Part shown: positions 1 to 64,000 of the stretch, in pieces | Layout of the letters: each line of letters opens with the position of its first letter | How positions within the stretch are numbered: the first letter of the stretch is position 1 | Assembly (NCBI GenBank): GCA_035084275.1 | Contig: CM068747.1 | Location: 13,950,001 to 14,014,000 of the forward strand | Length of the DNA stretch: 64,000 nt | Reading direction: 5' to 3' | Origin: Hydrolagus colliei | Lineage: Eukaryota | The notes under the pieces: generated by a model | Databases searched by the model: none | Told to the model about the DNA's origin: nothing | Seen by the model: only the letters and a program-made list of their open reading frames with translations | Position numbers and translations under genes: made by a program

Positions 1-1164
1 AATTCACTTTATATTTTCGGAAGTGCTTTGAGATGTCTCGAAGATGCGAGAAGGCACTATATCAAAATGCAAGGGATACTATTATTATAATTGTACATAC
101 AATAAGAACATTGAGAACAATAGAAGTCATGAATGTTAAGTTTTCGAGTGGTAAAACAAGAGTTCCCCATTTTATTCCATCACTAAGCTCAGCTGGCAGT
201 GGTCTTTTTCTGAACGCAAAACAGACCACTGAGCACGCTTATGTGGATTCTACACTGCTGGATACATGATCATAGATGAAAGATAAATAGTAATAACTGG
301 TCTGCAAGTTCTGGTGGAGGGCAAAGATCCAAGACGGCTAACAAACTGCATTTTAGCATCCCAAACATTGTTCCAAGAAACCTTTCAAATACACTAGTTT
401 CTCACAATGTTTCCTATATAGATGAAGAAACATTTAATTGGTCCAACATGGTGAAATAGCCCACACAAAATATGATATTCAAAGCATCATATAACAGGAT
501 TACATGGTTCTTTCAATCATTTTTATGTTAAAAAATCACAAGATGCAAAAATTGCTCAGGAAATAATTGTACCTAAAGATACTCAAAGCAGAAATTCACA
601 AAACAGGAGTTACAATATTTCCTGTAAACTTGGAAGAATTTACAAACTTGCAAAAACACACATATTAAGATATCTTAAAAATGAATACCTTTGTCCACTG
701 TCAAAACAGATAAAATTGGGCCCCAAATCTTGATTTTCGCAAAAAAAAATTACATTCCAGTTTGTCTTGAAATCATCCACATGACCACATGAATATATTT
801 CCAAAATGGTTTTAATTCTTCCATGTAATATACAAGTTGAATGTCCAAAGGATCCAATATAAAATGTAGATTAAATTAACACATAGACACACTTACTTAG
901 CCTGGAAAAGTTTGATTTTCACTTAGGCATCTTTACATTGATAAATATAAATGTACAATTTATAATCTCTGGGATGTCCTCACGATGTGAAAGGCGCTCT
1001 ATAAATTTTTATTTTGTTGTTGATTTTGTGGAAAAAATACAAAGGTCAATTGCACAAAGAACTGCACAAACAGTTGTACATTGAATGACCAAGTTATTAT
1101 AATTATTCATCTATATTTTTGAAGGGATCATTCAATTGACTAACATTCTGGTTCCTACTTACTA

Positions 1165-1900
1165 CAGTAAAGCCCATTTATCCGTGACTCGATGAACCGG
1201 CACTCCGTATAACTGGCATGCCAAAAAAAGTCCCCATTCGATAAACCGGAACTTATCTGGAACAATAGCGGTGGAGCATTTGTAAATGCATAAATAATAA
1301 CAGATAATAACAAAATATTGTATTGGTACTTATTGTTAAAACTACTCTCTTGCGCTTCTCACCTTTATAGTAGATGCTGCGCTTGAAGCCATGATGCTGC
1401 GGTTGAGGTTTATCGTCCAGCAGTTCTTTATAAAATGGAGCACACCAAGCGGGTGAAAAAAACGGAGCATGATTTTAAAGCCATACTAGCGGTAAGCCGA
1501 TAACGCTAGCCGATAACTCACATTGTCGCGCAGGTGCAGTATTTCGGTTTGCAGCTAGTAGAGTCTAGGGTTATCGGCTTGCCGCTAGTAAGACTTTAAA
1601 GTCGTGCTGCTGTTTTTTTCACCCGCTTGGTGTCCTCCATTTTAAAAAGGATCGCTAGACTATAAACTTCAACCAGTAAAGGTGAGAGTAAAACTACTCA
1701 CAAGAGAGTAGTTTTAACAATAAGTACCAATATAATATTATGTTATTATGTTATTATTTAGTTTGATGTGTACGGTGTGTGTTAAAATAACTTAAATTTT
1801 TTGTGGTGGGTTTTTGGCCACGGGCCGCCCGAATATCCAGCAGGCGCTTTAACCGGCATTGGCCAGGTCCTGCGGGTGCCGTATAAACGGGCTTTTACTG
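1165..1900. mobile_element. pogo/Tigger-type MITE, palindromic form, copy 1 (inserted in a SINE)
   Basis: TIRs CAGTAAAGCCCATTTAT / ATAAACGGGCTTTTACTG, TA on both sides. Internal inverted arms about 1295-1509 and 1564-1757. Confidence 0.9.
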
Positions 1901-3549
1901 TACTAGGTAAACAGAGGGGTGTGAAGTACGGAAACTTGTCTGAGGTTCTGTCCTGCCCAAGAATCAAACCCAGGTCCTCTCGCTTGTGAGGAGAGTGCTC
2001 TAAACCAATACTTTCCATTATGAATCGTTGCAAATTTCAGCCATAACTAGGTCATGGTTTAACTTCACTGGCTATTTTATAGCTGTTTAGGTACTGGCGT
2101 TTTGAACACCTGAAAATAAATCCACTGCGGATTTTCCTATATACAGGAAAAAGAGGTGGGAGATTGGCAATTCAAATGCTACCAGGTGTATAATTGTGAG
2201 CAGATATTAAATATAAATCCTGAGAGATCATATTTAGTTTGTACTGTTTGAAGTCAATGTGACTGTGAAGGGTTCTTTAATGCAAATGAGGTTGTGGATA
2301 AAAACTGTTCTATTGTTCAGTGGCACAATGCAAAATGCATGAATAAGACAGCAATAAGGAGATTATGTGACCTTTCTGAAAGGCCAGCATACGAGCACTA
2401 TCCTGATAAAATCATCTTAAACTTTGGTACTGAAATACAAACATGTGAACCCATTCCAAGCTGGTCAACTGAATGAATATTCGCTGAAGTAAACCACCAT
2501 ATTATTTACATTTCCACCCATGAGGTGGGTCACAAATTGACTAGAAATGAAATGAAATCAATCGCGATGATACAAGTGAACTTCACAGTGTGCAGAATGG
2601 TCACTTGTGGGAGGAATTCAGAACTCCAGTTTCACAACAGGCTCTATTCCTCGCTGGGATTTCCACGTGTAGACGGGAAACATGGAATTCTCACTTTGGT
2701 TTGCTCACTCTCACTCTTAAGCACTGTGATGAGTTTCTAAATGTGTCAGACATCCAACAGAGGAATAAAACAGAGCTTGATGTCCCCTTTGTTCAATTGT
2801 TGGCAAAAATGGTAAAGAAAGTAAGTAGATGGAGCAGTTGCAATGCAATCACATTAAATATTACAGGGTGATCAGAAAGTCATGATATCTATACTATTAT
2901 CCCAAAAAAATCAGCATTTTGTTAAGACTTGTTGGACATTGTAATGGCATCACAACTTTTTAGTCATCCTATATACAGTATAATATTAAAAAGTATTGTA
3001 TTGGTATTAGTTTTACATAAAAACTGGAATAAACTCTGGACTATATTTGTAGCGTTACAACAACACAACACACTGGTAGATTAAGTTTCTTCACATTTTA
3101 GAATGCACGTAAACTGGTAATCTCATTTGCACTGGATTGGTCACCGAGTACTGGCTGTGCTTTATTGAAATCAAAGCATTTACACAATGTGTACATAATT
3201 TTTTTTAAAAACGTGAAAGTTAGTGCTCTTGATGGCAACGGAGTTCAGTTGATTTCACCTCCTAGTTAAGCAGCCATCACTGGCAACAATGGAGATAATG
3301 ATTTTGCATTCAGTGGTATACAGAACATTTGCATATTTATACAGAAATTCGTATAAACTGCAGACCATATTGGTGGTGTAACAGCAACATAACAAATTAA
3401 GTTGCTTCACATTTGGAATGCATAAACCTACAATCTCATTTGTACTGGATAGGTTACAAAGTGACAGTTTGAGGCAAAGTGCCAAATTAAAACTGGTCAG
3501 TTAATCAAAATGCAAAGCTAAAATAATAATAATACTTCCATTTGATATA

Positions 3550-4288
3550 CAGTACAAGCCCGTTTATCCGGCACCTGCGGGACCTGGCCAATGCCGGTTA
3601 AAGCGACTACCGGATATTCGGGCGGCCCGAGGCCGAAAAACCACTACAAAAAAATTAAACTTCTTTTAACACACACCATACATACCAGACTATATAATAA
3701 CAGATAATAACAGAATATTGTATTGGTACTTATTGTTAAAACTACTCTCTTGTGCTTCTCACCTTGACTGATTGAGGTTTACAGTCCAGCGATTCTTTTT
3801 TAAATGGAGGACGCCAAGAGGGTGAAACAAATGGCAGCGTTATTTTAAAGTTGTGCGACTTTACTAGCTGCAAGCCTATAGCCCAGACTCTACAAGTGGC
3901 AAACCAAAATACAGCACCTGCGAGACAATGTGGGTTATCGGCTAGAGATGTCGATTTGCCGCTAGTATGGTTTTAAAATCATGCTCCGTTTTTTTCACCC
4001 GCTTGGCGTGCTCCATTTTAAAAGGAATTGCTGGACTATAAACCTCAACCGTAGCATCATGGCTTCAAGCGCAGCATCTACTAGTAAAGGTGAGAAGCGC
4101 AAACGAGTAGTTTTAACAATAAGCACCAATACAATATTCTGTTATTATGTTATTATTTATGCATTTACAAATGCTCCATTGCTTTTGTTCCAGATAAGTT
4201 CCGGTTTATTGAACGGGGACTTTTTTTTGGTGTGCCGGTTATATGAAAGTGTCAGTTCATCGAGTAACGGATAAACGGACTGTTACTG
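3550..4288. mobile_element. pogo/Tigger-type MITE, palindromic form, copy 2 (opposite orientation, inserted in a SINE tail)
   Basis: TIRs CAGTACAAGCCCGTTTATCC / GGATAAACGGACTGTTACTG, TA TSD. Reverse complement of copy 1. Transposase start MASSAASTSKGEKRKRVVLTIS at 4059-4124. Confidence 0.9.
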
Positions 4289-5540
4289 TACCATCTTATC
4301 ATGTCATTGATACATCTCAGATCTTCACAGAAGACCAGTTTATTGTAAAGTGAATTGACTGTATATTTTGTTGGCGATATGCAGCAACCAATTGCACTTG
4401 TGGATTGAGGGACCACATTTTTTTGAAGGGATTATTATCCCCTTAAAATAGGTCCCGCGATAGTTCATAAAAAGGACACAGAAATTCTACATGGTACGTT
4501 ACTACATCACAATTACTGTGCTGAGCATGAAATGGAATAAAAAATTCTAAGAGAGCCTATTCCACCACTTGTCACACCAGACCAATATTGTAAGATATGA
4601 TCCTTTTCATATTTTCTAAAACATTAGTGGTCTACTTTTCATTAAAAAAAAAGTTTGACTTTTAAAGAGAAAATACATCAGGAAATTTCCCTATCCTATT
4701 GCAAAATATAAGTGCAATTCTCACTGCTTAAAACTTTTTTAAAAAGACAGATTCGTACATTCAGTACTCATTAGTGTAATTCATTTAGTGTAAAAGATTG
4801 AAGAGAGTTAGCTCATGAATTTGACCTGTTGTTTCTGGGAGAAAATAAAAGAGTCGGAGAAAAGCGTAATGTGGTGTAAATGGTGTAAAAAGAGAGTTCC
4901 CTTAGTGTAATGTTATTTGCCAACAGGTCCCACTGTGTTCTGACAGGTTTTGTATGTTTTCTCCTTTGACATTCAACACTATAACTCTCCCCGAACAATT
5001 GTACATTCTTCCTCTGTAGTGTATCAATAATTCTTTCTGTAGCTATTCCAACTGTATTAAAACCTACTTTAAAACATATGTGCAAGTTATTGTTGTTTAT
5101 CAGTCACTTTTTGGCCCCTCCTACCCCCATCCCCACTTCCTACAGCAACCATTTTGCATGTTATAAGATCCATTTTAAACTTTTACTTTTCGTTGGCATA
5201 AAATGTGCTTTGCAGGCCTGATGATTAAATTGGAAGCTACAGCATACAGGAAGTTTCCATTGAATTTGAATAACTCTATGTAAAGTTGCAAAACCTCAGG
5301 CAACAGCGTGGAGAATGTTTCACAGGCAGGTGTGTGATGTGGGAAGTGTTACCATAAATCGAATTGGTTCAGAAAATTAGATATTTGCAACTTCTCCATA
5401 TTCCACTCAATAGTTATGAACAATAGGAAAACTACTGTAGAACAGGTAAACATGCACACAACATGCCCGGATGAATTCGTAGATACATGTCCTGCACAGT
5501 GCAGCAACCTGAGCCACAGCCACTGAAAACATTCCTGCTC

Positions 5541-6175
5541 CCACCCCCCCACATTGGAGGAGGATGGCGTGATCGACTGTGTCGAAGGTGGCGGAAAGTT
5601 CAAGGAGGACAAGGATGTAGAAGGAGCCCTGGCCACAGATAGAAAGGACAGTCTTTGTCTCTGTATTGCGGGCAGGGCAGAAGCCAGATTGGAGGGGTTC
5701 AAATAGGGTGTGGAGGGAGAGGTGTGCGAGGAGTTGGTTGGCAACAAGGCGTTTTAAAACTCTTGCAATGAAAGGTAGGTATGAAATAGAATGGTAGTGG
5801 CTGGGGTTGGAAGGAGTGGGATGATGACAATGGTTTTGGGGTGGGGGGGGATTGAGGAGAGGGATGATTATTGGTCTGCCAGCAGTGAGCAGAGGCGGGG
5901 TAGCTGGGTGATCAGCAAGTTGGTGGGAAGGGGGTCGAGGCAGCAGGTTGTGGGTTTCATAGTGGTGATGGTAGATGAGAGGGAGGAAGGAGAGATGGGG
6001 AAGAATGTAGGATAGGCGTCGTAGTAGCAGCTGAGGAGGGGTGGGTGAGGGGGACGGAATGGGGTGGTGGTGGGCGACAAGGGACAGGAGGATGAGGCTG
6101 CCAAGCGGATGTTATTGATTTTGGTGGTAAGGAAGTCTATGACCTCTTTGCATTTGGCGTTGATCGAGTCCACAA
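5541..6175 (-). mobile_element. L2 LINE ORF2 fragment(s)
   Basis: DFLTTKINNIR and TTMKPTTCCLDPLPTNLL, typical of the L2 region preceding the RT; pyrimidine-rich coding strand. Confidence 0.75.
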
Positions 6176-6511
6176 GGAACAGTATTTGACTGGACCTTGG
6201 TTCAATGTTTCATCTGGATGACAGTACCTCTGGCAATGCAACACTCCCTAATCAAGAGATGAGAGTGCTGCCAACTGAGTCAGCTGCCAGCATAGTGCTT
6301 CTCTGCGCGTTATTTTGCATTTTAAACCCGAAAAATTTACATTTGGAGCGTGGCTCTCACAAAATCAAACTTGCATTGAAAGTTCACTCCTTTTGTAGAC
6401 TGCTGCCTTGTTACATCAGAGTGGGGAAATGGAAAAATCCCCCCACAAACACCCCCTCGAATACAAGCAATATGATATATGAACTTATTTATGTGGCAAA
6501 TAACAACTTAC

Positions 6512-7510
6512 CGAGAAGGCTAGTTCCCAGCAATGGGTTAAGGAGGTGTGGCACCACAGAGTTGTTGAGTTTAGTTGGTCCCGTTGTATTCCCAGCAGCT
6601 GAAATGGGCAGCAGGGATTCCGCCATTGACACAACTGCTGTCCCACCAAGAGTTGAGACAGCAAGTGTTGCCACTGCTGATGTAGTGGTAGTGTTGGTAG
6701 TGGTTGCCTGGGATGAGGTCACTCGAGAAACCTCACGATGATTAGCAGCACTGTCGGAGGGGGAGTGCAGAACACTCCTCAAAAGCTGGGGATTCAAGGC
6801 CATCAGTCCGGGGGGTGCTGGGAGGGTGAGCGAGTGTACTGTAGTGTCATTGCCTGAAAGACGCGGTAAGGGATTCTCCAGAGAGTTGGTCAGGAGGGTT
6901 TCTGCTCTGTGGCTAACGGACTGATTGCTGTGCAGATAATCTGGCAAGGATTGGATTTGTGTCACTGAGGGTGAAGGGTTTCTTTGCTGTTGTAATAGTT
7001 CGGGGAGAGTTAGATTTAAGGATGTCAGTGGGAGCATGGTTGTTTGGGCCTGGTTTTGAAACAACGCTGCCAAAAGTTGAACAGGTTGTAGAGGCTGCCC
7101 GTCCATATCGCTGGGTAGCAAAGTCAAAGCTGCGTTTAGATTTGGGTTCAAAATTCCCAAAGGGTTGACTGAGACCTCTGCCTTTCCATCTCCTGACGCA
7201 GACAACATATTCAGCATATTGTGGTTCAGGAGTTGCTGCTGGTTCATTGCTAAAGGGATGGACAGAGAGCTGAGAAGGTTTGGGTTCGGAGGGTAAGTGA
7301 GATTGTTACTCGTAGGGACGGTGTGTCCAAACTGAAACGTTTGGTCCTGACCGACGAAAGGAAGAGCACTCCCCATGGGAAGCTGAGCGCGTAATGCATT
7401 TCCAGCCGCTGTTGTAACTATAACTCCATCTTGCAGAAGGGATGTTGTCTTGGTAATGGCGGGTTGATTGGTGCCGGCAACGGCCATGGAAGTTGACTGC
7501 CCAGAACCAC
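6512..7510 (-). CDS. MBD5: MBD5 coding exon 5 (long form); gene continues beyond the left edge
   Basis: Acceptor gggtttcag, donor gtaagt. 999 nt, phase 1-1, GGSGQSTSMAVAGTNQPAITKTTSLLQDGVIVTTAAGN...VSTLGGTAVVSMAE...LLNPLLGTSLL, matching the recalled long MBD5 isoform. No following exon was found in 1-6511. Confidence 0.95.
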
Positions 7511-7939
7511 CTGAAACCCACACCATACAAATAGACATGTTAATGATGAGTAAAAGATCTTAAGCCTCTATGTTAACACACACCTGCTTTATATTAATAA
7601 TTCAGTGCAGGAACCGATGCATTGGCCAAATAAAAATGTGTTCAGTTATTCCAAATGTAAAGCTAAAATAATAATACCTGCATTGGATATAACGCTTCAT
7701 CACGTCTTTGAGATGTCTCAAAGCACTTCACAGAATATCCTGTAGAGTGAATTGACGGGGTATTTTGTCGGCGAAATGCAACAGCCGATTCTGATATCTT
7801 AACTAAGTAGATATCGTTAATGTTCCACAAACATCATGGATTGAATGACCAAATTAAATGACACCCTGATGCAGGCTATTCAGGCAATGTATTCTACATT
7901 TTCAGTCATCCACGTGGGGAAACGTTTTCAGATTTAATA

Positions 7940-8246
7940 ATAATTATGCATGCATTTGATATAGCGCTTTTCACATCTTCTAAACGTCTCAAAGCACTTC
8001 ACAGAATAAACTGTAAAATGAATTGACTGTATATTTGTGGGCGAAACGCGGCAGCCAATTGCGCACAGCAGTGTCCCACAAACTGTCGTGGATTGAAATG
8101 ACCAATTTTTATTATTGTGTTTTTTTGAGGGATTATTAATAGGCGTGTGGAGTAAGGAAACTTACCCAAGGTTTCGCCCTGACCCGCCTGGATTTGAACA
8201 CAGGTCTCACACTTGTAAAGCGAGTACTCTAACTACTAAGCTACCA
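7940..8246 (-). mobile_element. tRNA-derived SINE, short subfamily
   Basis: A/B-box head (GTAGCTTAGTAGTTAGAGT...GTTCAAATCC), family body, and L2-like tail ending in AT-rich repeats. Confidence 0.85.
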
Positions 8247-10399
8247 GTATGAAAGTTGGTAGAGTTCGGTTTTTATCTCCCTGCAGTCAAACATACAATA
8301 TATACCACAAAGATTTTACACACACACAAGCTGATTTTGTTTGCAAAGGATAGCCCCACTTGTAATCTGGATACCAAATACTATATAGATTGGTGTTTGC
8401 TAATTGAACATCATTTACTATTGAATTGATGTTTTAAGATGTTTTTAATTCGATTTTAAGATCAATTATGTAAGAAAATGTAAGTGTTTACATCGACTAA
8501 AAAATGAAGTTGTAGCAGACAGTACTTTGGTTATACAGTAGTATTAATGAGTAGACAGATCCCTGTTCTGAAGACATTTCAACTCAGGTTCCTTTTGCTG
8601 GTGTTAATCGTTCTTTGATATCTTAACTAAGTAGATTTCGTTAATGTGCAAACCTTGAAAGGAAAAAGGTGTTCTGCAGGAGAGGGAGGGTCAACCACAA
8701 TGTTGTCCTCTCCCTGGCATCTACAGGATCAATCAGGTCCTTACTCAAGAGTTATTAAATTTATTGTGGTTGTAATTAAAAAAAGACAACATTCATAGAG
8801 TGTGCAGTTTTCATGTTTGAACGTTTTGTCACCAAGTTGATAAGTGTAACGTTTGAACATCTTGTATAGACCGTATAGTAAGGATTTTGATTCACGTTGT
8901 ATGTATAACCATCTCTAGCAGCAGTCACGAGACACCAATCAAGAACAGAATCTCCAGCTAAGGTGCTGAGGTCAATTGTAGCACCCAAAGAGTTGTCCAA
9001 CTGAGATCAGATTTCTTAACACTGAGCAGAGATCATATGCTTGGGACCATCCTAATTTTTAGGGCTGAGCTGGAATAGATTCTACGAACTATCAGAGAAG
9101 CGCAGACTTTTTAAAAAAATATCAATTACATAATTTAAATCTATAAATTAATTAATTTAATTAACAAACTGGTTGAATTTCATATGTTGCATAAGACCAC
9201 GGATGTTGACTGTTGCCAAAACAATGCAACTAACGTAGAATTTCAATAGCTTGCATTTATTTAGCATCTTTCATGTTGAATGGATATCTCTAAGCACTAA
9301 TGTACCGAACATCAAGGAGATTGATTCAAAACAAAATCAAAAGGATGTGTTTTCAACAGGATAGTGAAGGCAAGGGAGGGTCAGAAATCGAGGAAGAGGT
9401 CATGAAGGCTCATCTGGCAATGTTGAGACAGAGATAGGGAGGACCAAACCACAATTGGAAGAGTGGAGGGTAATGGACAGGATTATAATGCTGGATTAGA
9501 CTACTACACCTGTAGGGTAACTGAAGATTTGAAAATCAGGGCTTTTGAATGAGTTGGAATTTGCAGAGTGATTATTGATTGATTTGAGTTGGAATTTCCC
9601 CATTAAATTTCCAAATACAACTGAGAATGTTCCCACCGAAAGTCCCAAACACTCAACTGTAGCCATGTTATTACTTCCAAATGATATATATTTTATTTTA
9701 AAAAATTCTGCAAATAATTTCAAATTCAGTTAAAATGAGAGACAGAAAAAAATCAACCAGCTTTCTTTATAATGCTCACGTTCAACATTTAACAAAATAT
9801 ATAATTGAGCACCAAGCAATAATGCAACAGCTAGTAGGACTGTAATGCATAAAGGAGGACAGGCTGGTCAGTCCAAAGCTTTCAAATGCCTTGCCTAGCC
9901 TTAATTGTCTAGTACATTACAGGGACCATCCATCATTCAAATTTATGTGCCATTGAGTAGCAATGATTTTTCTTTCCAGTGGTTTATGCTCTGCTTACGT
10001 GGCCTTCTGTGCCAAGTGAGCTCAGAGGTTTTACTGGGAGGAGAATCATGCAGCATGGATGTTTGTTAAATATATTTTTTTAAAAAACACATTCAGACTT
10101 TTGGGACTTTTCCCAGGGGTCTTCAACAGATAATCTACACACAGGGCTTTTGATCTTTCAGGCCAAGCTGTTGACACTAACAGTTACAAATCTTGCATCC
10201 TGTTCAAAGCATGGCTTACATCACCGTAGCTTACAAAGCCATCCTCTGCACTTGGGAAAGGCTGAGCCGGGTGCAGTGTGACACTGCATGATTGCTCCAA
10301 ATTACTTTGTTTGCTTCATGTGTTAATTTACGAAGAAGCACATCGAGCGTAAATGGCACATGTTTATATGTACTGTACACTTAAGCACAAAGCCAGCTA

Positions 10400-10436
10400 G
10401 TGGTGGTGGTGGTGGGGGGGGGGGGGGGGGGGGGGG
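10400..10436 (+). repeat. (GGT)n plus poly-G tract (similar tracts at about 11022-11050 and poly-C at about 24744-24766)
   Basis: Directly visible low-complexity runs. Confidence 0.9.
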
Positions 10437-11020
10437 TTGCCCCAGCCTATCCCTGGGGGGCAAAAGTGCTATTGAGTCTCATAATATCAAATGTTCTTTG
10501 CAGCTTTCAAGATATGCATATTTTGTATGACTTCTTCAAGAAGCTTCCAGCACAATACATTTCTAATGTTGAACAAAATTACAAAATATAAAAGAAGTTT
10601 ATTACAAACAAAAAATATCTTGCTGCTAAAACAACCTGTCCAGGGATTAAATGTCATCTGTTACATGTGAAGCACCGGGTTCAGTCGTCTCAAGAGTGAC
10701 AGGAAGTTTGAATTCCGCCATTCAAATAGATTGCTGCAATTTTCACAACAGGTAAGAAAAAAAGTACCATATATGCTCCAGCAAAAAATTATCGTGAGCC
10801 CTAAGAGAACCTTGGGTTTTCATAAGTAAAATTGTACCCTATTTTCAGGTCACACTAACTGTGGCATGACCTCTTCGGAGCGCTACATATGTTACATGCA
10901 TCGTCTTGCCGATGATGTAAGGAGTCTTAGTAAAATGCAATGCACAGAGGAATGGCTTCTGTACTTAGAATAAAAATTTTAAATGAGATAAAAAGGTAAA
11001 CACAAAGCATAAATGTCATG

Positions 11021-11051
<31 letters not shown>

Positions 11052-12599
11052 AGGGTATAAGCAAATCAGATGGGTATGGAGGCACAAGGGCATAAAGCTG
11101 TTTGAAAACGAGTGAAAGAACCTTGAAGTCAGTAATTGGGAGCTAGCAAGGACTAGTGTATGGACTATGTGAAGGACTATGCAGGTAAAATTGGCACATT
11201 TTCAAGTCCATACCGATTCATTAATTGTGCCTGTTTGGGAAATTCTGTGGACTTTTATTTCAGTATAACCATGCCTGCATTTTAATACAGCCAAGTTTCA
11301 CTAGCGGTTTTTCTGATTAAAATATAAATTTATTCAGCCTACAACGTGTTCAGAAAATACAATTTATTTCCTCCCCTCACCTGCTATAGCAATGACAATC
11401 ACAATAACAATGAAACCATGATTGTCCAGTGCACTGGGACGTCCTCCTGACGTGAAAGGTGCTTTTCAAGTGTAATTTTGCTAAGGTAAGTATTGTGCCT
11501 TTAAACTACACCATTATGCAATATTTAAATGCACCAATATTAAGTGGTGGAAATATTGAGCATGGCTGCTAGGCCACAGCATTGGAAAATGATCAAATTC
11601 AAGGCTGTGATTTACAGGAAGGCTCTTGTTATTCTGGGGGTCTGTTTGCCAGTTTTAACAAGGTCATGGGGGGGAGGTGAGGAAGGGGATAACTGTCCCA
11701 AGACATATCCCTTTGGAATCACTGAAACATCTCTTGGCCCAGACATGAACATTATTTGTGAAATCACTGTTCCAAAGGCTGCTTTGCTGCACATTCCCAA
11801 ACAGGACACAATGTACACGAAGGGCCAATAAAGCAGAATAATAAAGGAGGGAGGGATGCAAGAGCTTAGACAGCCTTTTAGAGAAACATATTGTCTCATT
11901 GCACAAGTTATGTAAGTGACAACGTGCAGTGTTACTGATAAACTTCCAAAACCAGAGACTGAAACCTGGAACATTTCCACTTGAATGCTAAATATTTATG
12001 CCAGCCTGAACTGGCAAACTAATTAAACCAAATGTAATGCCTGGCTAGGAATGTTATGTGGCTTTTAAATGACGTGGTTTGCCCCCAATCACCCTCTGCA
12101 AGCAACGCATAATTAAAAAGTGGATGATTTTCCCAGTAGCACATTACCCCAGACCGACAGATAAACAGCTGTTCTTACAGCAAGTTGTTTCTGCCTCCCA
12201 AAGAAAATGTCACAGCACCGGTCAGGATTCAGTGATGTTAGTGAACATGTGGACCCATTTAATGTCACTGAGTAGATACTTTAGAATTGGATTTTCCCAA
12301 GTTTTGTAACACTGAAATAATGACAATGGAATTGGAAAATTGAGATGGATCACCTTTGCCTCGAATACAGTTGGATTGGTTGCAGCAAATGCAAAAATGT
12401 GTTCAATAATGTGTTAAAATGATGAACACACACGTGCCAATGACACTGCAGTGACCTTTCCCTTTGGGAAACGGAGGCAAGTTGTATGCAGACAGCTCCT
12501 CAACCATGGCACCTTCAAGTCTCTGGAACATTGTTTTAAAGGTGATACAAGCGCATTCTTTACCAGCTATTGTTAAGATGTACAATAGAAGTTAAAAAA

Positions 12600-12960
12600 A
12601 AATCCATGCATTTGATATAGTGCCTTCTCATGTCTTCAAAACATCTCAAAGCACTTTGAAGAATATACTGCAAAGTGAATTGCCTATATATTTTGTGGGC
12701 GAACTGCGGTAGGCAATTGTGCACAGGAGTGTCCCACAAACAATCACGGACTGAATGATCAATTTATTATTATTTTTAAAGAAATTATTACCCCCTGAAA
12801 AGTGATCCGCCAATCAACCAACAGCTGATTCCTACTTTCTGCTTGGTTAACAGAGGTGCGTGAGGTAAGGAAACTGGCCCAACATTTTGCCCTGCCGGGA
12901 ATCAAACCCAGGTCCTCACATGCGGGGGCGAGTGCTCTAACCACTGAGCTACAGGACTCC
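12600..12960 (-). mobile_element. tRNA-derived SINE, long subfamily
   Basis: GGAGTCCTGTAGCTCAGTGGTTAGAGCACTCGCC head, extra internal segment and family tail. Confidence 0.85.
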
Positions 12961-14473
12961 ACTGAAATGAAACTTCATTAACATTAATCAAAGAGCTGGC
13001 CATTCTCGTAAACTATTATTTAGTTGATCATCAATATTTGCACTCACATTTCCTACATTTACTTTATCCAAAATCTATAATGTTGTGATTTTACTAAACA
13101 CTTCATTAAAATGTCTCCTATGTGCTCATACGTGTAATAACTTAGATCAGTTGAGTAGATAATCAGCTGCTCAAAGATGTGTGATTTTAACCAGGCTTAC
13201 TTATCAAATGGTATATTCACTGTACATCAGTTAAATAATACAGAGAAATTACAAATGCAGAGCAGAAAGTTAGAGGCAAAGGTCTTCATGAAGTGCTAAT
13301 ATTTGGAATGCAAATGAAAGGTTGGTGAAAGCAGATTCAATGATAATTATCAACATTTTTATTGATATTGGAATTGAATATTTACTTGAAAAGAAAAAGA
13401 AAACTCTGGTGATAGAGCCATGGGAATGCAACTAATTGGGTATAGCCAATATGTGGTATAGCCTTGTACATTTGTGGAAACGCTGTATTGTGAGACTGAG
13501 ACTGAATTTTGATGAATTATATTGCATAGAAAACTTATTGAAGAGCATCTCATTATTCTATTTTGCAATGTTAAAATTTTAATGAATGATCAAGCAATTT
13601 AAACATAGATGAGGTTACCTGTTATATGTAGAGGGGATAGCTTTATTTTCGAAAAGAATAAATCTGTAAGGAGCTATTTTGATTAACATTACCCACTCTC
13701 AAGAAGGGTTGGCCCTACTGTATTTCCTTTCGTGGCTTTTGAATTTTTTTTAAACTGCAGAACATTAATGCGCCTGGGGAAACTGGTCTTATCGAGTTAC
13801 AGAGTGCGGCAATATAAAGCAGTTGAATGATCACCAGTTTATCCAACGCATGTTGAGTTTTTGCTGACACCGGGCTTCCATCAGAATATCTTCAGACCAT
13901 TCTTGACATGCAAGCATAAATCTCATATAAAAACATGCTGGATTCAATTATTTACCGCAAACAACCTGCACTTTTTGTTGCTGGATTCATGTCAAATCTG
14001 CCATTTATAAAAGTGGTATTTTACAATCTTGCTGCATATATGAAATAAGATCATTGCATTAACTAACTACAGTATATGCACAGAATACAATCCGGGATCC
14101 AGTGATTTACATAAATAACCATGTTGAGTTTATCATAATGTACTCCAGAAACATTTGATAGTTAAAGTGTACTAAACTGGAATGGTGTTTGTATAAACAC
14201 TGTTGTCCAGTGTGTTCCTTAGGGCCACTATGATTAAATTCAAGATATTTCAAACCATTTTTAAAAGTGAAACATTTAAATCCCGCTTTTGATTCGTTTC
14301 TTGACTATAGGGTCTATTATGCAAGTTATGTGAAACATATCCAAACCTGTGTGTACAATGGCAGTTGCAAATGTCCTGGATTAAGTAACAAACCAATGAA
14401 AGGATTGCAGAATTTGAATGGTTGCATAACTTGCAAAATAGATGCATTACATGTGGTTTACACAACCCAAACA

Positions 14474-15205
14474 CAGTAGAAGCCCGTTTATCCGTGACTC
14501 GATGAACCGGCAATTCCGTATAACTCGCACGCCAAAAAACAAGTCCCCATTCGATAAACCGGAACTTATCCGGAGCAATAGCAGTGGAGCATTTGTAAAT
14601 GCATAAATAATAACAGAATATTGTATTGGTACTTATTGTTAAAACTACTTTTTTGTGCTTTTTACCTTTGCTGGTAGATGCTGCACTTGAAGCCATGATG
14701 CTGTGATTGAGGTTTATAGTCCAGCAATTGTTTTAAGATGGAGCACGCCAAGCGGATGAAAAAAACGGAGCACAATTTTAAAGCCAAACTAGCGGCAAAC
14801 CGACATCGCTAGCCGATAACCCACATTGTCGCGCAGGTGCTGTATTTCGGTTTGCCGTTAGTAGAGTCTAGGGCAATAGGCTTGCAGCTAGTAAAGTCAC
14901 GCGACTTTAAAATCACGCTGCCGTTTTTTTCATCTGCTTGGCGTCCTCCATTTAAAAAAGAATCGCTGGACTGTAAACCTAAATCAGTAAAGGTGAGAAG
15001 CGCAAGAGAGTAATTTTAACAATAAGTACCAATACAATATTCTGTTATTATCTGTTATTATTTAGTCTGGTGTGTACGGTGTGTGTTAAAATAAGTTAAT
15101 TTTTTTTGTAGTGGGTTTTCGGCTGCGGGCCGCCCGAATATCCGGCAGGCGCTTTAACCGGCATTGGCCATGTCCCGCGGGTGCCGGATAAACAAGCTTT
15201 TACTG
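14474..15205. mobile_element. pogo/Tigger-type MITE, palindromic form, copy 3
   Basis: TIRs CAGTAGAAGCCCGTTTATCC / GGATAAACAAGCTTTTACTG; right flank TA, left flank CA. Colinear with copy 1. Confidence 0.9.
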
Positions 15206-15281
15206 TACATTGCATTTACATTTCAAATCCCCAACTGTGGTGCACTGAACTCTCACAAGTGAGTTATGAAGATTCAATGGT

Positions 15282-15591
15282 GGAGTCCTGTTGCTCAGTG
15301 GTTGGAGCACTTGCCTTACAAGTGAGAGACCTGGGTTTGATTCCAGGCAGGACGAAACTTTGGGCAAGTTTTCTTACTGCACCCGCCTAATAATAATCTG
15401 TCCAAAAAAACAACAATAAATTGATCACTTCAATCTACGACTGGTTGTTGGACACTGCTGTGTTCAATTGGCTGCTGTGTTTCGCCCACATATGTACAGT
15501 CAATTCACTTTACAGTATATTCTGTGAAGAGCTTTGAGATGTCTAGAAGACGTGAAAAGTGCTATATCAAATGCAAAGATTATTATTATTA
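15282..15591 (+). mobile_element. tRNA-derived SINE, short subfamily
   Basis: GGAGTCCTG head through GCTATATCAAATGCAAAGATTATTATT tail. Confidence 0.85.
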
Positions 15592-16450
15592 TATTCATTT
15601 TTTAAAAAAACTTTACCTAAAAGGGAGAATCAGACATCCCATGTATAGTCAGATCCAGAGTCAACTTTCTCCAACCTGCAATATTTGCTTTAAAGCTTAA
15701 CCTCCAAATTATCCCACTTGATAGCAACAGTGTGATCACCCTACCCCACCCCTACTTTCTATTCCAGCATTTCGTGCAATGCTCCTGTATAAAATGTGTC
15801 AAAGTTAGACAATTGTGTGCTGTGAATCCATGCATGTTCTCACTTGCTCCTGAAAATCTTTGGCGATTGTCCTTACTCAGTTAGTCCAGATTTCTGAACT
15901 TAAGAATGTAAGAACATAAGAATTGGTGAAAGAAGACCAAGGTGCACCCAGTTTGCGTTTCACCACTCAAGCAGTTGCATGACATGACGTGTCCCAACTG
16001 TATCCCGAGATCATTATTTCCCAACAAAAATTGATTTAATTTGCCTTTTGAAAGAATCGAACAAAAGAATCTTCAATCACATCATTCAAAGGGGGAATTC
16101 AAACTTTGGCCCAATCTTGAATGCATAAGTTTAGTAACTTAAACCAAATGTGTTTGTTCAGGTGAAACATATTTAGGAAACTAACAGAAATTGTCTGAAA
16201 GAGATATGAAAGGGACGATAAAAGGATGAATTCTTCCTACGAAATTAAACTAAAACACTCAACCATTGAAACCCTTTCAAGATTGGCTGAATCACAGAAG
16301 TTTAGTCAACAACATCTATAAGTTTATGAATAGCCTGGGCCACGTATGCTGTATCTGGAGGTTGAACATTTAAAAAAAAACTATGGTGGTAGGATTTATC
16401 TGGTAGGGGAGGAAGAAGATGGGTCCTGTTCCTAAACAGCTGAAGCATAC

Positions 16451-16522
16451 CTCCTGACAGGCTGACCCTGGCGCAACGTTGACGTCTGTGAAGATGTCCA
16501 TGGAATAGACCATCCTTCCCTC
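16451..16522 (-). CDS. Candidate 72-nt in-frame cassette exon of MBD5
   Basis: Acceptor atcttctgtcag preceded by a 120-nt AG-free pyrimidine-rich tract; donor GAG|gtatgc. Phase 1-1, no stop: GGKDGLFHGHLHRRQRCARVSLSG. Confidence 0.5.
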
Positions 16523-17876
16523 CTGACAGAAGATAGCGTGAAGGTAAGGCAAGAAAATAGGGGAAAGACGTTACAAAGCAAAGAGCACAGACACACAGGA
16601 AAATATTGTTCAATAATTCAGCCACAGAGAGAATGTTACATTTCCTATCCGTTTACCATGTAATTAATTAAACAAACCAAGCAAGTTTTTAAATAAAGTG
16701 CAAATTTCTCAAATCCTTTTCTCCCTGCCCCGCCACCATTGGTACAACTATTTTTCACAAGTCTTAGGCTGCAAAAGCAGTAACTACTGTAATATGCAGT
16801 CTTCTCTATAGTTTCACTATGTTGTTTCTTCTAGCATTACTTCTTAACCAGCCTGTGAATGTCAAAAAATATCCAATAACATTTTGTCTTAATCTAAAAT
16901 GCAGTTTTCTTTAGCCTCAAATTCTGCTATTTAATCTACAAAACAAAGTTGCCACAATAAGGCTTATAAAGTGGACTTCCCAACACAAAAACTCATGGCT
17001 TACATTACTAAACTAAGCATGTTTAGCATTTTAGTTTGATAATTACGGTATGTATTTTTGAACCAGATGGAATTCCTGTTCAAATTTTACATTTCCTCCA
17101 AGTTTTGGAAAAACCACTTGATTCGAATTGTCAATTGTAGGATGTAAACATGTTTTACGATTATATTTAAATAGATGCATCATCCCAGACAAATTCTTTC
17201 ACTTGAATGTCGTGCTGTACTTCCTTTTGCAGTGTGAAGGTTTATAGAATTTATGCAAAATATAACTTCCTAAGTAAAAACATTTTTGTTCAATATTGCA
17301 ATAAAATTAAATGTGCATTTACATCTATAGATTATTCACTTCTGCTTTATCTCTTTAAGAGATATCCCTCCATGGGTTCATATACTTTTTTAAACATTGG
17401 GTTCTGTTACAGTACTTATTGTTTATTGCATTAGCGTTAATCGGGGTATGAAAACTCAAAGATGAGAATATTTGACACACTCCTTTCCAAAAACTGGATA
17501 GAAAACATGCTGTAAAAATAAATATTGTATCAAAATCACAAGATTAAAAGGACTGGAGTACCAGAACAAATATATACTTAAATTTGCATGGGAAATATTT
17601 TTCAACTAAAATATATTGCAACCTAGACTACACCAAAATACAACTTGGCGAAATGGACTGGTTTCTGGAACCACAAAGTTACAACAGAACAAAAAAAACT
17701 CAACCAATACTGAACAAAAATGAAAGATTACGGGAACATTATGCATCATAACACTGGAGCAAAAAGAAACACCCCACATACATTTGCCTTATTTTCCAAA
17801 GGAACAAAATGTACTTTCTACACAAGTTTTAATACAATAAAAGATCAACAATTAGTACATTAGTGTAAAACCATAC

Positions 17877-19976
17877 CTGCTTCAGTACTGGTTTGGCTGC
17901 GAATGCTGCCACTGCTATTTGGTACCATTACTGCTGAAGATGTTGTAATCCTTGAATGAGATGGGTTGGAATGCAAGCTATTCCCCAAAGTCAGTGCAGA
18001 CTGGTGGAGCAGCCCACAACTGCCACTAGTTTGTAGCTGTCCCACTAACTCAACAAATTGACTGTTTGGGCCCTGGCAATTCTGGATTAAATTAGTGCTT
18101 GTATTTTGGCAAGAAATACCGTCCCCTCGGGTTAACGTTTGAACTGACAGGTTGTGAACGGAACCTGACTTCAAATTGGTGTCTGCAAAGTTAAGTTGGT
18201 TGGAGGAACAAGGAATACCTGTTGGGGAATTACCGCAACCAGTACTATTGCCACTGATTTGGGAACTCTGTGAACTCATGGATTGAAGTAACTGAGACAT
18301 GGTGTTATTCATGGTTAAGGATGAACTTTGTCCTTGCTTTCTTAAAGGGTCAGGTACAGGCTTTGGAATACCTGAGCTGCCCATCTGAGACTGTTTAAGC
18401 ATACTCAATACTGTTGGGGTCGCTTGCTTCCTTTTCCGTAAAGGGTCCTTTTGCTGTGCCATTAGCTTATCTCTCAATGCTGCCCGTCCACTCTGACCTT
18501 CATTAATTGACAGAAGCATGTTGGCAGTTGGAGGAAACATAGTATTTAAAGTGCTGTGTCCTTCACTATTGCCACCACTGCCAACTCCACCACCATTGTT
18601 GCTACCAGTCAGTTTATTTTGATTAGCTAGCTGTGCTTTGGCTGCTGCTGAAAGTAAACTGCTTGCTGGAAATGAAGCAGCATTATGCTGATTTAAAATC
18701 TGATTCAAGGGCATTCCCAGCAAACCTGGCGGACTCTTTTGTTGTTGTACATTTCCAACGGATACAGATGGAAACAAAGGATTATTTTGAGGATTCAAAA
18801 CATTACTCATTCCGACCAGCAATGGATTAGGGTTATCTTTGTATTGATGAAGAAGCCCATCGGGCTTGTTAGATGGACTCGATGGCATGGATGGTCGTGG
18901 AGAACCCATAGATGACCTTGGTGACCTTGGAGGGACCTTCATTCCACCGCAGCCTGACTGGGGACCTGCAGGGGGCATCATTAAGTTTCCGTGATCAGAC
19001 GATGTGGAAGATGACCTTGACCTCTGTGGGGAGACCTCGATTCTCCCAACGACAGGTCCCATCATGTGCACAGGGGAACTAACTGGAGTTGGAGATACAG
19101 ATGTGGAACTTGAATGCTGAACCCTTGGAATATGGGTTCCATGGCTAACAGGGCCAGGCTTGACTGTTGGCAATGGTAGATTGCTTGGCAATGGGACAAC
19201 AGCAGGAGGCATGCTTACATTCATCATAGGTACCTGAGAGTGCATGGTTGTCTGGAAATTCGATGCGTTCATAAATACCGGGTTTGTTTTGTTGGGGATG
19301 GGGTCAAGAATACCTAGTGGATCCTTCTCCGATGGCAATGGCTTTTTCTGGAGAGCACATGATGCTGGGGGTCCTTGGGAAAGTTTGTGAAACATAATTC
19401 GTGGCATATCCATGTTTGACGAATAGTTACAAGATGGTTTCTTCATGATGGGACTCTTGGTAGTCATGGTTGGTGAAAGTGGTATGGAAGTCCTTCCAGC
19501 CATAGCACAGGATGACTGGGCTGAAGAATTCTGCATCAGGACTGTGGGTGGGGAAAGGGGAATTCGATTTATGTGGATGGGGCTGGAGTTTGGCCCAGTA
19601 TGAAAGCCAGGGTTATTCCTTGTAAACACATCTGGACTTCCCATTGTATCGGTCCTGGGAGATATAGAACCATCTCCATAGATCTGAGATCCTGGACTAG
19701 ATAGACCAGCGTGATTTCCACGATACGGAGACTTCTGCCCATGGTCACTGCTACCCAGTCTCTGTCTAGAATAACCAGTATGCAGCTCTTGCTGGGGACT
19801 TGCACACAGCTCCTGTTGGTAAAGCCGAACCATAGCATTCGGGCCTCCCATCATTAACTTAGGCAAATATGGATTCTTGTTATAGTCTGGCACTGCAGAA
19901 TTCGGCACCACTTCTTGCAATTTATTCCTCATTGCTCTTGGAGTTGCTGCTCGTGACTGTACCATTGGAGTTCCGC
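17877..19976 (-). CDS. MBD5: MBD5 large coding exon 4 (Pro/Ser-rich region)
   Basis: Acceptor ttttctttttctag, donor gtatgg. 2100 nt open frame (ORF track 17860..20007) with MBD5 motifs [71 protein letters not shown] and [10 protein letters not shown]. Phase 1-1. Confidence 0.98.
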
Positions 19977-20032
19977 CTAGAAAAAGAAAACAGTAAATGA
20001 ATACCAACTGTACCTGGAATCACAGCTGGCTT

Positions 20033-20625
20033 CAACAACAATACATTTGTATAGCGCCTTTCACGTCAGGAGGATGTCCCAAGGCGCTGGACAGTTACTG
20101 CTTCAGACCCAAGCTGAGGACGGGGGTGAAGGGAAGGGGGTGATGGGTCCATCGAAGAGGAGAGTCTTGAGGCGAGACTTGAAGGAGGCCAGGGAGCGGG
20201 CGAGGTGGAGGGACTGGGATGGAGTTCCAGAGGTTGGGTGCAGAGTGGCTGAAGTCTCGCCCGCACCTGAAGCTGTGACAGGGCAAAATATCCGGCCACG
20301 TTTGATTGCTGGCCAATGATTCCTAAGTAAAGGAGGAAATCAAATACGATTGGTGTTCGCTGAGGTAGGGGGAGGGAACCATAAGCACAGTCAAAGAGGA
20401 AGATCAGGCATGATCTGGAAAATGAGGAGGGGGAAAGACAGAGGGATTGAGTTCCATAGTTTCTGAGTGTAGTGACTGAAAGCGTGGCCGTCGATGGTGG
20501 AGTGGAGAGGACGAGCGAAAAGCAGGAGGCTGGAGACGAATGAGTGAAGGTGACAGATGGTAAAGTGGGGGAGTAAGCAAGAGGTAGAACGGTGCCAGGG
20601 TGTGAAGGGATGGATTGACTAGCCA
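20033..20625 (-). mobile_element. L2 3'-end fragments immediately upstream of the large-exon acceptor
   Basis: L2 tail CAGCGCCTTGGGACATCCTCCTGACGTGAAAGGCGCTATACAAATG...(TTG)n at 20033-20095, plus AFS...P..WNS-like C-terminal remnants. Confidence 0.75.
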
Positions 20626-20934
20626 AAACAAGTTGCTATAGCCACGTTCCCGTCAAGTAATTCTGCTATGATTAATATTTTCCGTTCTTCCAATACATCT
20701 GTAAGAAAATCAAATTGTGAAGCAACCCTGTAAAAGGAAACATTTTCAGCCACTCAGTTATAATGGATGAGGAATTAAAGTTCCAAGATTTACTTACCAA
20801 TAAATGCCAGCTTTATCGGAATATCTCAAGCTATTTCCCATAACTACCATTGTCGCTGATTTACAATCTTTCCATGTCCATAGAATTAATGATAAATAAT
20901 CGGTGCAATAACAGCCCCTTAAGAAGTTGTCAAG

Positions 20935-21328
20935 AGGTCTCAAAGCACTGCACAGGATTTACGGTAGAATGGTGTGGGGAAACACAGCACCCAATTTGAA
21001 TGGAGCAGTGGCCCACAAACATCCATAATAGTCAGTGACCTATAATTGCTGGACAACGAGTGAGTGATTAATTCTAAATGGAGGATTTGTTGGCTAGAGC
21101 AATGGGAGAAACTCCCTCTGGTTTTCGGAAAAAAAAGTGCCATGGGATCTTCAGTGTTCCCCTGGACAGGCAGGTGGGACCTCAGTTTAATGTCTCAATT
21201 GACGGACGGCATCTTTGATCATTTCAGATATGACTGGGATTGTCAGCATAAACTACATGGATTCCAAGTCTCGACTTGACCCCATAACCTTCTGACTCAA
21301 AGGCGAGAGTAGTCCCAACTGAGCCGGG
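20935..21328 (-). mobile_element. Deu-domain SINE (SacSINE1/AmnSINE1-like)
   Basis: tRNA-like head GGCTCAGTTGG...CTCTCGCCTTTGAGTCAGAAGGTTATGGG and Deu core TGAGACATTAAACTGAGGTCCCACCTGCCTGTCCAG...AAGATCCCATGGCACT. Confidence 0.8.
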
Positions 21329-21921
21329 ATGACACACAAATTACAATCATTTCACATGTTTCCATCCCTTCCTGTGAAACACTTTTTGGACAGGTACAAA
21401 CATTCTTAAATATTCTGGCAAAGAATGGTTGACAATTAACTCCCAAATCCCATTAATGAGATCAGGTGGCACAAGGATTCAAACTTGGAAAAACTGGACC
21501 ATTAAATCTTATTGCAATAGAATTCCATAAGTCAAGACACACCAATCATGCTTTGATTCTGGGCAAAATCAACTTAACCTGTTTCCAATCAAAATGAATA
21601 AATGAGCTATTAGTCACTGTCTCTCCAAAGGTTATATAACCAACAAAATGGCTTGTAAAACCTTCATTGTAAATCTCAGATTTGGTGCAAGCCATGAATA
21701 TTTTATCTTTGGGACTAAAAATAGAAGTTCAGGGATAATGTGTATTGCTCTCCAATATGAAAATTAGGCATGCAATATTATAACAATTTTGGTAGAAGGT
21801 GAAGCAAATATTATTAGAACTATAGTGTAAAAAGAAATAAACAACCCCAAAAGAATCCCTGAACAACAGGCAATAGGACAATACCAACCCATGTTATCGT
21901 TTATTACATTATTATTATTTA

Positions 21922-22170
<249 letters not shown>

Positions 22171-25100
22171 TTAGGGTTTTCTAGACATTTGATTATCAGT
22201 TTTTCTCAGCATCTGAACACCAATTTATTTTGCCATCATTCACAGAAGGGGAAAAAAATAATTGGAGGTGTAATATCCCTTTAAGTAGTTTGTGATGCTC
22301 TGCAATCTACTGCAGTCTGTTGCACAAAACAAGTAGTTTAGAATGACACCAGTAGATTTACCTGATGATAATGGGAGAGATCATTTAGGATTAATCCACA
22401 CTTGAACAAGAATTGATGGTGGTATTCTGAAGATCTCAACGCTCAGGTCAATGTGGGTATGCCTACAAAATGCACAGTATTTACACTTTACATTACATCC
22501 TCTTTGAGAGGGCCTCCTGGTGTGAAAGGCGCTGAATCAAACTTAAGGATTATTACCATGGTCATCATTATTGTTAATAAGAGAATGACATCAAAGTACT
22601 GATGCCTTGCCCAAGTAAACAGAACAGCAATACTTGGATTGGATTTGCTGTCTTTATGCAGAGCTTCAAGAAAAATCTAAATCGTGTTGGCCAACACGGT
22701 AGTCATGGACAAAACAAGCTAGTGCCTAGCTAGAAAATAATGCAAGGGGATACACACTACCCTCCAATTCGCTAATCTCTTATTTAATGATGGTTATGTC
22801 ACTATAAATATAAATCTAAGCTCTGAGCACATCAACCAAATGCTATTTATTTTCAATGGAAGAAACATGACGTGACAAGTACACTTCAAAACTGTACTTT
22901 CCCAAGGCAACTGGAGCTGGGATGCAAGTTTCAGCAAGGAAAGTAAATGCTGTTTTATAAACTGTACAGATGCACTATGGAAGTGTGCATGCCACTAACT
23001 ATCCCTACTGAAATGAGAGACAATAAAGTAATAGTTTGTTTTAAAAAAAACTTAAGATCACATAAATAATAACAACAACAACAAAATTATACTTGTATAG
23101 TGCCTTTCACATCAGGAGGATGTCCCAAGGCGCTGGACAGTCATTGTTTCAGAAACCCATGGATTTAGAAAGTACTAACATCAATTTGCTCAAGTCAGAG
23201 TAACTGACAAATCAATAGCTTTCAAAGTACCCTTCAATCTTGATCATGAAGCGCTCTGAGACGTCGTCCAGTGTGGAGGGCGCTACATAAATCCAAATTG
23301 TTGTTGTATGCAAGATGCTGTTGTTGGATTTTTTTACTTTCAGCAAACAGCAAGTAACTAATGTTGAGAATATAAACTCTCGACATACTGGGTTAAAACC
23401 TAAGACATAGCAAGATTTGTAAATGCAGTATACTAGGTAGCTTTGAGTATCTCATTTAGAGACTTATATATATGTTGTGCAGGCAACAGTAGTTGCCTAC
23501 ACGACAACTTGACATAGTTGAGCATTTCAATTAGTTTGTAAGCCTTCAAAGTCAATCAAAAATATTTCAATCAGTGAGGTTCTGAAAGTCTGTTTGTCCA
23601 ATATTATTTTCATAAAGATTCATTCTGTCAATTGGAGACTGGTTGTGATGGAAGAGGGGGAAATTGAACTCCATTATATTTTCTTTTATCTGTATCAATG
23701 GATTTTGACAGAATAAATATGGTTGGGTAGATTGAAGCCCAGGGCAACAGATGGGAGAACGTTTCAGCATTCAGTTATGAATCTTGTAACTGGTGTTGTA
23801 TGTCGAAAGGCTTAGTCACTACAGATGTTAAACTGGTCGCTGCTCGAGCCAATCAAATTTCTATCAGCTTAAATCAAGAAAAAAGCTCAAGTTCTTGTAC
23901 AATGGAGCAGACATGCTGTTTATAAACAGTAGCTGGGATACTAAATTGGGAGGGTTAATGTTTTAGAAGCCTTTTCCATGCTTCATTGATTGCTTCTGAA
24001 AGTTTTCAAAGTTGCTTCAGACTCTTATTGCTGCAGGCATCATAAGTAACTTTAAAAAAATTGAAGCCATACTAGAAGGGAAAGAAGAAAGCCATTTGCA
24101 CATGAGTGTTCAATAGAATGTGGAAATCCTCAGAAAACCTTTATGAGGAAGCTCTTTAGTTGAAGACTTCTTGTTCTGGTCGAATTACCGATTGGTTGAA
24201 AGACTGCATTAAAACTTTGGGTCTGTACCAAAGATGAATGCAGTTGCAACAAATATTGACAATGAATAATATACACGATCTGTTATTTCCAACAATCTGT
24301 GGTTCAAGTCCTGGGGAACATGGATTTAACGGCAGAACTTGGAAGTTGAGTAAGTTAAGATTGTGTGAGCTGTAGGAAGAGCTTGATTTCCTCTCAACAA
24401 TCTGGAACTTTACCTGACAAGTGCATCTTTCCTAGGAATGTGCTATACCTAATCTCAGTTTTTTCCCCATTCTGAAGAATTAGGACTTAGTATATTTTCT
24501 GTCTTGGAATTAGACTCATCAGTAAGATAGGCCTTCTAGTGAACCAGGAAATTGAAATAAATTGGTGCCATCTGAAAGTCTGTACATAGATAGGCACCAG
24601 GAAAGCCGGTAATTGGTAATAAGAGTGAAATAAAACTAAGAATGTGGTTCACAACAAGGCAGTACTCAAGATTTCATCCAATAAAAAGTGTATGTAACAA
24701 AATGAAGGTTAAAAAGATGGAGTCTCTAGGTATTTGTGCTCTTCCCCCCCTCCCCCCCCCCCCCCCTATTACTAGATACCTGTAATGGAGCCTGGATGAG
24801 TTATAATGTATTGGTTGCATGCTGTCACTTTCTGTATAGTACAGTATTTTGTAATTCTGCCTCTTGCTGGAATCAGACTCCCTGGTAAAGAGAGTCAGGT
24901 AGTCAGACCTATTTTCAGTACTTTTCCTCCCTTCCCAAATTGGATTTCAGGTGTAAATGATGATCCATCTTGAACTCGATATCTGGAAGTAGGGAGGAAA
25001 GCATATCCTCACGAAGTTTGGGAACTGAACAGTCTAACGTAACTTGACCGATTGTACGAGACCACCAAAACATATTTCTCTGCTTATTACACATCTTTAA

Positions 25101-25898
25101 TTTGCTTAGACATAAATTAAAACAATTATGGTTCATAGGAAATGTGACACTCGCAGTAGAACCTCACTAATTGGGTCACTCAAGTGAATGGACAAAAGTT
25201 ATCTACTTAGTGAGATGACCTGAGTAATGAAACAGGTCGGGTGATTTAAGTCACTGATGTAATGCTAAGGGCATTGGTAATGGGCAACGGTGATAAACAT
25301 TCAACAACCATACTTTGCCATCTCAATAAAATAAAGGCAGTGGTTGTCACATTCAAAACAGATCTTCATTATTTAAAGTTCATAGGAGAAGTTAAAATCA
25401 CACCAAATGCTCATTTCTTGAAGAAAGAGTCCAGTATTGTTTGCCTGGTGTGGAGTCCATGATCAAGGCAAAAATCCTCCACCTGTCCCAATAAACCCAG
25501 TGCATCAACGTGAGATGCTCCTCTAATTACTGAGGTGAACCAGCAGATAGGGTGTAGCACAGGCTAAGGTCAACGTGGATGACTTGACACCCTACTGTAT
25601 CAATGAACCAATTCATTTCATCAGACATGAAAAGTTAAATGTTGTAACCTTACTGGCATACAATTATTAGTGCGCAACAAACATATTTGTTGAGTTGCTA
25701 AATATAAGACCAGGGAAACACTTAAGGTATGGAAATAGTGATGCAGGTTTAGAATAATCTGTTAAACAAAGTAAGAGGTATAAAATATCAAATTATTCAA
25801 AATAGTTTGTCATGCCGTGCACTAAGAGTATAGGATGAGCTACAGGGAAATGAATGGCCTTTTCATATTCCTGGCATTTCATATTTTTATCACATTAC

Positions 25899-26001
25899 CT
25901 TCGGAAGAATGAGAGGACATTCCAGGCCACACTTGCATGTTCCATCGGTAAGTAGATATGTTTTAACTTGTTCGATGCAGGCCAACACTGAGCCGTTTGG
26001 A
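25899..26001 (-). CDS. MBD5: MBD5 coding exon 2 (MBD domain core)
   Basis: Acceptor ...cctttag, donor gtaatg. 103 nt encoding (S)[34 protein letters not shown], the MBD5/MBD6-type CKCGLECP motif. Phase joins the previous exon (AG+T = Ser). Confidence 0.97.
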
Positions 26002-26818
26002 CTAAAGGCAAGAGGAAAAACAAGATATTGTAAAGTACATATAAAAGAAAAGAGCTCTGTGATAAACTAGGATGGGAAAAATGTAGGACTTTGTCTGAAA
26101 AGCTGATTCTTATTTCCTGTACATAATTACTAAATTATTTTTTGCCCCCCAAATATACACTCAATTCATTTGATATGTGAATATTATATTATTCTGTGAA
26201 GCGCTTTCAGACATTTCGAAGACGTGATAGGGCTCTATCTCAAATGCAAGGATTATTATTCACACCTGCAGTTTACATACAACTAAACTCCAGATACAAA
26301 GGTTAATGTAGTTTCTAAAAAAAAAGTAGATATTTAAAAAGGACAAACTGTACAACTTTCCAGCGCACAACGTACATGACTTAAAACGGTGACAAATCAC
26401 ACAATATTGAATCATGAATCCAACAGAACCATTGATCAGAGGAGAATTACGTAACTGAATCTCAGAGGAAGTTATATTATGTAGAGTTATGAGTTTCCCT
26501 TTCCCGAAGAAAAAGCAAGTCATACGACTTGTTAGAATGTAATAAGATCTCAACTGCTTCGGTTTGTTTTCTTCTCTGTGTTCTGAGACAATTAGTGATC
26601 AGTAAATCCTTATTTCGACAATTCCAACCCCCCCTAGTTCCCTGTACACATTTAATGGTACCCTTGATCACAATCAATCTAGGCAATGAAAAATTGGATT
26701 CTCAGCTTCGCACATAGATTGTTGAGTTGCACATGTTTTGTTCTTTGTAAACCACATTAAGTGGGCTGGATTCCTTTCTCTTTCTGCCGTGGGACAGTTC
26801 CATTGGCAACCTCTAATA

Positions 26819-29800
26819 CAGTAGTCTCCAGCCATTTTAGGAGACGGATTTACTTTTTGATTTCCGCAAGTCCACTACCACTATTAAAAAAGTTAACAAA
26901 AGTTATAAAAGATTCTACTTGAATGTCTGTTATAATGCTACATCTAACTGCATATTTTACACACATACATAGAAAACATTCTTCCGTTTACCTACCACGT
27001 AAAAGTGTTACAGTAGTGTGATGCCTGACATGGAACTGTTTTTTTTCAAAGTTTAGTTTTTAATGTGAAATAGCCAATCTGACACTGTTTTCTGGATGTC
27101 TATCTGCTACTTGGGGGCACTATTTGGACTTAATGATTTTCATTTGAGAGAAAGCATTCAAGTAGATAGATAAGAGGGAATTAAAGTAATAATCTTTTGC
27201 CTTCCGAGTAGATGACAACAGAAAAGAACACTTTTCTCTGTGAACAATTCCCCAAAAGTCAGTCTTTAGACATAGCTTTCTGCAGAATGTCACTGTGCAT
27301 AATGATTTCCATTTCACTTCACTACTTTAGTCATTTAACATGCTGAAATTTCATAGCAACTCACTAATGTCTACCTGGAGAAATGGATTTTCATCAAACA
27401 TCACAATTGGCTCTATCAACTGAAAGTCTTGAAATTGCCTGTTGGAATTCATTTGGCAGGGTAGTCAGAGGTTCAGAGGAAAGTTCTGGGAGAACCTGGC
27501 TTTGTTTGTCTTAAAATGTTTTCCCTCCATATTTGGGAAGTGCAGCAACACTTTTTGGTTCATTTGCGGAACCCACTCATTTGAACACATTCACTGGGCT
27601 GAGATGCATTCCTATGTGAGATGTCTCCGTCCTTCCCTGTAACTCACAGTTCAATTTGTTGAGATAATAATAATAATAATCCTTGCATTTGATATAGCGC
27701 TTTTCACGTCTTCTAGATGTCTCAAAGCATTTCACTGAATATACTGTAAAGTGAATTGACTGTATATTTGTGGGCGAAACGTGGCAGCCAATTGCGCACA
27801 GCAAGAGATTCTGAAAATCTTTGCAAGATTCTGCCTTGGTTTAAACATCTCAGATAAGTATGGACGATTAATTCACCGGAAAGCTGCATCAAGTACTCTT
27901 TTAAACAAGCCAAAGCTGCAGTGCTCTTACTTGTATTCTTTTAACAATTTGCTTGTGTGAAGTTAATGACTTGCGTTATTCACCCACAAAATATTCAGTG
28001 AATTAACTTTACAGTATTCTGTGAAGCGGTTTGAACAGTCTCCATGACGTGATAATGCCCTACATCAAATACAAGGCTTACTGTTCACCAGTGTGCACTA
28101 GGTAATGAACAAAGAGGGGAATCTTATCCCAATCATAGCAGGTGCTCCATCTGTAGTGATTGACACAAGCTACCAACCAGATTGGAACTTTTCTCTCCAC
28201 CACATATGTTTTAAACTTATTGTTTAAAATGTCATCTCCTCTTGTTCCACCTTTCAACTGTTAAATTGTTACGAATGTGTAGTAGCATCTCAAAATGTCA
28301 GCTTAACAAATAGAATTAGCTGTGGAGTGTCGGTTGTGTCGGTCGATTAATCGAACTGCAATGAAAAGTACTCGTATTGATCCAAATCGTGTACAGTATT
28401 TAGTGATGAAACAGCTCTTTGATAATGATTCCACACGTACGAGTTCTGAATTGCAGCCAATTTTGTCTTTATTTTGAAAGTCTTTCAATAAAGTTTCAGC
28501 TGCCATAATCATTGCTTTACCACTTATGGTCAGTAAACCAGATTTCCAGTTTTGCAACTATATGACGCACTTGGAATGAAGCTTCAGTTCTGGCCTTGTC
28601 TGTGCTGGTTTGGTAAAAACAGATGGCTGTTCCTTCAAAGCTGCTTTGATCTCACCTACTTTGTTCGAAGAGAGCTATTTAATAGAAAATCATCTTTAAA
28701 TTTTTCTTGTAGGGTGATATCTTTCCAAATTAACACTTTTGTATGTTGATATATTTGTACGGCAGAGCAGACATACACACTTCTAATAATAATCCTTGCA
28801 TTTGATAGAGTGCCACTCTAGACGTCTTCTAGACGTCTCAAAGTGTAGTGAGCAAAACACTGTTTCTCTTCAGATGGCCGAGCTATCTTGCCCATTTTTA
28901 ATTTTATTTATGAACAAAAATGTCAACGTCAAAGCTTCTCATGTAACTCTTTCCAAGAGAAATCAAACAAACCTCATGGAGCCTAGAATCTTACTGCAGC
29001 AACTAAAGACTGAACGCAGTTCCACGTACTGGAACTGGTACTCCTCATTATCCGTCGTCTCACTATCCGTTATTTTGATTATACATCGTTTAGAAAATAA
29101 TCACAAAATGCGGTAATTTTACGACAACTGTTGTAAAGTTTAGAAAAAATGTGCACAAATTATGTGCGCAACCAGATCGTAGCGATCAGCTGTGTGGGGA
29201 TGTGATGTGGGGAACGTAGCTCAGCAGCCAACAGGATAATAACGAGTGGCTTCAACTGCTACAAGCAGTCGTACCAGAAGAAAAAACAGCAGTTCAGCAA
29301 ACATGGGAGAGATTTTTTAAATGGCCATCCGCCCCTTCATCTGAAATGAGTCCGTCCCCGCCACTCACCGTTACTGCATCAACCATCTCCAATAAGTTTT
29401 CTCATTGTATTATTATTTAATTGATATATTGGTGCTTATTAAACATTTATTTCAATTCTCAATAATAGTATTCTGGTTTTTGCTCTTTATTTAATATTTG
29501 TGTATATTTGTCTACAAATTTTCCGAGGGAACGTAACCCCTATTTGTATCATCACGACTATGGTAATTTGGGTTTCATTATCAGTTGTTTCAGTTAAAAT
29601 CGGATTTTTCAAGAACACATCTCCAACATTAACTGAGAGTAGTACACGATCAGTAAATACCAGAAAAGGGAGCGATTGAACTGCAAAATTATTTTGTCCA
29701 ATTGAAAACAAAGCCAGGTGCACAAAGTATTCCATGCACCTTAAAATAAAAAACATACCATTTTTAAAAAAAACTTGCAAGGTCAACTTTGGAAGCCTCA

Positions 29801-29843
29801 GAAATCGACTGGTTGATTGAGATTGATTGGTTGGAGACTTCTG
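26819..29843 (-). mobile_element. Decayed hAT transposon (Charlie/SPIN/GTF2IRD2-like transposase pseudogene), interrupted by SINE fragments
   Basis: Ends CAGTAGTCTCCAGCC / GGTTGGAGACTTCTG. Minus-strand peptide relics in correct order: KCVCLLC (about 28780), MIMAAETLLKDFQNKDKI (about 28500), KGGTRGDDI (about 28250), LVSITTDGAPAMIG (28128-28169), LLHFPNM (about 27540), DFWGIV and AFSQMKIIKSK (27120-27260). TSD is poorly preserved. Confidence 0.85.
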
Positions 29844-31727
29844 CTCCTGTTCAAGTGGCTGTCAACAACAATACCTTTTTAAAGAAAAACGTTTTCCCGC
29901 TTTGGCTTTCAATTATTTATTGGTTAAAATGTGGTCATTTAGGATAATATTTGGTAAGCTACTGATACAGACAGTGGAAAGTAACTGAAATGGAAAAATA
30001 ATGATGACGATAATCTGATATTGCACCTTTTCACGTCTTCAAGACACCTCAAAGTGCTTCACGGAATGCACTGTGAATTGAATTGCCTGTGTATTTTTGT
30101 GGCCGAAAGTATGAGCAGAACTGGTGTCAAGCAATAACAGGCCAACTGCTGAACCTGATAAAAACAAATGCATCTAAAAACGGACATGATTTTTCGCTGA
30201 AGTAATGCTCAATCCTGTCCCTAATTTAATGCATCAGGTGAGCCACGGCTAATTCCAGGTTACTATAGCAGGCAACTATGAAGAATAGCTATTGGAGCTA
30301 AAGTATGTGTTGGGTTGGTCCTCACAGATCCAATAACTCAATGACAATATAGCGCAAGTTAGAATTAAGCAAAAATGCAGGTATAATATTTTTTAAATGC
30401 TAAAGAGAAGCACAAAATAAGGTTTTATCCACAGTGTGCTTCAAAGTTATGATGTTGGCCACTGTTATGCAGGAACTATATCACTATATCACTGCTACAT
30501 TCCATATTCATTTCATGTGATTAATGAAAATATATTGTGGATTTTTTTGTGTGTGGAAGGAACCCTTTGTTTGGAGCGTTTTCAGACGCTCTCTTGTGTG
30601 AGGGGTTCGGAAACAAAATGCAAGCTGTTGTCCCCACTTTCAAATCCTGCCAAAAGACCTTCGTTTTTGATTGTGCTTAGTCACTCCCCCTGGCTCAGGG
30701 TCAGTCTCGAGTTCTCCGGGACACTACCCCATGTGATAGGCGCTATATAAATGTAAGTTGTTGTTGTTTACATTTGATCACTTCAAACACTGCAATCTGT
30801 TTTTGAGCTCGTCACCCATTCTCTCCCATCAATCCCTACTTCCAGGTCTGACAACAGCCTGATATACTGCTGCATACAGTATATATATACAGCAGTAAGA
30901 GTATATATATCATGTACAGGTTACGTAACTAACATTCACTCAATTTCCTTGCATATCCTTAATATGACAAGGCAGAATCACCTTTCAAAATAAAACAGGA
31001 AGGCTGAGTGAGTGACATTCAGCATTGTGGTAATAGCTACCATACTAAACAACACTTTCCTTTCCCGCACATACAGCTCAATACCTATTTTTTTGCACAC
31101 AATATCTGTTCTATCACACAATGCTCTCCTGGTTAGCTTGTGTGTTTTTACAAAAGCACATTTATTTTATTGAAAGCTCAGATGGTACAGTGTATGTTTC
31201 ACAACACAGCACTACTGGCACAGCAGGGTGGTGAGGGAGGAGATCCAGTCGATGCATTTCTCCACTCTGTGCGCAGGGAAGGGAAAATATCTGAGTGGAG
31301 GATCGCTACTTAAGAGCCTGTCATTCACTATCTTTCAGTGGCAGAGAATCTAAAAATACATTGGAAAGAAAAGACAGGGTGCTCTTTGTTTGAGCGCAAT
31401 TTTAAAAAAAAGAAATAAAACAAAGAGACATTGATTTGGCTTTACAGCAAAATCATAAACCAGAAGATTCTATAATGCACTGGATCTCTCCCTTGTTCCC
31501 TGTAAACAGTCAGAATAAGATTATGGGCTGAGTGACCACGAAAATTAAAAATGGTAGATTATCTGGAAGGTTCATCAGGATGATTAAAATAAGAGGCGAT
31601 TCCCTCCTTTCCTCTATAGCGGATTACTCCAAATATTCTGCGTACTTAGCCGGCTTGAATTGCAATATTATTCCCGGTGAAGTTAATTTACAATGAGTAA
31701 AATATGTTTTTTGCAAAAAGCCCAGTA

Positions 31728-31952
31728 TCAGCCTGGCTCAGTTGGTTGTGCTCTGGCATCAGACTATGTTGTAGATTCAACTTCCCCATGTCAGGACTTT
31801 GAGCTCCTGTTCTTGGCTTGCACTCCAACACACTGCTGGGGGGGAGCGGTGGGGGGCTGCATTGTTGGAGCTGCAGTCTTTCAGATGAGATTTTAACCCT
31901 ACATCCTAACCGCCTGCTTAGGTCTACCTGTTTGTGCGACATGGCTGCCACA
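31728..31952 (+). mobile_element. Deu-domain SINE, partial
   Basis: GCCTGGCTCAGTTGG head and GCATTGTTGGAGCTGCAGTCTTTCAGATGAGA core. Confidence 0.65.
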
Positions 31953-32134
31953 TTTACCTACAAAATATGCAATAACAAGACTGTAAAATCCCGTTAAGTT
32001 TTATATCAAATATTATCCTTTGATCCCCATCTCCCTTTTTGTGTGTGTTTTTGAGTGCGGCTACAGAAAGGAAATTGGAAACTTTAATTGGTGCAACGTG
32101 TCTAAACATTTCGTAATTACATATAATCCTTGTA

Positions 32135-32459
32135 ATAATAATACTCCTTGCATTTTTGATATAGCGCATTTTCACGTCTTCTAGACGTCTCAAAGCTCTT
32201 CACAGAATATACTGTAAAGTGAACTGACTGTATATTTGTGGGCGAAACACTGCAGCCAATTGTGCACGGCAGTATCCCACAAACAGTCGTGGATTGACAA
32301 TGACCAATTTTATTATTGTGTTTTTTTTTGGAGGGATTATTTATTAGGCGTGTGTGTAGAGTAAGAAAATTTGCCCAAGGTGTACGCCCTGACCTACCCG
32401 GATTCGAACACAGGTCTCATATGCTTGTAAGGCAACTGCTCTAACCACTGAGCTACGGC
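32135..32459 (-). mobile_element. tRNA-derived SINE, short subfamily
   Basis: Full head-body-tail match to the other copies. Confidence 0.85.
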
Positions 32460-33541
32460 AATTACACATGCAAACTTTGGTCCTACCATCCCAGGACAGC
32501 ACAGGTCTTTGGTACGGTACACACTGTTGCCAGATAGAAAAAACGACAGTTTTCTGCTTCTTAGCACATGACTGCATTGAAAAGTGCCACTGGGATGCTC
32601 CAGGGAGAAAAAGCTAGTCAAATTATCAATGCATCCAAAGAATACTTTGGATTAAACAGGAAAGAGACAGAAACACAAATAAAGTTGTCAAGAAAAAGAA
32701 CACAGCTCAGCAGCACCACAGAAGCACAAACAGGTCAGCGTAGTCTGTCCAAGTTGCCAAAATGCTTGATAACCCACTGAATCAGGATACATTTCCACAT
32801 TAGCCCACTCTATAAAGGCAGGCCTTAGCAAATTTTACCGCTTTATGAAAAAAGAGGGATACTCAGAAAAGATTGAGAGAGAGAGTAACACACACAGGTC
32901 AGCCAGCAACAATTTAGAAGAAATCTAGATAATTTAGAAGAAAGATATAGTAAGAAATCAAGGCAGCATACCAATATGCTGTGCTCTGAAGCTCACAAAA
33001 TCAGCATCTCTTGGACAAAAGAGGACTACAATGAAGAACACATGAGCAATATATTTTGCTAGTGGGAGTACACAAAGTTATTGGTCCAATCTATCCAAAC
33101 AGTCATTACACCACCTGAATTCAAAAACAGGCACGCACGCAACATATCAACAAGAATCACACTACATTTGTACAGCATCTTTCACGTCATAATGACTGTT
33201 TACTTTCAGAAATTCCAAGATATTGCATGCTTTGTCACAACATCGACAATTGCCATTTGGATCTCACTAATCCACAGATAGATGTGTATGAGTGTTGGTT
33301 CAGAATACATAACTCGATCTCTCAATCACTGAAGCAAGTACAGAAAATAGGATCTGACGAATTTATCAAATTGTACCACTTTATGAACTTTTCAAAATGT
33401 TTGAATCTAAAGTGAATCACAATGTTAATTGGCTGTTAATGGACATTAATCAGTCGCTGAGGTGCCAAATCCAATCACCCAGAAGCCAATGAAATAATAC
33501 GTTTGAATTTTTCTAATCAAGTATTTTACTACAGATTAGAT

Positions 33542-33741
33542 CAGAGTCGTCCAACCTTTTGGCAGCCGAGGGCTGACGCCCTATTTGAGAAATGTCCGAG
33601 GGCCTCATAAGCAATGTTTTTGCATTCCAGAAAGATAACATAACATTTACGGATTATGGTGGGAGGGGAGTGGGCCAGATGAAATGGAAGGGCGGGAGAG
33701 GGGAATGAAATGATTTACGAGCTGCCAGTTGAACCACCTTG
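33542..33741. mobile_element. Small hAT MITE (200 bp)
   Basis: Degenerate TIRs CAGAGTCGTCCAAC / GTTGAACCACCTTG; 8-bp TSD gattagat / gcttagat. Confidence 0.65.
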
Positions 33742-34394
33742 GCTTAGATCAAGTTTTGAGTTATGAAACAACTTTGGTTTGTTTTATAACTTTTCAACTC
33801 TTTTCCCCTCTTCTTTGGTTACTGGATTCATAGCTCAAAAGCACTCCCCACATCTTATCCTTTAGGCCTTTGTTTCGGTGTGCACTTCATATCTCCAGTC
33901 CTTCAAAATCAACTCTCCTTGCATTCCTCTAAAATTTATCATGTCTTGTTTTAGGTCAAAAGAGGAGGATAAGTTGGCTCAGCTGATTCAGGACTGGAAC
34001 TTGAGAAAAGAGGGTCAAATACTCAACCCTTTAATTGTTTAAGGTCAATAAAATAAAATCCCGTTCAAAATATATTCTCCTTGGGCAAGAGATTAGTGAA
34101 GTCTTCTTGGGAGTTGAACTGATTCTGAAACACAGCTGGCTTAGCTAGCTAGGCAGGTTCAGAGTTCATGGATGACATTTAGAAATGGTAGAAGTATCCT
34201 CAATCATGCAAGCCAAAGCCCTACAGGGCCCGTCTACCCGTGTTAGGGGTCTCATCAGTACTGTATACTGATAAGCTATATACAGTACTTTGTAGGAATA
34301 TCAACCCTGGCTCAGATGGGAGTAGTCTAGCCTCCGAGTCAATAGGTTGTGGGTTCAAGCTCAAGTCAGGGCTTTGAACTCACATTGGCTAGGC

Positions 34395-35433
34395 CAGTGG
34401 CTTCCAAACTCTAAATAGCGGCATGCCCTCCACCCTAACTCAGCAAAGTTTATGTTGCACCCCCACTTCCCCTCCTTCACATTGCATTATTTTCACAGAT
34501 AACAGCAAATTCAATATTTTCTTCACCTGTTTTTAATCAGTTTTAAAATTTTTTTATCAAAAAACATTAAATTGTTAAAAAATTTAATGAAATGAAAAAA
34601 ATTAATAAAGTTGTGAAACCCATTACAGTAAAAGCCCATTTATCTGTGACTTGACCAACCGGAACATCCGTATAAAGAAGTCCCCATCCGATTAACTGGA
34701 TGTTATCCTGCACAATTGCGGTGGCGCATTTAATGAATCTATTGTTGCCTGAGAGTACTGTACAGGTATTTGGGTTTTCTCCTGGTAGAGCCTTAATGTT
34801 GCGCTGCCGGTTTTTTCCCTTGTGTAGCGTCCGCCATTGCAGAAGTTATCGATAGACTGTACACCTCTACCCCAGCATCATGGCTTCAAACTAAGCATCT
34901 ACCAGCAAAGGTGATTTTTAGATGAATAACAAAGGTCTGTTATTATCTGTTATGATTTAGTCTATTATTAATATGGTACGTGTTAAAATAAGTTATTTTT
35001 TGTATTGGGTTTTTGGCATCGGATCCGACTGAATATCCGGCCTGCCGTTTAACTGGCATTGGACAGCTCCTGAGTGTGCAGATAAACGGGATTTTACTGT
35101 ACTTACATTTACAATTTACAACATTTAGAATTTGTTAGTGTGATGTGTGAGCTTGCTTTTTTGCGCAATGTTTCTTCCTGACTGCCTGCCCGGCTCACTC
35201 ACTCGTTGTTGGTTTCACTCGCTGCCGGCTTGCCTCGCTCTCTTGCTGCTGGCCTGGCTCACTCCCAGATCATAGCACCGTTGCGCCCCCTTTCCACTGG
35301 CGAACTACGTATTAACGAACATCGCAACGTTAAGCAGGATTTACTTGTAATAAGAACAATAACGGCCGCCCCCACCCCACCCAACAGTACACGCCCCCCA
35401 AGGGAGGTGCGCCCCACAGTTTGGAAACCACTG
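34395..35433. mobile_element. hAT (Charlie-like) non-autonomous element
   Basis: 16-bp TIRs CAGTGGCTTCCAAACT / AGTTTGGAAACCACTG (15/16); 8-bp TSD ggctaggc / gtctaggc (7/8). Confidence 0.88.
34626..35099 (+). mobile_element. pogo/Tigger-type MITE, single-arm form, nested in a hAT MITE
   Basis: Same TIRs (CAGTAAAAGCCCATTTATC / GATAAACGGGATTTTACTG), TA TSD, one ATGGCTTCAA...AAAGGTGA remnant at 34880, no internal palindrome. Confidence 0.85.
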
Positions 35434-38400
35434 GTCTAGGCTGACACGAGCAGTGCTAGGGGTTAGTTGCATTGTTGAAGGTGCCATCCTTCAGATGAGA
35501 CATTAAACCAAACTCACATCTGCCTGTTCAGCTGGACGTTAAATATCCCATGATAAATAACAGCTACATCAAAATTACATTTGTATAACACCTTTCACGT
35601 CGGGAGGAGGTCCCAAAGCGCTGGACAGTCAGTGTTTTAGACCTGAGCTGGGGTCGGGATCAGGGAGGGAAGGGAATATACCACCAAAAACGTGTGTGTC
35701 GCCGGTGTGCTAGACAACAATCACCCAAATAAAATTGGCCATTCAGTTCATGACTGTTTGGAGGATATTCATGTGCATGTATTTGCTGATTTGTCACCCG
35801 CAAGGTAATCAGTGTACTTCACAGTGAATCCAGAGGACCTGGGGTTGACTCCATGGCAGAGCGAAACCATAGACAAGTTTTCTTAATCCACACGCCTCTG
35901 TTTACCGAGTCGTAAATTGGAACCCAGTTGCTTGTCGATCAGTATTTCGCTTTTCCGTCGGCAATAATCCCTTAAAAAAAATTTGGTCATTCAGTCCACA
36001 ACTGTTTGTGTAATTGGTTGCTGCGTACACAGTTACTTTACTTTGTAATATGTTATGGGAAGCGCTTTTGAGACATCTCAATGACGTGATAGGGCACTGT
36101 ATAAATGCAAGGTTCATTATTATTTTTATTATTGTTATATCTTTTTATATGAACACAAGTTGTATAAGTAACAAAACAAATAGAAATACTGTACAACCAA
36201 ATATTAGAACATAAAATCTTTCATACAGCATTCATTCATTCGCTAAGCTACAGTAAATGGCCCATTTGTGCAAACTACTGCATCAACCAAATGAGAACAT
36301 GAACAACAATAACATTTATAGAGCGTCGTTCACGTCGGGTGTATGTCCCAAGGAGCTGAACAGTCAGGGGTCTGGACTAAAAATTGATCATTATTAAACC
36401 TAGTGCATTTTTCATGGAAAAACTTATCTAAGCTTATTTATACTTTACAATTATTTACAATTTTTAAAAAGCTGAAATGTTCACTCTAATCAATGCATCT
36501 GAAAGTGTTTGAATCCACTTGATTCAATCTCAGGAAATATCTGAATGGCTATTGTGCAATATTTTAGACCTTATTAGATTAATAATGCAATAGTGTTAAC
36601 TTTCTTTTTTTAAAAAAAAGCAAACAATTTTTGCAGTCCTTGCATATCTACATTAGAAGCTATCAAATCAATATCGAATAACTAATATCAAATGCAAGCA
36701 TTATTATATTAGCAAATGAATTCTACTCTTCTGAATATTTTGTTCTCCGCAGAAATTTGTCTTCGCAACTCCACGTTATTCTACTCTCAGGAATTCTGGT
36801 AATAAAGCACTTTATAAGAAAGAAAAACAATTTCCAGTTTCATCATTTATTTTTTGTCCAACTTGGAATCAGCACAAAATTTCAGTCCGACTAGTCTTTT
36901 TGTGTTTAGGCAGCAATGAAAAACAAGGTTAAACGGTCATTAGTTTTCTCAAATGCCTGAAATGTCTGAATACAAAAACCTACATTCACGTTTATGAGTA
37001 GAGTTTATTATTCCCACCAGTTTGAGAAAACACAATTTACTTAATTGCCTAATAAGTGTAATAAATCTTCATTTGCTGTGTTAGATTGTCCTGGCTTTGC
37101 AGCAGTTTGGTCACAAAACTTGGTTTAGCATAAGGGATATATACACACAAAAAAATGTGGTCACCCAATCCACTGTTGTTTATGAGTCACAGTTCTATGC
37201 TACTGGCTGCTGTGTTTCGTCAACATAGTACACAGTCAATCCAATTTACACTATATCCTGTGAAGAGCTTTGAGATTCACTGATGTGAGTCACTATATAT
37301 ATATATATCAAATGTAAGGATTAGTAATATTAGTAATACTGTATTCGGAGGGTTTGAACAATAACTCCTGTAATCTAGATGTAAGAGTAGTGTGGAAAAC
37401 AGTAAGCTAGAGCAGAAATATGGTGTTCTTTGCTGGTTATTGTTGGAATAGTTAGGCAATCTGCGAATTTTCTTTAAAAAACATGCATTTCCAAAAGGAG
37501 AGGGGAAAAAAATCTTTAACATTTATTTTCTCTCCATTTTAAAATACAGGGAGAAAAATAAATAGTTTTCCAAGAATATATGCAGCTTTCTTAAGAGTAC
37601 TGATAATGATAATCCTGCATTTGATACCATGTCGCTGAAAAGTCTCAAAGCGTTTCACAGAAGATTCTGTAAAGTGAATTGACTGCATTTTGTTAGCAAA
37701 ACACAGCAGCCAATTTATTTTACCCAATTAGATCTCCCTACTGCCTGATAAGATGATCTTTCCCCAGATAGATTGTGAGATACAAGGAAGAATATCCAAT
37801 CAGCCAGTTTATTGGATAAGTAATCCTGAAAAACAGGCGATTTAGCTCCATACAAGATCTCAAGGACAAGCTTGAAATCAGACACCTCTTGTTCAGAAGC
37901 AAGGAAGTGCATTCTTTTACACTGCAGGAAATATCTTGCGGTCACAAACATTTGAACTGATCACTTTGGTTCTGTACAGGGTTAAGATCAAGTTTTTTGT
38001 TGCGACAATACCTTCACTGGAGAAATCTCCACATGTGAACATCCCCTCTTTACCACTCATGCAAATGATGCAAGACAGAGACAGGTATGATGTTACTGCC
38101 ATAACATACAGTTCTATTCCATTTCACTGAATAAATGGTTCGTAATCTTAAGAGTTAAAACAGCACAGGAGACTATTCCAACTCTTCAAGCCTATGGTAG
38201 TGCCTTTACTGAAGTTATAGACTCTTTATACTAGTTCACTGTTTTTATCTCCAGTGCACTTCTATATAATTTATGTTGAAATATTTAATCTAATTTCCTT
38301 TTTTTATCTCAGTGCCAGCTGTAAGAATGATTACTTACTTCTTACTATTTTGGGTTGATCCTCTTCTAATTTAGGACCAGGCAACTAGTGGTCACATTAG

Positions 38401-40684
38401 CTCCACTTTTCCCTCCTTGTCTTTAAGACACTTCTTTTAAGGCTTTCGGTGGAATTGTCGTCAACTTGACCTATTGTGGTTACCATTGATTACAACAACA
38501 TAGATGCATTAATTGTGCCTTCATTGTAGACACAGCTGGATTGCAGTTCTACCACACACCATCTTGTTCTGCTTTCTGAAAGATCCATAAAGATCTATTT
38601 GGATGCTCGACAAGGTTTTCTTCAAGAATTTACAGAACTTTATGATGCCTTTCCCCAATTGTTCATTTCCCTCCTCTAATTTCCTCAGTTTGACCCTATA
38701 TTAGGCTGTGTTTCATCCTGGGTCCAGTTCTGTAACCTTCAGTAGCTTACCCTCCAGTAGCTAACCTTCATCTGGATAGCCATTGTTGGCAGGCTATTTA
38801 ACAAGGGAATTTGATCACAGTCAACTTGAATCTCTTCTTATTAGACATCCACACAATGCATGTAAAATGATCATACCACTACAGTACAGGTACTTCAAAA
38901 TGAATAAAAGCTGTAATTTGATTGAACTGCTTTTTTTGCCACATCACCTGATAATAATATTTGCATTTGATATAGCGCATTATTGAATTTTCGAGAAGTG
39001 TTAAAACGCTTCACAGAATATACTGTGAAGTGAACTGACTGTATTTTGTGAGAAACATGGCAACAAATTGCACACAACCATGAGGGTCACTGCTGTGTGC
39101 AATTGGCTGCTGCATTTTCGCCCATAAAATATACAGTCAATTCACTGTATATTGTTTTCTGTGAAGCTCTTTGACATGTCTCGAAGATGTGATGAAGCGC
39201 TATATCAAACGGAAGGATGATTATTATTATCATTACCTGTGGAAACTACCAGCAGACTGAAGATTAAAACTCAAGCACAGAAAATCATTGGTATTTTAAA
39301 AAACAGTATGGATAATGATTACTGGAGAATTTAGAAAAACATACATTATATTAAATTTAGAGAATGAGCAAAAATGATTGCTCAGGACTGACACTGGGTT
39401 CCATAAACAATAGTTTTGGAGCTAACCAAAAATAGTTTGAGAGAGTGGAGTCACAGGTCACTTTTAATAAGACATTTTTTTAGCTACTTTCTAAATCAGT
39501 TACTGAAACAATAACATTGAGCCTCAACGACATTTAGTGTGCTTGTACAGATCAGGCAGAAATGTAGATTTCCCAGCAATATCACAAATGTTTAGTAGGA
39601 AATCAAGCCAATTCAAACTTCCTGAGGAGAAGTAACTTCATACTGATTTTTTTAAAAAAACAAGCAAAATACAGAAAAAAATCAACAAAGCAGCTATTTG
39701 CTTCTTTACCAGCGCCTTGGAATGTCCTCCTGACATGAAAGACGCTATACAAGTATAATTTTGTTGTTGTTTACTGAAGGACAATTCAATCAGCAGTACC
39801 CGCAGATGCGTTCAGATTCACATGCAACCCTATCATTTCTATCTAGGACTTCCAACAAAACCCTGAAACAGCATCATGGCAAAGCACCTGCACTGCATAA
39901 TAATTCCGGATTTCAGTAAGAACAGTGATTTTTCTGCACAATGTCTTTGGTAGCTAATATAGACTGGATGACAGGTTATGAAGAATGTGCTTCTCATATC
40001 TCTTGCAGTATACTGGGAAGGACAGGCAAAACACTTCAGGTTAGATCAGTTTTTCTGCAAGGCACCCTTATATATGCGTGCTTCTTGGGTGACCATAAGA
40101 TACTAATCAGTAATGGAACTCTGAATGATATTTGCTCCCTTCTAATCTGGGGAGAATCCAAGCTGCTGTTCATGACCATCATCACATAAGCCTGTTGACA
40201 AATTGAGACAAAGCTAAATGAGCTGGAAAGCAGGGGCTAAATCTGGAACTTTGATACTCTGTGTAGCTATCTAACACATTCCAGTCTGTGTTTAGCTTTT
40301 GAGCCATCAAGGCACTTTAAAAAAAAAGAAAATTAATGATTTTAAAAACAAGCTTAAGCAAAATCAAGTGCATATCAAAGACGTTGGTTCAATTAATGTG
40401 GAACAAATGCAGAAAGTGTACCAGTATCGAGGTATCAGACTGCACAGAATAAATGATATCCATATAACAATGTTACAAGTAAAAGTGTGAAGCATGGGAA
40501 CAAAATAGCTCAATGGCAGAAAGGCAATTCATTCAACCTCACATAAAAATAAAGAATGGTTACATGGGAATATTGCGATAATGGAAAAGTGATCATGATG
40601 TAGATTTGTGCTGTACTGTAGCCAATTTTTCTTATTAACCTTTAGAGTTTTCCCAAATTGAGCATATTTACACGGTTGTGCGGA

Positions 40685-41046
40685 GGAGTCCTGTAGCTCA
40701 GTAGTTAGAATACTCGCCTCGCAAGCGAGAGACCTGGGTTTGATTCCCGCCAGGGCAAAATGTTGGGCAAGTTTTCTTAATTCATGTGCCTCTGTTTATC
40801 TAGCATAAGTTGGAACCCGGTTGTTAGTCGATTGACGGATCACTTTTCTGGAGGTAATCAAACATGAATAATAAATTGGTCACTTCAATGCACAGCCTTT
40901 TGTGGAACACTGCAGTGCACAATTGGCTGCTGCGTTTTGCCCACAAAATATAGTCAATTCAATTCACCATATATTCTGTGAAGTGCTTTGAGACGTCTTG
41001 AAGACGTGATAAAGCACTACATCAAATGCAAGGACTATTATTATTA
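40685..41046 (+). mobile_element. tRNA-derived SINE, long subfamily, ending about 20 nt from the first coding exon donor
   Basis: Full-length head, body and (TTA)n tail. Confidence 0.88.
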
Positions 41047-41068
41047 TATTATGGAATGCTATACATAC

Positions 41069-41178
41069 CTAACATAGAGCACGCCATTGTGATCCACTTG
41101 CCGCTGCCATCCGATAGGGACTTGGATTGCTGATCCACCGCCATCTCTGTCACCTTCACATTCCTTTCCTCCATTCAT
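41069..41178 (-). CDS. MBD5: MBD5 first coding exon (CDS part): start codon and N-terminal part of the MBD domain
   Basis: Reverse complement reads ATG...[36 protein letters not shown]+AG, then donor GTATGT. Matches the recalled MBD5 N-terminus ([38 protein letters not shown]). 110 nt, phase 2. Missed by the ORF track. Confidence 0.96.
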
Positions 41179-41780
41179 TTTTTCCCCAAGTTTCTGCTTG
41201 CGACACCTCAGAGATATCAAAAGTCAGATGATGCCTTGGGACTTCATGTCATCATGGCCTCTGAAACGCGACCATATGGTACAGTGATCTTCCACTGTAC
41301 TCAGTTCTTGAGGGGGATGTTCCAGCTCAGTGAGGAACCATCTCTTTAAGAGCCACCATTTTATACAAAGTCACTGCCTCATAATAATCCACATTCGTGA
41401 AGTGTGTGGGATGATTCAGTGTTTAGGGCTGTACTTTAGCGCTACGTGAAGAGGACCAGCTGCCTCCTATTCGGAGAGCACATGATTCACATTAGCTTGC
41501 ATTCAGTCCTCCGCTTCAAAAAAAGGATGATGTACGTTTTGACATACAGTAGCTCTGTTTAACTTCCCAGATTCGTTCAGCCTTGTCTTGCCTGCACAGG
41601 GCCAGATTTCATTGCCATGGATGTGAGTCACTGCTTAAGCTTCCTGGAATTGAATCCCTTGTAGGCCGCATCTTTCACCTTCAAACGTACTTTTCCCAGC
41701 CGAGCCCAAGTCAGCCGTTTAACACCAACCTCACGATTACACTGCCATAGTTTGGGATCATTCAGCCTTTGTACAAAACT
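41179..41780 (-). other. MBD5: Putative 5'UTR portion of the MBD5 start-codon exon
   Basis: Repeat-free sequence upstream of the ATG, bounded by acceptor tgtcttgtctacttgcag at about 41781-41798. About 600 nt, comparable to the long UTR part of the mammalian start exon as recalled. Confidence 0.55.
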
Positions 41781-43672
41781 CTGCAAGTAGACAAGACATC
41801 TTAGGTTATTTACATTTTGTAGGCACAAAATTTAGGAAACAAAAGTGCTACAAATCAGTTATAAAGGAAGTGGATTGTAAATGAAATATTGCATCCGCTA
41901 AAATGGGCTTTCTGTTCAAGTCCATCTCCTATATTAATTAATGTATAATAACTTATAATGTATAATACAACACATTGCCCATGGAGGGAGCAAAGAAGGG
42001 AGCAGAATTTTTTGACACCATCTCTTCTATATTCAATCCCAAGGAATTATAGTAGCATCAAGAAAAGCACATTGTGACATAACATTTTGGTCACAAAATA
42101 TACCAGCAATTCACTTTATAGTAAATTCTGTGAAGCATTTTGAGATGTTTCAACAACATGATAAGATGCTATATCAAATGCAAGGATTATTATTATCATT
42201 ACTATATTTGTCTAGTTTAATACTGCAAAATATGATATTAACACAAGGATGTATATTCATATTTTTAAGAGCACAAAAAGTTTTTAAAAAAATGGAACTT
42301 CAAAGTTGTGAAGTAGCCAAGAGTGTATGAATTTAAGAGACTAGAACCCTTTAAATAATTAGTTTTGCCTTAAAAGTAAATGTTAACTAGCTGCAAAAGA
42401 TTTGAATCTCAATCAAAGGTATCTTTTTTTAAAAAAAAAGCTCATAAATAGTAAGAGAAAGAAAAAAAGGAACAGGGTTCTATATTTCATGTTTTGGTTT
42501 TGTAGTTGCTGAAAAGGCAAAATAAATAACTTGAATCAGTAATCGCATTCAACTTGGCCATCTTAATACTTGTGACTAACTAAGCTCCATTACTTTTATC
42601 CACAATGGCATCAGAAGTTACCATCTCAGACACTGGTGAGACCAAACATTCTATTCCTTTCTTCAGCATTTCTGCATCACTTCACTAAAAGCTTTGTTTG
42701 GAATTTAATAATGTTAATATGGTAAGTGCTCAGTTCATTGTACTGATGCAAAGAGACATTAATCTTTCAAGTGAACTTTATCTAACTGTACTTATAAATG
42801 CAAATTTCACAACATCTAGGGGGAGGGGCAATAAAATCCCTGTTATACAAATACAAGACACAGAGCCATGAGGTTTGTGCTGGTAGGTCATAAAAATTCA
42901 CTCAAGCTAAAATAGCTGCGCCTGAAAAATTACACAACATTTTCACTTGATCCCAAAACACAAATGAAAAACAGAGTAAGACTACAGAAATCACAAAAAT
43001 GCACTATAATATTACTATAGCTATCCTTGCCTGCAAATAAATTGAAAGATAAAGCTTCAGATTTGAAAAAAACCCAATTGTGAAGACAAAGATGAAAAAA
43101 AATCACAATTCAGGGCTTTTGCTTTATTTATTGCAATTTATAATCACCCAATACAAACGAGTCATTGTTGCTATAATCTCCATAATCTGCGAAAGAGCAT
43201 TCATATTGAAACCATCCCCCAAAGCCTCCAGACAGTCACAACAAGACAGCAGAATTCCTCTCTGGCAGGTGGTAACTTCTTACCAAACAAAATGCAGTGG
43301 TTGATACACCAGATAATCCCAGCATGTGGTTCATCAGCAATTTAGAAAATGAATAATGAAATCTATAGTCAAACTGATCAAACTGATGTAGGTCAGGTGG
43401 ATTGACTATATTTTGCCCACAAAGTAAATCACTTTGCATTGCAAGATCTCTGTGAAGCACTTTGAGACATCTCAATGACGATACGGTGCTTTATTTCCGT
43501 TTGGGGGAGGACGGGTTTGTGGGGTTATGGAGAGAGAGCTGGGGAGTGGGATTGAATAGCTCTTTTCAAAGTTCCAGCACAGACTCGATTGGCTGAATGG
43601 CCTCCTTTTGTGCTGAAAAATTCTATGATTCTATGATAAAATAAAGGATTATTATTTTTCGAACTATTATCC

Positions 43673-44798
43673 AACAACAACAAAATTACATTTATAGAGC
43701 GCCTTTCATGTCGGGAGGACTTCTCAATGCGCTGAACAGTTAGGGGTCGGCACCCGAGGTTGATAGCGAGTCAGCAGGTCGGAGAGATAGGAACGGATAG
43801 GCCGTGAATAGCTTTGAAAGTGAGAATGAGGATCTTGAATTCAATCCTCTAGGAGCCAATGGAGCTGGGCGAGGGTGGGAGTGATGTGGTTGCGGATACT
43901 AATGCAGGAGAGGACACAAGCTGCAGAGTTCTGGATGATCTGCAGCATGTGAAGAGAAGAGCCAGGAAGGCCAACCGAGTTTCCATAGTTGAGCTTTGAT
44001 GTGACGAATGCATGGACGAGGGTTTCATCAGCTTGAGGGGTGAAGCAGTGATGGAGTCTGGCAATGTTACGGAGGTAGTGGAAGGCAGAGCTGGTCATGG
44101 CGCGGATGTGGGGTAGGAAGGACAGTTCAGCATCAAACAAGACACCCAGGTTCCTGACTGGCTTTGTGTGGTGGAGTGAGCAGCCGTGGATGTTGATGCT
44201 GTCAGCACCTGAGGTATGGAGACACTGACGCGAGCCAATCAGGAGGGGTCTCAATCTTGCCGAAGTTCAGCTGAAGAAAGTTGTCACTCGTCCAGGACTC
44301 AATGTCAGACAGGCAGGAAGTCAGGACACCGTAGTCCTGGAGTTGAGGATGTAAGCGGAGAGATACAGTTGGGTGTCATCCACGTACATGTGGAATTTTA
44401 CCCCTTGTCTGCAGATGATGTCACCGAGGAGGAGCAGGTAGAGGGAGAAGGAGGGGACCAAGGACAGAGCCCCAAGGAACACCGCACAAGACGGTGCGGG
44501 GGCTGGAGGAAAAGCCGTTGGCAGATACAAAGTGTAGACGGTGTAAATGATAAGACCTGAACCAGTCAAGGACAGAACCTTGAAGGTTGAGGTAGAAGGA
44601 GAGGTGGTGGAGGAGGATTGAATGGTCCACAATATCGAAGATGGTGGATAGGTCGAGGAAGCAGAGGGAACCCTGGTCACAGGATATCATTTGTAATCTT
44701 GACCAGAGCAGGTTCTGTGCTGTTGGCAGGACGGAAGCCGATTGGAGGGGCTCATGGAGGGAATGGGATGAGAGGAAAGAACGAAGCTGGGAGGCAAT
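43673..44798 (-). mobile_element. L2-clade LINE, 5'-truncated, frameshifted RT and 3' tail
   Basis: CGVPWGSVLGPLL, YVDDTQLYLS (YADD motif), [42 protein letters not shown]; tail ...GACATGAAAGGCGCTCTATAAATGTAATTTTG(TTG)n. Confidence 0.92.
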
Positions 44799-44871
44799 AA
44801 CTACATTGGTATTATAATGGCAAAAACACATCTGAGTTTAAAATGCTGAAAATAAAATAACTGTTTAATTC

Positions 44872-45040
44872 AAATGTTGTTCCCATATTCAAGAAAGGTG
44901 AAAGAGCCACAGCTGGTAATTTTGTAGCCTGATCTCAATAACAGGAAAAAAGATGGGAATTAACCATCAGAAAGAAAATTACTGGTGTAAAAAAAATTAA
45001 ATGACAGCCAATTTGAGTTCAGAAAGGGCAGGTGTTGTCC
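44872..45040 (+). mobile_element. CR1 LINE RT fragment
   Basis: NVVPIFKKGERATAGNF and NDSQFEFRKGRCC resemble CR1 NVTPIFKKG..NYRP and SQHGFRKGRSC. Confidence 0.7.
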
Positions 45041-45442
45041 TGTTTCTTGTATGCATTGATGCCTTAGATTCACAGACTCAATAATAACGTCCTTAAATTT
45101 GGGGTGGGGGGAGTGGGGGAAGATAATGTCAATAAAGAGAACTACAAGCGGAAGTCATAAAAAGGGGTTGTTCGATTATGTACAACAACAAAATTACATT
45201 TATATAGCACCTACCGTGTCGAGAGAACATTCCAAGGCGCTGTCCATATACATGGGCAGATAAAGGGCAAATTATGTTTAATACAGATAAATACTAGGCA
45301 CTTCAGGAAGGATGAATAGGATACACATCTACTTCATGGATGGCACAGAACCTGTCAAGCTGAAAGAAATGCAGGTGTCACTTGACATCTCTCACTGTCA
45401 TTGTTTCTGATGCCCTCAAGGCAGCATAGCTTTTGGTAATGT

Positions 45443-46165
45443 GGAGTCCTGTAGCTCAGTGATTAGAGCATTCGCCTTGCAAGTGAGAAACCCAAGTTCA
45501 ATTTCCAGGCAGGGTAAAACCTTAAGCAAGTTTCCTTACTCCACACGCCTGATAATAAACAGCAATAATACATTGGTCATTTCAATCCACGACTGTTTGC
45601 AGGACACTGTTGTGCGCAATTGATTGCCGCATTTCACCCACATAAACAGTCAATTCACTTTACCGTATATTCTGTGAAGCGTCTCGAAGACGTGAAAAGC
45701 GCTATATCAAATGCAAGGATTATTATTATTATGGTAACCAAAGAACAAGATTTAAAAAAATGTATCTGTGGATGGACAGACTGCCAGATCATCTGTCACA
45801 TCTCTGTGGAGTAATGTTGGTTAGAGCACACATCTTGCAAGCTGGCGGACTCTATGGTTTGATTCCCATGGCAGGGCAAGTTTCCTTACTCCACATGCCT
45901 CGGTTTACCTAGCAGCAAGTAAGAACCCGTTTATTAGTCAATTTGCAGATTGCTTTCCAGGTGTGTAATAATCCCTTTAAAACAAAATAATTATAATAAT
46001 TGTCACTCAATCCACTGTTGAGTGTTTGTGGGACATTGCTTTGTACAGTTGCTGCCTTTCGTCCATAAAATAGTCAATTCATTTTATGGTATATTCTGTG
46101 AACCACTTTGAGATGTCTCAAGGATGTGATAAGGTACTGTATCAAATGCAAGGATTATTATTATT
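45443..46165 (+). mobile_element. Two tandem tRNA-derived SINEs (short 45443-45730; long about 45808-46165)
   Basis: Two head-to-tail family copies, each ending AATGCAAGGATTATTATT. Confidence 0.8.
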
Positions 46166-47868
46166 TTATTCCAAAAGAGTTGTAGGGCATCTGGGAAGTT
46201 ATCACTGAATTTATATCAATTCATTTTCAGATCATTCATTGAAGAAAAAAATATGCAGAGTAGATATTAGTAATTGCAGCTGGAATATAATGTGAAGTGA
46301 ATTGTCTGTATATTTTTGGGGTGAAATACGACAGCCAATTGCATACACCAGTCTCCCACAATCATTTCTACCAACAGCCATGGATTGAGTGTCCAAATTA
46401 TTCATTTATTTATCTATTTATTCAAATCCTGTTGGTCCCCTCCAAATCCTGAATTGAACCAGGGGGGCAGGTCTGCATCATCAGTGCCCTGGAGGGGGAC
46501 ACTATTTGAATACTCGGTTGCCAAGCATATTATTTTGGAGCCAACTCAGCTACAAGGAGATACCACTTCCTTACCTTCCCTGAATATCACTGAAGAATGA
46601 AGTACAGTAGTTCTTTATTTTTAATACACCTGAATAGGCCAGTCACAGACATTAACCAACTTATATGCAATCTTACAATTGAATTCAGTAACAAACCATC
46701 TATGGGATAAACTACAATAAACATTTCACTGTATCAGGAGGGTTTAAATAATGCACAGTAGTGTTTTTGCAAGCTCTATTTTAGGACAGTCAGTCAACTG
46801 CCCCACGCAGAGCATTAGTGAAGAGCTTCTGGCCACAGTCCAAGTTGGATTTGTTCTCTTTTGGAATGGATTGTGGGCATTATGCATATCATACACAATG
46901 CTATAATAAGATGGAATCCTAAATTTAAAACACTTTTTAAAGAAAAACATTTTGACTGTTCTGAAACTCCCAACATATCAGCTCGCCAGACATTTTACCG
47001 ATGTATTCTTTCAAAATGTAGTTTAGGGAAACAGTAGCAAAACTATTACACTCTCACGTGCATCAATTATAGTGTTTCAAGTGAATTTATGTAATATGGG
47101 AGGGGAGAAACCCCCTTAAACTAGGATTATCCAACCTACTGGTTGCTGATGTTGGATTTCAGAAACACTCGAAAATAAGCAATATTCTGTGAAACATAAC
47201 ATTCACATAGTGCTCTTTTCACGTCGGAAGGTCTTCTCAAAGTGCGATACTGCTGGATGGGCAACCGTGGGCAATGGGGTGGTGGGGGGGATATGAAGCA
47301 ATGTGGTGTTTGCTAGGCAAAGGGAACGGCTGGGTTAGGAGAGGAAAGGTGGGGATTCTATATTTAAAAAAATATTGCTTATCCTCTTATCACTGTCTCA
47401 CCAACTTGAGACTTGATTCCAAAGAATTCTCTATTGTTTTCCCAAATACATTGTGTAGTTTTATAGAATTTCTTACAAAATAGGTTTGACGTTTTTTAAA
47501 TAAACCATTTTAATAGGAAAGCCAGAAGTAGGGATAGAAAAATAACAATAAATTGGTCACTCCACATGTCTTTATTTATCTAGCATTAAGTAGGAACCCG
47601 GTTGTTAGTCGATTAGCGGATTGCTTTCCCAGATGTAATAATTTCTACAAAATAATAATACTAATAATAAATTGGTCACTTTAATCCACGACTGTTTGTG
47701 GGACACTGCTTTGTGCATTCAGCTACCATGTTTCTCCCACAAAATATACAATCAATTAATTTTACAATATATTCTGAAGCGCTTTGAGATGTCGTGAATA
47801 CAAGGATTATTACATAGAGACCAAAACTGTCAGACCCTCCTCCTGCCCAGTACCAAAACAAAAATTAC

Positions 47869-48039
47869 CTGGGGCAATAATATCATTTTCAGGCAATTAA
47901 CTATCAGCTTTTACTTGCCCGACTGAGCAAATGGATTTCATTGCTCCAACAGTTTTCTTTGCGTGTATCTGTGCACAGTGTATGAGATACAGGGGGATTG
48001 AGTGTTTGTGTGGCAGATTGTGAGTTACAACCTGCTCTG
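47869..48039 (-). other. Candidate non-coding 5'UTR exon of MBD5 (171 nt)
   Basis: Acceptor cactttttttatag|cag (NAGNAG) and donor CAG|gtaatt, in unique sequence upstream of the start exon. MBD5 is known to have several non-coding 5' exons. Confidence 0.45.
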
Positions 48040-48439
48040 CTATAAAAAAAGTGTATATCCATATGGGCACAGATAGAATATTGAGCAAGTAAAACTTCCT
48101 GGTCTATGAATAGTGCTAATAATATTTTATAGAAAGTACAATAAAAACTCCATCCGATAGCCCAGGGGATAACACCAAGCGGTAGAAGACTTGAAAAACA
48201 GAGTGCCCTTGACTGATATGGAGGTTACAGGAATGCCCATTCTTTCTTCTGCTCAAATGACCTGTGTTTTGAGGGGGTAATATAAGGGTTACAGAAACCT
48301 CTCCAAGCAAGGGGCCAGGAACCTATGGTGAAAGAAGACATCAACATCCTGATAGATACATTTGTTGAATGCATTAAATTAAATTGATGGCCTCTGAGCC
48401 AAGGGTATATTTGTCTATTTGGACCACTACCTTGATTTG

Positions 48440-48780
48440 TGATCTGCTACTACCTCTCCTTGGGTCGCTCATCTATGTTTTTATCAAGTCCAGATTTGAC
48501 TACACCAATTCGACTACTCTTGCTGGGCTTCCCAATTCTTCCCTAAGCTACACACTACTCAGCCCTCTGCAGCTTGTGTTCTTTCCTCTGTGACTTTCCA
48601 AAACCCTACCAACCCTCCAGCTCTCTCCGATCAGCAGGCATTGGCTTGCTTCACGTCCTCCACCCTGGCTGCCTGCCCCACAATTGGCAGTCGGACCTTC
48701 AGCCTTTCTGCCATCACTCTTTTGAATTCCATCCCTTTGCCATGCCCAGTCCCTCGCTTCCTTAAAGGTCCATCTCAATA
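48440..48780 (+). mobile_element. L2 RT C-terminal fragment
   Basis: LIYVFIKSRFDYTNSTTLAGLP resembles the L2 motif [21 protein letters not shown]. Confidence 0.65.
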
Positions 48781-50169
48781 ATAATAATACTACTACTTGC
48801 ATCATTATCCATCCGATTTGAAGGGAGCTATGCAAGTGCAATTTGTTTTGTTTTTATAATCCTTGCATTTGATATAGCGTTTTTAATGTCTTCTAGACGT
48901 CTCAAAGTGCTTCACAGAATATACTGTAAAGTAAATTGACTGTATATTTGTGGGCAAAACGCGGCAGCCAATTGCGCATTGCAGTGTCCCACAAAGTCAT
49001 GGATTGAAATAACCAATTTTTTTTGAGGGATTATTATCATGCCTTCCTCCTTGAGTCATTTTTTCACCCACACCCTCCTAAACATCCCCAGTCAGCCTGA
49101 ATTCGACCCCCAATTTGGGTGCAAACCCTCACCTGGAATGCACCTTGGGATGTCCTCCAGATGTGAAATGCAATTTATTGTTGTTGGATAGTGCTTCTAC
49201 TGAGAGATCCACTGTTTCATTCTGCTCCCGTAAGGTATTAGGCTGACAGATCTATATAATTTACTTTGCACGACTGCCAGATTGGCATGCTATGAAGACA
49301 AAGGACTGACATAGAAATGCCGCTAGTTTGATGAAGTGGACAGTAGTGCTGTTGCCAGTCCATACTTTCATAGCATTGCTATGTATTCGGATTTTAAAAT
49401 AGCTCATGTCCAAATAATTGATCAAACGTAAACGTTTGATATGCCAAGTGCTATGTAAGGGAATAAATGGAAAGGGAGTAAAGGACAGATGAGAAAAGGG
49501 AAACCTGATACTCTAGCATTAAGGCCTATTTAGGTGGCAATCTATCTTGTGCGGACTCTAGGGTTGGTGGCAGGAGCTGCAGCCTCTATACAGCCAGCTT
49601 TGGCACTCTGATCACCTCAATCTAAGGTAAAATACACATTTGATTCAGGACAACTTTTCAGGACAGTATAGAATAAAACAAAGCTGCAGGATGTGCAAGG
49701 ATTCAACAGTTAGGGCTGAATGTGGTGTGTAAGCAACCACAAAAATGAACAAATTGCTCAGCCCAAAGTCTACAGTGCTGTGCCCTGGACACTACCGCAA
49801 AATCATAAGAGCATTCCGCTTGAATGATCACCGTCCTTTCTGATGGAAATGAGAAACAATAGTTCTCATGCATGAGGAATGGCTTCTTCCCACGTTAGGT
49901 CTTTTATTATTAATGTGACTTTTATTAAAGTCAACTAGTTACAGTTGACTTTTTAAAAAACTAATCAAAGGATCCCATTGGTCCTTTCCGGTTCCTAAAA
50001 ATTACAAACATACCTGCCAAACAATCTCCAAATTTGCTGTTATGATTCGTTGAACTGGGGTGTGGGGGAGGAGGTGGAAGAGATTGGATGAGGTAAAGTA
50101 GAGCTATGATGTGTTCATTGAACACTAAAGTCAAAGAGCTTATACAATTAATCTTTTCCAACTATTGGT

Positions 50170-50425
50170 GTTAGCCTAGCTCAGTTGGTTGCACTCTTGC
50201 CAAGTCAGAAGGTTATAAGACCAAACCCCAAGTGGGGACTTTGAGCTCATAGTCTAGGTTGACGCTCTAGTGTGGAGGCTCCATTGTCATCCTTCAGAGA
50301 AGATTCTAAACTGAAGTCTCGTCTGCTTGTTGATATGAACATTAAAGATCCCAGCCTGGTATTCCGGTCAACAATCCCCCAGATACAATTGGTTATTCAC
50401 TTTATTCCTATGTGTGGGACATTGG
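50170..50425 (+). mobile_element. Deu-domain SINE
   Basis: AGCTCAGTTGGTTGCACTCTTGCC...GTCTAGGTTGAC...CCTTCAGAGAAGA...CATTAAAGATCCCA. Confidence 0.7.
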
Positions 50426-50649
50426 AACCCTTTTGAGATATTTTCTCCATGAAATGAGTTCACTATATTGGATTTTTATTATTAAAAGGATGTATTATAT
50501 TCATACAAATTCCATACTGATGTGAATGGAAATCATATGCCTCATGGAGCTTTTAGAGTGGGAAGATGATATTCTTGAGAAATATGAAATGGTACACCTT
50601 GGGGGAGAAGAGTATATCCTAAATAATATAGCTCTTAATAATAAATAGT

Positions 50650-51036
50650 TTATATAATAATAATCATAGCATTTTATATAGCGCCACATTGAGTATTCGA
50701 GATGTCTCAAAGCTTCACAGAATATACTGTATGTTTTGACCGTATATTTTGTGGGAAAAACACAGCAGTCAATTACACACAGCAGTGTCCCACAAACAGT
50801 CTTAGATTGTGTGACCATTTTATTATTATTGGATTGAGTAATCATTTTTTTTAAAGGAATTGTTAGCCCCAGAAGACTGATCTGCCAAGCAACTAATAAC
50901 TGGGTTCCTACTTAATACTAGGTAAAACAAGAGGTGTGGAGAAAGGAAACTTGCCCAAAGTTTCGCCCTGCCAGGAATCAAATCCAGGTCTCTCACTTGT
51001 GAGGTAAGTGCTCTAACCACTGAGCTACAGGACTCC
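50650..51036 (-). mobile_element. tRNA-derived SINE, long subfamily
   Basis: Full-length family match. Confidence 0.85.
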
Positions 51037-52208
51037 CATGATATGCAGTTCTTGGTGCCCCATTACAGAAATCCTTTAGAGAATCAGCACTGCACAATAT
51101 GCTAAATGGCCCCATTCTGTGCCGTAAATGTCTCCTAAAAGACATCAGATCAATGCAAATGAGAATGTTATTTATTTAAAGCAAAATTTACATGTCTAAT
51201 ACCAGAGATAAGTTTATAATTACAAAACTAGGCTAAAATAATTAGATCTGTTTTCATTGGCAGAGAGAATGGGTGGGGATCTAATAAAGGTTTTCAAAAT
51301 GGTTTGAGGGAAAAGACTATAAAAGATAGCATTCTGTTTGGTAAATTGGAAAATAATAGGCCATACATTCTGGCTTGTGACAAGAAGAGTTAAGGGGTGA
51401 TTCAAATAAACTATTTCATTCAGAGGGTTACTGGAATGTGGAACTTTTTGCCACAAATGCAGTGAAGGCTACGAGCGTAAAAATATATAATAGGGATAAT
51501 ACAAAAGTTTACAGGAAAATAAGATTTGAAAAGTTAACACAGTGGGTTGAGGCCTGGATTCAATGTGTGGAATTTCTTTTATGCTGTAATATCTATGATT
51601 CCATCTGAAATTTTGCCTTTGACCCATATGGTTACATCCTTCCACAGTAACAGTCTTAAAGCTTACTAGTACAGCTCAATCCTAGTCTTTGTCTCAGCCA
51701 AGCTTCCCGGTTACCTGTTCCAGCTGTTGACTCTCTTTTGAAAATAATAATCCTTGCATTTGATATAGTGGCTTATCACATCATTGAGAAAACACAGTTC
51801 TTGACTGTATATTTTGTGGGCGAAATGCAGCAGCTATTTAAAATGCACACAGCAATATCCCATGAATAGTTGTCGATTGAGTGAACACATTATCGTTCAT
51901 TTTTTTTTGATGAAGGGATTTACTATATTATAGTAACTGTATCAGTACATAGTATTCCAGAAGCAATCTAACAAAAGCAGTATCCAGTGTTAGCATAACT
52001 TCTGGATACAACAATTAATTTGGCAATGCAGCAGTTTTTATAAAAATTATTGAATGCTTTTTGGACATGAAGCTCCAAGCACTCGACACAGTAGACACTA
52101 TAAAACAAAAAGAGCTTGTGAAACATAAACCTCAATGGAAGAGTAAGACGATTCTGCAGGAAACAGGACGCAATTTCCACCCATATAAAAAACAGAAAAT
52201 GTTGGAAA

Positions 52209-52455
52209 TAAAACAACAAATTACATATGCAGAGTGTCTTTCACGTCGAGAGGACCTCCCTAGAAGGGCAAGATGTGCTAGACAGGCAAGGATATGCACC
52301 CATGTTGAGGGTTGGGATCAGGATGGGTGGGGGTAGGAAGATGACTGAAGGCACGGTCGAAGAGGAAAGTCTTGAGACATGCCTTGAAGGAGGCAAGGGA
52401 GGGGGGTGAGATGAAAGGACTGTGGGATGGAGTACCAAAGGGTGGGAGGCAAAAT
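52209..52455 (-). mobile_element. L2 3' end and tail
   Basis: LASFKACLKTFLFDRAF C-terminus followed by the L2 tail with TTG repeats. Confidence 0.75.
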
Positions 52456-53122
52456 GCAAAGGATGACAATTAGAATAAATTAAGAGTGGTACCCAAAACA
52501 TCCATCGGACTTTCTCAAGCAGATGTCAATTTGGCTGCAGTAGATTCCTATATATAGAGTATTGTGGTTTCGGATTTCTAATGCTGTTTTTATTTTGACA
52601 TTAAACATCTTTCCTGTCTGTTTATCTAAATTAGCAGAATGTTGTAATATTGCTTAAAAAAGAGATTAAAACAACAGGCAGCCACTTTACAATACAAGTA
52701 ATGTACTGTGTTGTCTACTTGGAGGAGGATACAGTACATATAAAATTTTGTTTTCACTCAGCACTTTTTCATTCCAACACCTGAGTCCAAAATCTCTGGA
52801 GAGGGTGCAGTGAGGGAAGTAATTGTCACTACAGTGATAGATGGAAGCAAAAATCTGTGAAGTGAACATTTAGTGTACGTCTCTCTTGGGATCAACTGGT
52901 AGGGTAACTGTGACTCAATTGTTCACTGAGCTCTGGGAAAATTGTGTGCTTGGGATGAGACCTCGAAGGTTCTATCGCTATGGCTTCATGAAGTATCAGA
53001 AATCAGATGTAATAGTGGTATAATTATACATCCTGATGTTAATGTGGAGAATTTAAGATGAACATCCAGGAACAATCTAGTGACAGAGACTTACAAAAGT
53101 TAGAATCAAACACACTATGAAG

Positions 53123-53481
53123 TAGGGTCCGTCGATATGGAAATTTTCCGATATCAATATATTGGTGGGCTCATATCGATATATACCGATATCGCCAGTT
53201 TTTTTTATACTGCGCATTCGCACGCGCATTAGGAGGTGTGCGTGCGCATTCCGATATGTGCGCGCATTCCATGCTCTAGGCTCAGGAGGTTTGCAATGCC
53301 GGCGACAAGGTAAGTTGAAAAAGTTCGCATTATACCGATATATCGAAATATCGCCGGACACGATATACCGATATACCAATATTTTCTTTATATACCGAAT
53401 TTTTCGATATACCGATATATTCAAATTTCCGATATTGGCAAATCGATATGAAAAATTATACCGATATATCTCCGAACAGTA
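53123..53481. mobile_element. CpG-rich hAT (Ac-like) MITE
   Basis: Perfect 8-bp TSD ctatgaag (53115-53122, 53482-53489). Imperfect TIRs TAGGGTCCGTCGATAT / ATATCTCCGAACAGTA. Many subterminal CGATAT motifs. Confidence 0.85.
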
Positions 53482-54317
53482 CTATGAAGGTTAAAAAGGT
53501 CATGTAAAATAAAAGGGTGGAGATATTTCTCAGAGCAAGAAGCTCCAGTTCAATTAGAAAAACATTCATAATTCATTAAGTGTCCTTGGGCTCCGTCATT
53601 GTGAAGCGCTTGGAGATGCCGCCCAGCATGGATGGTGCTATATACATAAACGCAAGTTGTTGTTATCACCATGACAGAAGATTTTGAGCAACCCAATCAA
53701 TCCAATTATCTGGATAAGGTGCGTTAGGTGCTTTAATTGGAAGTAAGACTACCACAATCACCCAGATTATTTTTTTGTCTTCCTTGTGAGATGACAGCAA
53801 TTCCTATCTGTTTGGCAGGTTGGATGGAGGAAAGAATTAAACAAACACATTACTGTGTGGGCATGTTGCGTGAGGTAGAATCAATCGTGATTGTAGTTTT
53901 TTCACTCCATGGTAAAGATAGCAGCCAATGTACAGAATACCTCAAATAAGGATTACTATTAGTATTATTATAATAATTATTATAAGTCTTATCAATTGGG
54001 ACAATATGTTTAATCTAATTCACGCAATTTATGAGTTAAATGAAACTATGTAATAGGGAATACAACGGCACTTGGGCAAACGTACGACTATATGATTGAT
54101 ATAGATCAAACTTATTCTAATGTTGCACTTCTTCTCAAACTAAATAATGGCCACTAGGACAAAATATTCCAGGTGCTGGAACCTATGGAATGCCAGCGTC
54201 AGTTGCTGGCATCAGAAAGTGAGGGAGAGTGAAATCATGAAATTTTGCACTATAAAAATGCATCAATATGAATAATATTTTTAAAAGAAAAGTATAGCAA
54301 TTCAACAACAAATTATA

Positions 54318-54870
54318 ATATAATAATCCTTGCATTTGATATAGCACTTTCCACATCTTATCAACGTCCCAAAGCGCTTCACAGAATATACTGTAAAGTG
54401 AATTGACTGTATATATTTGTGGGCGAATCGCGGCAGCCAATTGCGCACAGCAGTGTCCCACACAGTCGTGGAATGAAATGACCAATTTTATTATTGTGTT
54501 TTTTTTTTGGAGGGATTATTATCAGGCGTGTGGAGTAAGGAAACTTGCCCAAGGTTTCGCCCTGACCTGCCTGGATTCGAACACAGGTCTCCCCAGCTTG
54601 CAAGACAAGTGCTCTAACCACTGAGCCACAGTAGCTCCACATCTTATATAATGTGAAATTGCATTTCACATTATTGTTAATAAACCTTGCAATTGATATA
54701 GCGCTTTTCAAGTCTTCTAGACATCTCATATACTGTAAAGTGAATTGACTGTATATACGCGGGCGAAACGTGGCAGCCAAGTGCGCACAGCAGTGTCCAC
54801 AAAATGTTGTGGATTGAAGTGACCAAATTTTTTGGAAGGATTATTATTAGCCATGTGGAGTAAGGAAATA
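54318..54870 (-). mobile_element. Two tandem tRNA-derived SINEs (54318-54638 full; about 54680-54870 headless)
   Basis: Family match; the first copy is close to consensus with many CpGs intact. Confidence 0.85.
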
Positions 54871-55026
54871 ATGTATTCATAGTACCTGTCAAGTTGAAGC
54901 TACCCACCTTGGTAAAACTACTAGTTTGATTTCACTAAGGTTTAAATATTCAGTCATCCACATCCAAGTACATTAAGTACTACAATGCAAGGAACATTAT
55001 GCGCTAGCTAGGCAGGGTAGAGTTTA

Positions 55027-55238
55027 NNNNNNNNNNNNNNNNNNNNNNNNNNNNNNNNNNNNNNNNNNNNNNNNNNNNNNNNNNNNNNNNNNNNNNNNNN
55101 NNNNNNNNNNNNNNNNNNNNNNNNNNNNNNNNNNNNNNNNNNNNNNNNNNNNNNNNNNNNNNNNNNNNNNNNNNNNNNNNNNNNNNNNNNNNNNNNNNNN
55201 NNNNNNNNNNNNNNNNNNNNNNNNNNNNNNNNNNNNNN
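55027..55238. other. Assembly gap (212 N)
   Basis: Run of N. Confidence 1.
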
Positions 55239-55499
55239 GAGAGAGGAGAGAGACACAGAGACACAGAGCGAAAAACACAGAGATGGAGAGAGTGAGTTGA
55301 GTGTGAGAGACACAGAGAGAGATATTTACCTCCTGAGGACATAGGCCCCAAATGCGCGCGCACCTCCGAATGCGTGCGCACCTCGCAACGCGCGCACATG
55401 TGCAGTACGAAAACCCTGAAAATATCGATATATTGGTATATCTCGATATGAGCCCATCGATATATTGAAATCAGAAAATTTCCATATCGATGGACCCTA
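55239..55499 (-). mobile_element. Second, partial copy of the CGATAT-rich hAT MITE with an internal GA-rich microsatellite; runs into the gap
   Basis: 55330-55499 is a diverged reverse complement of the left part of 53123-53290 (ends ATATCGATGGACCCTA). Confidence 0.75.
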
Positions 55500-55572
55500 T
55501 TATAGACTGGAGCAAGGCGTGCAAATTGCACTTAAAATCTTGTTATGGAGTCTTCCATTCAGTTAAGTATAT

Positions 55573-55869
55573 CATGTCTTTGAGACGTTTCAAAGCGCTT
55601 TACAGAATATACTGCAAATTGTGTGGACGAAACACAGCAGCCAATTGGGCACATCAGCATCTCACAAACACTAGTGGATTGAGTGACCAAATTATTTTTC
55701 TTTGAAGCAATTATTTCCCCAGAAAAGCTACCTGGGTTCCTACCTACTGCTAGGTAAACAGAGGCATATGGAGTAAGGAAACTTGTCTAACGTTTTGCCT
55801 TGGCCAGGAATCTAACCTACGTCTCTCGCTTGCGAGGCAAGTGCTCTAACCACTGAACTGCAGGACTGC
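55573..55869 (-). mobile_element. tRNA-derived SINE, long subfamily
   Basis: Family head and body; tail truncated. Confidence 0.8.
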
Positions 55870-56704
55870 ATGATGGCAGAATACGATAAGAAACCCAACA
55901 TCCACTATAAAATATGGAGTCCTTTTTCATAACTCCCACACACGAATGTGCTGTCACTTAGCTCTGAGAAGCTTTTATCTCTTATTTTGAAATTCCATTA
56001 AGGAATAGAAAAATTATGAACAGGTTATAGATTGGCCCAAAACAATTAATAAAAAATATTCACGTGGGAAGTAACTTGTTGAAATTCCTGGCTTACCTTT
56101 TAAGATTCCTTAGTATCATAAATATAATATTGACTTGGTGCATAAATGTTTAATTTGCAGATAGCACCAATAACAACAAAATTACATTTGTATTGCGCTT
56201 TTCAGGTCAGGAAGTTAGGAAATGAGGGGAGGGAAGGGAAAAGATGACGGAGGAGGAAAAGGGAGGCAAGATCTCACAAAGAGAGCTTGATAAAGAAACA
56301 AAGCACGTGGTTGCCCACTGACAAGTGCAGTTTACTACAGGTAAATGCAAGTCACTATATATGTGAAGTAAAAATAAAACGTATCGACACTCACTCCATC
56401 AATAGTTGGAAGTTGAATAAAACCTAAAAGAGTTAGTTGACTTGTCACTCACCAGCTTCAAACAGCAACAGCAAACACAGTAAACAAAACAACAACAACA
56501 ACTTCGATTTATATAGCGCCCTCCACGCCGGATGGCGTCTCAGAGCGCTTCAATATGCTGGACTATATAAAATATATATAATACAACTCTTGCGATACAG
56601 GGGTGATTTAGAAAAATATAACCCTTGCATTCATAGCGTGAAGCGTTTTGAGACGTCGATAAGATGTGGAAAGCACTATATATGTAAAGATTATTACTAT
56701 TATT

Positions 56705-57028
56705 CAAGTCTTCTAGACATCTCAAAGTGCTTCACACTGTATATCGTAAAGTGAATTGTCTGTATATTTTGTGGACAAAATGCAGGAGCGTGTGCCAATT
56801 GCACACAGCAGTGTCCCACACACAGTTGTGGATTGACGTGACCAATTTTTTTGGAAGGAATTATCCTCGGTAAAGCGATCTGCCATCGACTAACAACCTA
56901 TTTATTGCTAGGTAAACCGAGGCATGTGGAGTAAAGAAAGTTGGCTACAGTTTTGCCCTGCCCAGGAATCGAACCCAGGACCTCTCACTTGCAAGGAAAG
57001 TGCTCTAACCACTAAGCCGCAGGATTCC
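56705..57028 (-). mobile_element. tRNA-derived SINE, long subfamily
   Basis: Head with GGTTCGATTCC B box, family body. Confidence 0.8.
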
Positions 57029-59817
57029 AGTTGAATTCGGATCCCCACAAGTCATGGCTCAAACTATACACTGTTATCATCAGGCCAGGGGCACGGCATA
57101 TATTGTAATTCTGGTTGCCATGAGAACATAGAGGTGAAATAATTAGTTCTCGTTCCTCCACAATGAAAGTAATCCCAACACATTAGATAAAGTGAACTCT
57201 GTTCTCAAGAATCAGTAAAGAATTTACTGAGTTAAATTTTTTTTACACAAATAAAACTGACAAAACTTTACCTCAAAACCCAGTTCAATTTTGTTTAAAA
57301 AAAAGTCAGTTTTCCAATAAGCAACATCAGAAAGTATTCAGCACCACTTTTTCTTTAAATTAGAAGATTGCAGTAAAAGTCGTTGTACAATATAAGTTTC
57401 AACATTAAACTGACTGGTTTATGGTTTAAAATAAAGCAGGACAACTGCCTAGCTTTTTAATGCTTGAATGAAAAATACTATGGAGTGGAAGCAAATGGGA
57501 CTCGATGGGTACATTAAAATTTGATGCTCAGCCGAGAATTATTAAGTCAGGTATTCTTACATCTGGAGTAGGGAACAGGCACATTTTATCAAATTTCAAC
57601 TTCTGTGCCTCAGGCAAAAGGCCAAAATGAATGCCATGTAATTGAGAAGCTGGATCGTCAGACTATTTTGTGGCCCTAAATTAAATTATTCCAAACATAA
57701 AATGACATACAGAACACCACTGATCATTTGCAAACAGTCCACTTCAACCCTCTGGTAGCTTAAATCTTAAAAACTTTCCATTACAGAAGATTTCTATGAA
57801 ATAGATTTTCTATGAAAAATTAGAAAATCAAACCAAGTATTTCTACAATATTGCAGTATTAATATAATAGAACACAATTTGGAGACTGGGTATGTAATTG
57901 TGTAAATTACAATGATTATAAAAACAATATATCTTACATGAATTCATATTACAAAATTTATGACCCTTACAACCATATTAGTGTCGCTTTGATTCTCAAA
58001 TGCAGGATCCAATGTCGCTGCTATACTGCTTTATTCAGGGATTGGATTGACAGAGAGAGAAATAGCATACAAGCAAAAGGTTAGGTATGCATCTGAGCAG
58101 GATAGCTAGGCAGTACCAATTGCACATTTGTTTTTGCAGAATCAAAAGAAGCAACTGTCCAAAAAAATACACCTTTGGTCAGATATTCGCACGAGAGTGA
58201 TGAAAGCTGAGATATAAAAAATATCACCAGGAACACAAGCCACTTATTTACTCAAGAAAAGCGTAAATCAAGATTTCATTAACGATGATTGCTCCCCACT
58301 TTTTGATAAATTATTTTTTAGTACTCCCAAAAGCTTTTTTTAAAAAAAAATACAAGATCCCCATGGCGGTACAAAGAATAGATAAACAAACTCACTGGTA
58401 CAGTTGAAGCCATATAGCACACAACACCAGAGTAATTGAAGATCAATTCAAAGATAGACAAGAGTTAAAAGCAATGGCAAATTATACAGTACTACAGAGT
58501 GCCCCTTGTGGGAGTTTGTGACTGTAATTTTCATTCAGGGAATGTTTGGAGAAATTTCACAGGTGTAATTTTATTTATGTTCATCTTCACTCCTGACAAG
58601 GATTTTATTTAGAGATTTCAAACCTAAAGTGTTTCATTTCAATACTTAGCTGCATTGCATACACAGTAGATTCAGCAGGGAATGGACAGTTCTAGAAAAT
58701 CCATCTGAATTATCAGGTAATTCCTTGAACCTTTTGATTTATTAATTCTACCTGAGAACCTGTACATCATATTAACTATTACAATGAATCATGGTGGAAA
58801 CTATTTTATTGTAATTGTAGTTGCGTAGGAACTATACCATTATGAATTCTAGTTTCATCCCATGCATTTACTATACTAACACAGATGCTACTAACAATAA
58901 TTAAAAATATTGGTAACTGACTATTTGTTAATCTCTGTTTGTGGGACACTGCTGTACACAATTAGCTGCTGTTTTTCGCCCACAAAATACAGTCAAACCA
59001 CTTTACAATATATTCTGTGAAGCTCTTTCAGATACCTCAATGGCGAGATAAGGCACTATACCAAATGTAAGTATTATTATAGGTTATTATCAGTGAAGTT
59101 AGATCAACTAACAAAAATAATAAGAATTTTTTTTAAAGAATGGCTCTTCAGCTAAAGATCTAATTATACAAAGTGAAGAGCATCTATAATGCTTTAGAAA
59201 ACATAAAATATTTTGAGGACAGCTGTCCCCTCTTTTTTAAGCACAGGAATATGGGTTGCAACAGTATTTTTTGTACGACGCACAACAGTGAGTAACAGAT
59301 GGAAAATATCTGTATTGCATTCAACATTCATCACCATCGATACTTCAGTCAGTGTTTGGCATCTTGTCAAATAAAGAAATCCACAAAGCAGGAATTCACT
59401 ACGAAGATCTCATATGTTCCTAATTTTTTGTTTGCTGTGTGTAAGTTGAAAACAAATCTATCTCTTGCAATTACTATGCTGATGGTCACTCGAGTTGGGA
59501 CTGAATATCTAAACCCACGTGCAGCAAACAGCATCTACCTATTTTCTGGATGTACCTTCTGTGAGAAGTACCTCCGCTCACTCTGATCCAGTCATTCCAG
59601 CGGGTACACATGAATAGTTCAGGAATAAAACTCCCTTATGGTTTCCATTTTCCTTCCATGTGAGGCTGTCAGACTTCTCAATACTAATGCAGCTGAGATC
59701 AGGAGCTCAGCAGAATTGGGAAAGTACAAAGACAAATTAGTCATCACCACATGTTCCAAACTAAGTCTTGATTCCCAATCTGACATTATAATTGTGGAGT
59801 CTTTTAACTCAGTGGGT

Positions 59818-60060
59818 GGAATCCTGTAGCTCACTAGTTAAGAACACTCGCCTTACAAGCGAAACCTGGGTTTGATTCCAGGCAGGGTGAAACCTTGGGC
59901 AAGTTTGCTAATGACACATATTTGATAATAATCCCTCCCAAAAAATAATCGGTCATTTCAATCCATGCCTTTGTGGGATACTGCTGTGCGCAATTGGCTG
60001 CCGCGCTTTGCCCACATATACAGTCAATTCACTTTACATTATATTCCATGAAGCACTTTT
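59818..60060 (+). mobile_element. tRNA-derived SINE, short subfamily
   Basis: Family head and body. Confidence 0.8.
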
Positions 60061-60609
60061 ATGATTGTTGTTATAATTTCACCCATTGTATGAATATGAA
60101 CCCATGGATCCAATTATGATTTGTGTAATCTCGTAGTGTTATAAAGTAACATGATTTTTTTTAAAGATAAATCAACTAAGCCCCAAATTTGGTTTAAGCT
60201 ATTTTCACCATCAGTCAAACATCATGTACAACGGGATAATTTAATTAAAAAAACCTAGGAAGTCCTTTAATCCCCCAGAATGTGAAAATGTGTGGTAATC
60301 CCGTTTTGAAGGTTCACAAACCACAGCATCCAAAACTTTGGAAAAAATGCATTGCAGTACAGTGGATGAAGGGATTTGCATAAAACTCAATCTCAGTCAC
60401 ATTGCAGCACCATTCATTCCTGGCGAGTTTATTAGTCTCCTTGAAACTATTCGAAGATGCATTGAAAACATCTTGGGAACAGGTAAGTGCTATAGGAGAC
60501 CACATGAACAGCGCTATATGAAAACGAGTTGTTGTTCACCTACCATCATAATCAGTTAATTTCCTATTATGTCACCTAATGGTGTTCTTCAGATGAGACA
60601 TGAAACTAT

Positions 60610-61030
60610 GGTCCTCCTTGCCCCTATTATAACAGTCCTTATCAAGCTCCACTGGTTCCCAATCATTGAACAGATTGAGTTCAAGATCCTCTCAGTCTTT
60701 TCAATCATTTCATTCCCTCGTACCTCCTTACCTATCCAACATGCTTACCCCCAGTTCAGCACCTGCTTCCTCCACTCCGCCGACTCCAGCCTGCTATTTA
60801 TCCTGGCCGTGACTTCAGCCACCACATCCCGAAACTCTGGAACTCTCTCTCTCCGCCTTGCCCACTCCTCCTCCACCTTCAAATCTCACCTAAAGACCTT
60901 TCTTTTTTGATCATGTGCATGGTCACCTCCCATCTCCCTATGCCCATGGCTCTGGGTCAGGCTTCACCACTGTGAAGTGCTCTGGGATGCTACTCTGTGT
61001 GATGGGCGCTATGTAAATGCAATTTATCGT
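60610..61030 (+). mobile_element. L2 3' end
   Basis: PIITVLIKLHWFPIIEQIEFKIL...STFKSHLKTFLF and tail GTGAAGTGCTCTGGGATG...GGGCGCTATGTAAATGCAA. Confidence 0.75.
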
Positions 61031-61936
61031 CATTGTCCCACGGGCTTCTTTCCATGGTGGATATCAAAGATAGAACTTTTGAAAGGAGAAGGGAGTTTGT
61101 CTCCCCGTGTCCTCGCCAGCAATCATGGCTGTTTTTAGGACATTGCTGTGCACAAATTGGCTGTCATTTAAGTCTACAAATACATGGTCAGTATACTTTA
61201 CAGAAACTTTACAGTAACTCTGTGAAACACATTGAAATGTTTTAATTTGCTGTATGAAATACAAATATTATAACAAAAACAATATTTTTTCAGGGAACAG
61301 AGGGTAAATGAGTGGGTAATTTGATGAAACCAGTTGGAATAGTTTCACTCTAGTTATCATGGATTGACCTAAGCCAGAAATACCATTCTGCCAGCTTAGC
61401 TAAAAGGAGACGACATAGCAACAAGCATTCACTGCTGTTTACACCAGAGGCTTTCAAATACAAGGTCATGATTTGAATATAAGCTGCAGTAATGTCAAGT
61501 CTGCTTGTTCGATTCAGAATTGATTGCAGCCTGTATCCAAATTTTGCCAGAAACATGTCCAAATGTCCAAGTTTCAATGTGAAGAAATAATGAACGTGCT
61601 ATTCAGTAAAACTTCAAACAATGAGTTATTGGATGAGTTAAAAGTAAATCACATTTTAAAGTTTAAGAAGTGCTCACTTCGGGGAGTACTCTTAACATGA
61701 AGAAGATGTGAGGGAGGGAATTCATCCCCAACACATACTACAAAAATTGAGGATACTGTGACAGATTTATTTTACACAAAGTGAATGCCAAATTTGATTG
61801 CGATAGTGGTTAACATCCAAATCTCTGTATATCAACCAAAAGGGTGTGTGTCATTTGTATTAATGTAGTGCAATAGAGTTAAGTAAGAAACTGCAGTCCT
61901 CCTTTTGAAGGCTCATGCGTAAGCAGTTAGGCTTAC

Positions 61937-62041
61937 CAGATGCTGATTGAACCCTTCTCCTGCTAGAATGAGAGACAAGATTTCAGTGCCACCAAGAGAT
62001 TTGTAACTGCAGCATGATAAAAGATCCGATACAATTGGCAT
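61937..62041 (-). other. Candidate 5'UTR exon of MBD5 (105 nt)
   Basis: Acceptor ctatttcttgcttcag and donor CTG|gtaagc, in repeat-free sequence. Confidence 0.45.
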
Positions 62042-63000
62042 CTGAAGCAAGAAATAGAAGCGAATCTATTTGCTTCAAGGTGATTTTTGGCCTGAAGCGA
62101 TTCACAAAACTCTTTTTTTTAAAAAAAAACCTGTGATAGTTAACATCAAGCCTGGAGAAAATGATCTGCTTTCTACCTTTAGGGGTTGTATCCTAATTGT
62201 ATCATTGAGGAGAGTTAACAGAAGAATGCAGTGGGACTATATGTGGAAACAGCAGCAAACATCTCAGTAAATGATGATGACCCATACCTTACTTACCAAT
62301 CAGGAAATGCTGGAAGGAGAACAAGTCATGGTGCCTGGAAGGAGGAGATGTAACCTCATGGCCTCAAACTTGAATTTAATATCTTTTTATATCAGCTTCA
62401 TATTAGGTCACTCACATTGTAATCGCTTAGATCAAATTAGCTCAATTTGGGCATTCATTTCATGGCTGTTGATGGGACTCTGCTGTGCGCAAAGTGGCTG
62501 CCATTTTTGCCTACAAATACAACAACAACAATAAAATTACATATATATATATAGATATATATATAAAAAATAGCACCTAACATGTCAGGAGTCAGTATAC
62601 TGCACAATAAATCCCAAAGTGTTTTGCAATCCCTCAACAAATGGGACAATGAGACCGTCATCAAATGCAAGACATTATTATTGTTCAATACAAACAACAC
62701 CAAACATTAACAAAAGGTGTTTATTTGCATATATTTTATCCTCAGACTTCCTGATTAGCTCACTGGGTATGCCAAAACTAAGGATTGAACAGCCAGAACA
62801 AATAACCTGCTGCGTGTTCCCAGTGACTTGTTTTTTTCTTCAGATAATGGACAGGTTCAGCATACCCCATCAATTAAGTTAAACACAACCAGACAATCCT
62901 GTTTGAAAGTGAATCAACAAGTGGAGAATAAAGGCAATACTAATTACAAAAGTTCTCAACATACCTCACAGTAGTCAGGTTACTGCAAACACCTGAATTC

Positions 63001-63697
63001 TAATAATCATCTTTGCATTTGATATAGTGCTTTTCACGTCTTCCAGACGTCTCAAACAGCTTCACAGAATATACTGTAAAGTGAATTGACTACAATTGTG
63101 AGTCAAAGGCAGCAGCCAATTGCACACAGCAGTGTCCCACAAACAGTCGTGGATTGGTGACCAATCCCTCAATTTTTTTTTGAGGGATTATTATTATTAG
63201 GCTAGTGGAGTAGGGAAACTTGCCCAAAGTTTTGTCCTGTCTGGAATCAAACCCAGGTCTCCCACTTGTAAGGCGAGTGCTCTAGCCACTGAGCTAATAG
63301 ATAGGGATTCAGAACATTCACTTTTACAATGTGGTGAAAGTATTCAAACTTGACCACAGAACCACTGACTTGGCATGGATATGAAACACTTCAATTAATA
63401 ATAACGATCCCTGCATTTGATACAGTGCCTTAACAAGTCACCGAGAGGTGTCCCACTGCACTCGGCAACCAATTGTGCACAGCAGTGCCCTATAAACAGT
63501 CCCAGATTGAGTGACCAAATTATTATATTTTTGAAAGGGATCATTACCTCCAGAAAGCGATCTGCCAATCGACCAATAACCGGGTTTCTACTTACCGCTG
63601 GGTAAACAGAGACACGTGGAACAAGGGAACTTGCCCATGGTTTCACCCTGTTCAGGAATTGAACCCAAGTCCTCTTGCTTGTGAGGCCTCTAACCAA
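63001..63697 (-). mobile_element. Two tRNA-derived SINEs (63001-63296 short; 63396-63697 long)
   Basis: Family matches. Many further partial copies occur elsewhere, for example near 1-90, 27660-27805, 35840-36130, 37200-37715, 47570-47815, 48855-49040 and 58930-59080. Confidence 0.8.
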
Positions 63698-64000
63698 TAC
63701 ATTAAACCACTTACTAAATGACCAATTAAATACGCTTGGGCTGCAAAGTTCATCAGAACTCCGCTACCTTTCCCGTTGCTTCTTGATTGGATGTTTGAAA
63801 CAATACAGTCATTCCACTTCACAGTAAAGTCTGTGAAGTGCTTTGAGACGACCTCCCGATATCAAATATAAAGAATCAAATATTTAAAAAATCAATTTGC
63901 ATACTGTCTTACACATAAAAAGAGCTGTTTATAGAATTAGATTAATTTGAAATGAAGTGAATATTGCTGTGCAGGGAAATGCCCAGCTAATTTGCAATAG

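Follow-up and report, generated by a model that had tools for sequence, protein, structure and literature searches.

A 739-bp non-autonomous Tigger element carrying what is very probably a passenger remnant of a JRK-like transposase gene

The accessible part of Gao et al. (2020, PMC7386202) derives JRK from Tigger and gives JRK a DD32D/E catalytic spacing, with JRKL, TIGD2 and TIGD7 as DD34. DD32D is common in Tigger1-type elements too, as the available portion of its transposon table indicates, and this spacing alone is therefore not diagnostic. The same source lists JRK-like "pseudogenes" for cartilaginous fish, coelacanth and frogs (PMC7386202 Table S2) and leaves the turtle and crocodilian JRK rows blank. 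In the text available from the Codebook study (PMC13538051; likewise PMC11601254), JRK binding is enriched at Tigger15a, the Tigger15a consensus carries predicted JRK sites in its TIRs, and Tigger15a is the best tblastn match of JRK in Dfam. Tigger15a is also found among the human Tigger families in the accessible part of PMC5753468, and JRK is unmentioned in that of PMC7325037. A literature search combining jerky, Tigger and coelacanth, thin on subscription papers, yielded no prior report linking the three, and a review from this search says of Jerky only that it is pogo-derived.

Elements of the pogo type move by cut-and-paste, the transposase binding the TIRs via two HTH domains and inserting at TA. 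The stretch of Hydrolagus colliei DNA analyzed here (64,000 nt, referred to as the window) contains three copies of a Tigger derivative as well as a shorter relative, and each of the three copies holds the start of a transposase reading frame.

Structure and abundance of the 739-bp element

The features of copy 2, the best characterized member, and of its relatives in the window are as follows:

3550..4288, minus strand (parent sense = window minus): non-autonomous Tigger element, copy 2, 739 bp, flanked by a TA target site duplication at 3548-3549 and 4289-4290
3550..3739, minus strand: right (3') parent end with the 21-bp TIR (parent 2238-2425), from mapping onto the parent
3730..3931, minus strand: native arm with 5' leader and transposase start, from mapping onto the parent
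3942..4172, plus strand: inverted duplicate of about 230 bp, hairpin partner of the native arm
4059..4121, plus strand: first 21 transposase codons, from translation and mapping onto the parent
4167..4288, minus strand: left (5') parent end with TIR (parent 1-126), from mapping onto the parent
1165..1900, plus strand: copy 1, 85% identical to copy 2 and in opposite orientation, with its ATG arm frameshifted (16 aa)
14474..15205, plus strand: copy 3, 88.5% identical to copy 2 and in opposite orientation, with an ATG at 14696 on the minus strand
34626..35099, plus strand: 474-bp relative with the same termini, a different deletion and no inverted duplicate, from a TIR match

The inverted duplicate comprises leader, transposase start, deletion junction and about 60 bp of 3' sequence. 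In the native arm a deletion of about 34 nt took out the ATG, with GEKHKRVVLTI still readable ahead of the deletion junction. The ATG noted in the original prediction thus sits in the inverted duplicate and faces the left end of the element, a point absent from that prediction.

The TIR proposed there was recovered at seven places in the window at up to three mismatches, against 0.01 expected. It is 21 bp long, starts with CAG and is complementary between the two ends at 20/21 positions in the majority sequence of 31 copies; the ends of Tigger15a may resemble it. A search of the genome returned 5,595 first-look candidates, and all 40 that were scored were near full length at 87-100% identity. 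Closer examination of 31 copies (the thirty best-ranked loci plus copy 1 of the window) revealed a length of 732-748 bp in every one, with TA on both sides in 24, on the left in 28 and on the right in 27. Their divergence from the majority sequence was 5.4%, a value biased low in this sample of best matches. The exact 23-mer of TA plus TIR occurs 2,948 times in the genome, counting the ends of all derivatives of the element family and not those of the 739-bp element only, and its reversed control is absent. The designation as a MITE holds insofar as the parent ends are kept, the transposase is deleted and many copies share one length, but at about 740 bp the element is long for a strict MITE. 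It is a short, abundant DNA transposon that is likely dead. Further deletion derivatives of about 190-830 bp with the same termini were also observed, the 474-bp relative in the window among them.

Long open frames at 17863-20019 (minus strand, 719 aa) and 6492-7559 (minus strand, 356 aa) look like host-gene exons and may be MBD5-like. Searches for a host-gene name gave nothing in Pfam and only low-complexity leads under 0.9 in the Atlas, and the MBD-domain search returned no match near the window. Copy 3 is likely intronic, since it lies between these two frames. A SINE whose head derives from a tRNA is also very abundant in the window (e.g., 7933-8252, 15284-15594 and 50653-51036); it was recognized from nine Rfam tRNA matches and accounts for most of the large repeat families found there.

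Translation of the window at 4059-4124 (plus strand) reads MASSAASTSKGEKRKRVVLTIS, the peptide originally reported there, and copy 3 yields MASSAASTSKGKKHKKVVLTIS from 14696 (minus strand) as well as KGEKRKRVILTIS on the plus strand in its other arm, both matching the earlier reading. A six-frame scan located the transposase-start motif five times in the window: copies 2 and 3 have it in each arm, copy 1 in a single arm. The claim that the frame of copy 2 enters deletion-joined 3' sequence after VVLTI was likewise borne out: past the 21 codons it continues in non-transposase sequence to a total of 71 residues.

It is highly improbable that this micro-ORF is functional, be it as an expressed short basic peptide or through a hairpin giving rise to small RNAs that repress the transposase. 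Such a role would agree with the frame of 60-77 aa in most of the 31 copies that retain the ATG (absent in 4/31), with the folding of the arms as a long hairpin (z = -18 versus 20 shuffles), and with a pN/pS of 0.42 (p=1e-4) for the 21 codons when every copy is counted, which ranks within the bottom 5% among 158 control windows. However, open frames are expected at 5.4% divergence among 31 copies that are the best matches to copy 2, and the hairpin is the mechanical result of the inverted duplication, as any such duplication folds this way. The micro-ORF spans only the first 9 of the 53 positions of CENP-B_N, so its 21 codons cannot form the HTH domain, and its peptide gave no Pfam match for CENP-B_N. 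The copy-wise pN/pS signal arises from two common synonymous variants (8 and 13 copies), which contribute 21 of the 36 synonymous counts, and it is gone once each distinct variant is counted singly (12 synonymous and 28 non-synonymous, p=0.30), so that selection on the 21 codons is not supported. From the distribution of these substitutions we read the two shared variants as inherited sub-lineages and the 21 codons as passengers, a reading that would leave room for weak constraint.

Full-length parents and formation of the element

To locate the source of the element, the genome was searched with DDE_1, and blastn of the element was run on the 30 resulting loci. This revealed a TA-flanked parent copy of 2,425 bp (G000:C3:6140561-6142985). 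A second TA-flanked one of 2,394 bp was located on C13, and both are decayed by stops and frameshifts. Two stop-free frames on C22 (P0003 and P0004) belong to a sister subfamily. In read-through the decayed parents are 76% identical to P0003. Tree and termini alike divide the approximately one dozen long copies into two subfamilies. The ends of the element are 80-93% identical to those of the C3/C13 subfamily, versus 72-75% for the C22 subfamily.

Piecewise mapping at 80-95% identity accounts for the element in parent sense as left end 1-126, followed by 175-356 plus 2238-2295 in inverted orientation, next by 131-356 minus 286-319 (with loss of the ATG), and finally by the right end 2238-2425. 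Both arms carry the identical deletion junction, and the duplication would therefore have followed the deletion.

The 21 codons are thus very probably what is left of a Tigger (pogo) transposase gene, carried as a passenger in a 739-bp non-autonomous derivative of a 2.4-kb parent. As the structure of the element suggests, parent 357-2237 would first have been deleted at an imperfect microhomology, after which 175-356 plus 2238-2295 would have been duplicated by fold-back or template-switch and inserted at about 126-131, and the native arm would then have lost its ATG; the order of these three steps is taken from structure alone. The resulting element was likely amplified in trans into TA sites through cut-and-paste by the parent transposase, and its copies would have decayed neutrally since.

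Relationship of the transposase to JRK

Both C22 frames contain CENP-B_N, HTH_Tnp_Tc5 and DDE_1, the same Pfam domains as human JRK. The last two catalytic residues are spaced D-32-D in both parents as well as in the C22 frame; human JRK has D-32-E and JRKL has D-34-D. In its first 420 residues, P0003 shares 75% identity with the coelacanth protein, 71% with the turtle protein, 61% with human JRK (over 393 residues) and 42-43% with JRKL/TIGD2. Its best protein match is the coelacanth "jerky protein homolog" P0005 (68%, with 94% of the query covered). Coelacanth, turtle and alligator "jerky homologs" lead the database matches, followed by marsupial JRK, and TIGD7, TIGD5 and CENPBD1 are not named in the top 120 of the 900 matches, many of which are unnamed. 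A search of PDB returned CENP-B (1HLV, E=2e-5) as the sole match.

At the N-terminus, the human JRK start given in the original prediction is indeed that of the human protein (P0125), but the spacing from the Met is not the same as had been stated: KRKR begins at residue 13 of the element, compared to residue 14 for JRK of human, mouse and marsupials, and one gap is therefore needed to align the 21-mer with human JRK. The coelacanth and echidna proteins likewise have KRKR at residue 13, and alignment of the 21-mer with the turtle protein is free of gaps. Identity of the 21-mer amounts to 18/21 with the coelacanth transposase (no gap) and 16/21 with human JRK (one gap). Among 72 proteins scored, the coelacanth protein ranked first (82), followed by four turtle proteins (66-70), human and mouse JRK (65) and, at a distance, JRKL/TIGD2 (41-45), which places the N-terminal match above the generic pogo level.

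The resemblance can hardly be due just to the generic basic motif with which pogo/Tigger DNA-binding domains open. In line with such an origin, KRKRVVLT also opens JRKL and TIGD2, SSSKGEKRK is present in a spider/Logan Tigger, and for the first ten residues the match to human JRK does not exceed that of shuffles (P=0.33), so that the claimed N-terminal likeness stands for the whole 21-mer and fails for its first ten residues. The entire protein of the parent is nevertheless JRK-like, which refutes the generic explanation at the protein level and confines it to the extreme N-terminus. Rather, the likeness would arise because JRK retains an entire transposase N-terminus that comes from a member of the same DD32 Tigger group.

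Three trees were calculated (79 rows, quick; 46 rows, quick mixture; 34 rows, careful) from rows picked by hand out of about 290 proteins, with TIGD7, TIGD5 and CENPBD1 (as named rows) and Tigger15a missing, and with several mammalian rows of odd composition. All three agree in placing the element's transposase family as one clade (support 100) among JRK-like Tiggers and away from JRKL/TIGD2, and a union of the family with JRKL/TIGD2 was rejected (p=0.00035). Mammalian JRK is joined first by echidna and turtle (100/99) and next by coelacanth b, alligator and coelacanth a. A position of the family as sister to this coelacanth-reptile-mammal group is absent from the trees, but with p=0.117 it was not rejected.

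These trees bear on a direct source relationship, in which the family would be the sister of mammalian JRK and its TIR the ancestral target of JRK. The 61% identity, the identical GEKRKRVVLT and the DD32 spacing all fit it, as do the two HTH regions of one C22 copy (C22b, see below), with 33/55 and 41/60 identical residues versus human JRK and 25-26 and 26-29 versus JRKL/TIGD2. Even so, we regard it as very unlikely, given that the sister grouping proposed in the original prediction was rejected (AU p=1.4e-6), that the turtle (70%), coelacanth b (67%), alligator (66%) and coelacanth a (63%) sequences are nearer to human JRK, and that the best transposon match and bound target of JRK in the available Codebook text is Tigger15a (PMC13538051). 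The prediction that this genome hosted a mobile pogo family near JRK accordingly stands as far as the family is JRK-like, but the family is not JRK's sister. As placed by these comparisons, the full-length parent and JRK fall into one transposon group in which other sequences are nearer to JRK; the family is a cousin of the transposon that gave rise to JRK and not that transposon itself. The further idea that TIRs might point to the ancestral target of JRK-like proteins is already in print, the accessible Codebook text reporting JRK bound at Tigger15a with motif matches in the TIRs. With a TIGD7 matrix as a stand-in for that of JRK, the TIRs scored second and third in copy 2 (10.3 and 8.3), which is no evidence since neither reaches the 95th percentile (11.4) of the best scores obtained with shuffles.

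The tree is at odds with host phylogeny. Fifteen "jerky homolog" gene models of the coelacanth (P0005 and P0139-P0152) are 94-97% identical to each other and probably represent a recently active transposon annotated as genes. Together, these two observations suggest that the JRK-like lineage moved between hosts. A jerky-like protein was also detected in nine turtle species (P0006, P0009 and P0153-P0162), eight of which were compared and are 84-100% identical. The turtle protein is the sister of mammalian JRK, and no turtle JRK is listed in the accessible part of PMC7386202; a search for earlier reports of JRK in turtles, thin on subscription papers, found none. Fusions of a KRAB domain with a JRK-like transposase occur in softshell turtle and caecilian (P0013 and P0063), on different branches.

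Stop-free frames and comparison with known systems

The two stop-free DD32D frames on C22 (G000:C22:13995530-13997978, L012, and C22:14017524-14019750, L011) lie 22 kb apart and are 97.4% identical in the coding region and 84-89% in the flanks. One copy (C22a) keeps the right TIR and has a SINE near codon 6, while the other (C22b) has both TIRs, the ATG, an in-frame 18-nt deletion and an insertion behind its stop. Judged by this pattern, the coding likeness likely reflects gene conversion bounded by the SINE and the post-stop insertion. Neither frame has a stop or frameshift, compared to 4-6 expected from sister copies, and the chance of one intact copy surviving among 12 is 0.04-0.14. Selection on these frames finds no support in their dN/dS of 0.61-0.75, which lies within the range of the decayed copies (0.36-1.02 in 10 of 11 and 4.2 in the short eleventh). 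It is possible that the C22 frames are domesticated. The surrounding 60 kb (G000:C22:13980001-14040000) contain 18 TIR-like sites.

A broader proposal, that JRK's transposon group was tamed more than once, seems to us rather unlikely. If true, the C22 pair, kept similar by gene conversion, would be a recent and separate JRK-like gene surrounded by thousands of its putative binding sites, and the conserved turtle sister gene would push the domestication of JRK back before mammals.

Intact pogo-type frames of other clades were observed in tandem clusters at G000:C3:60794000-60813000 (L020, L024 and L025) and C38:4168000-4349000 (L029-L034), with 480-718 aa open and seven near-identical frames on C38; these are candidates for domesticated or amplified genes. 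An intact 582-aa pogo frame at G000:C2:110148900-110150450 (L026, P0175) has a best database match of only 45% and, in the tree, sits on a long branch towards the JRKL/TIGD2 side.

The significance of the locus is modest, as it is a real but ordinary transposon relic. A nearly intact natural transposase with matching ends from JRK's group nonetheless provides a useful outgroup for the change in JRK specificity on domestication, with coelacanth or turtle sequences as the better proxies for the JRK ancestor. The "JRK pseudogenes" of fish can in some cases be ordinary copies of a transposon. The accessible text of Gao et al. (2020, PMC7386202) treats such sequences as pseudogenes, whereas TIRs and TA flanks identify the copies in this genome as transposons.

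The element shares with the Tigger family (PMC7386202) and its derivatives such as Tigger7/MER44 (PMC5753468), as described in the available parts of these sources, the TA duplication, short TIRs starting with CAG, a parent of about 2.4 kb, the combination of CENP-B_N, HTH_Tnp_Tc5 and DDE_1, and high-copy internal-deletion derivatives. It differs from Tigger derivatives by its internal inverted duplication of about 230 bp with a second, reversed transposase start. The accessible transposon table of PMC7386202 holds four matches to the TIR core, including one sponge DD34D and one coelacanth ED34D element, and none of the four is a DD32D element.

The coelacanth "jerky protein homolog" cluster (P0005) resembles the family in its position as best match, its N-terminus, its DD32D spacing and its multiple copies, but occupies another host and a separate tree branch. 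Mammalian JRK has in common with the family the transposase group, the DD32 spacing, the GEKRKRVVLT start and 61% identity. In contrast to the dispersed and decayed transposon family of the element, whose N-terminus is one residue shorter and which is not its sister, JRK is a single conserved host gene.
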